Positions 1 to 53,931 of a stretch of 53,931 bases of DNA are shown here, one piece after another. Every line of letters starts with the position of its first letter. Position 1 is the first letter of the stretch. Below the pieces are notes generated by a model. That model did no database searches, was not told the origin of the DNA, and saw only the letters and a program-made list of their open reading frames with translations. The stretch covers positions 1 to 53,931 of the forward strand of contig JAZDCZ010000075.1 in the NCBI GenBank assembly GCA_036679605.1, written 5' to 3'. The position numbers were made by a program, and so were the translations under genes. The stretch comes from Gemmatimonadota bacterium. Lineage in GTDB: Bacteria > Gemmatimonadota > Gemmatimonadetes > Gemmatimonadales > GWC2-71-9.

Positions 1-51
1 TTTACCGGTACAGAAAGCTATTCCGCGGGGAACCATCGGCTTCGCGAACAG

Positions 52-1305
52 ATGGAACTTGAAGTAGTCACGATTGGCACCGAGCTTGTTCTCGGATTTA
101 CCCTCGATACAAACGCTTCGGACATTGCCAGCGCCCTAACTCCGATAGGGGCCAACGTGGTGCGCGTAACTTCGGTGGGTGATGATGAGATGGCTATCCG
201 GAACGCCGTCACCGATGCTTTGGAGCGCACGGGTCTGGTGATAGTGACCGGAGGGCTGGGTCCAACTCGGGATGACATCACGAAGAAAGCGGTAGCAGCT
301 ATCTATGGAGCACCGCTCAGGCTGGATTCAAAGTACCTGGCGGTTCTAGAGCGGCGGTTCGAGAAGTTTGGACAGGGACCCATGCCCGAATCGAACCGCT
401 CACAGGCTGAGGTGCCGGCAGGAGCTGAGGTTCTGCCTAATCGTAGGGGGACGGCCCCAGGTCTGTGGCTGGAGGGAGATCCTGGCACCACAGTCATGCT
501 CCCAGGAGTCTCCAGAGAAATGCGGGGACTGATCGACGAACATGTAATACCACGGCTGGGCGACAGACTGCAGGCGGATGAGCAGACCCGCGTCACACGC
601 TCGCGTACGCTACGCACAACCGGCGTCTCCGAGTCGAAACTGGCTGACCAATTGGGCCGGATCGAGACGAAAATCGATCCCGTAACGCTCGCCTATCTTC
701 CTGGCATAGCCGGTGTCGACCTGAGGCTGACCGCGTGGCAGATGCCTGACGAAAGCGCCCAGCGTGTGCTGGATCGGGCGGCCGAGTGTCTCGAGCCGCT
801 CCTAGGTGCCAACTTCTATGGAATTGGCGAAGTTGACCTCGCCGCAATCGTACTTGACACGCTCAAATCGCATAGGGTTGGTTTAGCGGTGGCCGAATCT
901 TGTACCGGAGGTGAGGTTGGATCCAGAATCACTGCCATTCCTGGATCGTCGGGCGTGTTTGTGGGCGGTGTTATCTGCTACTCCGACAGTTCCAAGATGC
1001 GCCATCTGGGCGTGCCGAATGAATTGCTCGATTCCCATGGAGCGGTCAGCGAGCAAGTAGCGAAGGCAATGCTGGATGGGGTTTGCCACATGTTCGACGT
1101 CGAGGCTGGAGTGGCAGTCACAGGCATAGCCGGTCCGGGAGGGGGAAGCGACGAAAAACCGGTCGGCACCGTTTGCCTCGCGGCACGATTGGGATCACGC
1201 AGCCGCGTGCTGAAGAGATGGTTCCCTGGCGGACGCCAGGAGGTGAGGCAGCGTAGCGCTCAAGCGGTGCTCGATCTGCTGCGTCGACTAGCTTTCGAAT
1301 TGTGA
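52..1305 (+). CDS. cinA: CinA-like competence/damage-inducible protein (MoCF-binding-like domain + NMN deamidase PncC domain)
   Basis: N-terminal IGTEL..G...DTN and VTGGLGPTRDDIT motifs; C-terminal AESCTGG...GSS and GIAGPGGGS..KPVGTV motifs. Confidence 0.95.
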   Translation: MELEVVTIGTELVLGFTLDTNASDIASALTPIGANVVRVTSVGDDEMAIRNAVTDALERTGLVIVTGGLGPTRDDITKKAVAAIYGAPLRLDSKYLAVLERRFEKFGQGPMPESNRSQAEVPAGAEVLPNRRGTAPGLWLEGDPGTTVMLPGVSREMRGLIDEHVIPRLGDRLQADEQTRVTRSRTLRTTGVSESKLADQLGRIETKIDPVTLAYLPGIAGVDLRLTAWQMPDESAQRVLDRAAECLEPLLGANFYGIGEVDLAAIVLDTLKSHRVGLAVAESCTGGEVGSRITAIPGSSGVFVGGVICYSDSSKMRHLGVPNELLDSHGAVSEQVAKAMLDGVCHMFDVEAGVAVTGIAGPGGGSDEKPVGTVCLAARLGSRSRVLKRWFPGGRQEVRQRSAQAVLDLLRRLAFEL

Positions 1306-1406
1306 GTTACCTCCGGGAGCGGATGGTGTGAGTCAGATCAGCTGTTTATAGTTCTGGGTTGGCAAATAGCGAATTCATAGCAATGCAGGGAGTCATTAGA
1401 CGGGTC

Positions 1407-2036
1407 ATGGTGAAGCGGAAGAGAAAGAAGAAGCAATCCGATGATACCACCGAGACGGCAACCGAGGGACAGGTGACGGGTGCCGAGTCTCCCGATGCCA
1501 GGCACTCAGGGGCTGAGGAGGCACAGGGCGATGCAGCAGCGGTGCTGGAGCGCCCTGAAGATACAGTCGAGCGACTTGCGGAAGAATTAGCGGCGCAGAA
1601 GGACAGATACCTTAGGCTTGCCGCCGAGTTCGACAACTTCCGCAAGAGAATGATTCGTGAGCGAGAGGAGATCGGGTCGCGTGGCCAAGCGGCTGTAGTG
1701 TCGTCGATTCTCGACAGTCTCGATGATTTGGGGCGAGTTGCATCGCTGGACCCGGATACCGCGAACATCCGCGACGTTGTGTCTGGGGTTGAAATGGTCG
1801 AGCGGAAGCTGCTGCGGGAATTGGAAGGGGTCGGGCTGACACGCATCGGGGCCGAAGGTGAGGTGTTTGACCCCAACGATCACGAGGCGATAAGTACCGC
1901 GCCGGCGCCGAACGGTGAGAAGGATAATCTGGTCTCCGAAGTGTTTCAGGTTGGATACCGATTCGGTGGGCTCCTGCTGCGTCCGGCTCGAGTTCAGGTT
2001 TTTGTAACCCCAGACGATGTGGACACGGGGGCATAG
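1407..2036 (+). CDS. grpE: Nucleotide exchange factor GrpE (start 1407 or 1383)
   Basis: [22 protein letters not shown] and GY....LLRPARV motifs; directly upstream of dnaJ. Confidence 0.95.
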
Positions 2037-2041
2037 AGAGT

Positions 2042-3145
2042 ATGTCTGGGGCCAAGGACTACTACAAGGTCCTCGGAGTGCCGGATAAGGCCACCGCCGA
2101 CGACATTAAGAAAGCCTACCGTAGCCTTGCCAAGAAGTACCATCCGGACGCCAATCCCAACAACAAAGAGGCGGCTGAACGCTTCAAAGAGATATCCGAA
2201 GCTCACTCCGTCCTGAGTGATGTGGAGCGGCGCAAGAAATATGATCTCATGCGCAAGTTCGGTGCGTTCGCAGGTGGGCCGCGCAGTTGGCGTGGCGGTG
2301 GACGATCGAGTTCTACCGGGTCCGACGACATCGACTTGGGCGGGGGCCCGGGAGGTGCATTCTCAGGTCTAGATGGGCTCGGTGACTTCTTCTCGTCCAT
2401 CTTCGGTCGCGGTAGAAAGTCCGGTGAGATCGAGCCGATCGAACAAGTCGTCGAGATCCCTTTCAAGCTCGCGGCGTTGGGCGGCAAAGTGACCGTCAGC
2501 GTTCCCGTGACTGAAGCATGCCCTACCTGCGGCGGTTCCGGGGCCGCGCCGGGAGCCAAGATTTCTACCTGTCAGGAGTGTGGCGGACGCGGTACGGTGA
2601 GCTTTGGTCAAGGGGGATTTGCTGTTGCGAGACCATGTCCGGTGTGTAGGGAGAGAGGTCAGGTCGCCAGTCAGTCTTGCGACAAGTGCTCAGGCAAGGG
2701 AGACGTCTCGGTAAACAAGAAAATCAGGGTCACGGTGACCGCCGGGACCGAGTCTGGCAACAAGGTGCGATTGAAGGGTCAGGGGCAAAGAGATCCGACT
2801 GGAGCGCGCCCGGGTGATTTGATTGTAACGTTTCAGGTAAAGCCGCACCGCTTTTTCAAGAGGCAAGGTCTCAATATCCACTGCTCCGTTACTCTCAATG
2901 TCGCTCAAGCTGCGTTCGGTACGAAGCTGCAAGTGAGGACAATCCATGGTCGCAAGGTGGTTGTGCGGATCCCTTCTGGAACACAGCCCGGCAAGAAACT
3001 GCGCATCAAGGGACAGGGCATAGAACGAAATGGTAGGCGAGGGGATCAATTGGTGGAAATCACAGTCAAGATTCCCAGCGACCTATCTGCTCGGCAGGAG
3101 GAGCTACTGAGGGAATTTGCGGCCGCAGCGGAACTCAGATACTAG
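2042..3145 (+). CDS. dnaJ: Molecular chaperone DnaJ
   Basis: J-domain ([11 protein letters not shown]), G/F-rich region, four CxxCxxxG zinc-finger repeats, C-terminal GDL/GDQ motifs. Confidence 0.96.
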
Positions 3146-3151
3146 TCAACT

Positions 3152-3961
3152 TCATCGTTCGCCGAGCCAGTTGCTTGCGCTGTCTGGTTTGATCTCTCCC
3201 AATCTGTCTACGACAAACGTGGCAAACGGCCCGTCTTCAGACCAGCGCACCACCTCTCCAGTGATCGGGGAGAGTCCGAATGCGACGAATCCGGGGCGGC
3301 CCTGCTGCCCTGCAATGATGTGAGGACGTCCCTGGTGATCGACTCCTAAATCTGCCACAAACGTCGATTCGCTCCATGGCCAGTCGAGCCTCCACCTGAT
3401 CTTACCCAGTGAGTTGTACAGCGTGATAGACCGATCGGGCACGGCGTGGAGCACACCTCCGCGTGCGCCCACGAGCAGTCCTGTGCGAGGGCTGGTCTGG
3501 ACGAGCGCAAAAGTAGACGCCCCGTCTTCGGAAAATGCAATCAGACGACTATCCGGCGCCTCCACGACTATGCGTCCGTCTTCGAGAACTGCAAATTGAT
3601 GAGGTGCCGAGGCGATGGTATCTAGCTCGATTCGCCGTTCCACCACGCCGCTCGACGACAGTACGATGATTAGCGGGCGGCCATCACGAATATCGGAGAC
3701 ATACCAGCGCTCTCTTGCCCACTGGAAGTGTACTGGGCTAGCCAATTGACCGGCTCCCAGAGTGTCGAGCTTTCCAGTGCGGCGGTCAAGTATGAGAAGA
3801 CCCGAAACTGCAGGGACCGAGATCGCCAGCACACTATCGCCAGCGGCAGCCACTGCACGGCCATCTAGGAAGATGAGATCGCGTCCAAGACTGGGAATGT
3901 CGCACGCCGTGAGACTTGCGGTCAATCCGAGCGTCACCACTATCGATCGTGATCCAGACAT
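3152..3961 (-). CDS. Hypothetical lipoprotein, probable beta-propeller
   Basis: Signal peptide with lipobox LTA-C; repeated short beta-strand-like segments. Confidence 0.65.
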   Translation of the reverse strand: MSGSRSIVVTLGLTASLTACDIPSLGRDLIFLDGRAVAAAGDSVLAISVPAVSGLLILDRRTGKLDTLGAGQLASPVHFQWARERWYVSDIRDGRPLIIVLSSSGVVERRIELDTIASAPHQFAVLEDGRIVVEAPDSRLIAFSEDGASTFALVQTSPRTGLLVGARGGVLHAVPDRSITLYNSLGKIRWRLDWPWSESTFVADLGVDHQGRPHIIAGQQGRPGFVAFGLSPITGEVVRWSEDGPFATFVVDRLGEIKPDSASNWLGER

Positions 3962-4121
3962 TTCTACTCTACTTGCTCCATCGGGGTGTTAGTATCGTCA
4001 CAGAAGTTACTCAGCTCTCTCGGGCTTGGCGAGCACGCCGCCGGCGAGATAGATTCTCATTGCCATTCGACTCTGGGTAATTCACAAGGAGCTTGCCGTG
4101 CATCACGACTCGGGTCGTAGG

Positions 4122-4550
4122 ATGGGACAGGAAGTGCTCGAGCGACGGCTCACGTTCGACTTGAGTGCAGAGTTTGGTCACCGAGATATTACGTCTGAGG
4201 TCGAGTCGATCGTAACCGATGCCGCTATCGAGGTCGGACTGACGGTGGTGCAATTGGTCGGCTCTACGGGCGCTATCACAACCATCGAGTATGAGACCGG
4301 TGCGCTGGACGATCTCCGGCGAGCACTAGATATCATCGCGCCCACGAATGGTCACTACGAACACAACGCACGTTGGGGCGATGGCAACGGGTTCTCACAC
4401 GTCCGGTCGGCGCTGCTCAAGACTAGCATTGCAGTACCGATAGTGAACGGTCGCCTCTCACTTGGAACCTGGCAGCAGATAGTAGTCCTCAATCTGGACA
4501 ATCGGCCAAGATCGCGCGAGATAGTTGTGCTTGTGCTGGGGTCTGGGTAG
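4122..4550 (+). CDS. YjbQ/UPF0047 family protein
   Basis: YEHN..WGDGNG.SH and LSLGTWQQI...D...R.R motifs; ATG at 4122 preferred to GTG at 4098. Confidence 0.88.
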   Translation: MGQEVLERRLTFDLSAEFGHRDITSEVESIVTDAAIEVGLTVVQLVGSTGAITTIEYETGALDDLRRALDIIAPTNGHYEHNARWGDGNGFSHVRSALLKTSIAVPIVNGRLSLGTWQQIVVLNLDNRPRSREIVVLVLGSG

Positions 4551-4559
4551 CCGACCCTG

Positions 4560-5288
4560 ATGACGACGGTCGCAGTTGAATTCAAAGATGCTGGTGTCAC
4601 CCTGAACGGTGGACGTCTAGTTGGACCGTTGAGCTTGCAGGTTGAACGAGGCAAGACGGCGGTCCTGCTTGGCGAGAGCGGCTCTGGGAAGACCACGGCC
4701 CTTCGTCTCATCAATCGTTTGCTCGATCCCACAGCTGGAGAGGTATTGGTCGACGGTAAGCGCACTACTTCATGGGACCCGGTTCAACTGAGACGCCGGA
4801 TAGGATATGTGATCCAAGAGGTGGGCCTCTTTCCTCACTTGTTGGTGGAGCAGAACGTCGGGCTCCTCCCACGGCTAGAGGGCTGGTCGAAGGACCGGAT
4901 TTCGGATCGCGTAGACTCGCTGCTAGATCTCGTAGGCTTGCTCCCACGTGATTTCCGAGGCCGCAGGCCTCACGAACTGTCGGGAGGTCAAAGGCAACGA
5001 GTCGGAGTTGCGCGAGCGTTGGCTGCTGATCCCCCTATCCTGTTGTGCGATGAGCCCTTTGGGGCGGTCGATCCGGTGACGCGGGCGGCCCTGCAGCGCG
5101 AATTCAAGAGCTTGACTCGCCGTCTGGAAAAGACCGTAGTCTTCGTGACGCACGACGTGCGGGAAGCCGTGGCGCTGGCAGATTCTATCGCTGTGCTGCA
5201 CCAAGGTAGCGTCGTATTCATAGGTACGGTGGATGAGTTCCGGCGAGATGAGACACCGGCAGTGCAACAGTTGCGAGTGTTGGGATGA
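4560..5288 (+). CDS. Osmoprotectant ABC transporter ATP-binding subunit (OpuCA/YehX-like)
   Basis: Walker A GESGSGKT, signature LSGGQRQR, Walker B LLCDEPFGAVDP, LRRRIGYVIQ motif. Confidence 0.92.
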   Translation: MTTVAVEFKDAGVTLNGGRLVGPLSLQVERGKTAVLLGESGSGKTTALRLINRLLDPTAGEVLVDGKRTTSWDPVQLRRRIGYVIQEVGLFPHLLVEQNVGLLPRLEGWSKDRISDRVDSLLDLVGLLPRDFRGRRPHELSGGQRQRVGVARALAADPPILLCDEPFGAVDPVTRAALQREFKSLTRRLEKTVVFVTHDVREAVALADSIAVLHQGSVVFIGTVDEFRRDETPAVQQLRVLG

Positions 5289-5923
5289 GCTTTCTGGATT
5301 ACATCGTGCAAAACCGTGGAGAGGTATGGGCCCACACGCTGGAGCACGTCGCTCTGGTGGCGATATCTGCGGGCATCGCAATCGTCATCGGCGTACCGCT
5401 CGGTGTTTTGATGACGCGCAGTCGGCGGCTAAGAGGGCCGATCCTCGGGCTGGCGAATGTTTTTCAGACGGTCCCAAGTCTTGCCCTCTTCGGTCTGTTG
5501 ATTCCGATCCCGCTGATAGGAGGAATTGGCGCCAGAACCGCCGTGGTTGCGCTGGTGTTGTACGCACTACTTCCGGTTATTCGCAATACCTACGTCGGGA
5601 TTTCTGGAGTAGACCGTGCGATCCGTGAAGCGGCGATAGGTATGGGCCTGACCGATGGGCAGGTCTTGCGCATCGTGGAACTGCCGCTGGCTGCCCCCGT
5701 TATTTTGGCTGGAATCAGAACCGCTACGGTCATCGGCGTTGGAGTAGCGACTATTGCGGCGGCGATCGGTGCTGGAGGTTTGGGTGTTTACATTTTCCGA
5801 GGCGTGGCCATGGTGGATAACACAGTGATCCTTGCCGGAGCCATCCCGGCCGCAGGGTTGGCCCTATCGGTTGACGGAGTGCTCCATCTTGTCGAGCGTC
5901 GGCTCGATTGGAAAAACAAATGA
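5285..5923 (+). CDS. Osmoprotectant ABC transporter permease (OpuCB/YehW-like)
   Basis: QTVPSLAL motif, EAA loop (EAAIGMG), IGAGGLG motif; overlaps the ATPase stop (ATGA). Confidence 0.92.
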   Translation: MSFLDYIVQNRGEVWAHTLEHVALVAISAGIAIVIGVPLGVLMTRSRRLRGPILGLANVFQTVPSLALFGLLIPIPLIGGIGARTAVVALVLYALLPVIRNTYVGISGVDRAIREAAIGMGLTDGQVLRIVELPLAAPVILAGIRTATVIGVGVATIAAAIGAGGLGVYIFRGVAMVDNTVILAGAIPAAGLALSVDGVLHLVERRLDWKNK

Positions 5924-6813
5924 ACCGCCTTGCATCTGGGCTGGCGTGTTTGTCGATCTTGGTTGGGTGTGGGCCCAATGATGCGATAGTGGTCGGCTCC
6001 AAGAACTTTACTGAATCAGTGCTGTTGGGGGAAATCGTTGCGCAACAACTCGAGCGATACGGACTGCAGGTAGATCGCCGGCTCAATCTTGGTGGATCGT
6101 TTGTCTGTCACTCGGCGATAACCGCCGGACAGTTGGACATATATGTGGAGTATACTGGAACGGCATATTCGGCGATCTTGAAGCTCCCGAAGGAACGCGA
6201 CCCGAAGTTGGTGCGGCACGTTGTAGACAGCACCTACGCCGAACGTTGGGGGCTCGAGTGGGTCGCGCCGCTGGGTTTCAACAACACCTTTGCGTTGCTG
6301 ATCCGTGACAGCGACGCACAGCGATTGAATATTGCTACGATCTCTGACCTCGTGCGAATTGCTCCGAATTGGCGATTTGGAGCCGGCTATGAATTCATCG
6401 AGCGTGTGGACGGATATCGCGGCTTGCTGGACTTCTACGGGCTCTCGTTTGATGGCCAGCCCAGGGAGATGGATCTTGGACTTACATATCGGGCCCTTGC
6501 GGACCGCCAGGTGGATATCATTGCCGGGAACTCGACCGACGGCCAGATAGAGTCACTGGATCTGTTCGCGGTGGCCGACGACAGGGGATACTTCCCTCCC
6601 TACGAGGCCGCGCCCGTGGTTAGAAAAGACGCATTGGAACGCTATCCTATTGCTACGGAAGCGCTCGCCGGGCTCGCCGGTGTGTTGGATGAGATCGAAA
6701 TGAGAAGGCTCAATTACCTTGTCGACGTCGAAAAGCGGCACGTCAAAGACGTGGCGACTCAGTTCCTGAAACAGGTGGAGGGGCCAGAAAGCAAGCCGAC
6801 AGGCTCTAGGTGA
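5920..6813 (+). CDS. Glycine betaine/choline ABC substrate-binding lipoprotein (OpuCC/OsmF-like)
   Basis: Lipobox LVG-C; VGSKNFTE, YVEYTGT, GFNNTFAL and FPPY motifs. Confidence 0.92.
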   Translation: MNRLASGLACLSILVGCGPNDAIVVGSKNFTESVLLGEIVAQQLERYGLQVDRRLNLGGSFVCHSAITAGQLDIYVEYTGTAYSAILKLPKERDPKLVRHVVDSTYAERWGLEWVAPLGFNNTFALLIRDSDAQRLNIATISDLVRIAPNWRFGAGYEFIERVDGYRGLLDFYGLSFDGQPREMDLGLTYRALADRQVDIIAGNSTDGQIESLDLFAVADDRGYFPPYEAAPVVRKDALERYPIATEALAGLAGVLDEIEMRRLNYLVDVEKRHVKDVATQFLKQVEGPESKPTGSR

Positions 6814-7234
6814 ACTCGACCAGGTCCACGATGTGAATTCCCGCTGAGAGAGTTTTGTGGACCGGACACCGTTCGGCGACTTGGGCGAGTCGTTTGCGCT
6901 GAGCCTCATCGAACTCGCCCGAGATACTTACCTGACTTTGGATCCGATCCAGCATGCCTTCCGCCGTCTCGTCGCAATCCCTGCAATCGTCGGCATGGAT
7001 ACGGTCGAACTCGTAACTGGTGCGGATTGTATCGATCGCGATGCCTTTGTGCTGAGAGTACAGTGAGAGCGTGATACATGTGCAAGCCGCCAGGGCTCCA
7101 AGAAGTAGTTCATACGGATTTGGTGCAGTGTCTGTGCCCTTGACCTCGGGCGGTTCGTCAGCGCCCCAAGTATGCCGGCCATTGGATATTGTTACTTTGG
7201 TACCCGACGTGAGTTCCGCTGTGATGGTTGCCAT
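6806..7234 (-). CDS. OsmC family protein (YhfA-like)
   Basis: ADEP...G....PNPYELLLGALAACT and AERCPVHKTL two-Cys motifs; AGGAG RBS. Confidence 0.9.
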   Translation of the reverse strand: MATITAELTSGTKVTISNGRHTWGADEPPEVKGTDTAPNPYELLLGALAACTCITLSLYSQHKGIAIDTIRTSYEFDRIHADDCRDCDETAEGMLDRIQSQVSISGEFDEAQRKRLAQVAERCPVHKTLSAGIHIVDLVEFT

Positions 7235-7282
7235 GAGGAGGTGCTCCTGGTCCCACAGAGTAGCTGGGCGAGGGAAAAAGGG

Positions 7283-7554
7283 TTAGAGGACTGAGTCGAG
7301 GAACGTGACTATTGCTCTGTCGCGAAATCCCCTTCACTTTCACCTAGTCCGGTGAAATCGAAGCGGAGGACCGCGTAGGCTCCGTCCTCGATCCCGGTGG
7401 CAAGGTTACGAGTGATCTTGAGCGATCGAGAGCAAGTGAAACAGTGAGCCAATACGATTCCACCACGGACGTTGCCGTCGGGAATTTGTAGGGTTCCCGT
7501 CAGGCGGCCATGGGATCCCTCGAAGCTTACGCGTTCGTGTCGGTGTTTCGTCAA
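7283..7554 (-). pseudogene. Internally deleted alpha/beta hydrolase remnant
   Basis: AHCFTCS and LRFDFTGLGESEGDF motifs, then a stop at 81 aa before the GxSxG nucleophile; an out-of-frame C-terminal-like remnant RAIVTFLDSVL* follows. Confidence 0.7.
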
Positions 7555-7567
7555 CAGCGACGTCCAA

Positions 7568-7927
7568 CTAGCATTTCAGTACCGACACTTTCTCGGCAAT
7601 CTGATCGAATAGCTCGCGCGGAATATGTTCTCGAAGAGCCGTGCTGACAGTCGCAAAGAATCTCGGGATATCGCTGTCGCCGAAGCCCGTGGATTGGAGA
7701 TTTTGCTCCAGTGTCTCTGCCCCCATTAATGCCAGCATCTCTCCGGTCCTGCCCCCCTTCATTGCGCTGCTCATCCAGGCATCAGCTTGCGGAAACGCAT
7801 CCTTGACAGGCCCATAGGCCTTCGGCTCTACGGCGAGCCGAACCGAGGTAAAGATCCATCCCAATCCTTTTTCCGCCTTGGCCTCATCCACACCGAATTC
7901 GTTCACAACATGTTGTACGAGGTCCAC
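7568..7927 (-). CDS. Hypothetical helical protein (loosely DUF2780/DUF2267-like)
   Basis: Fills the gap downstream of mnmA, GGAG RBS; family resemblance weak. Confidence 0.6.
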   Translation of the reverse strand: MDLVQHVVNEFGVDEAKAEKGLGWIFTSVRLAVEPKAYGPVKDAFPQADAWMSSAMKGGRTGEMLALMGAETLEQNLQSTGFGDSDIPRFFATVSTALREHIPRELFDQIAEKVSVLKC

Positions 7928-7937
7928 TGGTTCACTC

Positions 7938-9011
7938 CTATCTGATGATGCCGCCGCCTAACAGCCGGCCGTTGTTGCCATATAGCACTCCAGACTGCCC
8001 CGGCGTGATGGCTCGCGCCGGCTCCAGGAGATCAAGAGTCAATCCACTGGAACTGTGTCCGCTCACTCTGGCTGCGACCGTTGCGCTACGGTATCGAATG
8101 CGTACACCGCAATCGTCACCAGCTTTCAACGGATCACTTAGCCAGTTCACGTTCTCGATCTCTAGTTTGCTGCCAAGCAAATCGTCCGCCGTGCCGACTA
8201 CTACGGCTCTATTATCGGGCACTATGGTGATGACGTACATTGGCTCTGCAAAGCCGCCTGGCAATCTCTTTCGCTGGCCGACGGTGTACCGAGCGTAGCC
8301 ATCATGCCGGCCAACTTCCTGCCCGTCGGTCGTGAGGACCGGGCCCGGGGCAAGGGCTGGAGAATCTGCCGGCAGATGTTGCTCGAGGACATCTACGTAA
8401 TCTCCGTCCGGCACGAAGCAGATCTCTACGGACTCCTTTTTGTCGGCTGTAACCAATCCGAGTTCTCGAGCTAGGCTGCGTGTCTCCGACTTCGTCAGCT
8501 CTCCTACAGGTGTCAGCATTCGTGGCACAACCGTTCGATCGATACCCCAAAGGAAATATGTCTGGTCTTTTTCGCGATCCAACCCCTGGTAGAGCGCTCC
8601 ATCCTTTGCGACCGCATAGTGTCCTGTGGCTATGTATCGACATCCAAGGCTGTCAGCATGTGCCAGGAGATCCTTGAATTTGGTAAACGAGTTGCATCGT
8701 ACGCATGGGATGGGGGTGCGTCCCTGCGAGTACTCCAAGACGAAGTTCTGGATCACGTCTTTGTTGAAGCGATCCTCGAAGTTGAGGACATAGTGTGGAA
8801 TCCCGATGCGTTGTGCAACTGCAGCCGCATCAGCTATTGAGTCGAGCGAGCAACACGGTCTGTCGGGCACGCTGTCCTCGTAGCAGAAGAGCTTCATGGT
8901 CACGCCAACGGCGTCATACCCTTGCTCGACCAACAGTGCGGCCGCGACAGAGCTGTCCACTCCGCCGGACATTGCGACCAGTACGCGTTCACCGAGTTTC
9001 GACCGCTTCAC
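7938..9011 (-). CDS. mnmA: tRNA 2-thiouridine(34) synthase MnmA
   Basis: PP-loop AMSGGVDSS; TPIPCVRCN, IATGHY, KDQTYFL, ICF, YTVGQR and AITPGQ motifs. Confidence 0.97.
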   Translation of the reverse strand: MKRSKLGERVLVAMSGGVDSSVAAALLVEQGYDAVGVTMKLFCYEDSVPDRPCCSLDSIADAAAVAQRIGIPHYVLNFEDRFNKDVIQNFVLEYSQGRTPIPCVRCNSFTKFKDLLAHADSLGCRYIATGHYAVAKDGALYQGLDREKDQTYFLWGIDRTVVPRMLTPVGELTKSETRSLARELGLVTADKKESVEICFVPDGDYVDVLEQHLPADSPALAPGPVLTTDGQEVGRHDGYARYTVGQRKRLPGGFAEPMYVITIVPDNRAVVVGTADDLLGSKLEIENVNWLSDPLKAGDDCGVRIRYRSATVAARVSGHSSSGLTLDLLEPARAITPGQSGVLYGNNGRLLGGGIIR

Positions 9012-10180
9012 TTGTCTGCCACTCCGTGCAGTTCCCTTACCCTGTCGACGATCTCCGGCATGATATCGAGCACCTTTTCTACGTCACTCATCGTAGTTGT
9101 GTGAGAAAGCGAGAACCTGACTGTTGCCGACGCCAAAGTCGGAGACGCGCCCATCGCAACAAGTACATGAGATGGCGACACGGATCCCGAGCTGCAGGCC
9201 GAACCGGCGGAGCAGCAGATGCCTGCCATATCCAGGTGCATGAGCAGCGATCCGCTATCGGTTCCCGAAAACACGATATTGGAAATGTGTGGAGCCCGGG
9301 TTCCATCGGATCCCATGACAGTCACGTTGGAGATTCTGGCACTGAGCCCTCGCTCGAGTTCGTCGCGCAACGACTCTGTTTTGGTACGGGTATCATGGAG
9401 TTCGGCGGCAGCCAACTGAGCGGCAACTCCCAGACCAACGGCGCCAGCGACGTTCTCCGTACCAGGCCGAATCCCGTACTGTTGCCCGCCCCCGTGGATG
9501 AGAGGCCGAAGTCTGTCGCGATCGGGTACGACAAGTGCGCCAATACCTTTTGGAGCGCCGATTTTGTGTCCCGAGATCGCTAGGCAGGCATCGGGTACGT
9601 CAGTTGTCGCGCACGGTATCTTCCCGAGTGCCTGGACTGCGTCTACGTGGTACAACGTACCGGTATCGGAGCAAAGCTGGGCCAGGGCCGCTACATTTTG
9701 GATGGTTCCCACCTCATTGTTGACCCACATGACACTCACCACAGCCACGCCTTGCTGGAGCACAGCGGTAACCGCGTCCAGGTCTACTGTGCCGCTCGTA
9801 TCGACCGGCAAGGTGATGCTTTCTCCGCCGAGCGACTCCACGGCGTCGGCAGATGCCAGCACCGCCTTGTGCTCTGTCATTGCCACGGCGACTCTGAAAG
9901 AGCGATTCTGAGCCCGGGCTGCCAAAGCACCTCCAAGAACTGCAAGGTTGTCGGCTTCCGTACCTCCTGAAGTAAAAAACACGTCTCGCATTCTAGCGTC
10001 GAGCGCTACCGAGATCTGCTCCCTAGCTTCCTCGAGTGCCGCGCTAGCCGATCGCCCCAGTCGATGGGGGGAACTCGGGTTGCCGAACCTGTCATCGCAG
10101 AGAAACGGTGTCATCGCCTCACGCACCTCAGACCTGACCGGCGTTGTCGCCGCGTTATCGAGATAGACGATGCGTTCCAT
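9008..10180 (-). CDS. iscS: Cysteine desulfurase (IscS/NifS family)
   Basis: YLDNAATT, GNPSS, FTSGGTEADN, PLP lysine SGHK, catalytic SAGSAC. Confidence 0.93.
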   Translation of the reverse strand: MERIVYLDNAATTPVRSEVREAMTPFLCDDRFGNPSSPHRLGRSASAALEEAREQISVALDARMRDVFFTSGGTEADNLAVLGGALAARAQNRSFRVAVAMTEHKAVLASADAVESLGGESITLPVDTSGTVDLDAVTAVLQQGVAVVSVMWVNNEVGTIQNVAALAQLCSDTGTLYHVDAVQALGKIPCATTDVPDACLAISGHKIGAPKGIGALVVPDRDRLRPLIHGGGQQYGIRPGTENVAGAVGLGVAAQLAAAELHDTRTKTESLRDELERGLSARISNVTVMGSDGTRAPHISNIVFSGTDSGSLLMHLDMAGICCSAGSACSSGSVSPSHVLVAMGASPTLASATVRFSLSHTTTMSDVEKVLDIMPEIVDRVRELHGVADK

Positions 10181-10225
10181 GGTCTAAAAAAGTAGACGGG
10201 GTGGAGTACGAGGGGAATGGTGCAA

Positions 10226-10948
10226 TTAGATCGAACGTACTCCCATCGTCACTACGTTGTCTACCTGGACCGTCTCGTAGGTCATGAACGGCTCACCGTA
10301 AGCCGTGCGAATGAGGCTTCCGTAATGAGCGGCCTGCGTCGTAATGAGATCGTACAATGTCTGACCGGTAGGGAACAGCTCCCCGGCCGTCTGCACCCCT
10401 GTGAATTGCGAAGAGTAGCACTTTATTGCTGCCATCTTCGTTTCAAATTCAGACGAGATATCCACAACGAAGGTGGGCTTGACGGGGTCCTCTCGGTAGG
10501 CCAACGCGTAGATGATCTTCTCCGCGCGATGTGTTGCTCCGTCACCGGGGTAATTCTTGAGTCCCGCCAGAAAACAAGCGTCGCGTACCAGCTCAGCAGC
10601 GACACTGTGATCTGGGTGGAGGCCCGTGGGGTAGGGGAGGATAACGGTTCTTGGGCGAACCCGGCGTAACAGGGATACTATTATTCGCCGGGTCTTGTCG
10701 GTGTTGTGAAGGCCGGCATCGGGTAGTTCTGCATTCAATCGCTGCGTCACTCCCATGATCTCTGCCGATGCAGCGGCTTCTCGACCGCGGATCTCGACCG
10801 AACCTCGGGTTCCCATCTCTCCTCGAGTGAGATCGAGGATGCCGGTTTGATGACCATGTCGCGCGGCCTTGATCAACGTGCCTGCGCAGGTTAGTTCAAC
10901 ATCATCGGGATGGGCCCCCACCGCCAACAGATCTACGGTTTCACTCAC
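10226..10948 (-). CDS. bshB1: Bacillithiol biosynthesis deacetylase BshB1 (PIG-L family)
   Basis: GAHPDDVE, DLTRGEMGTRG, HPDH, Y.SQF and YGEPF motifs. Confidence 0.88.
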   Translation of the reverse strand: MSETVDLLAVGAHPDDVELTCAGTLIKAARHGHQTGILDLTRGEMGTRGSVEIRGREAAASAEIMGVTQRLNAELPDAGLHNTDKTRRIIVSLLRRVRPRTVILPYPTGLHPDHSVAAELVRDACFLAGLKNYPGDGATHRAEKIIYALAYREDPVKPTFVVDISSEFETKMAAIKCYSSQFTGVQTAGELFPTGQTLYDLITTQAAHYGSLIRTAYGEPFMTYETVQVDNVVTMGVRSI

Positions 10949-10973
10949 GATACCTCTCTCCGAAAGTATGTGT

Positions 10974-12215
10974 TCACTCGTGACGTAACGCCTCTACTGG
11001 ATCGAGCCGGGACGCTCTTGCCGCCGGCAACAATCCGAATATCACCCCGATTCCGACGGACACCGAGGTAGCTACAACCGCGCTCCAGATTGGCACGCCA
11101 GATGTAAGTCCCAACACGGATTTGAGAACCTGGCCGGCTCCCAGCCCGACTCCGATTCCGATGGCTCCACCCAAGAATGTGAGGGTCGCGGCCTCAATAA
11201 GAAACTGCCACATGATTTCTCGACGTGTTGCTCCAAGCGCCTTACGCACGCCGATCTCTTGAGTGCGGTCGGTTACGGAAACCATCATTATTGCCATGAC
11301 GCCTATTCCACCCACCAAGAGGGCAATGCTGGACAATGCTATCATGACCAGAAAGAACGCACTAGTCAGTTGGTCGAATATTTTGAGGATTTGATCGGAA
11401 GTTAAGAGATCGAACGAATTGGGGTCACCTGATCTCAGTCCACGCATGCGGCGCAGTTGCAGTATGGTTGCATCCATGGCATCTGGCACCGACACACCCT
11501 CCTTGGGCTTCACGATGATGATGAGTGCATTGGTTTCGTCGTGCCGGTACGCACGCTTTACGGTCAAGAACGGAATGATCGCCGCGATCTCTTGTCCTGG
11601 CGGCTGGAAGATGTTCTCTGGGGTTTGGTACAATCCAACTACCCGGAGCGGCTTACCGCCGATCCTGAGGGTTTGCCCAACCGGCTGGCGCCTACCAAAG
11701 ACACGATTTGCGGCACCTTTCTCAAGAACAACTACGGGTGCTCCCGATCTCATTTCGGCTCGTGTGAAGATCCGTCCGGCAAGTAGCTCTCCACCCAGCA
11801 CTTCCATGAATCGATCGTCTGCACCGAATACACTCGTCAGTTGTGTGCGGACACCCTCGAATTCCAGTCGCTCGAGAACTTGGACCCAGATAGCTGCATA
11901 GTGGATCTCGGGGAGCCGCGAGATTGCCTCACCCTCGTCGGCCTTCAGGACCGGACGGATTCGGACTTCCCTTGGGAGTGCGTCGGGGTTGACCGGCGTC
12001 TGTGAAAAGAACCGTAGGATGCGGAACGTAGTTGGCCCCACGATTTCCAACGTGCTCACTATCTGGTCGCGAATGCCGGCCACCATCGAAGCCATCGCCA
12101 TGACGGTAGATACACCGATGACCACGCCCAAAATGGTTAGACCGGAGCGCAGCTTGCGTTCCCATATTGCAGATAGAGCGATGCTGACGCCTTCAGAAAG
12201 CTGTACCAGCTTCAA
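10974..12215 (-). CDS. MacB/FtsX-family ABC permease (type B, copy 2)
   Basis: LRSGLTILGVVIG, VGGIGVMAIMMVSVTDRTQEIGVRKALGA, LDPVEALRHE; likely TTG start at 12215. Confidence 0.92.
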   Translation of the reverse strand: MKLVQLSEGVSIALSAIWERKLRSGLTILGVVIGVSTVMAMASMVAGIRDQIVSTLEIVGPTTFRILRFFSQTPVNPDALPREVRIRPVLKADEGEAISRLPEIHYAAIWVQVLERLEFEGVRTQLTSVFGADDRFMEVLGGELLAGRIFTRAEMRSGAPVVVLEKGAANRVFGRRQPVGQTLRIGGKPLRVVGLYQTPENIFQPPGQEIAAIIPFLTVKRAYRHDETNALIIIVKPKEGVSVPDAMDATILQLRRMRGLRSGDPNSFDLLTSDQILKIFDQLTSAFFLVMIALSSIALLVGGIGVMAIMMVSVTDRTQEIGVRKALGATRREIMWQFLIEAATLTFLGGAIGIGVGLGAGQVLKSVLGLTSGVPIWSAVVATSVSVGIGVIFGLLPAARASRLDPVEALRHE

Positions 12216-12222
12216 GGCTCTA

Positions 12223-13467
12223 TCACTCTTGCCGCAGTGCCACGATGGGGTCAAGCCTTGCTGCTCGCGTGGCAGGGTACACACCAAAGACAAGGCCGAC
12301 ACTGGTGCCGATGAACAACGCCAGAGCCGCGGACCACAAGGTTACGCGGGCTGGGAGCGGCGTCGTGACTGCGACTAACTGGGCTAGGCTCCACCCAGTG
12401 AACACGCCCAGAAGTCCGCCGATAGTCGCAAGAACTACCGCCTCCGCTAGAAACTGTCCGGCGATGTCGCGTCGTCTGGCGCCCAGAGATTTTCTGATGC
12501 CGATCTCGCGGGTGCGCTCGTTGACCGACATCAGCATGATGTTCATGATCACAATGCCCCCGACAATGATGCCGATAGCAACCACGGCGGGTACCACGGT
12601 AAAAAGGACTTTGGTCAGGCTCTTCCAGAACGCTACGAGCCCTTCGGCAGTGTCGACGGTGAAATCGTTTGGTTCGCCAGGGCGGAGTCGGTGGGCGGTG
12701 CGCATCGCCTCTTCGGCTCGGGCCATGCCATCGGCGACCAGAGTTGCAGTCGGCATCTTGACGGATATGACCGTCGTTAGTCGGCGGCCATAGACACTCT
12801 CGAATACTCTGAGCGGTAGCAGTACAAAACCGTCCCACGATTGTCCGAGCACAGTACCCTTCTTCCCGACGACTCCCTTGACGGTTACCAGGAGGCGTCC
12901 AACGCGAACCTTCTTGCCGACCGCCTGCTCCAGATCATCGAACAACTTTGATGCGACGTCGTATCCCAGAACTGCCGCGTAGCGTCGCTCCAACACGTCA
13001 ATGTCGGTGAGAGGCTCTCCAGCAACGATCTCATAGTCTTGGACCTCTTGATACGGCGCCGTGATCCCAAGGACCAGCACGTCACCAATGGATCTGTTGC
13101 GCCAGCTGACATCGGCAATGGGTGTAGGCCAGCCGGATTGGAGCGCTATTGCGTCGGCGGCCGGAACAGCCTGCTGTACGAACCCCACATCCTGGCGCGC
13201 AATTTTCGGCCTGCGTTGCAACTCGCGCCAATCTTCTTCATCGATCAACCCTATGGAAATAGGCGTACGGCGAATCTGAAACGCATTCTTGCCCACTATC
13301 GCGCCGGCAATGTTTTCCTTCACGTACGCATTCATTCCCTGAATGATTGCCACAACTGCTACGAGAAAGGCAACGGATACTATTATCCCGAGCAACGTGA
13401 AGAACGACCTGAGCTTGTGGCCCAAGACGGCTTGAAACGCGAGGCGACATGCTTCGGAGAACGGCAT
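12223..13467 (-). CDS. MacB/FtsX-family ABC permease (type A, copy 2)
   Basis: KLRSFFTLLG, VGGIVIMNIMLMSVNERTREIG, LDPIVALRQE. Confidence 0.93.
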   Translation of the reverse strand: MPFSEACRLAFQAVLGHKLRSFFTLLGIIVSVAFLVAVVAIIQGMNAYVKENIAGAIVGKNAFQIRRTPISIGLIDEEDWRELQRRPKIARQDVGFVQQAVPAADAIALQSGWPTPIADVSWRNRSIGDVLVLGITAPYQEVQDYEIVAGEPLTDIDVLERRYAAVLGYDVASKLFDDLEQAVGKKVRVGRLLVTVKGVVGKKGTVLGQSWDGFVLLPLRVFESVYGRRLTTVISVKMPTATLVADGMARAEEAMRTAHRLRPGEPNDFTVDTAEGLVAFWKSLTKVLFTVVPAVVAIGIIVGGIVIMNIMLMSVNERTREIGIRKSLGARRRDIAGQFLAEAVVLATIGGLLGVFTGWSLAQLVAVTTPLPARVTLWSAALALFIGTSVGLVFGVYPATRAARLDPIVALRQE

Positions 13468-13534
13468 CTCGAGAATCTAAAGTGATCTTGGTCGGAGGGC
13501 AGTCCAACCGGGTATAGCGAGGGTCGGGCGTCGC

Positions 13535-14755
13535 TTATTCGTACCGCAACGCTTCCACCGGATCGAGTCTGGCAGCTCGGGCGGCCGGGTAGAGCCCGAA
13601 GATCACACCCGTAAAGATTGATGCACTCAAAGCGGCAACAATCGACCAGAATGGGACCTCGGCCGGAATCGGTGTCGTGCTTGAAACGATGAGGGTGATG
13701 GCTCCGCCGAGAATCATCCCGGCCGCGCCACCGATTGCCGTGAGCGTGGATGCTTCAACGAGAAACTGCCAAAGGATTGCCCTGCGCCTCGCTCCAAGTG
13801 CCTTACGGACTCCTATTTCCCGCGTGCGCTCGGTGACAGAAATCATCATGATGGCAACCACTCCGATTCCACCGACCATCAATCCTATGGAAGAGAGCGC
13901 CATCATGACCAGGAAGAACATTCCGGTGATCTGATTCCAATTCTGTAAGGCCTTTTCCTGCGTGAAGACACCGAAGTTGTTGTCTTCACGTGGGCCCAAA
14001 CCCCTGATCGAGCGCATGGCAGCAGTAACGTTCTCGGTCGCATCACTGACCGCAACGCCAGCGGCTGGCGAGATGAAGAAGGTAAGTCCACCCCTCCACG
14101 TTCGAACGTGCTTGCGAAAAGCCCCTTGAGGAATTGTTACTTGTGGACGATTGCCTGTGCCGAAGATGTCGGGCGGTGGTTGGTGTACGCCTATCACTTT
14201 GAACGGTACCCCCGCGACCTTGATGTAGTGGCCGATGGGATCTCGCAAGCCAAACAGTTCTCCTGCAGCTTTCTCATTGATAACCACGACGCGCGTATTC
14301 GAGCGCGACTCAAGCTCGGTGTACGATCGGCCAGGGAAAATGTCTCCGCCAGTTACAACCGGCCATCCTGCGCTGTATCCCAGCACCGCGACGGAGTTGA
14401 GCTTTTGATTCTCGAACTCCACTGGGCGGCTGGTTTGCTCATGCATGACTACGATCGACACGCTCGGCAGTCTACTCAACCGTTCTGCCTCCGCTGTCGT
14501 CAGGGGCGGCGCATGCCACCGGTCGTCGTCATCGAACGTAACGCCGGTTTGCGGAGACCGCTGGACGAAGAACGTGCGCGGGCCTAGCTGCTCGAAAATT
14601 TCCTCCACGCCACTGTTGATACCGGAAATCATTGATCCGATTACCATTACGACCATTACGCCGATAGCGATTCCCAGAATGGTCAGCGCAGCTCGCACTT
14701 TGTTGGCCCGGAGCGATCCAAGTGCGATGCCGACACCTTCAAAGATTTGCGTCAA
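13535..14755 (-). CDS. MacB/FtsX-family ABC permease (type B, copy 1)
   Basis: RAALTILGIAIG, VGGIGVVAIMMISVTERTREIG, LDPVEALRYE. Confidence 0.93.
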   Translation of the reverse strand: MTQIFEGVGIALGSLRANKVRAALTILGIAIGVMVVMVIGSMISGINSGVEEIFEQLGPRTFFVQRSPQTGVTFDDDDRWHAPPLTTAEAERLSRLPSVSIVVMHEQTSRPVEFENQKLNSVAVLGYSAGWPVVTGGDIFPGRSYTELESRSNTRVVVINEKAAGELFGLRDPIGHYIKVAGVPFKVIGVHQPPPDIFGTGNRPQVTIPQGAFRKHVRTWRGGLTFFISPAAGVAVSDATENVTAAMRSIRGLGPREDNNFGVFTQEKALQNWNQITGMFFLVMMALSSIGLMVGGIGVVAIMMISVTERTREIGVRKALGARRRAILWQFLVEASTLTAIGGAAGMILGGAITLIVSSTTPIPAEVPFWSIVAALSASIFTGVIFGLYPAARAARLDPVEALRYE

Positions 14756-14758
14756 TCT

Positions 14759-15997
14759 CTACTCCTGCCTCATGGCATCTACGGGATCCAGCCTTGCAGC
14801 GCGGCTGGCTGGGTATAGGCCGGCAGAAACGCCCACACCCGCCCCTACGAGCACGCCCAAGCCGATGGACCATGGAGCGACGGTAGCCGGCAGCGGTGTA
14901 GTTGCGTTGATGACTCCGGCCATGCCGAGTCCCGTGACTATTCCCAATCCGGCGCCTATTGTGGCCAGCGCGGCAGATTCTACCAGGAATTGGCGCAAAA
15001 TGTCGCGGCGTCTCGCGCCCAAGGCTTTTCGGATCCCGATCTCCCTGGTGCGTTCGGCGACGGACATGAGCATGATGTTCATGATCACTATTCCTCCGAC
15101 GACGAGAGAAATACTTACCAAGCCAGGGCCAATTGCCAGCATCATCGTCTTGATCTTTCCCCAGAAATCCAGCACGGCCGACGCGTTCTCAACGGAAAAA
15201 TTGTTGTCTTCCTTTGGTCGTAGGCTTCTCCGGCTGCGCATGACGGACTCGACTTCCGCCATCGCAGTTTCCATGTCTGCCTCGGATGTCGTTTTCACGA
15301 GAAACTGATCGACTACCCGAGGTGGGGCCACGAATCGCTTGATGGGAGACATAGCGGGCGCCACGGCAAATTCGTCCAGTGAGAATCCGAATATGTCGCC
15401 CTGACTCTCGACCACTCCCACTACACGGTAGGGGAGGCCTCTAATTTTGATTTCGCTCCCAATCGGATCGCTATTCTCAAAGAGTCCCTCGGCCACCTTG
15501 CTGCCGAGCACGACCACTGGAAGCCCTGCTCGGGCCTCCTGGGTACTGAACGGACGACCAGTTTCTATTGTCCAGCTCTTTAGCTCAAAGTAGGCTTCGC
15601 TTGCACCGATAATCCTTATTTGGGCCGATTTGTCCGCATAGGATACTTCCGCGCTTCCACCTGACTCCCAGGATGTAGTGGCCGGAACGGTCAGCGCGGC
15701 GTCTACTGCCCGAGCATCATCGTATGTGATGCGGGGTCGGCGTATCCAACTGCGCCAAGTCTCTCTTGTTACGTCACCCCCGCTGAAGTCAGGGTAGCGC
15801 CGTAGCTGGAACGTATTGGCCCCCAAGAGATTGCCGGCCACTTGTTCGGTCATGTAAGTGTTCATGCCCTCGACAATCGTGACCACGGCGATCAGGAACG
15901 CCACCCCAACGAAAACCCCGATTACTGAAAAACCGCTTTTCAGTTTCTGCGACCAGATCACTCGGAACGCCAGGCGGAATGCTTCGGTAAAAGGCAT
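14759..15997 (-). CDS. MacB/FtsX-family ABC permease (type A, copy 1)
   Basis: KLKSGFSVIG, VGGIVIMNIMLMSVAERTREIG, LDPVDAMRQE. Confidence 0.93.
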   Translation of the reverse strand: MPFTEAFRLAFRVIWSQKLKSGFSVIGVFVGVAFLIAVVTIVEGMNTYMTEQVAGNLLGANTFQLRRYPDFSGGDVTRETWRSWIRRPRITYDDARAVDAALTVPATTSWESGGSAEVSYADKSAQIRIIGASEAYFELKSWTIETGRPFSTQEARAGLPVVVLGSKVAEGLFENSDPIGSEIKIRGLPYRVVGVVESQGDIFGFSLDEFAVAPAMSPIKRFVAPPRVVDQFLVKTTSEADMETAMAEVESVMRSRRSLRPKEDNNFSVENASAVLDFWGKIKTMMLAIGPGLVSISLVVGGIVIMNIMLMSVAERTREIGIRKALGARRRDILRQFLVESAALATIGAGLGIVTGLGMAGVINATTPLPATVAPWSIGLGVLVGAGVGVSAGLYPASRAARLDPVDAMRQE

Positions 15998-16008
15998 GAG
16001 GTTCTTCC

Positions 16009-17259
16009 CTAGCTTCCGGTCTTCGAACCAGATTCCTTGATAGGACGCACCGCTGTGGAGTCTTTCATGTCGCGGATTGTTTGATAGGGCCCAGCCACGA
16101 TCGAGTCACCGGCTGCAAGGCCCTCGATTACCTCGAAAGATTCCTCTCCCGCGATCCCGACCCGGACGGGCCTGAATTGCGCAATTCCGTCGATGACTAG
16201 AAAGACTCCCTCGGTTTCCTCGGCACCGCCTGTGGTATCGCGCGGGGCTGTCTCGGTTGAGATCGGCGTATGCTCTCTCACCGTCAAAGCAATAATCGGA
16301 ATGCTCAATACGCTATCTCGCGTCGCCGTCACGATCTTGGCTGTGGCCGAAAGGTCGGGTCGGATACCAGGTGGCGGGTCGTCGAGCGTGACTTCGACGT
16401 CGTAGTCTACCGCCTGATCACCCGTACCGCCTGCGGCAGCGGCTCGCACCGCGCTCTGGGCTATTTTCGTGACTCGTCCGGAGAACGTCGTGTCGGGATA
16501 GGCATCGATCGTGATTTCGGTCGAGTCACCCGCGTGGAGCCGCACCACGTCTGTCTCATCCACGCGGACGTTGACCTGAATCACCGATAGGTCGCTCACG
16601 GTCATCAACAGCCCAGTTTCTCGGGAGAACGTACCCACTACCGCGACCTCACCCTCCTCGACCGCTAGACGGGTTACCTGACCATCCATCGGTGCCCTGA
16701 GAATGGTCTTCGCGAGTTGCTCCTGCGCCTCCTGGAGTGACGCGCGAGCCTGCCCGATGTTGTGGCCTGCTGATGTCGCAAGAGCTTCGGCCACATCGAA
16801 ATTCTGTTGAGCTTGCTCTAACTGCTCGTCCGATATCAGGATTGAGTCTGTGCGCCTCAACGCGAGTGAGCGATCGAGGCTTCTCTTCGCCTGATCTCTA
16901 TTGACCCGTGCCTGTATTGCAGACGCCTCGGCCGAGGCCATACTTGCTTGGGCACGGGATACGGCTGCTTCGTACTGCGACGGATCGATTCTGACTAGCA
17001 AGTCATTTTTCTTGACCCAATCGCCTTCGTCAACCGTCAGCTCGATTATGCGGCCTGTGATATCGGAACTAACATCGACGGCCTTGGTTGGTTTGATTTG
17101 TCCGCTTGCGGTGACTGTGGATACGAGATCTTGATATTCTACAGCCTCGAGCCTGACCGATTGGCCGCGATCGGATTTTTTTGCAGCATTTAGACTAATC
17201 AGAGCCACTAGGGCTACGGTACCGATCCCACCAATAAGAATTTTCTTGCGTCCGGACAT
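16009..17259 (-). CDS. Periplasmic adaptor (membrane fusion protein), MacA-like
   Basis: N-terminal TM, lipoyl halves (V..GD.VK; ILRAPMDG), coiled-coil hairpin, VDETDV and IDAYPD motifs. Confidence 0.93.
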   Translation of the reverse strand: MSGRKKILIGGIGTVALVALISLNAAKKSDRGQSVRLEAVEYQDLVSTVTASGQIKPTKAVDVSSDITGRIIELTVDEGDWVKKNDLLVRIDPSQYEAAVSRAQASMASAEASAIQARVNRDQAKRSLDRSLALRRTDSILISDEQLEQAQQNFDVAEALATSAGHNIGQARASLQEAQEQLAKTILRAPMDGQVTRLAVEEGEVAVVGTFSRETGLLMTVSDLSVIQVNVRVDETDVVRLHAGDSTEITIDAYPDTTFSGRVTKIAQSAVRAAAAGGTGDQAVDYDVEVTLDDPPPGIRPDLSATAKIVTATRDSVLSIPIIALTVREHTPISTETAPRDTTGGAEETEGVFLVIDGIAQFRPVRVGIAGEESFEVIEGLAAGDSIVAGPYQTIRDMKDSTAVRPIKESGSKTGS

Positions 17260-17273
17260 ATCGGTTCTATCCC

Positions 17274-18803
17274 TTAACGGAGTGGCCGCCCGACCGCTGC
17301 TTCCAGCGTCGAGATGGCGCGGTGGTAGCCGTATACGGCATTAATATAGTCTCTATCTGCCTGCTCGGCTGCGAGCTGAGCATCCAACAGTTCGAAAAAA
17401 GTGCCCGATCCGACACGGTAGCGCTCGCTGGCTAGCCTTAACCCCTCGTCTGCTGCCACTCTGTTCTGTTCCTGAATGGTGATAGTCTCGTAGGCAGTCT
17501 GAAGCGCGTAGAAGGCTTGGGACACCAGGGTATGAACATCCAGTTCTCGTGCCCGCAGAGCCTCCCTGGCGTCTTCAGCCTGAGCCGTGGCTTGTGAGTT
17601 GCGAAGCGGGCGGCTGAACTGTGTGAAGATCGGTAGGGAAATCGTCACACTGGCGTTGAATGGCTGTGCAGTGAAGCCAAAGGGAAAAACACTGTTCTGG
17701 TTCAGCAGCTGGCTGCGAAGTTGGGCTTCCTGCTGCGCAGTAAAGGTGAAACCAGAGCAATCGAGCGGGGCGACGGTAGGTGTTGCAAGCCCGGCAATGA
17801 TGTCGTTCTGAAGATTGCACTCATTTAGGCCCGCCAGAGCGCTGTTTTGAGCACTCGCGACCCCACCCTCGACCAGAGGGGCGGCGTCGGTGAATTCACG
17901 AGCGAACCCCGACCATCCTGCCCTCAGGTTCAGCGACGGAAGCCACTCCGAGCGGACAGCGCGCTGGTTAGCGTTAGCCGCGTCCTTCTGGGCGCCCAGC
18001 TGTAGGATGTCGGGGTTACTGACGTTTGCCTGTCCCAGTAGGTCGTCCAATTGCCACTCCGGTGCCACGATTGGGAAGCTGTCGGTTAGCGTTACGGAGG
18101 ATGGGTCGGTTGGGGCGGCTACGCCCATCCGTTGGAAGAGACGTAGCTTTTCGACAAGGACGCTTTGCTCGTCCTGGAGCAGAGTCACCCGCGACTGCCC
18201 ATGGCTCACTTCGGCCTGTCGCACATCCAGCATGGTGTTCTGACCTACCTGGTAACGCGACCTAGCCAGCCTCAGGAACTCCTCATTCCGCTCAACCTGC
18301 GTCTGGGACAGCTCGACCTGCGCCTCAGCTTCGAGAACTGCGAGATATTGCTGCCGTACGGCAGATTCGAGATTGATCTCAGAACTCGTTATTGCGGCCT
18401 CGGCAGCTTTGAGGTTGGCGCGTGCCACCCCCGGTCCCATAATTGTTTGGCCGTCGAGCTGCATGCTCAATCCCAAGCTGTAGGAAGACCCTATGGTCGC
18501 CGAGGGTTGAAGGAACGAGGTCGATCCGAAGAAGTTCTGCGTACCGGCGCCGGTGTAGCTTGCTGAGCTGCTGAGATCAAATCTGGGGATAAACGATGCG
18601 TAAGCATTGCGCACTCCCCATTGTGCGCTGGGTCGATCGTTTTCGACTTGGCGGTGCGCGGGGTTGTATCTGGTGGCAAGCTCAACGGCATCGCGCAGCG
18701 AGATCGTCTGAGGTGTTGACGGTCGGGAACGATTCTGGGCAAGAAGTGCCGGAGGCAGACTCAATGCCACTGCAACGAGTCCGACGAGCGCAGTCTTTTT
18801 CAT
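17274..18803 (-). CDS. TolC-family outer membrane channel
   Basis: Signal peptide, duplicated OEP repeats (RYQVG...LDV; RYRVG...ELLDAQ), LEAAVG C-terminus. Confidence 0.92.
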   Translation of the reverse strand: MKKTALVGLVAVALSLPPALLAQNRSRPSTPQTISLRDAVELATRYNPAHRQVENDRPSAQWGVRNAYASFIPRFDLSSSASYTGAGTQNFFGSTSFLQPSATIGSSYSLGLSMQLDGQTIMGPGVARANLKAAEAAITSSEINLESAVRQQYLAVLEAEAQVELSQTQVERNEEFLRLARSRYQVGQNTMLDVRQAEVSHGQSRVTLLQDEQSVLVEKLRLFQRMGVAAPTDPSSVTLTDSFPIVAPEWQLDDLLGQANVSNPDILQLGAQKDAANANQRAVRSEWLPSLNLRAGWSGFAREFTDAAPLVEGGVASAQNSALAGLNECNLQNDIIAGLATPTVAPLDCSGFTFTAQQEAQLRSQLLNQNSVFPFGFTAQPFNASVTISLPIFTQFSRPLRNSQATAQAEDAREALRARELDVHTLVSQAFYALQTAYETITIQEQNRVAADEGLRLASERYRVGSGTFFELLDAQLAAEQADRDYINAVYGYHRAISTLEAAVGRPLR

Positions 18804-18848
18804 GGCGTGACCTTCTGAGAGATAGTTGTACTCGTGACCACCAGGCTC

Positions 18849-18875
18849 TACGGGTGGGGTTGCCTCAAGGTTTCA
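18849..18875 (-). promoter_or_regulatory. Putative ECF-sigma (SigW-like) promoter of the tolC operon
   Basis: Minus strand TGAAAC-N17-CGTA, ending 46 nt upstream of the tolC ATG; same motif and spacing at 42109-42135. Confidence 0.6.
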
Positions 18876-18966
18876 ACCCGAGACGTTGTCTTTGCGACTG
18901 TAATACTAGAAGGGTCTCTCGGTGGTTCCAAGGCATGGAAATCGCTGGCGGGTACTTACTTACGCG

Positions 18967-19659
18967 CTAACGGCCGCTGGGTGGTATTCTGACGGCTGTG
19001 AGATCATCAGATGGGATCTCGAGCTTGATTAGGCGGCCCCGATCGTCGAACCAGATATGATGAGTCTCGGCTGCACTTTCCAATTTGAGATGTCTTAGGC
19101 TCCGACTCCGCCCACCAACCGAAGTCTGCTCCATGCCGTCATCTTTGAGCGTCGTCACCAGGCGCAGGGAGGTCCGTGGCCTAAACAAGATGATCGTGCC
19201 TTCCGCCAGGCCGGGGGGGATCAGGTACCCTGAGATGAAGAGTTCGTCCAATACCAGAGCCCGGCCCGCCGCCGGAAATTGCCGAGCCGATTCCCCGGAC
19301 GGAGTAACTGTGCGAACCGTGATACGCCGGCGCTCGAACCGGACGAAAACACTTGGCCTATCCCCCCCGTTCACATCGATCCGGACTGTGGTAGGCTGAG
19401 AGTCAGGGCCCAGTTCCAAGCCCCACGTGGCGCTGGGAGTGAGGTTGTGTGGGGGATAGAATGAGGCGCTCACGATGCTGTAGTCTGAGCCTGATGTGGC
19501 CCGACCTTTGCGCACGACAAACTCCTCGCGCCCTACGATGTCGGAGCCTCGGTATATGAGGAACTGCCCTTGGTCCAGGATCCTGTCTTGGGCCGCCAAG
19601 ATAGGTGAAAAGGCGTACAGCGGCACAGCCAGCATGAGTGAGAGAAGTTGTAATCGCAT
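18967..19659 (-). CDS. Hypothetical secreted beta-rich protein
   Basis: Signal peptide MRLQLLSLMLAVPL...AAQ; beta-strand-rich body ending IWFDDRGRLIKLEIP. Confidence 0.65.
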   Translation of the reverse strand: MRLQLLSLMLAVPLYAFSPILAAQDRILDQGQFLIYRGSDIVGREEFVVRKGRATSGSDYSIVSASFYPPHNLTPSATWGLELGPDSQPTTVRIDVNGGDRPSVFVRFERRRITVRTVTPSGESARQFPAAGRALVLDELFISGYLIPPGLAEGTIILFRPRTSLRLVTTLKDDGMEQTSVGGRSRSLRHLKLESAAETHHIWFDDRGRLIKLEIPSDDLTAVRIPPSGR

Positions 19660-19697
19660 ATGCGTCTTCTCGGCAGATCCCGGCGTGTGGAGGGTCA

Positions 19698-20441
19698 CTA
19701 GTCACCCTCCACACGGCCGAATATTCTTGTAGCAATCCGTTCGTATATAACATGATATAGTTGCTCTCCCTTCTCAATCGTGGCCAAGCTCGGCTGGCCC
19801 AACGAGCCCGGGCTGTCGGAAGGAATAGCGTGCGGAGATCCTCGGTGGTAGCGCCTTATATGTCGCCTCAACGGTACGTAATCGTGGGCCTTGTCGAGTT
19901 CGACTAGCGTGGCATCTACGTACAGCAGAAGTGATGTATCCAGTTCGCCGCCGTGGACGGGGATCTCGGAGTCACCTTCCAAATCCTCATGGGGTACTGC
20001 AAAAATGTCCACTGTGCGAATCGTGGCGAATCGCGAACTGAGTGTACTCAAGGCCTCCTGGTGGGGGTCCTGGCCATGGGCGGTGAGAATTATGAATTCC
20101 TCTACCCCACCGGCTTCCCACGAACCGACTAGATCGTTGATGAGGCGGTGCAGCGTCTTGCGGCTCAATGAGGCACTTCCAGGGTACGGGCTCTTCGTAG
20201 CAGCATTCACCCCATATTCTATTGTGGGTGCTCGAAGTATCTGAAACTCTGTGGAGAGGTCGTCAGCGAGCCGCTCGACTATTATGGTGTCGCATCCCAG
20301 CGGCAGATGTGGCCCGTGCTGCTCGGTGGTCCCGACGGGGACGATAAGTTGGGCTCTTTCAGCCAGGATGCCCTCGATTTCTCGAGAGGTTAAGTATTTG
20401 AGAGGTAAAGGCCTACGCAGACCTTGATTAGACTCGCTCAT
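19698..20441 (-). CDS. Creatininase/MftE-family amidohydrolase
   Basis: VPVGTTEQHGPHLPLGCD, AHG and HGGELDTS motifs. Confidence 0.9.
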   Translation of the reverse strand: MSESNQGLRRPLPLKYLTSREIEGILAERAQLIVPVGTTEQHGPHLPLGCDTIIVERLADDLSTEFQILRAPTIEYGVNAATKSPYPGSASLSRKTLHRLINDLVGSWEAGGVEEFIILTAHGQDPHQEALSTLSSRFATIRTVDIFAVPHEDLEGDSEIPVHGGELDTSLLLYVDATLVELDKAHDYVPLRRHIRRYHRGSPHAIPSDSPGSLGQPSLATIEKGEQLYHVIYERIATRIFGRVEGD

Positions 20442-23400
20442 TGGGAAGCCGCTTGCCTCCTGGTCCTGGTGGCGCTCGGAATGTGGCTAGCCGTTCCGTC
20501 ATTGGAGTGGGCTTTGGTAGCCGGGGGTCTGGCTCTCGTTGCTGCCGCTCTTGCAGTTGGCAGTCGGCGAGTCGGACCTACGTTAGCCACGCTAGCGGGA
20601 TTGGCTGGGACCGTCATCGCACTCCAAACCTCGTGGAAGGTACATAGGGTCGAACTGGACTGGCCAGCGTTGCGCGAAGACCTCATCCAGTCAGCCAGTC
20701 AGAGTTTGGACGCCACCTTGTCCGCTGCAGTTGAACTGGCGCGCTCCCTCGCTGACTCGGCGGCAAGTGTAGGTGACAGCACGGGCAGTTCCAACCGCCA
20801 GAGCGCGTTTCGCCGCCTTGAGAAGGCTCTTGTCAGCGACGGCCCCGAACAGGGGGTCGTTTGGTTGGACGGCGACGATCGACCTAGGGCCTGGGCCGGC
20901 CGGCATCGCTTGGCACCCCAGATGGCCGCCCCGCAGCTCACTGTCCGGATGACTCAGTTCTACGTGATTTTGGAAGCGCGGCGCCTCCGCGGATCCAACA
21001 CCGGGGTAGGTCAGGTTGTGCTTGCGGCGGACAGTGCCGTCCCAGATAGGCAAGGCACCCTGGCCGAACGCTTTGCCAAGAGGACGGGTGTGGGGTTGGC
21101 ATTCTATCCCCCGCGAAGCGCTCCCACGTCAGATGATGTGTTCGACTACAGCCTGGAAGAAGCTGGTTCACCTCCCGACACCCTGTTCAGTATTCAGACG
21201 GTCCCGCCGGCGCAGGGGTCATTCAAGCTGCAACTAGAGGCCTCCGGTGGTCGGTCGGTGGTACTTCTTGCTCTGGTGACCCTACTGCTTCTTCTGGTTT
21301 TTGCCGATGGAGCCGCTCGCTGGCTGGCTGTGATAGCGCTCGCGTCTTTTTTCGTTTTGACACCCGCGGGATCCCGTCTGAATCAGGGTGAACTGTTCTC
21401 TGCCGCCCCCTTCTTTCTCCCTGCGCTAGGTCCGGTTACAGGTTCGGTCGGGAGCTTGCTGGTTTTTGCGGCACTTGGAGTGATCGTGCTCGTGGCACTC
21501 CGTCGACGCCGGCTGCGTAGCAGGGCAGTTGGAACGACCTTGGCGGTTCTCTCTGTAGCACTAGCTCCATTCGCGATGAACGCATTGGCGGGCGGAATCA
21601 CTCCTCCGGCGACGGGAGTTGGGCCCGGACTTTGGATTAGTTGGGAAGCTGCTCTGACCCTCTCGAGTGCCGTTCTGCTGCTGATCGCCGGACAGTTGGT
21701 GCGTAGCGTTCGCCGGACCACCGCACCTGTGTGGACGGCGTGGGTGACGTGGTGTTGGGTTCTGGGCGCTGGGATTCTGGGTCTCTTGATCTGGGATCCC
21801 GCGGCCGGGTGGCCGACTTGGTATCCGTTTTTGTGGTGGCCTGCAATTGCTCTGGCAGTGTTGCCGGCGCCACCTCTGCGCACGGTAACATCTGTTGCCA
21901 CCGTTGCCGGTATGGCCGCCGCATTGCTCACGTGGAGCGCGGTGATTGATGGTCGACTAATCCTCGCCGAGCGTGATGCCGCACGTGTGAACGAAGGCGA
22001 TCCGATTCCCATCGGCATGCTGGAGCGGTTCTCGCAGACGCTGTTGGATGGACAGGTTCCCAGAACAGCAGCATCGCTCTATGCGGCTTGGACTAGGTCG
22101 CCTCTCAGCGAGAACGATTACCCAGCTGTGCTAGCGACATGGGCGCCGGATGGCCGAGAATTGGCGCATCTGGATCTGGCGCATCTGGATCTGCGGTCGG
22201 GACTCTTGCAGGATCTTGCGGCGACCGCGCGTGACAGCATGGTCCCAAGTTTCGACCAGGTTGTGCAGCCACCGGGTGTGCACTACGTGGCAGAGATCCC
22301 CTTTCCCGACGGTTCTGTCGTGTCAGTTGGTGTTGGGCCCCGATCACTCCTCGTCCAGCCGGTTCGGGTGGCAAGGTTTCTCCGCGGTGAGCGCAACTAT
22401 AACGCTCCCTATAGGGTGTTCTTGGGTGAGCCGGTTGGTGATGCCGGCGGAGAGGGGCGCATGATTTGGGATCGGGACGGCTGGATGGTTCGCGGGGTTC
22501 GCACGCTTGCCCCTGAGGGGCTGCGATTCCGCCTACACGTCCAAGTGCCCATCGGAGGTATCGGAAAGCACCTGATACGGGGGGCCCTGGTCCTGCTTGG
22601 GAACATTGCATTGATCGGCCTCTTGTGGCTGGTTGGAGAGGGTCTGAACGGTCGATTGGTCGTTCCCGAAGGCCTGCGTGAATTGACTCGAATCCGATCC
22701 TATAGGACGCGACTCACAATTGCCCTGGCGGGTTTTTTCGTTCTTCCGACCATCGGTTTTGCAGCGTGGGACGTAGGACGTCTTCGTCTAAACGCTGCGC
22801 AGCGGGGGGACCTCCTGATACAGCAGACATTGAGCGATGCGGTGGGTTCGGCCCGTCAGCTCGATACGCTACCAGATAGCGTGCTACGAGGCCGGCTGGC
22901 CGATTTGTCGCGGGACTTGAATGCGGATCTTGCATGGTACAGAGACGGAATTCTGGTCCAGACAACTCCAGGTATTTTAGCAGAACTCGGCCTGTTCGAT
23001 CGCTATATGCAATCCCAAGTGTTTGAACAACTTTTTGTGCGAGACGAATTGGAAGTGACTGCGGATGCGGAGGTCGGTGGGCAGGCGACGCGGGTCGGGT
23101 ATCGAAATATTGGGAGTGTTGGATTACCGACATCGGTGTTGGCGACGCCCCGGCTGGTCGATGTGCGAAGCATTCTCGAGGGCGAAGAGGATCTAGTGCT
23201 GGGGCTGTTGCTAGCCACGCTTGTCGGGCTGGCGGCAGCAGCAGCCTTGGCCGCAGTCGCGGCAAGATCGTTGGCGAAGCCAGTTAGGTCGCTGAGAAGT
23301 GCAGCGCTGGCAATCGGACGAGGTGAACCCATTACGCCGTTCGAGCCGGGCGTGCCAACTGAGTTCCTTTCGGTCGTGGACGCGTTCATCCGAATGGCCC

Positions 23401-24428
23401 AAGACGTTGAGTCGAGTCAGATGGCACTCGAAGCGACGCAGAGAAGAACGGCTGCCGTGCTGCGAAATGTGGCGACTGGCGTCGTGGCTCTTGATCGAGA
23501 TCTCGACATCACTATTGCGAACCGGCGCGCAGAGGAACTTCTAGGGACGGCGCTACATCCGGGCGCCAAAATCGACGGTGCAGGAGGTGCAGAGTGGGAC
23601 CAGGTTTGGCAGTGGGTCAAGTGTTTTCTGGAGGAGGGCTCAGGATCCGCTGCACGAGAATTTGCCGTTGGGAGATTACAGATCAGGGCACAGGCGGCTG
23701 CAATCCACGATACTCCTGGTGCATGTGTCGTGGCTTTGGACGATACCACTGAGTTGACGAAGGCTGTCCGGGTCCTCGCCTGGGGAGAGCTTGCCCGGCA
23801 GATAGCCCACGAGATCAAGAACCCGCTCACGCCGATCCGGCTCGGGGTTCAGCATCTCCAAAGAGCCTATCATAATCCTAAAAGCGATTTTGATGATACG
23901 CTGAATCGCACCTCTCGACAGATACTAGCCGAGATTGAACGCTTAGATGCCATTGCGCGGGCGTTCTCCCGTTTCGGGGCACCTCCGGAAGAAGCTGGTC
24001 CGTTGGAGCCCTCAGATGTCGCGCTGATCGCATGTGATACGGCTGAACTATATCGCTTGGCAGACGGAACCGCCGTAGAGGTCGTGTCCGATGGCCATGT
24101 GGTCGCGTCGGTTCGCAAGGATGAAGTGAAAGAGGTGCTTGTGAACCTGGTGGAGAATGCCAGAGATGCCGACGCGGCTAACGTCGAGATCGCGGTCAGA
24201 GGTGACGAACCTGGTGTTGTTACACTAACTGTAACGGATGACGGGCACGGAATCGCCCTGTCGGATCAAGGACGGATCTTCGAACCTCAGTTTTCGACAA
24301 CTACCAGCGGGACAGGTCTCGGTTTGGCGATCTGTAAGCGTCTAGTAGAGTCCTGGGGTGGAACTATTCGGGTTACGAGCGAGGATGGTAAGGGAACAGT
24401 TGTACGGATAGTCATGGAGGTGGGCTAG
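20424..24428 (+). CDS. Large multi-TM sensor histidine kinase (HAMP-PAS-HisKA-HATPase; NtrY-like core); start uncertain (20424 TTG or 20481 ATG)
   Basis: Many TM helices; AWGELARQIAHEIKNPLTPI H-box, NLVENA N-box, DDGHGI, FEPQFSTT.SGTGLGL. Confidence 0.92.
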   Translation: MIRLAHWEAACLLVLVALGMWLAVPSLEWALVAGGLALVAAALAVGSRRVGPTLATLAGLAGTVIALQTSWKVHRVELDWPALREDLIQSASQSLDATLSAAVELARSLADSAASVGDSTGSSNRQSAFRRLEKALVSDGPEQGVVWLDGDDRPRAWAGRHRLAPQMAAPQLTVRMTQFYVILEARRLRGSNTGVGQVVLAADSAVPDRQGTLAERFAKRTGVGLAFYPPRSAPTSDDVFDYSLEEAGSPPDTLFSIQTVPPAQGSFKLQLEASGGRSVVLLALVTLLLLLVFADGAARWLAVIALASFFVLTPAGSRLNQGELFSAAPFFLPALGPVTGSVGSLLVFAALGVIVLVALRRRRLRSRAVGTTLAVLSVALAPFAMNALAGGITPPATGVGPGLWISWEAALTLSSAVLLLIAGQLVRSVRRTTAPVWTAWVTWCWVLGAGILGLLIWDPAAGWPTWYPFLWWPAIALAVLPAPPLRTVTSVATVAGMAAALLTWSAVIDGRLILAERDAARVNEGDPIPIGMLERFSQTLLDGQVPRTAASLYAAWTRSPLSENDYPAVLATWAPDGRELAHLDLAHLDLRSGLLQDLAATARDSMVPSFDQVVQPPGVHYVAEIPFPDGSVVSVGVGPRSLLVQPVRVARFLRGERNYNAPYRVFLGEPVGDAGGEGRMIWDRDGWMVRGVRTLAPEGLRFRLHVQVPIGGIGKHLIRGALVLLGNIALIGLLWLVGEGLNGRLVVPEGLRELTRIRSYRTRLTIALAGFFVLPTIGFAAWDVGRLRLNAAQRGDLLIQQTLSDAVGSARQLDTLPDSVLRGRLADLSRDLNADLAWYRDGILVQTTPGILAELGLFDRYMQSQVFEQLFVRDELEVTADAEVGGQATRVGYRNIGSVGLPTSVLATPRLVDVRSILEGEEDLVLGLLLATLVGLAAAAALAAVAARSLAKPVRSLRSAALAIGRGEPITPFEPGVPTEFLSVVDAFIRMAQDVESSQMALEATQRRTAAVLRNVATGVVALDRDLDITIANRRAEELLGTALHPGAKIDGAGGAEWDQVWQWVKCFLEEGSGSAAREFAVGRLQIRAQAAAIHDTPGACVVALDDTTELTKAVRVLAWGELARQIAHEIKNPLTPIRLGVQHLQRAYHNPKSDFDDTLNRTSRQILAEIERLDAIARAFSRFGAPPEEAGPLEPSDVALIACDTAELYRLADGTAVEVVSDGHVVASVRKDEVKEVLVNLVENARDADAANVEIAVRGDEPGVVTLTVTDDGHGIALSDQGRIFEPQFSTTTSGTGLGLAICKRLVESWGGTIRVTSEDGKGTVVRIVMEVG
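22162..22191 (+). repeat. Perfect 15-bp tandem duplication inside the kinase gene
   Basis: TGGCGCATCTGGATC x2, encoding LAHLDLAHLDL in frame. Confidence 0.85.
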
Positions 24429-25162
24429 AAGCAAGCGGCTGGCCTGGCAATCTTGCTTCCAGTGGTCCAAATCAAGATCACCCCGGAGTACCTTGGGCTA
24501 TTGATGCTCTTGCGAAACTCATTTGCTGATGCAGATCCACGGCGGATTTCGACGCACTCCACGTCTCTGGAGTCGAGATAGAAGGTCAGGGGCGGTGTAA
24601 TGATAGTCCCGTCAATGACGTAGAGGACACCGTTCACGTTGCCGCGCATGACTATTCTGGTGTCGTCACGGCGGCCCGTTATCTTGACTCCAGCGACGAC
24701 ACCCTGGAGGGCGTTCAAGATGTTGCCTCTCTGTGGAAGTTGTTCCTTCCGCACCACGATGGCCCCTGGGAAGGAAGCGCGCGTATTCGGGCGCTCACCT
24801 GTTACCTCGACACCACTCACGTTGAATGCCAGCGGGGCGAGCTTGAAACTGACATCGACAGTGGCTTTGGGAAGGACCGTGTAGTAGTCAGAGGTAATGG
24901 GGAGGAATCCCAGCAAGTTGGTTCTTACTTTGACGAGTCCCGGGGACACACTGTCGATAACGTATTTGCCGTCGGCATCGGTCGTGGCGGTCCGCGTGGA
25001 GCGAAGTAGTGCCACGACGGCATCTACAAGGGGGGCGCCAGTGATAGCGTTGGTAATCCGGCCTGAGATGGTTCCAACGTCTTGCGAGGAAAGACCAGGA
25101 GCGGCCAGCAAGAAGCTTGTTGCTACGAGACTCATAACACGGGTTAATTGGCGATCTCTCAT
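24425..25162 (-). CDS. Secreted protein: carboxypeptidase-regulatory-like domain + TonB plug-like domain, no barrel
   Basis: Signal peptide; GTISGRIT...G.PL..A.V...TDADGKY; YVIDG...DVECVEI.RG...YSGVILIWT. Confidence 0.75.
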   Translation of the reverse strand: MRDRQLTRVMSLVATSFLLAAPGLSSQDVGTISGRITNAITGAPLVDAVVALLRSTRTATTDADGKYVIDSVSPGLVKVRTNLLGFLPITSDYYTVLPKATVDVSFKLAPLAFNVSGVEVTGERPNTRASFPGAIVVRKEQLPQRGNILNALQGVVAGVKITGRRDDTRIVMRGNVNGVLYVIDGTIITPPLTFYLDSRDVECVEIRRGSASANEFRKSINSPRYSGVILIWTTGSKIARPAACF

Positions 25163-25387
25163 ATTGCCTTCACCGGTTCGCAAGGACCCAGACCCCGACG
25201 GCAAGAGTCTCAGCAAAACCACGGTTGTCTGGGATCCTGCCCTGCGTTTAAATATACGGTCGGTGCTGTAGCCAGCAAGCGGCCATCACCCCAACGAGTG
25301 GAACCCGCGACGGGCTCTAAGGATCCCGTGGCGCCGAGTATGGGTTAAATTAGTACCATCAGGCACCGTCCATTCCTGGAGACATCG

Positions 25388-26311
25388 ATGCTCATAAAGC
25401 GTTCTAACGACATCCGTTCGGCCGAGATAACCGACGAGTCGCTGTTCTGGAATCGGCGGCGGTTCGTCGGCGCCGGGGTAGCGGCAGCCGCCGCGGTAAT
25501 CCCTTGGCCGTCGGCAGCGTCTGCTGCTACTAACCCGCTGACCGAAGGCATAGGTGGTGACGAACTGACTCCGTATGACGCGGTAACCAGCTATAACAAC
25601 TTTTACGAGTTCGGCACACGCAAGGATGATCCTGCGCAGCATGCCCATACGTTGCGGCCGCGGCCATGGAGCATTGCCGTGGATGGTGAGGTACACAAGC
25701 CAACGGTTTTCGACATTGAAGACATCCTCAAGAGATTTCCCACCGAGGAACGGATTTACCGGTTGAGATGTGTGGAGGCATGGTCTATGGTGATTCCATG
25801 GATGGGTTTTCCGCTGGCAAGTCTGCTGAAAGCCGTGGAACCGACATCGAATGCCAAGTACGTCGGCTTCACGACGCTTCACGATCCGGAGCAGATGCCT
25901 GGTCAGCGGAGAAGTGTCCTGCAGTGGCCCTACGTTGAAGGCCTCCGTCTCGATGAGGCGCTGCATCCTCTGACCATCATGGGTACCGGTCTCTATGGGA
26001 AGGAACTTCTCAACCAAAACGGAGCGCCCATTCGGTTGGTTGTTCCATGGAAGTACGGATTCAAGAGTATCAAGTCCATCGTCAAGATTCGGTTGCTTAG
26101 GGACCAGCCACCTACATCTTGGAATCTGTCAGCGCCCTACGAGTACGGCTTCTATGCCAACGTCAATCCCGAAGTCGATCATCCGCGCTGGAGTCAGCGA
26201 CGCGAACGCCGGATCGGAAAATTTCTCAAGCAGCCGACATTGAAATTCAACGGGTATGCAGAAGAAGTCGCCCATCTGTACAGAGGGATGGACCTCCAAA
26301 AGTATTACTAG
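25388..26311 (+). CDS. msrP: Protein-methionine-sulfoxide reductase catalytic subunit MsrP
   Basis: EIT....F.NRRRF Tat signal; [34 protein letters not shown] and [15 protein letters not shown] motifs. Confidence 0.97.
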
Positions 26312-26317
26312 AGTGCG

Positions 26318-26956
26318 GTGAAAGGCCGAAAGTGGGTCGCGCTGCTGAGACCCCCCATATTCCTGGCGTCACTGGTGCCGGCGGCGCTCATCGTGTGGGA
26401 CACGGTCACGGGCCACCTGAGTGCCAATCCGATAGAAGATGTCACCCACAGGACGGGCCGGTGGGGATTGTCGTTTCTCTTGCTCACCCTCGCTGTTACG
26501 CCGTTGCGTCGGTTGACGGGTTTTTCGCATCTCATCTTGCTGCGCCGCATGCTGGGCCTCTTCGCGTTCTTTTATCTATCGACGCATTTCGCGATCTATA
26601 TTGGGCTGGATCAGTTTTTTTCGATACGGGACATTGTGGAAGATGTGGCGAAGCGTCCCTACATTACGGTCGGTTTCGCCAGCTTCGTGCTCTTGGTGCC
26701 TCTTGCGGTTACCTCCACCAAGAAAATGGTCAAGCGAATAGGAGGAAGGCGCTGGACACGACTTCACCAGCTAGTTTACGTGACCGCTGCAGGCGGCGTG
26801 TTGCATTTTCTCTGGCTAGTGAAGGCGGACACGCGTGACCCGACAATCTACGGAAGCATTTTGGTGGTGTTGCTCGGGCTTAGGTTAGGCCTTCGGAGAG
26901 GCAGGACTTTTGCCAGACCAAGAGCCAAACCAGCCGAGGACTTAGATGACTGCTAG
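26318..26956 (+). CDS. msrQ: Heme-binding membrane subunit MsrQ
   Basis: LAVTPLR, RRMLGL.AFFY...H, KRPYITVG and W..LH.LVY...LH motifs. Confidence 0.95.
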   Translation: MKGRKWVALLRPPIFLASLVPAALIVWDTVTGHLSANPIEDVTHRTGRWGLSFLLLTLAVTPLRRLTGFSHLILLRRMLGLFAFFYLSTHFAIYIGLDQFFSIRDIVEDVAKRPYITVGFASFVLLVPLAVTSTKKMVKRIGGRRWTRLHQLVYVTAAGGVLHFLWLVKADTRDPTIYGSILVVLLGLRLGLRRGRTFARPRAKPAEDLDDC

Positions 26957-28610
26957 CAAAGTATTTGTGGGCCTGTCGGTAGCTTGCTCGACCATTCTCT
27001 GGGCCGGCGGATGCTCAGATGGCGTACCTCAGCGCGCGTTGGATTCAATCACACCTGATGGACTGTCGGCTGACATCAAGACGCTGTCATCAGACGCGTT
27101 CGAGGGCCGCGGGCCGTCTTCTCTTGGTGAGGAAAAGACGATCGCGTTTATTTCCGAACGATTTGAGGATCTAGGTATCGCGCCAGGTAACCATGGGACC
27201 TTCCTGCAAGAGGTCCCGTTGGTGTCGATTACGGCCGATCCCAGCAGTCTGCTTCGGATTCGCGGACGCAATGGAACTCAGCGATTCCAGTATGGCGATC
27301 AGTACATGGCGTGGACGAAGCGAGTGGTACCGGAAGCTCGTATCGCCAATTCGGAGATGGTCTTCGTGGGCTACGGTGTTGTTGCGCCCGAGTACGGCTG
27401 GAATGACTACGACGGGATCGATGTTGCAGGGAAGACAGTCGTAATCCTCGTGAATGATCCTGGTTTCGCCACCCAGGATACCGCGCTGTTCAACGGCAAT
27501 TCCATGACCTATTACGGGCGCTGGACCTACAAGTACGAAGAAGCAGCGCGACAGGGAGCAGCCGGCGCGCTCATCGTCCATGAGACGGAGCCGGCGGCGT
27601 ACCCCTGGGAGGTGGTAACTGGAAGCTGGTCTGGTCCTCAGTTCGGGCTTGTGCCGGCCGACAACAACATGTCGCGCGTTGCGATCGAAGGATGGCTCAC
27701 TGTGGCCACTGCGCGAGCTGTTTTTGCGGCGGCGAATCTCGATTACGATTCATTGAAGACTCAAGCCAAGGACTCTGGATTTGAGGCAGTACCAATGGGT
27801 CTCGATGCTACGCTTGCGTTGAAGAACACGATCGACCGCTCCATCTCGCACAACGTGTTGGGTGTGCTCCGAGGTACCGAGCGTGCGGACGAGTACGTGG
27901 TCTACATGGCTCACTGGGACCACCTGGGTCGCGACCAGAGTCTGAGTGGAGATCAGATTTACAATGGGGCAGAGGACAACGCGAGCGGCACAGCGGGCCT
28001 GTTGCAACTGGCAAAGGCGTTCGCATCGTTAGAGACACCTCCCTTGCGTTCGCTCCTGTTCCTAGCGGTTACGGCGGAAGAGCAAGGGCTCTTGGGTTCA
28101 AGTCACTACGCCTCGAATCCGGTTTACCCGCCTGAAAAGACAGTGGCAGTAATCAACATGGACGGGCTCGATCTACTGGGCCCGATGCGTGATATCAGCG
28201 TAGTGGGCTATGGCAACTCGGAACTCGACGATTACTTGGCAGATGCGGCCAAGATCCAAGGTCGGGTGATCCGGCCCGACGCAGAACCAGAGGCGGGCTA
28301 CTACTACCGCTCAGACCACTTCAATTTTGCGAAGGTTGGGATTCCCGCACTGTATCCAGATGCAGGGCTCGATCACGTCGAGCACGGGGAGGAGTGGACT
28401 AGCGAGCAGAGAGACGATTACAGGGCGAACAGATATCACAAACCTGCGGACGAGTTCAACCCAAACTGGGATTTGTCAGGGGCGGTTCTGGATCTCCGTT
28501 TGTTCTTCAGCGTCGGCTACAGATTGGCGAGTGAATCGACATTTCCCAACTGGCGGGAGGGCACCGAGTTTAGGGCGAAACGGGACTCGATGATGGCTGG
28601 AGCCCAGTAA
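26946..28610 (+). CDS. M28-family metallopeptidase with PA domain (lipoprotein)
   Basis: LSSDAFEGR, AHWDHLG, GAEDNASG, TAEEQGLLGS, RSDHF and YHKPADE motifs. Confidence 0.92.
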   Translation: MTASKVFVGLSVACSTILWAGGCSDGVPQRALDSITPDGLSADIKTLSSDAFEGRGPSSLGEEKTIAFISERFEDLGIAPGNHGTFLQEVPLVSITADPSSLLRIRGRNGTQRFQYGDQYMAWTKRVVPEARIANSEMVFVGYGVVAPEYGWNDYDGIDVAGKTVVILVNDPGFATQDTALFNGNSMTYYGRWTYKYEEAARQGAAGALIVHETEPAAYPWEVVTGSWSGPQFGLVPADNNMSRVAIEGWLTVATARAVFAAANLDYDSLKTQAKDSGFEAVPMGLDATLALKNTIDRSISHNVLGVLRGTERADEYVVYMAHWDHLGRDQSLSGDQIYNGAEDNASGTAGLLQLAKAFASLETPPLRSLLFLAVTAEEQGLLGSSHYASNPVYPPEKTVAVINMDGLDLLGPMRDISVVGYGNSELDDYLADAAKIQGRVIRPDAEPEAGYYYRSDHFNFAKVGIPALYPDAGLDHVEHGEEWTSEQRDDYRANRYHKPADEFNPNWDLSGAVLDLRLFFSVGYRLASESTFPNWREGTEFRAKRDSMMAGAQ

Positions 28611-28618
28611 CGACTATG

Positions 28619-29686
28619 CTAGAACGTGGCGGCCGTTACGATGGCAATGGTGTCTCCGCGCGGTATCACTTCGCCAATGACAGCTGCCGCTGCGGTTTGC
28701 CGACACTGGAGATCGGCGACCAAGGCGTCTGCACTAGAGCGATCTACGGCTATTAGCAATCCGCCCGAGGTTTGCGCGTCGGCCAGGAGTATCCTGTCGA
28801 TCTGGCTAACGGAGTTCTCCCACGCGGTGAACTTGTTGATCGCGTCGAGGTTCCGTTGGGTTCCGCCGGGAACCACGTCTTGCTCGATCAACGGCTTCAC
28901 CAATTCGAAAACGGGCAAGCTTCCCGCGAAAATCTTGGCACTCTGTACGCTGGATTCCAGCATGTTGCTCAGGTGACCTAACAGACCAAACCCCGTCACG
29001 TCGGTGGCGGCGTGTACTGCGCCACCGAGCGAGCGCATTGCACGTGCGGCGTCGGCGTTCAGTGTGGCCATGACGCCAATAGCCTCTTGCATATCCTCTT
29101 CGGTGATCGTGTCCCGCTTGAGGCCCGTAGCCAGAATCCCAGTTCCCAGCGGCTTAGTAAGGACTAAGACGTCGCCAGGGCGCGCGTTGGCATTGGTCAC
29201 GATCTCAGACGGGTGAGCCTCGCCGATCGTCACCATTCCAAACTTCGGTTCTTTGTCGTCGACTGAGTGCCCTCCGAGAATGAGGGCACCTGCCTCTCGT
29301 GCTACATCGGCTCCGCCACGCATAGTTTCTCCCAACAGTTGCAGCATGTCCGGGTCACGCGGCCATGCGACCAAGTTGAGTGCAAGTAGCGGTGTCGCAC
29401 CCATCGCAAACAAATCGCTGAAGGCGTTGGCGGCGGCGATTCTGCCAAACTGGTAAGGGTCGTCGACTATGGGCGCAAAAAAGTCCACTGTGGCTACAAG
29501 AGCGCGATCATCAGTCAGTTGGAAAACTGCCGCATCATCGCGCGTAGCCGCATCGACAAGAACGCGAGCATCGTCTACTTCCGGTACATGGCGCAGCACC
29601 TGCGCCAGCTCATCAGCGCTGAGCTTGCTGGCTCAACCTGCGCCGTGCGACAGTGATGTCAGTCGGATGCGACGTTTCTGATCCAT
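28619..29686 (-). CDS. selD: Selenide, water dikinase SelD; selenoprotein (UGA=Sec at codon 18, 29633-29635)
   Basis: Reading through the in-frame TGA gives MDQKRRIRLTSLSHGAG-U-ASKLS, aligning with E. coli SelD RLTQYSHGAGCGCK; DDAAV, TVDFF, GGHS, DVTGFGLLGH and DAQTSGGLL motifs. Confidence 0.95.
29604..29632 (-). promoter_or_regulatory. Putative bacterial SECIS hairpin immediately 3' of the selD UGA
   Basis: GCCAG-CAAG-CTCA-GCGCTGA-TGAG-CTGGC folds into a bulged stem-loop starting at the first base after the UGA. Confidence 0.6.
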
Positions 29687-29794
29687 TGGGGAATCAGACA
29701 TAACTTTTCTCGCTCCTGTGGAGTACGGTGATAGGTAGGATAACCCGAGTGGCTGGCGAGTAGGGAGTAGGGAGCCTCGCCAAAACTGATCTAG

Positions 29795-31015
29795 CTAGCC
29801 CAGTCCTCCCGCCAGCTTCGAGGCGTCTGGCGATCGCATCAATCTCCACATCGCCCAAATGCCGAACGCCGGTCCTGGAACCAGGGTGACGAACGCCCAG
29901 CGCCATCCGATGGCGTCGGCAGCTGCGGGAATGAGACGGATGGACAACAATGTCAGAAGGAAGCCCATGGCCGTTTGCATTGTCAGTTGAGTGCCCATGT
30001 ACTCCGGGTCGGAGAGCTCGCTGACACTCGTGCTGAACTGAGCGGAATCAGCGACGACTGCGAACCCCCAGATCAGGGCCACGGCGATAACAGCCCATGG
30101 AGCTCTCCCGAACAGCAACCCGATCGACACTGCGCAGGCTCCGCTGATTGCCATACTTGTAATTGTGGTACGCGTTCGTCCCCAGCGATCGGCTAGGTGG
30201 CCTGCAAGCAGGCTACCCAAGCCTCCCAGGGCAATGATCCCGAACGTGCTGATGGATGCCATTCGTTGGATCGTTGCTGCATCCTGTTGTGGATCGGAGG
30301 CACGCAACGATTCTGCCAGAAAGAACGGAATCCAGATCCACATGGCATATAGCTCCCACATGTGGCCGAGGTATCCGAAGTTTGCTAGCCGGAGGGATCG
30401 GATTCCAAGTGCCTTGCGCATGTGGCGCCATTGAAATTGAGGCGCTTCGGATCGATACGGACCCAAATGGCCCGTGAACCAACAGAGCGCTGCTCCCAGT
30501 ACCGCCAGTACGCTGACTATGTATAGAACCGGCTCCCATGATCCTATGTCGCCAAACGCCCGAACCATATGAGGAGACGCAGTCCCTATTGTGAGGGCGC
30601 CGACCAGCAGTCCGATGCCGAGTCCTCGATCTTCTTTGGTCCACGTAGCCATGATCTTCATGCCCACTGGATAGACTGCGGCCAAAGACATTCCGGTTCC
30701 AAAGCGCATTATTGTAGCGGCCACGAATCCCAAGTGCAGCAGGGGAATGAGGGCGTTGAGCAGAGCGCCGATCATGGCTCCGGTAGCGAACACCCTGCGT
30801 GGTTCCCAGACGTCTGGGATATTGAATAAGGCACTCATGATCGCTCCGGCTACAAAGCCCAGTTGCACTGACATCGTCAGCCAGGCAGCCGTCCCACCCG
30901 TCAAGTTCCAGGTTTCCATCAACGCCGGCACTACCGCGGTGGCGGAAAACCATAGGCTCATGGCGAGTAGCTCTGCCAGGGCCAGCGCGAGAATTATTCG
31001 CCACTTTCTATTCAC
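29795..31015 (-). CDS. MFS transporter
   Basis: About 12 TM helices; motif A GHLADRWGRTR; GYLGHMWELYAMW and ADSAQFS motifs. Confidence 0.9.
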   Translation of the reverse strand: MNRKWRIILALALAELLAMSLWFSATAVVPALMETWNLTGGTAAWLTMSVQLGFVAGAIMSALFNIPDVWEPRRVFATGAMIGALLNALIPLLHLGFVAATIMRFGTGMSLAAVYPVGMKIMATWTKEDRGLGIGLLVGALTIGTASPHMVRAFGDIGSWEPVLYIVSVLAVLGAALCWFTGHLGPYRSEAPQFQWRHMRKALGIRSLRLANFGYLGHMWELYAMWIWIPFFLAESLRASDPQQDAATIQRMASISTFGIIALGGLGSLLAGHLADRWGRTRTTITSMAISGACAVSIGLLFGRAPWAVIAVALIWGFAVVADSAQFSTSVSELSDPEYMGTQLTMQTAMGFLLTLLSIRLIPAAADAIGWRWAFVTLVPGPAFGIWAMWRLMRSPDASKLAGGLG

Positions 31016-31031
31016 GTCTGGTGCGGGATCA

Positions 31032-32105
31032 CTATTGCGAAATCGAATAGGTGAGCGTGGTCGTAAGGAGGGTATCGAGTTCCTTTATGCCGGGCTGCGG
31101 CGTACTGTCGAATTCGCTCAACAGGCCGATACGAAATCCTATTCCTTTGTAGACGGAAGTCGTGACGTTCGCCTCGGAGCGGAGACGGTAGTCTCCGAAA
31201 TCTCGTGCATTAGGTGCCCACGATGTTTTCCAGGCAAAGGCAGACGGCCCAAATGTTTGGCGAAATTCCGTTCCAGTAGTGAGCACCGCCGATGTTGCAG
31301 TTCCGTTGGCTACAAAGTTTTCGATCCTCGCGCCGCCGGCTGCCGAAAAACGGAAGTCCGTGGTCTTGGTTGACACTATCTGGATGCCTAGACCTCCGTT
31401 GTAGTTTGATCTGAGGTCGATATCCTGGAATGTATCCCGCTCTTGTCTGGTTTCGGCGAACGCGAAGAGTCGGTCGGTAAAGAAGATGTCCATTCGGAGT
31501 GCGCCGTAGAACTTGGACACCGTTAGCTCGAACTCTCCCGCCGCCGTGCGACTCTGTTCCCGACTCATGCCAAGCGAAAGATTGATTCGATCTTTGGGAG
31601 ATTTCCGCTCGATTTCCCCGTTGGCCGTGAGCGCACGAGCCCTACTGTTGCCACTCTTGTCCGAGAAGCCAAGGCCGGCTGTTGCTCGCCAGAACCGAAG
31701 AAACGGAGTGAAGGTGTCGACATGTACGGGCTCCAAAGCGCCAAGGTCGGTTGCGTCTCCCACGGCACTAAGCTCCGAAAGCCGAACGGTCCGGGCAGTG
31801 CCGTCGTTCAAGGCAAGCACCAAGTTCCCATTAGAGGATGACACTGTTGCTGCCGCGATGGTTCCGTCAGAAAGACGCACTCCGATTGGGTCGGGCGATG
31901 AAAACGCCGTTATCTGGTCTGCAGGCAGTTTTGCGGTGCCGCCGACGAACTGAAACTGCCAAGTGTCGGGTTCAATTCTGGTCAGGTGCCCGGAGATTCG
32001 ATCTCCGTTGGCCAATGAAATTCTTTGTTGAGCCTCGATGGCCGCAAACGGCGCGAGAAGTAGTAGCGGCACAAGTATGTCGCGACAGTGCGTTAGGGCG
32101 AACAT
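31032..32105 (-). CDS. DUF481-like outer membrane beta-barrel protein
   Basis: Signal peptide, L.NGDRISG N-terminal domain, SGNS motif, amphipathic strands, terminal L.YS. Confidence 0.8.
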   Translation of the reverse strand: MFALTHCRDILVPLLLLAPFAAIEAQQRISLANGDRISGHLTRIEPDTWQFQFVGGTAKLPADQITAFSSPDPIGVRLSDGTIAAATVSSSNGNLVLALNDGTARTVRLSELSAVGDATDLGALEPVHVDTFTPFLRFWRATAGLGFSDKSGNSRARALTANGEIERKSPKDRINLSLGMSREQSRTAAGEFELTVSKFYGALRMDIFFTDRLFAFAETRQERDTFQDIDLRSNYNGGLGIQIVSTKTTDFRFSAAGGARIENFVANGTATSAVLTTGTEFRQTFGPSAFAWKTSWAPNARDFGDYRLRSEANVTTSVYKGIGFRIGLLSEFDSTPQPGIKELDTLLTTTLTYSISQ

Positions 32106-32149
32106 GATTTGTATTCCCGGTATTTAGGCCGAAACGAACGGTGTTAGCA

Positions 32150-32806
32150 CTATACGTCAGATGGTAATAGGTCGAGGAATCGATGTCCTTCGAACTCCAC
32201 GGTCTCTCCGGAGCGAAATTTCACGGGGTACTTGAACTCGGGGCCGTCATACACGAACGTATGATATTCACCAAGTTCTCCACAGGGATCGAGGTCCTCA
32301 GTGCAGCCCAGCTCGGTCACGAGGTCGGCATCGAACTCTCGCCCAAGCAGGTCTCTCGCGCCTTGGTTCGAGTCCACGCTGACCACGACCAGCTGGTAGC
32401 CGCGTTCCACGGACTCCCATGCAAGTTCGATCGGTGGGTCTCCCCAGATCGGCTCGACATGCTCGAACCCTGCTTCCCTGACCCGATCCTCGTACCAGGA
32501 TCGTACATCGGACAGGTGGATATTTCCGAAGATCACTCCTTCAACGCCGCGCTCCGTCAACTCGTCCAGCGCGCTGGCGAAAGCTTGCTCGAAGTCGTCG
32601 GGTGTAGTGTACCGGGTGATCGGTTTCAAGCCCAAACACTCTGCTTGTTTCAAGATTAGTTCGTGTCGAACCCCATGGAATCTGACCCTGTTGGTAGAAC
32701 CCTCGTAGATGTTGACAAGGTAGTGTACCTCTAGGCTATTTCTGCGAGCACGGTCCAGCGCCAGAGTGGAATCTTTACCCCCGCTACTCATTATGGCGTA
32801 CGGCAT
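32150..32806 (-). CDS. Diphthine-ammonia ligase-like (Dph6/MJ0570-related) PP-loop ATPase
   Basis: SSGGKDS, FGNI and DPCGE.GEYHTFVYDGP.F motifs. Confidence 0.88.
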   Translation of the reverse strand: MPYAIMSSGGKDSTLALDRARRNSLEVHYLVNIYEGSTNRVRFHGVRHELILKQAECLGLKPITRYTTPDDFEQAFASALDELTERGVEGVIFGNIHLSDVRSWYEDRVREAGFEHVEPIWGDPPIELAWESVERGYQLVVVSVDSNQGARDLLGREFDADLVTELGCTEDLDPCGELGEYHTFVYDGPEFKYPVKFRSGETVEFEGHRFLDLLPSDV

Positions 32807-33037
32807 GGCCTAAGGTAGCGCGCGAGGCCCCCGGTCTGCCAGGGCCAGGATAGCTGATGCTTGTGAGGGAAGAAGTTAGTATCTTTGTAGCTCCTTAGGT
32901 TAGCTTGGCCGCCGCCGGCTGTCTTTTGGGAAAGGCGTTCTCCAAGTGGTGTTCTCGCTCAGTCAAAACCCAATCGGATGCTGCTGTGGTCCCTGCGGCA
33001 GACCATCCATTCTTGGTCGTGGGATGCAGCGTCCCCT

Positions 33038-35446
33038 ATGAGCAATTCCGCGCCCTCCAACACGCGGGACGACGGTATCGATCTCGGCTCCATACTCGAG
33101 CACATTTCCGATGCCGTTATCCTCGCCGATAGCCATGGGAAGGTGTGTCTATTCAACCGGGCAGCGGAGACCATGTTCGGCTATTCCCAGGAAGAGATGC
33201 AGGGGAAGCAGGTGTCAATTCTCGTGCCGGAGCGATTGCGGGAGGCACATGCCCGCGGTGTGCAGCGGATAGCATCTGGCGGCACGTCCCACCTCAATGG
33301 AAAGACGGTGAAGTTGACGGGCCTCCGTAGCGACGGCACGGAATTTCCCATCGAGCTGTCGCTTTCCGATTGCCAAGGTGATTCCGGATGTTACTTGACT
33401 GCGGTTATTCGAGACGGCTCGGAACGTGAACGAGCCGAAGCCGCGCTGAGGTTGGAGCGGGCGTATTTCGAAGAGCTATTTCAGAGTTCGCCGGAGGCGA
33501 TCGTACTGGTCGATAACGAGAGTCGTGTCCTCCGCCAGAACCGAGAATTCACTCGGTTGTTCGGCTACTCAGCCGAAGAGATGACCGGGAACTCGGTCGA
33601 CGTCGCACTTGCGTCAGAGGAGCTGCAGTCGGAGGCAGGTGCCTTTACGCATCGAGTTGCTGAGGGCGAGCGGCTATGCGTCGAAGCGGTGCGCAAGTCC
33701 AAGGAGGGGAAGTTGATAGATGTGTCCATATTGGCAGCGCCAATTGCTACCGAAATGGGCCAGGTGGCGGCTTACGCGATCTACCGTGACATAACCGATG
33801 AAAAGCGCGCGGATAAAGAACTGCGGACGAGCGAGGCGAGATACAGACACATCTTTCACTCAACGTCTGTTTCGATTTGGGAGGAAGATCTCACAGCTGT
33901 CAAGCGGGTTCTAGATGAGCTGAGAGACCAAGGTGTGAGTGATCTCTCTAGTTATCTCGGAGATCGTCCCGAGTTTACGCGAGAGGTTGCGCAGAAGATA
34001 CGAGTGCTGGATGTCAACGATGCTACCGTCAATATGTTCGAGGCGGAGAGTCGTGATGAACTTCTGGGGGCGCTTGATCTTAGTTTTATTAAAGATCATC
34101 TGAAGGCATTTGAAAGAGAGTTCGTTGCCATTGCGGAAGGCAAACCGTTTTTTGAGGTGGAAGTAGAGACCCAAACCTTACGCGGCAGACCGATCGACAT
34201 CGTTATGAAGATGATGATTCCTGGCGAAACAGAGCAATTTCGTAGTGTGCTGGTGAGCGTCGTCGATGTTAGTGAACGCAAACGGGTTGAGGAAGCCATT
34301 CAGCGAACGCAACGGCTAGAGAGTTTGGGAATGCTGGGCGGCGGACTGGCCCACGAGTTCAACAATATTCTGGTCTCTATTCTAGGCAATGCGGAACTCG
34401 CGCAGATGGAGTTGCCCACCTCTTCTCCGGTGCGCGATATGCTGACCGAGATAGGGTCGGCGGTACACCGAGCTGCTGAACTGACCGATGAGATGTTGGC
34501 CTTTTCAGGTAAGGCCAAAGTCGATATAAAGCCGCTCGACGTTACCGCGGAGGTCCAGAGCGCCAAGCAGTCGCTCGAAGCCATCTGTCCAGCCAACCTG
34601 ATGATCCAGTATGATCTGCCTGTAGATCTGCCGCAGGTGCTGGGAGATCCGTCGCGGATCAAACAGGCGTTACTAGGCCTGGTGAGCAACGCGGCCGAGG
34701 CGATGGAGGGTGAGCAAGGCACAATTTCTGTGAGCGCGGGGCTCAGCAACCTCGACAGTTCAGAACTTCGCAGGGGATATTGGACCGACGCTCTCGCCAG
34801 CGGCCAGTACGTCTCCCTTCGGGTTACGGACACAGGCGTGGGGATGGGCCGTGATACCATGGCAAAGGTGTTCGATCCGTTCTTCAGCACCAAGTTTGCC
34901 GGACGTGGCTTGGGGCTAGCAGCGGTGTTGGGGATCATGCGCAGTATTGGTGGGGCGATACAAATGGTCTCCGGGCAGAACCAAGGTACTACCGTGACCC
35001 TGGTGTTCCCCAGGGCTGAATCGGCACAGAAGCAACCCGCTTCGACGGGCAAGGATTTTTCCGAGTGGAGGGGGAGCGGTGAGATCTTGGTCGTTGACGA
35101 TGAGAGGGCGGTTCGGTCGGTCACCAAGAAAGTGCTATGCCGGTGGGGGTTTACGGTCCTGACCGCAGACGACGGTGATGAGGGTGTGGAGCTATTCCGC
35201 AATAACTCCAGCAACTTGAAAGCGGTGTTGCTCGATTTCATGATGCCAAAGATGAACGGGGATCTTGCCTTTGCTGAAATGCGTGGCATAGATCCTCACG
35301 TACCGATCATCCTCTTGAGCGGGTATGCGGATCGTGATACTGGTGGCGAGAGTCCGTTCGAGGGACCTGATGCATTCATTCACAAACCCTTCGAACTGAC
35401 CGAACTCTTTGAAACCCTTTTGGGAGTCTTGAAACTCCAGGAGTGA
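33038..35446 (+). CDS. Cytoplasmic hybrid histidine kinase (3 PAS-HisKA-HATPase-REC)
   Basis: PAS motifs (FNRAAETMFGY; DGTEFPIELSLS), LAHEFNN H-box, FDPFFSTK.GRGLGL, receiver VVDDE...LLDFMMP...FIHKPF. Confidence 0.93.
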   Translation: MSNSAPSNTRDDGIDLGSILEHISDAVILADSHGKVCLFNRAAETMFGYSQEEMQGKQVSILVPERLREAHARGVQRIASGGTSHLNGKTVKLTGLRSDGTEFPIELSLSDCQGDSGCYLTAVIRDGSERERAEAALRLERAYFEELFQSSPEAIVLVDNESRVLRQNREFTRLFGYSAEEMTGNSVDVALASEELQSEAGAFTHRVAEGERLCVEAVRKSKEGKLIDVSILAAPIATEMGQVAAYAIYRDITDEKRADKELRTSEARYRHIFHSTSVSIWEEDLTAVKRVLDELRDQGVSDLSSYLGDRPEFTREVAQKIRVLDVNDATVNMFEAESRDELLGALDLSFIKDHLKAFEREFVAIAEGKPFFEVEVETQTLRGRPIDIVMKMMIPGETEQFRSVLVSVVDVSERKRVEEAIQRTQRLESLGMLGGGLAHEFNNILVSILGNAELAQMELPTSSPVRDMLTEIGSAVHRAAELTDEMLAFSGKAKVDIKPLDVTAEVQSAKQSLEAICPANLMIQYDLPVDLPQVLGDPSRIKQALLGLVSNAAEAMEGEQGTISVSAGLSNLDSSELRRGYWTDALASGQYVSLRVTDTGVGMGRDTMAKVFDPFFSTKFAGRGLGLAAVLGIMRSIGGAIQMVSGQNQGTTVTLVFPRAESAQKQPASTGKDFSEWRGSGEILVVDDERAVRSVTKKVLCRWGFTVLTADDGDEGVELFRNNSSNLKAVLLDFMMPKMNGDLAFAEMRGIDPHVPIILLSGYADRDTGGESPFEGPDAFIHKPFELTELFETLLGVLKLQE

Positions 35447-35487
35447 TTTGCCGGAAAACTCTCTCAATGCGCTGGTTTCAGCTGCTT

Positions 35488-36156
35488 TCATGCATTCTCG
35501 AGGTTGAGCATCTCGATGCCTGCAATTGGGCTCGTAATGGACGAGTGTTCTAGTCTGCTCATTCGCTCAATGCTCTTGGTCATTCTCGTCGCGGCCGCAC
35601 GAATGCTGGCTAGTCCTTCTTTTTGATCGGAGGTGAGATTGCTCTGGTCGGCGGCCAGGAGCTGACCCTCAGCGACCACAGTCGTGAGAGCGTTGTTGAT
35701 TTCGTGCTGTACGGCCAAGGAGAGCTGTCCGATGGCAGCCATACGCTCCTGTTGTATGGTCTTCTGGTAGTGTGTATGAAGTTCCTCGGATAGCCAGCCT
35801 ACGCTAATGGAGAGCGTCCCGTAGGCTATGTAGATAGGCACTGTGATTCGCCAGTCGTCTGGTGTGAAGTTGAAGGCTACCACAGCCTGAACTACGACGA
35901 AAAGCGATGTGCCCATCATGAGCGACAGAAAGGCTCCTTTGATTCCGTAGTGGAGCGAAAGGAGGAAAGCTGGAACGAGTGTAGCTAGCCACACCAACTC
36001 GTCTGTCAGCGCAGGGTCATCCGGGAGCACAATTTGAACCACTACTGGAATTAGATAGGCGGTTGCCGCGTAAAACCCGAAGCGCGGAGAGATAGGAGGA
36101 CGATGTGAAACGTGGTCGATTTTGATTGCATTAGAGACTAAGTGACTTATCGACAT
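35488..36156 (-). CDS. Membrane protein with a HisKA/DHp domain but no HATPase domain (start uncertain)
   Basis: About 4 TM helices, then ERMAAIGQL...HEINNAL; ends about 70 aa after the His with no N/G boxes. Confidence 0.8.
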   Translation of the reverse strand: MSISHLVSNAIKIDHVSHRPPISPRFGFYAATAYLIPVVVQIVLPDDPALTDELVWLATLVPAFLLSLHYGIKGAFLSLMMGTSLFVVVQAVVAFNFTPDDWRITVPIYIAYGTLSISVGWLSEELHTHYQKTIQQERMAAIGQLSLAVQHEINNALTTVVAEGQLLAADQSNLTSDQKEGLASIRAAATRMTKSIERMSRLEHSSITSPIAGIEMLNLENA

Positions 36157-36317
36157 GGCGTTCTGTAACCCCGGGGCATTGGATCGTAGTAACATTATGC
36201 TGCGGCGCGAAATAGAAAAGAGGTGGGGGAGATATGGCCATGATCTGGGGCAGACGATTAGCGGATATCAGCGGGCCGGCACGATGTCGTGGAGGGACAC
36301 ATTGAGAGAGGAGTCCT

Positions 36318-39212
36318 GTGCAGGATCAATCTAAGACGAAAGCCCAACTGATCGCTGAATTGCAGGAAGCGCGCAGGCGGGTGAATGACTTGGAAGATGT
36401 CTCCCGCGCTGATGAGCGGGTCGTGGAGGTGTGGGGCGGCATGAAACAAGCCCTCGATTCGATGCAGCTAGGTGTTACAATAGCCGACACGGCGGGTCGG
36501 ATTCTGTACAGCAACCGTGCAGATGCCGAGATGCACGGATACACAGCCCAGGAGTTGGTTGGGCGAAAAGCGTCGCTGTTTGCTCCTGCCGGGCGTAAGA
36601 GACGGATGAAACGCGGTGAGTTTAGGGTCGCCGAAGAATGGCAGAGGGAAGGGGTCAACGTGCGGCGGGACGGCACAACGTTCCCGGTCAACCTCACATC
36701 GGAGATCCTAAGGGATGGGAGAGGTGAGCCTGTTGGCATGGTGACGGTGTGCCAGGACATAACAGCGCGCAGAGCCGTGGAGAGTGAGCTACAGGCAAGC
36801 GACCAGAAGTACCAAAGCCTGTTCGACGAGAGTAAGGGACTCATTTGCACCCACGACCTCAATGGAGTCCTGATATCGCTCAACCCCGCGGTGGCTACAC
36901 TACTCGGTTATGAGCCGGAGGAATTGGTGGGGAGGTCACTGGATACGATGCTTGACCCGGCTGGGAGGTCTCAGTTCCCGGACTACTTGAATCGTCTCTC
37001 GGAACGTGGTGAAGCCAGCGGAATAATGCGGGTGGTTACGCAAAGAGGTGAGGTTCGGACTTGGCTCTTTAGGAGCGCAGTACACGAGGACTTGAGCCAC
37101 CGGCGCTACGTGGTCGGCCACGCCCAGGACGTGACTGCATTGAAGCAAGCTGAAGACGCGTTGAAAAAGAGTCGAACCTGCCTGCAGTTGGTCAACAGCG
37201 TGGCGACCGGCATCAATACCGGCTCTTCCAAACATGAGATTATCAACCTGACTATGGAGCAATTGGCTGCGGTTTTCAGCGATCTCCAGGTGATATTTAT
37301 CGGGGTTGGGGTCAGTGGTTACGCTTCAGTCGTGAAGGCCGTTCGGCCGGCCGGATCGGTCGATAGAGAGATGGGCGATCGGGATCTCAACTCTGCTCCC
37401 GAGTACTTCACCACGCTGCGGCGAGGTCGGCCCATCATTGTTGAGGACGTCGAGCAAGATCAACGGCTAGGGAGCCTGGTGCCACATTTCTTGGAGAACG
37501 GCACGCGAGCCATGTTGGAGGTTCCGGTCATACGCTCCACCGATCTCGTCGGCATCCTGTCCTTGCAATCCGAAGAGCCACGCACGTGGGATATGTACGA
37601 GATTGCGATGTTGTCGGAGGTCGGTGATTACATGACCGTGGCGATACGCGACGCTCACGAGCGGGACGAACGACGGCGCGCAGAGGATGGACGGAAACGA
37701 TCAGAGGCTGACTATCGTGCTCTAATCTCCCATGCGACCTACGGGATTTATCGGACCTCGACGGATGGTGCGTTCCGAATCGTGAATCCGGCCCTGGTGA
37801 CCATGCTCGGTTACGAATCAGAGCAGGAAGTGTTGGCGCTAGGTCTTGCTGCAGATATCTATGCAGATCCACAACAACCCTCGTGGTTGACCGAGGACTA
37901 CGGTGCTGACGAACGCGTTGAGGAAATCGAAGCGAAGTGGAAGCGCAAGGATGGGAAGCTCATCACCGTCCGGCTGAACGGAAGAGTCATCAGGGGTGCA
38001 GACGGGAAGCCCACCGGAGTAGAGGTGTTTGCGGAGGATGTTACCGAGCGGGAATTGTTGGAGGAGCAACTAAGGCAGTCACAGAAGATGGAAGTTGTTG
38101 GGCAGCTGACGGGAGGAATCGCACACGACTTCAACAACATACTCACCGTGATTCTTGCAAGTGCGAAGCTTCTCAGAGCTTCAATGCCTCCTGACGAAGA
38201 AGAGATGCAGCTAGATCTGGCGGAACTCGAATCGGCAGCGAGGCGAGGTGCGGCACTCGTTAAGCGCCTGTTGGGTTTTAGCCGTCGAGCAATGTTAAGT
38301 TTGAAACCCTTAGACCTCGGCGCCCTGGTTGACGACCTCCTCAAGACCTTACGTCGATTGCTACCGGGTAACATCGATATCCAGCTCTCAGGTCCGACTA
38401 AACTGCCGTCTGTTAGCGCAGACTCCGGGGCCGTAGAGCAGATAATTATCAACCTGGCCACCAATGCCCGCGACGCGATGCCCAAGGGCGGTGTGCTGCG
38501 GGTCGAAACGACGGTTGTGCGGCTGGATAAGAAACATAAGACCGAGCAGGGATGGGGTGATCCTGGAGAGTACATCCGGCTATCGGTTTGTGACGACGGC
38601 GTCGGGATGGACGACGAGACAATTGAGAAAGTTTTTGAGCCATTCTTCACCACGAAGGAGCAGGGACGGGGCACGGGGCTAGGCATGTCGACCGTTTACG
38701 GACTGATGAAGCAACACCGTGGATTCGTGGATGTGCACAGTGAAATTGGGGCCGGAACCACGGTCACGTTGTACTTTCGGGGGACCAATGGTGATGTGAG
38801 AGCGGAACAAGAGGTCGCAGAGCTGGAGGCGGCCCCGAGGGGGACGGAGACGATTCTATTCGTGGAGGACGAGGCTCCTATCAGGCGTGTGGGAAAGAAG
38901 GTCCTCGAGCTACACGGATACACGGTGTTGCAAGCGGTAGATGGCGAGGAAGCTCTCGGCGTGCTGCGGGAATATCGAACAAAGATAGCATTGGTAATAA
39001 CCGACGTGGTCATGCCCAAGCTGAGCGGGCCGGATCTGTATCAAGAGGTAAGAGCCAATATTGGGGATCTCAAGTTCATCCTCATGAGTGGATACACTGC
39101 ACGCGACGTACACTCGACCGTAAGTCTGGATCGAGATCTCCCGTTCTTGCAGAAGCCATGGACCTCCAGCGAACTCCTAGTGCGCGTCCGCGAAACACTC
39201 GATCGACCGTAG
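36318..39212 (+). CDS. Hybrid histidine kinase (PAS-PAS-GAF-PAS-HisKA-HATPase-REC)
   Basis: GAGGAG RBS; QKME.VGQL.GGIAHDFNN, NLATNARDAMP, FEPFFTTK.GTGLG, receiver FVEDE...TDVVMP...LQKP. Confidence 0.94.
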   Translation: MQDQSKTKAQLIAELQEARRRVNDLEDVSRADERVVEVWGGMKQALDSMQLGVTIADTAGRILYSNRADAEMHGYTAQELVGRKASLFAPAGRKRRMKRGEFRVAEEWQREGVNVRRDGTTFPVNLTSEILRDGRGEPVGMVTVCQDITARRAVESELQASDQKYQSLFDESKGLICTHDLNGVLISLNPAVATLLGYEPEELVGRSLDTMLDPAGRSQFPDYLNRLSERGEASGIMRVVTQRGEVRTWLFRSAVHEDLSHRRYVVGHAQDVTALKQAEDALKKSRTCLQLVNSVATGINTGSSKHEIINLTMEQLAAVFSDLQVIFIGVGVSGYASVVKAVRPAGSVDREMGDRDLNSAPEYFTTLRRGRPIIVEDVEQDQRLGSLVPHFLENGTRAMLEVPVIRSTDLVGILSLQSEEPRTWDMYEIAMLSEVGDYMTVAIRDAHERDERRRAEDGRKRSEADYRALISHATYGIYRTSTDGAFRIVNPALVTMLGYESEQEVLALGLAADIYADPQQPSWLTEDYGADERVEEIEAKWKRKDGKLITVRLNGRVIRGADGKPTGVEVFAEDVTERELLEEQLRQSQKMEVVGQLTGGIAHDFNNILTVILASAKLLRASMPPDEEEMQLDLAELESAARRGAALVKRLLGFSRRAMLSLKPLDLGALVDDLLKTLRRLLPGNIDIQLSGPTKLPSVSADSGAVEQIIINLATNARDAMPKGGVLRVETTVVRLDKKHKTEQGWGDPGEYIRLSVCDDGVGMDDETIEKVFEPFFTTKEQGRGTGLGMSTVYGLMKQHRGFVDVHSEIGAGTTVTLYFRGTNGDVRAEQEVAELEAAPRGTETILFVEDEAPIRRVGKKVLELHGYTVLQAVDGEEALGVLREYRTKIALVITDVVMPKLSGPDLYQEVRANIGDLKFILMSGYTARDVHSTVSLDRDLPFLQKPWTSSELLVRVRETLDRP

Positions 39213-39349
39213 CAATAACTGTGGGTCGAGGTCCCCTCGCCGCCGGAGTGAGCTGCGTCAAATAGATTACCCCTGAACAGGATTGGTACGGTATCGGTGA
39301 CCCCCGTGGGCTACGATGATGTGGTCTACAGAGGAGGTCATGGAAATCA

Positions 39350-40918
39350 GTGCTCGCTCGAATACGATCGGCCGCCGTACTTGGAATCGACGCGTATCTG
39401 GTGGACGTCGAGACGGATATTTCTAACGGGCTCCCGTCGTTCACCACCGTTGGCCTACCACAAGGCGCGGTCAAGGAAGGGAGGGAGCGGGTCGGCGCGT
39501 CGATTGCCAATTCCCATTTTCTGTTTCCACTCAAGCGCATAACGGTCAACCTCGCCCCGGCAGACATCCGAAAAGACGGTTCGGCCTTCGACCTGCCGAT
39601 AGCGCTAGGAATCCTCGCGGCGACAGGGCAGTTGAACGGCGTCTCGCCGGGCCAAGAGAACGGTCGCGGCCACTCCGGCATCGATGATTACGTGATCGTC
39701 GGCGAATTGGGGTTGGAGGGAGATCTGCGGCCTGTTCGCGGGGCCCTTCCGGTGGCGCTCAGTGCCAAGGCGGCTGGGCTAAAAGGAGTGATAGTCCCAC
39801 TCGATAACCTGGCGGAGGCGGGGGTCGTCGACGGAATTGATATTCTCGGCGCATCGTCGCTGTGTCAGGTAGCGGAGTTCTTTGCCACTGGAAAGCGCTT
39901 GAGAGAGGCGGATGTAGACAGAGAGTCTCTGTTCGGCAAGCGCACTACCGACGATGTCGATTTCGCCGAGGTCAAGGGTCAAGAGCATACGAAGCGGGCC
40001 CTGGAGATAGCCGCGGCAGGTGCTCACAATGTGTTGATGGTTGGCCCGCCTGGGTCGGGCAAGACAATGTTGGCACGGCGGCTGCCCACCATTCTGCCGC
40101 AGATGAGCATGGAAGAGGCACTCGAGACCACCAAGATCCACTCGGTGGCGGGCATTCTGGGGCCGTCGTCTGCCTTGGTTACGACCAGGCCGTTTCGAGC
40201 ACCGCACCACACGATAAGTGATGCTGGGCTGATCGGGGGTGGGTCGTATCCTCGGCCTGGAGAGGTGAGCTTGGCGCAGGGCGGCGTGCTCTTCCTGGAC
40301 GAACTCCCGGAATTTCGCAAGAACGTGCTCGAGGTTTTGCGCCAGCCGATGGAGGACGGATTTGTAACCATCTCCCGGGCGTCGATGTCGCTGTGCTATC
40401 CCGCTCGCTTCATGCTGGCGGCAGCAATGAATCCATGTCCCTGCGGATATTTCGGTGACCCCGGACGAAGCTGCACCTGCGGAACGCAAGGGGTCGAACG
40501 CTATCTCTCTAGAGTGTCGGGGCCGTTGCTCGATCGCATAGACCTACATATCGAGGTGCCTGCCGTGCGCTACAAGGATCTCACCAAGGACCGGTCGGGG
40601 GAGCCTAGCGAGGCGATTCGCGAACGCGTCAATCGGGCACGAGAGGGTCAGAGGGAGCGCTTTCAAGAGCGCGAAGGAGTTTTTGCCAACGCTCACATGA
40701 CGGCTCGGGACATAGGGCGATTTTGCCGAACGAGTGCGAGCGCAGATTCCCTGTTGAGGACCGCGATCACGCGTCTCAGGCTCTCCGCCCGCGCGTACCA
40801 TCGCATCCTCAAGATCTCACGCACTATCGCCGACTTGGAGGAGAGCAAGGGAATCACTACGGCCCACATTAGTGAAGCCATACAGTACCGCAGCCTCGAC
40901 CGGGCAGGGCCGGCTTGA
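39350..40918 (+). CDS. comM: YifB/ComM Mg-chelatase-like AAA+ ATPase
   Basis: ITVNLAPAD..K.G..FDLPIA, GPPGSGKT, RPFRAPHH, PGEVSLA, FLDELPEF, AMNPCPCG and SGPLLDRID motifs. Confidence 0.95.
   Translation: MLARIRSAAVLGIDAYLVDVETDISNGLPSFTTVGLPQGAVKEGRERVGASIANSHFLFPLKRITVNLAPADIRKDGSAFDLPIALGILAATGQLNGVSPGQENGRGHSGIDDYVIVGELGLEGDLRPVRGALPVALSAKAAGLKGVIVPLDNLAEAGVVDGIDILGASSLCQVAEFFATGKRLREADVDRESLFGKRTTDDVDFAEVKGQEHTKRALEIAAAGAHNVLMVGPPGSGKTMLARRLPTILPQMSMEEALETTKIHSVAGILGPSSALVTTRPFRAPHHTISDAGLIGGGSYPRPGEVSLAQGGVLFLDELPEFRKNVLEVLRQPMEDGFVTISRASMSLCYPARFMLAAAMNPCPCGYFGDPGRSCTCGTQGVERYLSRVSGPLLDRIDLHIEVPAVRYKDLTKDRSGEPSEAIRERVNRAREGQRERFQEREGVFANAHMTARDIGRFCRTSASADSLLRTAITRLRLSARAYHRILKISRTIADLEESKGITTAHISEAIQYRSLDRAGPA
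40881..40903 (+). repeat. Direct repeat copy 1 (3' end of comM), att-like
   Basis: TACAGTACCGCAGCCTCGACCGG, identical to 41670-41692. Confidence 0.9.
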
Positions 40919-40943
40919 CGGTATATGCTCAATATGGCATATT
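40915..40943 (+). promoter_or_regulatory. Putative sigma70 promoter and operator of the TA operon
   Basis: TTGACG-N17-CATATT with inverted repeat ATATGC-N8-GCATAT (40923-40942). Confidence 0.6.
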
Positions 40944-41323
40944 TTGTTAGACCTGAGCCGGGGCTGCGACCGCTCCTCTGGGTCGGATCGTCCCTCAAGG
41001 ATCTTCGCAGCTTTCCGGAAGCGGTGCAGGACGTCATGGGCTACGCGCTGTTCCGAGCCCAGTTCGGCGAACGGCATCCGGCGGCCAAGGCGCTACGCGG
41101 AACATTGCGCGGGCTCATGGAGATCGTGGACGAGTATAGAGGCAATGCATACAGGGTGATCTACACAACGAAACTCACAGGTGCGATCTACGCGCTCCAT
41201 GTTTTTCGGAAGAAGGCGACCAGAGGAATTGCGACGCCCAAACATGAGGTAGAGCTTATGCAGGCGCGCTATCGCTGGGCTAAGCAGCATCACCATCGGC
41301 GGCTGGGAGATGGCAATGGCTGA
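40925..41323 (+). CDS. Type II toxin, RelE/ParE superfamily (Gp49/DUF891, HigB-like); true start uncertain
   Basis: W.GSS.KDL..FP..V, YRVIY and YALHVF.KK...GI.TPK motifs; upstream of an HTH antitoxin. Confidence 0.9.
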   Translation: MLNMAYFVRPEPGLRPLLWVGSSLKDLRSFPEAVQDVMGYALFRAQFGERHPAAKALRGTLRGLMEIVDEYRGNAYRVIYTTKLTGAIYALHVFRKKATRGIATPKHEVELMQARYRWAKQHHHRRLGDGNG

Positions 41324-41645
41324 TAGGACAAAGATTACCAAGAGCAGTGGCAACGTGTTTGCCGACCTCGGGCTGGGGGATCCCGAGAAGCGGTTGGCCA
41401 AGGCCGAACTCGCGAGTGCCATCGGCCGCATTATACAGCAGCGTCGATTGACTCAACTTGCAGCCGCCGAGATTCTGGGAGTCGATCAACCGAAGGTCTC
41501 GCACCTCTTGCACGGGCGGCTTGCAGGGTTTTCGACGGATCGGTTGCTCGGTTTCTTGACCGCTCTAGGTCGTGACGTGCAGATTGTGCTGAAGAGGACG
41601 CCGCGTTCCAGACGGCAGGGCCGAGTGCGTGTCGTGAGCGGGTGA
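41310..41645 (+). CDS. XRE-family HTH antitoxin (HigA-like)
   Basis: SSGNVFADLG, LTQ..AAE.LG.DQPKVS.L..G and FS.DRL..FL.ALG.DV.I motifs; overlaps the toxin end. Confidence 0.92.
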   Translation: MAMADRTKITKSSGNVFADLGLGDPEKRLAKAELASAIGRIIQQRRLTQLAAAEILGVDQPKVSHLLHGRLAGFSTDRLLGFLTALGRDVQIVLKRTPRSRRQGRVRVVSG

Positions 41646-41669
41646 CCAGGGAGCATATTGCTCGAGGCG

Positions 41670-41692
41670 TACAGTACCGCAGCCTCGACCGG
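41670..41692 (+). repeat. Direct repeat copy 2, within a degenerate comM 3' end (41651-41704)
   Basis: 23-bp identity to 40881-40903; the region translates EHIARGVQYRSLDRPAG* versus comM AHISEAIQYRSLDRAGPA*. Confidence 0.9.
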
Positions 41693-41707
41693 CCTGCCGG
41701 CTAGATC

Positions 41708-42052
41708 TCAGTTCTTGGCTGTCATGCCTCCAACGACAGCGCCAATGAGCAGTGGCACCACGTTCAAGACCGATACAACAAGGTTGCCCATTCCCGCAAT
41801 CATTCCAAAGAGTGCGCCAATTATGGGTATCCACCCAAGAAGTCCACCCAGAATGATAGTCAAGAGCCAGAGAATGAAAGCCGGTAGCAGGGCCGCCGCT
41901 ATGGCAGGGCCGACGCCCCCCGCCTTTCTGCCACCCACGAAGCCGGCAATCAGCCCACCCACGACCGGTATCCAGAATAGGACCGCCGATAGGCCGATCA
42001 TCCATGCCATGGCGCTTGGAATGTTACCGCGTCGTGCTACGTAGGTCGTCAT
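41708..42052 (-). CDS. Small Gly-rich membrane protein
   Basis: 3-4 hydrophobic Gly-rich helices (IPVVGGLIAGFVGG; IGAVVGG); GGAG RBS. Confidence 0.8.
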   Translation of the reverse strand: MTTYVARRGNIPSAMAWMIGLSAVLFWIPVVGGLIAGFVGGRKAGGVGPAIAAALLPAFILWLLTIILGGLLGWIPIIGALFGMIAGMGNLVVSVLNVVPLLIGAVVGGMTAKN

Positions 42053-42108
42053 GCGAGGCTCCCGAAGCTATGCTAGTCTTGATACGATGGCCCTCTTCTC
42101 GGGTTCCC

Positions 42109-42135
42109 TACGACATTCGTCACGGGTCGGTTTCA
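42109..42135 (-). promoter_or_regulatory. Putative ECF-sigma (SigW-like) promoter
   Basis: TGAAAC-N17-CGTA, ending 57 nt upstream of the 42052 start; same geometry as 18849-18875. Confidence 0.6.
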
Positions 42136-42183
42136 CATCTGGCTTCGCTATTTCGCCATGGCCCTCGGAGCTGTAACCTCTAG

Positions 42184-42200
42184 CTGGCCCGCATGTTGCA
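42184..42200 (+). promoter_or_regulatory. Putative sigma54 (-24/-12) promoter
   Basis: CTGGCCCGCATGTTGCA versus consensus YTGGCACGRNNNTTGCW, with exact GG-N10-GC spacing. Confidence 0.5.
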
Positions 42201-42317
42201 CAGCTAGGCCCCTTGACGGAGAGCCCTAATTCATGCCATTTGTGACGGAGGATTTGCTGCGAGAGTACCCGAGGTCAATTCAATTCTGGTCGCGCGACCG
42301 GATAATGGAGGCAACTT

Positions 42318-42671
42318 ATGCAACTGGTGCCTGAAGATAAATCGAACCGGCGGTCCGCGGGCCGGCGCGAAAAGGGTGACCGCAGACGCAGTAGTGAGCG
42401 CCGAGGGCGTGATCGGCGATTGGGTTCGGATGAGGATGTCGCCAGGCGCTTGCCGGACGATTTCATGCGGGCACGGGGAACGCCGGGAGATCGGACCATG
42501 AGCCTGGTAAACCTCTATTGGACGGCTACAGAGGAAGCGGATCGGTTGGAACTGGCCCAGGCGCTGTTACCCATCCTAGAGGAACTAGCTGGGCCCTCCG
42601 AGCGCGTCACAGACGGTCACAGGCGCTCTTGCCAGGAGCTTGTGGTGCATTGGGCAGCTCGTCTGCGGTAG
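42318..42671 (+). CDS. Hypothetical protein with N-terminal tandem [D/E/N]RR repeats and a helical C-terminal domain
   Basis: GGAGG RBS; NRRSAGRREKGDRRRSSERRGRDRR. Confidence 0.75.
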   Translation: MQLVPEDKSNRRSAGRREKGDRRRSSERRGRDRRLGSDEDVARRLPDDFMRARGTPGDRTMSLVNLYWTATEEADRLELAQALLPILEELAGPSERVTDGHRRSCQELVVHWAARLR

Positions 42672-43022
42672 CTATTTCCGAGCGTTCATGAATGCTTCTG
42701 CGTCTCTGACTCCGCGCTGAAGCCGGGACTCAAATCCGGCTAACGCGGGCTCGCTGCAAGCGTCGAGCAGGTTGCGAAGGCGCTCGACTATAGACTCGAC
42801 ATCAAGAGGTGGGTGCGTGGCAATGGTGTCCTTCCATAACTCCTCCGCATCATCATGGAATGTCACCACGGCACCGAGTTCATCGTCGCTGAAGCGATCT
42901 CGTATGATGTCCTCTCTCAAGTCTGATACGATGCCGCCGAGCAACATTTGGATGGACTCCCGTGTTCCCCACCCGATACTCGATATGCGCTTGACGAAAT
43001 CAGCGCGGCGATTCTCGCTCAT
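42672..43022 (-). CDS. Hypothetical acidic helical protein
   Basis: ATG at 43022 with AAGGA RBS; amphipathic helices; stop abuts the stop of 42318..42671. Confidence 0.6.
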   Translation of the reverse strand: MSENRRADFVKRISSIGWGTRESIQMLLGGIVSDLREDIIRDRFSDDELGAVVTFHDDAEELWKDTIATHPPLDVESIVERLRNLLDACSEPALAGFESRLQRGVRDAEAFMNARK

Positions 43023-43198
43023 GCCACCGTCCTTTTCGTGGAGTGTTGCATTGCTGCAATATACAGACGGGCCCTCGACGCCGGGCTCGTGACAGCGATT
43101 CGAGGCCGAATATTTTCCAATTTGGACGATTGTCCCTAAATTAGAACGTCCCAGTTCCGATCCGTCCAAGGCGGACAGATCTAATTGGAGGTGCTTGA

Positions 43199-43717
43199 TT
43201 GGCGATGACTGAACTAACCACGGTCCTTATCGAGCAGCGAGTACGCACTGCTCTCGAGAAATGGGTGTCGGACCCAGATAAGATGGTGCAATGGGTCGCG
43301 ACTCAAGATCCCGATTTATCGGAAGATGCAATTCGGGCATGCCTGGCGAGGGCGACAATACTGGTGGATCTCAGGGCCGATACCGAACGCTCTGCAAAGG
43401 CTGCCAAGGGAAGCGAGACCGATTTGCCGATGTCGGATACCGAATTGCGCGTGGCAACTTGGCTCCAGCAAAGGGCCTTTGAGCGGTGGATGAGAGGGCA
43501 GGCCTCCTCGGGCGAATCGTACAGAGTGGGAGACCGGCGGCATGGAGACTCACGTCGTGGCGGGCAGGAGCAGTGTTTGCGCCACGGTGATCGCAGACGA
43601 GTGGTGACGCAAGTGAGTACCGACCGCCGGATTAGAGCTGCAAGGCGGTTGGGCGACAGGCGCTCGAGAACCGAGCGGAGGGCTTTGACCGACAGGCGCC
43701 TTGCGGCGGCGAGCTAG
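43199..43717 (+). CDS. Hypothetical protein with C-terminal tandem DRR/ERR repeats
   Basis: GGAGGT RBS; GDRRHGDSRR...GDRRR...TDRRIRAARRLGDRRSRTERRALTDRR. Confidence 0.75.
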   Translation: MAMTELTTVLIEQRVRTALEKWVSDPDKMVQWVATQDPDLSEDAIRACLARATILVDLRADTERSAKAAKGSETDLPMSDTELRVATWLQQRAFERWMRGQASSGESYRVGDRRHGDSRRGGQEQCLRHGDRRRVVTQVSTDRRIRAARRLGDRRSRTERRALTDRRLAAAS

Positions 43718-43843
43718 ACTACAAAGACCACGGGTACCCTAGCGGATGCGTTGACGGTCAGGCATCTTTAGGTGCCCTAGAGGAGAGTCCCTGCCGAGGG
43801 ACATGGCGAGCCAAACCGACCACTTGGCTGAGGAGTCGATCGA

Positions 43844-44095
43844 ATGGACGAGGTAGCCCTGAAGGAGCGCGGTAGCGATGACAGGCGAGGCAAGCGGGAG
43901 CGCAGGGTTGGGGTAGATCGGCGCGACAGTGAGCGCCGGGGCCTACTATTAGTCCGCGAGATTGGCCAAAGAGCCGGCAGCCAGCGCCGCGGGTTGGACT
44001 GGCGTAGAGGCCGGGAGCGCCGTGACGATAATGAACGAAGGATAGTTGCCAGCGCGCCGAGGTCCTGGAGACAGGGCGCCCAAGCGCAAGGCTGA
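43844..44095 (+). CDS. Small protein composed largely of [D/E]RR repeats
   Basis: GAGGAG RBS 8 nt upstream; DDRRGKRERRVGVDRRDSERR...SQRRGLDWRRGRERRDDNERR. Confidence 0.7.
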   Translation: MDEVALKERGSDDRRGKRERRVGVDRRDSERRGLLLVREIGQRAGSQRRGLDWRRGRERRDDNERRIVASAPRSWRQGAQAQG

Positions 44096-44138
44096 TTGTT
44101 CCCGCCCGAACTCTTACTTTCAACAAGGAGGTGATCCA

Positions 44139-44201
44139 TTGTCTAGCCAAGAAACCGTTTGCAACCCGGCATGGGCAAGCGATCGCCGCACCGGTACCTG
44201 A
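44139..44201 (+). CDS. Putative 20-aa small ORF MSSQETVCNPAWASDRRTGT
   Basis: TTG start directly after AAGGAGGTGATCCA (44125-44138), the exact complement of the conserved 16S rRNA 3' end. Confidence 0.5.
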   Translation: MSSQETVCNPAWASDRRTGT

Positions 44202-44284
44202 TTCGGACCGAATCGCTGAAACTTGACTGCGCCGGTCGACGCTGGTGAGGCGTCGTGCCGGATTGCAGAGGGTAACACAAAGAC

Positions 44285-44322
44285 ACGCCGCTGGTATTTC
44301 GGTACCGGCGGCGTTGTTTTTT
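44285..44322 (+). terminator. Intrinsic terminator
   Basis: ACGCCGCTGGTAT-TTCG-GTACCGGCGGCGT stem-loop followed by TGTTTTTT. Confidence 0.85.
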
Positions 44323-44324
44323 GG

Positions 44325-45125
44325 ATGCGTGACTTGCGATACCAGGAAATAGAGGCAACCCTCGCGATCTGTGCAGAGAACCCCGAAAGGGTCGTCGCGA
44401 AACTGCAGCAACTGTCGTCGATCGGTTCGTATGGTTTGAGGCCGATCCCCCCTCTCGCGATTGGCGATGTCTATCTGGATCTGGCCGGGCGCGAACTAGG
44501 AGAGCTAGGGCTGGGTCTGAGAATCAGGACTGTAGGCCAACAAACACTCATCACGCTCAAGGGTCCCAAGGATTTCGTCGTGGGCGGGGGAGCCAGTCGA
44601 GAGGAATTCGAGCGGCCATGGTCTCCTGAGACGCTTTTGTTAGTGCTCGACAGACTCGAGACCGCGGGCCTCGATGTACGGCGCCCTGGAGTAGGATTGC
44701 TCGGCAGAGATCCGTTGGAGGTGATGGCTGGGCTGGGGTTTGAGCCGACGCAGATACGTAAAACGAAGAGACGACCCCGTGACGTCGTTCATGAAGGTGA
44801 TCCCAGTACTGCGTTGGCGGAATTGGTGATCGATTCCGTAGCGTATGAAATCGGAGGCCGAACGATCTTGCATCACGAAATAGAGATCGAGGTGAAACCG
44901 GCCGGCGATATCACGGTCATGCAAACTGTTGCCGATGAGTTGCTAGCGTCCGAGCCTTGCTTGCGTAGATGGGATCACGGCAAGCGGGCTACCGGACGAG
45001 CAATTGAGGAATTGCTTGACCGTGGAAGCCTCGAAGAGCTGATAGGGGACGACGGATGCTTGAAATCGACAGCCTACAATGTAATCGAGCAGTGGATATG
45101 CGGATTGCGAAAGGAGCGCGCATGA
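44325..45125 (+). CDS. CYTH (triphosphate tunnel metalloenzyme / class IV adenylate cyclase-like) domain protein
   Basis: EIE near the N-terminus, DVYLD, LRIR, ITLKGP, REEFE and EIEIE motifs; ATG at 44325. Confidence 0.82.
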   Translation: MRDLRYQEIEATLAICAENPERVVAKLQQLSSIGSYGLRPIPPLAIGDVYLDLAGRELGELGLGLRIRTVGQQTLITLKGPKDFVVGGGASREEFERPWSPETLLLVLDRLETAGLDVRRPGVGLLGRDPLEVMAGLGFEPTQIRKTKRRPRDVVHEGDPSTALAELVIDSVAYEIGGRTILHHEIEIEVKPAGDITVMQTVADELLASEPCLRRWDHGKRATGRAIEELLDRGSLEELIGDDGCLKSTAYNVIEQWICGLRKERA

Positions 45126-45523
45126 ACGGCAAGGTTACGAAGTCGGACGCTGAATGGCGCGACCATCTGACAGACCTGCAGTACGCTGTGACGAGAGAAA
45201 AGAGCACCGAGCCGCCGTTCACGGGTCGTTACTCAGATTGCAAGGAACCAGGTACCTATAGATGCGTATGCTGCGGTAGCGAACTCTTCGGTTCAGAGTC
45301 CAAATACGATTCTGGCAGCGGGTGGCCGAGCTTCCACTCTCCCTTGACGAGCGAGTGCGTGGCTACAGAGGCCGATCACAGTCTCTCGTTGCCAAGGACG
45401 GAAGTGTTGTGCAGTAGATGCGATGCGCACTTGGGCCATGTCTTTCCTGACGGACCGGCCCCGACCGGTTCGCGATATTGCATCAACTCGGCCGCGCTCA
45501 GACTAGATACCGAAGCGAAGTAA
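45122..45523 (+). CDS. msrB: Peptide-methionine (R)-S-oxide reductase MsrB
   Basis: TEPPFTG, GTY.C..C, KYDSGSGWPSF, HLGHVF.DGP and RYCINS motifs; ATGA-coupled to the CYTH gene. Confidence 0.96.
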   Translation: MNGKVTKSDAEWRDHLTDLQYAVTREKSTEPPFTGRYSDCKEPGTYRCVCCGSELFGSESKYDSGSGWPSFHSPLTSECVATEADHSLSLPRTEVLCSRCDAHLGHVFPDGPAPTGSRYCINSAALRLDTEAK

Positions 45524-45524
45524 T

Positions 45525-45944
45525 CTACCAGGAGACAACGCTCCCCTCGATCTTGACAACGTCTGTGGCTGGCAGCGTGTCATAGTCCGCCTTGCTCAGA
45601 CTAAGTGTTGGTATTGTGGGATAGCCAAGCTCACGAGCCACAACAATGCCCAGGATGAGAATAGAATCGACCGTTCGTAGCAGAAGCCCTGATGGCGACG
45701 TGCCGTTGCGGAGCAGCTCAAGCATCACGGCGCTCGACGAGCTGGAGCCGATCGTCGCAGGTATCGCCAGGATTCGGCCGGCTATTTCTTGGCCGCTGTT
45801 CGGGTGTCGCGGATCTCCTATTATGCCGCGTTCGGGGTCCACGCCGCCCCAGAAGCTCAGCGGACCGTCCAATTTCAGGATCGATCCGGAGGCCGAACCG
45901 TCGATGAGGATATTACCGAGAACGGAATTGACGGTCAGCACCAA
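45525..45944 (-). CDS. Aconitase X swiveling (small) subunit, DUF126
   Basis: LSFWGGVDP..G.I.D.RHP and GSSSSS motifs. Confidence 0.9.
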   Translation of the reverse strand: MVLTVNSVLGNILIDGSASGSILKLDGPLSFWGGVDPERGIIGDPRHPNSGQEIAGRILAIPATIGSSSSSAVMLELLRNGTSPSGLLLRTVDSILILGIVVARELGYPTIPTLSLSKADYDTLPATDVVKIEGSVVSW

Positions 45945-47182
45945 AGATCTTCGTCGCGGGTGACTCTGCCTGTCTCGGCTGACGCCACACAGTCAGCGAG
46001 GCTGCCGTAGATGACCTGATACCCAGTGTTGGCGGGTGTGTAATGAGCGAACTTGCCGGAATTCGTCATCAAGACACCGCCTTTTTCGGGTAGTATCGGT
46101 GCGACCACTACACACGTATCGACCACGATCTCTATGGTCTCGATCAAGGGAGCTAGGTTGCCCTCGTTCTCCAGTTGTCGGAGAACATCGCGCGCGGTGC
46201 AAACGTAGAAGGGAATCGCAAAGCGCTTGCCGTGCGCGAGCCGCCTCAACTCCGCGAATTCAGATAGTGAAAAATGAGGACTGCCTACGGCAACGGCGTC
46301 GATTCGTTCCGCTTGCGTCGTAGAAAGCCAGTCACGGGATGAGCGGATCATGTCGGGCGTCAGTTGGATAACTCTGTTGGGCCGCACACCGTCGAGGGCC
46401 GTCGCGAGATCGGGCGCCTCCGGCGTTACTCCGGCAACGTGAAACAGGCCCACAGACCCGGAGGACGCTGCAGCCGCTCCCAATGCCTTGAGCTGGTCTT
46501 CTCCGGTATCGGGCGGCAGGCCGTCGATCACAGCGACCTCGTCACCGATCGTGGCACCCAGCCAGCTACCCAGCACGGGATAGAATACGTCTGACCGTTT
46601 GAGGTCGGGAGATAACTGGTCGGTATCGACCACGACTGTCGCTCGGCGATTCTCTTCTAGGTGTAAACCGGTCAGTGGAGCGCGACCGGTAATGGCGCAG
46701 CAGATATCGAGGAAGTCACCGTATCGGTTGGTACGAGCACCCAGTACGGAATTCGCGAAGACAACTGCATTGCTTTCGCCCCAGGCGATCTGGTCACCAA
46801 TTTCGGGGCGGTACTCAATTTGGTAGGGGGCGCAGGTCCACGTTGGTCGGCAACCCATTCTTACGTACGCCTCCATCAGGCGTCGTGACATTTCGGTGCG
46901 GTGAGGATCGGCACGAACCCGGTTCGGATGGATCAGGTCTAGGGCGCCCACGTTTAACGTGGATGGTACTCGGACCGTACCACCACCAGCCACAAGTCGG
47001 TCGGCAAACTCGACACCGCCGTCACCGTGGTAGAGGCAGCTATCTATATGGCTCGACTTGATCTCGACCAGTTCATCAGCCTCCAGGAGGTTTGCCATTT
47101 CCACGACTATCCGCATGGCCATCGCATCCGATTCTCCGGATTCCCCTGCGGCGATCGCCTTCTCCTGGTCGGTGAGGTGCAT
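45935..47182 (-). CDS. Aconitase X catalytic (large) subunit, DUF521
   Basis: HIDSCLYHG, TWTCAPY, WGESNAV.FANSVLGARTNR, G.TPEA, GSPH, DTC and TNSGK motifs; ATG at 47182. Confidence 0.92.
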   Translation of the reverse strand: MHLTDQEKAIAAGESGESDAMAMRIVVEMANLLEADELVEIKSSHIDSCLYHGDGGVEFADRLVAGGGTVRVPSTLNVGALDLIHPNRVRADPHRTEMSRRLMEAYVRMGCRPTWTCAPYQIEYRPEIGDQIAWGESNAVVFANSVLGARTNRYGDFLDICCAITGRAPLTGLHLEENRRATVVVDTDQLSPDLKRSDVFYPVLGSWLGATIGDEVAVIDGLPPDTGEDQLKALGAAAASSGSVGLFHVAGVTPEAPDLATALDGVRPNRVIQLTPDMIRSSRDWLSTTQAERIDAVAVGSPHFSLSEFAELRRLAHGKRFAIPFYVCTARDVLRQLENEGNLAPLIETIEIVVDTCVVVAPILPEKGGVLMTNSGKFAHYTPANTGYQVIYGSLADCVASAETGRVTRDEDLWC

Positions 47183-47193
47183 TGAACCGGCGC

Positions 47194-48879
47194 TTATAAC
47201 TTGCCGTCGACCTTTGCCAGGATCTCGCTCTCGAGGTCTGCAGATCGCTGGTCGATTTGTTGTCCCCTCTCGATCATCTCTTTGGCGAATTGCCTGTCCT
47301 TGAGACCAGATGCGTTGATCTTGACGTTGAGGAACGCTCCCTTGACCGCAGAGCGTACGCATAGAGCACCGACACCTGCGTCGGATGCAGAATTCGGGTT
47401 ACCGATGTCGGCCATGATCTTTATGACTTCCATTGAGTCGGTAGCTCGGGTCATGACTCTCAGCGGGACTTCGATCGCGACCTTGGTCGCCTCCTCAATA
47501 GCAGTGTCTCGAGCTGCCTTTTCCGTTGCACTGCCGTTCGGCAGCGACAACGCATCCATTACCTGGTTGAAAGCGCAAGTATCCTCGTCCACGAGGTCCA
47601 GCAGTGCGTTGTAATGCTCCTTGCCCTTTTCTGCCCAATCTGAAAACTCTTCCCACCGGTCATCCCAGCCTCGTTTATGGGATGAGAGATTTGCGACCAT
47701 AGTTCCAAGTGCTGCTCCCATGGCGCCTACGGCGGCGGCTACGGATCCACCGCCAGGCGTAGCGGAGTCGGCCGCGGTCTGTCGTGTGAACTCAGCGAGA
47801 GACCTGTCTACGAGGCGGATACCGGAGTCCTTACGCATTGCGTACTCGATGATCTTTTCCTCCGGTTTGAATGGATTGAGTTCGTCCAATCCGAGGGACT
47901 TTATCGCAATCTTGATAATTTCGGCGTCGGGTATGCCGGTGGAGAGCTGTTGCTTTTTTAGGAAATACCTTCCGGCGTCAAGCATTGCCTTGAGTGGTAT
48001 CAGTCCTACGAGTTCTGAGCCAGTAACTCGCACCCCCCTTGCATCTGCTTTGCGGCAAACCTCGTCGAAGGCCACGTGTACCGGAGTCACCGCAATGTTC
48101 GTGAGGTTCATCGATATCTGCGCCACACCGTATTCCTCGATGAACCAGCCAATGGCTTTCACATTTTTGAGCGACCCTGGAATCCAACATGGGTTCCCGC
48201 TCTCGTCTCTTACTATGTTGCCGGTTAGAGCATTTCCCTCGCGCTTGATGCGGCCTTTTTCTCGTACGTCGAATGCGATCGCATTGGCGCGTCGAGTGGA
48301 CGTGCTGTTCAGGTTGACATTGTAGGCCACTAGGAAATCTCTGGCCCCGACTGCGGTGGCGCCGGCGCGTGGATTGAACTCTGCCGGTCCGAAGTCGGGT
48401 TTCCATTCAGGTTGACTGAGTTTTTCTTTCAACCCCTCGTATTCGCCGGCTCTCACATCGGCGAGGTTGGTTCTCTGCGGTGTGAGGGCGGCATGTTCGT
48501 AGCAGAACACGGCTATGCCCAACTCTTCTCCTATGCGCTGACCAAGACGCCGCGCGTACTCGACCGTTTCGTCCATCGTGATGCCGGATACGGGCACTAA
48601 AGGACAGACGTCGGTAGCGCCAAAACGAGGGTGTTCTCCCGTGTGTTTGCTCATGTCGATAAGTTCTGCGGCCTTGCGAACGACTCGCACGGCGGCCTCA
48701 ATGACATCGTCGGGCGCACCCACGAAGGTTACGACTGTTCGATTCGTTGCCTTGCCGGGATCGACGCCCAGTAATTTCACGCCGTCAGAGCCTTCGATTT
48801 GATTCGCTATCTGCTTGATAATTGATAGGTCATTCCCTTCGCTGAAGTTGGGAACGCATTCGATTAATGGAGTGGTCAT
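47194..48879 (-). CDS. ftcD: Bifunctional glutamate formimidoyltransferase / formimidoyl-THF cyclodeaminase
   Basis: ECVPNFSEG, HPRFGA.DV.P, SELVGL and TPGGGSVAA motifs; N..IN in the cyclodeaminase domain. Confidence 0.94.
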   Translation of the reverse strand: MTTPLIECVPNFSEGNDLSIIKQIANQIEGSDGVKLLGVDPGKATNRTVVTFVGAPDDVIEAAVRVVRKAAELIDMSKHTGEHPRFGATDVCPLVPVSGITMDETVEYARRLGQRIGEELGIAVFCYEHAALTPQRTNLADVRAGEYEGLKEKLSQPEWKPDFGPAEFNPRAGATAVGARDFLVAYNVNLNSTSTRRANAIAFDVREKGRIKREGNALTGNIVRDESGNPCWIPGSLKNVKAIGWFIEEYGVAQISMNLTNIAVTPVHVAFDEVCRKADARGVRVTGSELVGLIPLKAMLDAGRYFLKKQQLSTGIPDAEIIKIAIKSLGLDELNPFKPEEKIIEYAMRKDSGIRLVDRSLAEFTRQTAADSATPGGGSVAAAVGAMGAALGTMVANLSSHKRGWDDRWEEFSDWAEKGKEHYNALLDLVDEDTCAFNQVMDALSLPNGSATEKAARDTAIEEATKVAIEVPLRVMTRATDSMEVIKIMADIGNPNSASDAGVGALCVRSAVKGAFLNVKINASGLKDRQFAKEMIERGQQIDQRSADLESEILAKVDGKL

Positions 48880-48891
48880 CTCTGTGAATTC

Positions 48892-50061
48892 CTATTCATG
48901 TCGACCAGACAACTGGCAGAAATCGTAAACTATATCTTTCAGCATCTGCGACGCTTCCTCGAACTGAACGATTGGAAGCAACTCGTTCGGTTTGTGGGCA
49001 ACCTCGATGGATCCGGGCCCAAAGATGGCGGATTGAATTCCCATTGTTTGAAACCAGCCGGCATCCGTTGCATAAGATGCGCTGACCGTATCTGTTTGAC
49101 CCGTTCTGGCACTGAGCGCTCGATAGATGTCAGACCTGTCGGATAAGAGCATCGGTGGTGCTTCGCCTTCGATTTCAAACGTACATGAGTCTGTACCCAC
49201 TGCCTCGGTCACGGCCGATCGCACACGCTCGATCGTAGCCGTGCTATCCATCTCAGGTAGCATGCGGATACCTCCCTGTAAAACGCAGCGGTCGGGTACG
49301 ATGTTGACGGCCGTGCCACCAGTTATCCGTGCTAGGTTGAGTGCCACGTAGGGTACTTCCGGAAAATATTCGGTGTAGGCCGGACTCTCGTTTTCGAACT
49401 CCCTCCTGAGTTCCGACAGCCGCGCTATCAGAGTTCCCGTTGGTTCGATCGCGTTCCTGCCTAGATGAGGATATCCGCTATGTGCGCTCTTGCCTGTAAG
49501 AGTGACCTTGAATTCCAAGTGTCCCTTGTGCATCCTGATGACGCGCAAGTCCGTGGGCTCACCCACTATGGCATTCTCGGGCAAATGGTTTGATTCAGAC
49601 CACGTTGCGGCGAAATGTCTGGCGCCAATCGTGCCGAGTTCTTCGTCGTAGGTCAGAATCAGTACGAGTGGGTGCTCGAGTCTTGTGGGATCAAGACTCG
49701 TAAGTTGGTTGATTGCCAGGGCTAGGAATCCTTTCATGTCGCATGTGCCACGACCCACATACGCATCCGCAGTGGGCGTCATTGTAAACGGTTCGCTCTC
49801 CCACTCGGGCTCCTCGGCGGGGACCACGTCCATATGTCCCGACAAGATGAGCCCGGTCCGATTGTGTCTGTCTTGCGGTCCGATCGAGATTACCAGGTTC
49901 GTCTTCGAACCATCGGGAGACATGTTCCTGTCGATTCGCACACCCGGTCGGTCGACGTACTCGCAAATGAAGTCGGCAATCGGCAGATTACTGTTACAGC
50001 TCGTCGAGTCGAATCCGATCAACTTGGCCAGGAGTTCTGAATTGCCTAAGAGGGCTGTCAT
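48892..50061 (-). CDS. argE: Acetylornithine deacetylase (M20A family)
   Basis: LSGHMDVVP, GRGTCDMKGF, YDEE, IVGEPT, HKG, AHS, GPGSI..AH.PNE motifs. Confidence 0.88.
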   Translation of the reverse strand: MTALLGNSELLAKLIGFDSTSCNSNLPIADFICEYVDRPGVRIDRNMSPDGSKTNLVISIGPQDRHNRTGLILSGHMDVVPAEEPEWESEPFTMTPTADAYVGRGTCDMKGFLALAINQLTSLDPTRLEHPLVLILTYDEELGTIGARHFAATWSESNHLPENAIVGEPTDLRVIRMHKGHLEFKVTLTGKSAHSGYPHLGRNAIEPTGTLIARLSELRREFENESPAYTEYFPEVPYVALNLARITGGTAVNIVPDRCVLQGGIRMLPEMDSTATIERVRSAVTEAVGTDSCTFEIEGEAPPMLLSDRSDIYRALSARTGQTDTVSASYATDAGWFQTMGIQSAIFGPGSIEVAHKPNELLPIVQFEEASQMLKDIVYDFCQLSGRHE

Positions 50062-50127
50062 GTTGTAAGCATGACAGAGAGCTTGAGCGAGGGCAAGGGT
50101 AACAACAAACAGCAGGGGAGGGGCGTT

Positions 50128-50796
50128 ATGGCAGTATCACTTACTTTTCTGGGGCATGCCGGTTTCTTGTTGGACGACGGCAGTCAGGCGGTCGCCCTGG
50201 ATCCTTTTCTCACGGGAAATCCGGTCGCGACGATGACGGCGGATGATATCCGCTGCGGTCACATAGTGCTAACGCACGGGCATGCCGACCACCTGGGCGA
50301 CACCGTGGCGATCGCCAAAGCCAATGATGCCACAGTCGTTGCCGCGTTTGAAATCACAGAGTTTCTCGGTGAGCAAGGATGCCGATGCGATCCCGGAAAT
50401 CCGGGTGGCAAGGTCTCGACCGATTTTGGATGGGTTGCATTCACTCAGGCGTTTCACTCGTCCTCGTACGAAGGGCGCTACATGGGGATGCCGTGTGGGG
50501 CCGTCGTACACGTCGGCGGAGTTACCGTATATCATTGCGGCGACACGGCGTTGTTTAGCGATATGAAGCTGATCGGTGAGATCTACCAGCCGGACATCGC
50601 GTTGATCCCAATCGGCGATCGCTTCACAATGGGGCCGGAACTCGCCAGTCGGGCGGCGGAGTGGATTGACCCGAAGGTTGCCATACCGATTCACTACAAG
50701 ACGTGGCCGCTTCTCGCGTCTGACGCGTCGGGATTTACTCCGAAAGGAATAGAGGTGAAGGTTATGGAGCCAGGTGAGAGCTGGCAGTGGGGCTAG
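50128..50796 (+). CDS. Metallo-beta-lactamase-fold hydrolase (UPF0173/YtkL-like)
   Basis: LGHA, DPFLTGNP, THGHADH, YH.GDT, PIGDRFTM and IPIHY motifs; ATG at 50128 with GGAGG RBS. Confidence 0.9.
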   Translation: MAVSLTFLGHAGFLLDDGSQAVALDPFLTGNPVATMTADDIRCGHIVLTHGHADHLGDTVAIAKANDATVVAAFEITEFLGEQGCRCDPGNPGGKVSTDFGWVAFTQAFHSSSYEGRYMGMPCGAVVHVGGVTVYHCGDTALFSDMKLIGEIYQPDIALIPIGDRFTMGPELASRAAEWIDPKVAIPIHYKTWPLLASDASGFTPKGIEVKVMEPGESWQWG

Positions 50797-51877
50797 AGGC
50801 AGGCGCGTATTTGCCGCGCAAGGTCTCGAGATAGAACTCCATCGATGGGACCACGAGCAGGTTGTCGGCGATCTCCGCGATTTCCTCGGCGTTGCGCCAG
50901 CGCCGCTCTAGCCACTTCAGCTGTCCCCGAAGTGCCTGGCGTTCGGTTTCCTCGTGAGCGGCCATTTCCAGGGCTAGTCTCATTGGCATGGGATACTGAC
51001 CGAGTCCCTGTGACCGATATTGTGAAGCGCGAATGCGCTTTGCCGTTTTCTCGAAGTAGGCCTCGGCGCTTCCTGCGTTCTCCAGTTCCTTCACCGCCGC
51101 CACCACGTGATCTCTCGACGCTCCGAAGCCGTTCGCAATGGGGAGCATCAGCCCCATGATGTGCACGGCCTCTGCGTCTTCGTATGCTTCCCAGCCCACC
51201 GAGTGCGGTAACTCCAGCCGCCACTTGCCGGCATGCCGGCCCAAGCGGAGTTCTGGTAGGTGTCCCGTGCGCACGAAAGAGTAGTCCAGAGTGTTGACCC
51301 GGACCTTGGCGATGATCCGGCCGAGTATTCGTTCGATTCGTTCCGGTCCGATCTCGCGCCAGAGTTCCTCAGATCCGGCTCCGGCGACCAGCCCGACTCC
51401 TATGGCAACCGGCGCTCCCACCAGCAGGGCCACCCCAGCCCCTAGCAGACCACCGGCCCCAATCATCCAGCCATACTGATCCGCTGCCTTAGCGCCTGTC
51501 TGGAAGATAGCCCTGCGTCGCCGACTTCTCAGCTCATCGGCATAGCGCCACACCGCGAGTTCCTGACGCAACGGATCGCCGATGCGTATGAGGTCCAGTG
51601 CGCCGTAGACGACTGCCAAGGAGATGTTCTCAGTGCATAGCCGGACGGAGGTCTGTCGGAAGAGCTGCTCGCATTCCTCGATGGCGTCCCAGCGCTCGTC
51701 TAGCGGCGAGAGGTTCCATCCGCCACAATGGGGGCAGACGACCCACAGCCGCCCCTTTTTCGCGTCAAAAGCAAGGCGCTTTCCCGCTGGCTCGTGCTCG
51801 ATCAGGTCATTGCGACCCAGATATCCTGAACAGAAGAGACAGGTGTATATGGGCCTCGAGTCAATCGTGTTCATCAT
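50762..51877 (-). CDS. Hypothetical membrane protein with an N-terminal zinc ribbon
   Basis: CLFC...CPHC pair, central Gly-rich TM hairpin, helical C-terminus. Confidence 0.75.
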   Translation of the reverse strand: MMNTIDSRPIYTCLFCSGYLGRNDLIEHEPAGKRLAFDAKKGRLWVVCPHCGGWNLSPLDERWDAIEECEQLFRQTSVRLCTENISLAVVYGALDLIRIGDPLRQELAVWRYADELRSRRRRAIFQTGAKAADQYGWMIGAGGLLGAGVALLVGAPVAIGVGLVAGAGSEELWREIGPERIERILGRIIAKVRVNTLDYSFVRTGHLPELRLGRHAGKWRLELPHSVGWEAYEDAEAVHIMGLMLPIANGFGASRDHVVAAVKELENAGSAEAYFEKTAKRIRASQYRSQGLGQYPMPMRLALEMAAHEETERQALRGQLKWLERRWRNAEEIAEIADNLLVVPSMEFYLETLRGKYAPASSPTASSHLAP

Positions 51878-51974
51878 GTGTAAAGTATTACATAGCCACT
51901 GTAGCCGAAATGTTCCAGGTGAACCCGGAAACTGACCATTTCACTGTCAGGTTCGATCGCGCTATTTTGCAACC

Positions 51975-53931
51975 ATGATGATTGACGATACGGACCAGCC
52001 AATCATGGCGGGAGTCACGAGGATGGCACTACCGGTGCGTCCGATGGCCCTGGTTCTAACCGTGTGGTTGGGCGGGATTCTCGCCGGATGTAGCGGTTCA
52101 AGTGCATTCGAATGGCATGATGCCGACGACCACAGGTGGGCGGACCGGTCGGTGCCACGGCGTGGCCATGACGGCTTCACCATGCTTTCTCCATCTCGGA
52201 CAGGTATCGTGTTCGCCAACGAACTCGGGAGGGAGCAGGTACTCGAAAACCAGTTTCTGCTGAACGGATCCGGGGTCGCAGTAGGCGATGTAGATGGAGA
52301 TGGCCTGGCGGATATCTACTTTGCGGCGCTGGACGGTTCCAACATACTGTACCGCAATTTGGGTAACTGGAAGTTTGCCGACATGACGGTGCAGGCAGGA
52401 GTAGCGGCTCCGGATCGTTTTTCCACCGGTGCGGCGTTCGCGGATATCGATGGCGACGGGGATCTCGATCTTCTCGTAACGGCCTTGGGCGGGCCGAACG
52501 CGCTATTCGTAAATGACGGAACTGGCGTGTTCGAGGAGCGAACCAAAGAGGCGGGACTCGAGTCGAGGCGAGGTTCTACGTCAATGAGCATGGCCGACGT
52601 GGACGGAGACGGAGATCTCGATCTCTACGTTGCGAACTACAAGGCCAAGTCAGTTCGCGACATGTATTCACCGGAACGGTTGGTGTTTGACAGTGTCACA
52701 ATGGAGTCAAATGGAGAGCGAACAATAAGGCCAGAGTTTCGAGACCACTACCGCCTTATGACGAAGAACGGCAATATCGTGCCCGTCGAGTTCGGAGAGC
52801 CTGACCAATTCTATTTGAATGATGGTGCCGGACGGTTCACGGTGGTTCCGTTTACGTCCGGGCGATTCCTACAACAGAATGGTGCGCCACTGGGCGACCC
52901 TCTCTTTGATTGGGGTCTCACCGTGAAATTCCATGACATGGATGGTGATGGCGATCCCGATCTTTACGTCAGTAACGATTTTGAGAGTCCTGACCGATTC
53001 TGGCTAAACGATGGCACCGGACGATTTCGATTGGCCGATTCGCTGGCCATGCGAGTGACCAGCGGAGCGACCATGGCGATGGATCTCTCCGATATCGACC
53101 GGGATGGCGATGTCGACTTCATGTTGCTCGACATGCTCGACCCAGATCCTAAGCGCCAGAAGACACAAACCGTGTTGAACCTTCCGGAGCAGTCAGCGAT
53201 CGCAAGTATCCAGGGGCGACCCCAGGTTCCTCGGAATACTCTGTTCGTCAACCGCGGCGACACCACGTATGCGGAGATCGCATACTATGCCGGTGTCGAG
53301 GCTTCGGGATGGTCGTGGTCTGCAATCTTTGCCGATATTGATCTGGACGGTTACGAAGATGTCCTAATAAGCAATGGTTACTCCTACGACTTCCTCGATC
53401 TAGACACGGCAGACAGGATATCCAGGTCAATGCGGGGAGTGAGCCGTTCGTTAGCCCTGCGCGACCGAAGTTTTCTACTTCGCTTTCCTCCTCTTCCCCT
53501 ACGGAATGTTCTCTTCCGGAATAACGGCGATCTTACTTTTGCAGAGAAGGGAGCGGAATGGGGGTTTGCAGACGAGGAGGACATATCCCACGGAGCGGCG
53601 ACGGGTGATCTCGATGGCGATGGCGATCTCGACGTTGTGATAAACCGGCTAGGCAAGCCTGCCGGCGTGTATCGCAACGAGAGCAATCGACCGAGGGTGA
53701 CGGTGAGGCTCAAGGGATTAGCCCCGAACACACAGGGCATCGGTGCCAAAATACATCTGCTCGGTGGGCCAGTCGATGACCAGCAAAAGGAAGCGACCAT
53801 TGGCTCGTACCTATCGAGTTCCGATCCTGTGTACATGTTTGCGTCGGGTAGCGGAGCTATGCGGATTCGTGTGGAGTGGCGCAGTGGCAAGGAGAGCATG
53901 ATAGAGGGTGTCGCGTCTAACAGGTTGTATG
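51975..53931 (+). CDS. CRTAC1/ASPIC-UnbV-like lipoprotein with FG-GAP/VCBS repeats (3'-truncated; start 51975 or 52023)
   Basis: Absent from the ORF track because it has no stop in the window; lipobox LAG-C, repeated D.DGDGDLDL motifs, N..GIGAKI ASPIC motif. Confidence 0.9.
   Translation, partial: MMIDDTDQPIMAGVTRMALPVRPMALVLTVWLGGILAGCSGSSAFEWHDADDHRWADRSVPRRGHDGFTMLSPSRTGIVFANELGREQVLENQFLLNGSGVAVGDVDGDGLADIYFAALDGSNILYRNLGNWKFADMTVQAGVAAPDRFSTGAAFADIDGDGDLDLLVTALGGPNALFVNDGTGVFEERTKEAGLESRRGSTSMSMADVDGDGDLDLYVANYKAKSVRDMYSPERLVFDSVTMESNGERTIRPEFRDHYRLMTKNGNIVPVEFGEPDQFYLNDGAGRFTVVPFTSGRFLQQNGAPLGDPLFDWGLTVKFHDMDGDGDPDLYVSNDFESPDRFWLNDGTGRFRLADSLAMRVTSGATMAMDLSDIDRDGDVDFMLLDMLDPDPKRQKTQTVLNLPEQSAIASIQGRPQVPRNTLFVNRGDTTYAEIAYYAGVEASGWSWSAIFADIDLDGYEDVLISNGYSYDFLDLDTADRISRSMRGVSRSLALRDRSFLLRFPPLPLRNVLFRNNGDLTFAEKGAEWGFADEEDISHGAATGDLDGDGDLDVVINRLGKPAGVYRNESNRPRVTVRLKGLAPNTQGIGAKIHLLGGPVDDQQKEATIGSYLSSSDPVYMFASGSGAMRIRVEWRSGKESMIEGVASNRLY

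Follow-up and report, generated by a model that had tools for sequence, protein, structure and literature searches.

A tandem [D/E]RR repeat module of Gemmatimonadota and its possible role as a PilZ-independent c-di-GMP-binding tag

Three small genes of a Gemmatimonadota bacterium, here called g1, g2 and g3, encode proteins that are wholly or partly built from tandem [D/E]RR units. They are real genes in which the repeat is maintained at the protein level, and the module formed by the repeat is portable over unrelated domains. On present sequence evidence, we put the chances at about even that this module serves as a c-di-GMP-binding tag that acts independently of PilZ. Throughout, the window is the whole stretch of 53,931 nucleotides that was analysed; its own genome is referred to as G000, and G001, a genome of the same genus with a syntenic locus, was used as the reference.

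The repeat genes and their locus

The features of the locus, in the order of the window, are as follows.

41708..42052, minus strand: gene for a 114-aa hydrophobic protein, divergent from g1 and syntenic in G001
42318..42671, plus strand: g1, 117 aa, with an N-terminal RR block (residues ~10–34, half a module) and a four-helix domain (residues 38–116)
42672..43022, minus strand: gX, 116 aa, with no repeat and no Pfam family, convergent with g1 and divergent from g2
43199..43717, plus strand: g2, 170–172 aa, starting at TTG 43199 or ATG 43205, a helical remnant with a C-terminal full RR module (~43532–43699)
43844..44095, plus strand: g3, 83 aa, a stand-alone RR module
44115..44325, plus strand: rre-like small RNA with an extended Shine-Dalgarno (SD) sequence (44125–44138), a 20-codon reading frame (44139–44201) and a terminator (44285–44314)
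44325..45125, plus strand: CYTH-domain gene, 3' of the terminator, with synteny kept in G001 and G036

The sequence-only reading had described three dissimilar plus-strand reading frames with Arg-Arg pairs and ribosome-binding sites, the repeat being N-terminal in g1, C-terminal in g2 and nearly the whole of g3. All of this is borne out. RR pairs number 7 in g1, 8 in g2 and 8 in g3, an acidic residue standing before 3, 6 and 6 of them ([DE]RR), and a Shine-Dalgarno-like GGAGG/GAGGAG precedes each start. Their net charges are +4, +9 and +10. In g3 the units are spaced 6,6,5,17,11,6, and a DRR-x10-RRxxE element lies at residue 13.

This genome abounds in Arg-rich shadow frames, and single [DE]RR pairs occur near chance (107 genome segments versus 64–91 in shuffles), as might be expected if the repeats were neutral low-complexity sequence or the reading frames spurious. 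Such a reading is hardly credible and is already largely refuted. Compared with G001, dN/dS was 0.12 for g1, 0.25 for g2 and 0.10 for g3, values that are rough because dS is near saturation; two neighbouring control genes gave 0.08 and 0.11. Different codons are used at 40 of the 62 Arg residues common to the window and G001 proteins, the locus is syntenic in G001, and the unit spacing is fixed throughout the order. The earlier claim that codons vary between units and that the repeat is kept up at the protein level therefore holds, both from the codon differences within the genes and from the low dN/dS against G001. Expansion by DNA slippage was ruled out, as codons differ between units and between species, and a twin-arginine export signal was ruled out by eye, the RR pairs having no hydrophobic segment after them.

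The arrays are also rare. At least two [DE]RRx2-5[DE]RR matches were found in six genome segments, three of them g1–g3, and three shuffles gave 1, 4 and 1. Read in six frames, the genome yields 133,896 segments, of which three hold six [DE]RR within 60 aa; two of the three are g2 and g3. The window has a single match to the four-unit DNA pattern, and none of 100 shuffles has any. Two more repeat genes lie elsewhere in the genome (C276 and C188). G001 has an ortholog of g3, and G036 has a homolog in the corresponding place. A profile search with the g3 alignment over 1.84 billion representatives returned only seven matches, so that family size is understated by it; the atlas matches of g3 score below 0.9 and are a lead only. 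No solved structural relative of the repeat was found, the one match having E = 4.9.

Outside the repeat, g1 was modelled as an all-helical protein, with pLDDT above 90 over residues 41–117 and of about 51–68 before them. It has no Pfam match, and its helical domain gave no Foldseek match at E ≤ 0.001 (best Z 6.5). This four-helix domain (window 42429–42665) represents an unnamed family with four copies in G000, including C251, C401 and C88, and eight in G162; the repeat is present on some members, while most are without it. The second protein, g2, aligns to residues 164–320 of a 321-aa protein of G001. The N-terminal ~155-aa domain of this ortholog looks HsdR_N-like: it scores 0.91–0.93 to such clusters in the atlas, and its best Foldseek match was DrdV (E = 0.002), from a single-sequence model of low confidence (mean pLDDT 49); no Pfam match was obtained. 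The likeness to HSDR_N and HSDR_N_2 (PF04313, PF13588) lies in these atlas clusters and the weak fold match, whereas the catalytic residues look replaced by eye and the domain is absent from the g2 of the window. Since both forms start with the same four residues, the domain was probably lost in frame. The short form is also found in P0002 (83%) and P0003 (80%) and in part in P0004; an assembly artefact is unlikely, because P0002 and P0003 share this form. It may be that g2 is a decaying remnant of which the tail and helices are still under selection.

The sequence-only reading further took the three genes for a co-oriented cluster, a c-di-GMP sponge with two effectors that together form an undescribed module. 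They do lie on the same strand, but the conserved minus-strand gene gX between g1 and g2 had been overlooked. Because gX is tail-to-tail with g1 and head-to-head with g2, g1–g3 are not one operon. This gene is 76% identical in G001, its homologs at 56–58% in two other genera have no RR genes nearby, and homologs occur in 3 of 120 relatives. Of 60 relatives, one has a strong g2 homolog, and g1 homologs occur in 6 of 200; in the loci read outside the genus the homologs of g1, g2 and gX are not adjacent to one another, nor are those of g1 adjacent to g3 homologs. As a trio the genes were seen in no genome but G000 and G001, both of one genus, and G036, which keeps g3, the small RNA and the CYTH gene, has no other member of the trio within 12 kb upstream. 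A three-gene operon or system is thus ruled out by the convergent gX and by the lack of conserved linkage beyond close kin. The idea of a sponge with two effectors as a module is not supported, given that gX splits the genes, that their other domains are unrelated and that the trio is confined to the two genomes. What stands is that the repeat family is undescribed in the literature searched; the cluster as such is not a conserved system. Other genomes repeatedly have two repeat genes side by side, which together with the extra copies in G000 suggests local spread of the module. The local trio would be a genus-level pile-up of tagged genes and not a pathway.

Directly downstream of g3, the segment 44115–44325 looks like an rre-type small mRNA in its layout, with an extended SD, a weak start, a small reading frame and a terminator. 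Its conservation greatly exceeds that of the genes on either side. The 14-nt extended SD, the TTG start and the 20-codon frame are present in all seven aligned loci, and the long stem shows compensatory change in 14 of 50 pairs. Within the order, 35 of the 121 genomes match a model of this RNA; in Rfam no family reached its gathering score, and the weak match to CC2171 (E = 1.1) falls over the SD region. The small mRNAs rreB and rreR likewise have an extended SD up to a non-ATG start, a short reading frame and a terminator (PMC5711450, as far as its available text goes), from which the window RNA differs by its TTG, its 20 codons and its long covarying stem. The available text of that paper names only alphaproteobacterial orders for the rre small mRNAs, and its screen asked for at least 16 nt of complementarity. 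The small RNA varies independently of the repeat genes.

The surroundings of the locus contain several other gene groups. A Gp49/HTH_37 pair, which we take to be a HigBA-type toxin-antitoxin, lies at 40925–41645 on the plus strand and is also found in L004 (11417–12504); G001 has a different two-gene pair at this spot, RES/Xre-like by eye, suggesting a swap site. An aconitase X gene pair (45525–47362, minus strand) is also present in G036 and is absent from this spot in G001. Farther off, four tandem MacB/FtsX permease genes stand with an efflux adaptor and an outer-membrane factor (10974–15997, minus strand).

Shape, distribution and fusion partners of the module

The full module is about 60 residues long and consists of two blocks of [DE]RR units with a Val-rich spacer between them, the typical spacing in aligned members being 6,6,5,11 or 17,6,6,6. 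In 48 reading frames derived from the order, a set biased by its retrieval with profiles of the same spacing, the gaps between units were 6 (150 times), 5 (56), 11 (30), 12 (22) and 17 (17), so that almost every gap is 5, 6 or a sum of these, and half of these frames (24/48) contain [DE]RR-x10-RRxx[DE]. The module is predicted to be disordered.

The module profile gave 122 matches, spread over 53 of the order's 121 genomes. By family, the genomes with a match number 24 of 46 in the window's own family, 26 of 27 in a second and 2 of 47 in a third. A strict DNA pattern gave at least 119 metagenome loci; among the matches listed, 112 of 121 frames were true; they group into 56 clusters, in most of which the protein is small and stands alone or is a fusion to a small domain. 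In viral contigs the pattern matched once, apparently in a shadow frame. Literature searches (listings and the openings of abstracts) returned no description of a [D/E]RR repeat family, though the list of ARR proteins belonging to PMC5677366, a paper of which part was at hand, might include members. The commonest stand-alone RR gene is flanked by genes for YdjM and a Ser/Thr kinase, with FHA-trypsin genes close by (L173, L234, L023, L043 and others). In L228 and L279 a short conserved helical domain comes after the repeat; Planctomycetes presumably have a similar protein.

The longer carriers show what the module is attached to. Of the 122 matches within the order, 31 have an open frame of 200 aa or longer, and every one of these was read, some with Pfam and the rest by eye. 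Five are fused to a GGDEF domain with intact GGDE[FY] and RxxD, in two architectures that keep their own I-site. GGDEF fusions thus make up ~4% of the 122 matches, versus ~0.3% of genes as estimated from 4–18 GGDEF matches per genome. Another 12 of the 31 consist of the module, a Zn-ribbon and a receiver, with the acidic pair and the beta-5 Lys missing in 12 of 12; Pfam confirmed the receiver in three of the four that were scanned. Proteins with an RR module, Zn-ribbon and pseudo-receiver include L301, L302, L309, L310 and L315–L325, mostly of family f3.

Among 27 longer database matches there were seven cytidine deaminases, four class III adenylate cyclases, one receiver, one receiver-GGDEF, one PF00741 protein, which we take to be a gas-vesicle protein, and 13 unlabelled sequences. 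A looser pattern also finds the repeat in CheA and sigma-70 linkers. Individual carriers noted in these groups are P0015, P0020, P0021, P0022, P0027, P0029, L029, L045, L080 and L014, covering cytidine deaminase, class III adenylate cyclase, PF00741, CheA, sigma-70 and a 2-oxoacid dehydrogenase E2 linker.

Comparison with known c-di-GMP-binding motifs

The parallel first drawn with the switch loop of PilZ domains fails for most units: only those spaced by 5 fit [DEQ]RRxxxR, and the commonest form, [DE]RRxxx[DE]RR, is off by one residue. One [DEQ]RRxxxR-compatible site each was found in g1 and g3 and none in g2, which is the chance-level expectation in Arg-rich sequence. The second PilZ motif, [DN]xSxxG, has no site in g1, g2 or g3, and these proteins lack the beta-barrel of PilZ (PF07238) as well as its Pfam match, g1 being all-helical in its model. 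A PilZ remnant was ruled out from the absence of PF07238, in these proteins and in the window's genome, and of the second motif.

The window's genome has eight GGDEF matches and none to PilZ in Pfam. In the order as a whole, 14 of the 121 genomes have a PilZ match, a count that includes the unpublished genome G116, and two of the 14 also match the module. Within the window's own family, a comparison that does not rest on G116, the module is present in 0 of 8 PilZ-bearing genomes versus 24 of 38 others (Fisher p = 0.0012, kin not being independent). GGDEF was found in 61 of 61 genomes and is therefore uninformative as a correlate; family f2 has GGDEF in 12 of 12, yet the module in 2 of 47 and PilZ in 5 of 47.

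A closer likeness is offered by the Cle ARR and CSP peptides, which according to the portions of PMC7382256 and PMC5677366 at hand are, like the module, short, portable, unstructured peptides of DRR and RRxxD elements. The former describes a disordered 19-mer that binds a c-di-GMP dimer via DRR-x11-[RK]RxxD; CSP peptides shortened by one loop residue still bind (0.34–1.9 µM), and CSP needs Y163 and G165, the mutants having Kd values of 4.4 and 7.7 µM. The DRR-x10-RRxxE of g3 is one residue shorter than this motif. None of the three window proteins has the exact DRR-x11-[RK]RxxD, which four of the 63 family sequences do have, and a relaxed CSP match is absent from g2. Nor does the module contain the [YF]xGP[DE][RK]R, the stacking Tyr and the Gly needed by CSP: tandem [YF]xGP[DE][RK]R had no match in g1–g3 or in the 63 family sequences, four of which match a relaxed form. 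Single strict copies of the Cle motif open two distant members, L091 and L216. Cle/CSP has two units, whereas the module has 4–9 and is often stand-alone or N-terminal.

The host proteins differ too. In the available part of PMC5677366 the ARR is portable, the activation of Cle proteins is independent of phospho-switch residues, and 294 of 302 Cle ARR search matches are alphaproteobacterial and 91% CheY-like, in contrast with the module. No CheY-like receiver is present in g1–g3; receivers occur in the 12 pseudo-receiver relatives and in four receiver-GGDEF fusions, and the pseudo-receiver fusions echo the phosphorylation-independent Cle proteins.

Candidate ligands and implications

If the module is indeed a PilZ-independent c-di-GMP-binding tag, it would be disordered by itself and fold around the ligand. 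A four-unit block with DRR-x10-RRxx[D/E] would clamp an intercalated c-di-GMP dimer as the CleD peptide does, with Arg on the guanine edges and the acidic residues capping, and a full module would bind about two dimers. The protein g3 could then act as a free c-di-GMP binder or buffer, while g1 and g2 would have their otherwise unrelated domains gated by their tags. In a PilZ-poor lineage the module would be a general add-on receptor. Indirect support for c-di-GMP comes from the fusions to GGDEF and pseudo-receiver domains, the near match to the CSP motif and a distribution complementary to that of PilZ. Against it stand the failure of all exact known motifs in g1–g3, the GGDEF-bearing family f2 with hardly any module or PilZ, and the gene neighbourhoods, which lend no support: in 145 neighbour ORFs from 46 partly redundant loci there was no GGDEF, EAL or PilZ domain and one HD_5.

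The main rival to c-di-GMP binding is RNA binding. The module would then be a basic disordered RNA- or DNA-binding tail and g3 a small nucleic-acid chaperone or condensing protein, which we consider unlikely. The positive net charges of g1–g3 and the nuclease-like domain of the g2 ortholog would suit such a role, as would the position of g3 just 5' of the rre-like small RNA in G000, G001 and G036, although four of the five other-genus loci read have the small RNA without an adjoining RR gene. A loose four-unit pattern matched 96 ORFs, and nine of the 22 Pfam-labelled carriers among them are RNA proteins (DEAD 3, S1 4, uS3 1, RanBP Zn finger 1), one RNA-binding carrier coming from an archaeal record; c-di-GMP enzymes numbered zero in the same set. 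The periodicity of DRR alone is not diagnostic, because this pattern also finds RNA-binding proteins: the Arg/Gly/Asp tails of DEAD-box helicases, S1/PNPase and uS3 can have the same 6,6,5 [DE]RR pattern. They stand, however, on RNA-binding hosts and without the Val-rich spacer or two-block layout, and by eye they are Gly-rich with near-identical repeats. Under the stricter spaced pattern only seven of 121 matches, among those listed, were of this kind, no RNA-binding domain was seen in the 27 longer database matches or the 31 long in-order frames, and an acidic residue is paired with each RR of the module.

It is less likely again that the module binds another phosphate-rich ligand, such as polyphosphate, ppGpp, another cyclic nucleotide or an NTP, and couples the host enzymes to it. 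Gemmatimonadota store polyphosphate. Fusions to adenylate cyclase and cytidine deaminase outnumber those to GGDEF by 11 to 1 in the 27 longer matches, and a CYTH gene lies downstream in three genomes, but a terminator separates it from g3 and the small RNA. Arg/Asp pairs at fixed spacing would moreover suit the reading of guanine edges better than binding to a polyanion, to judge from the part of PMC7382256 at hand. A tag for protein interaction or modification, that is, a Ser/Thr kinase substrate or pseudo-substrate, a docking peptide or a degron, is slightly less probable still. The module is portable, and its commonest stand-alone locus adjoins a Ser/Thr kinase with FHA proteins near; this kinase arrangement comes mostly from a single ortholog group, no kinase adjoins the window locus, and the conserved columns of alignment A6 contain no Ser or Thr.

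Beyond c-di-GMP binding by the module itself, a broader proposal is that it constitutes a widespread, unrecognised class of c-di-GMP receptors replacing PilZ in much of Gemmatimonadota, with g3-like proteins as sponges and with c-di-GMP controlling the tagged cyclases, deaminases, CheA, sigma factors and pseudo-receivers. We regard this as doubtful, though worth stating. Were the ligand RNA, the module would be an ordinary basic tail. If c-di-GMP binding by the tag is true, many enzymes would be flagged as c-di-GMP-controlled by a 60-residue tag that is missed by Pfam and hidden by low-complexity corrections, and the module would be the first natural counterpart, in the searches made, of the engineered c-di-GMP-sequestering peptide. 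The genomes concerned have several diguanylate cyclases and mostly no PilZ, and a c-di-GMP-binding module would fill this receptor gap.
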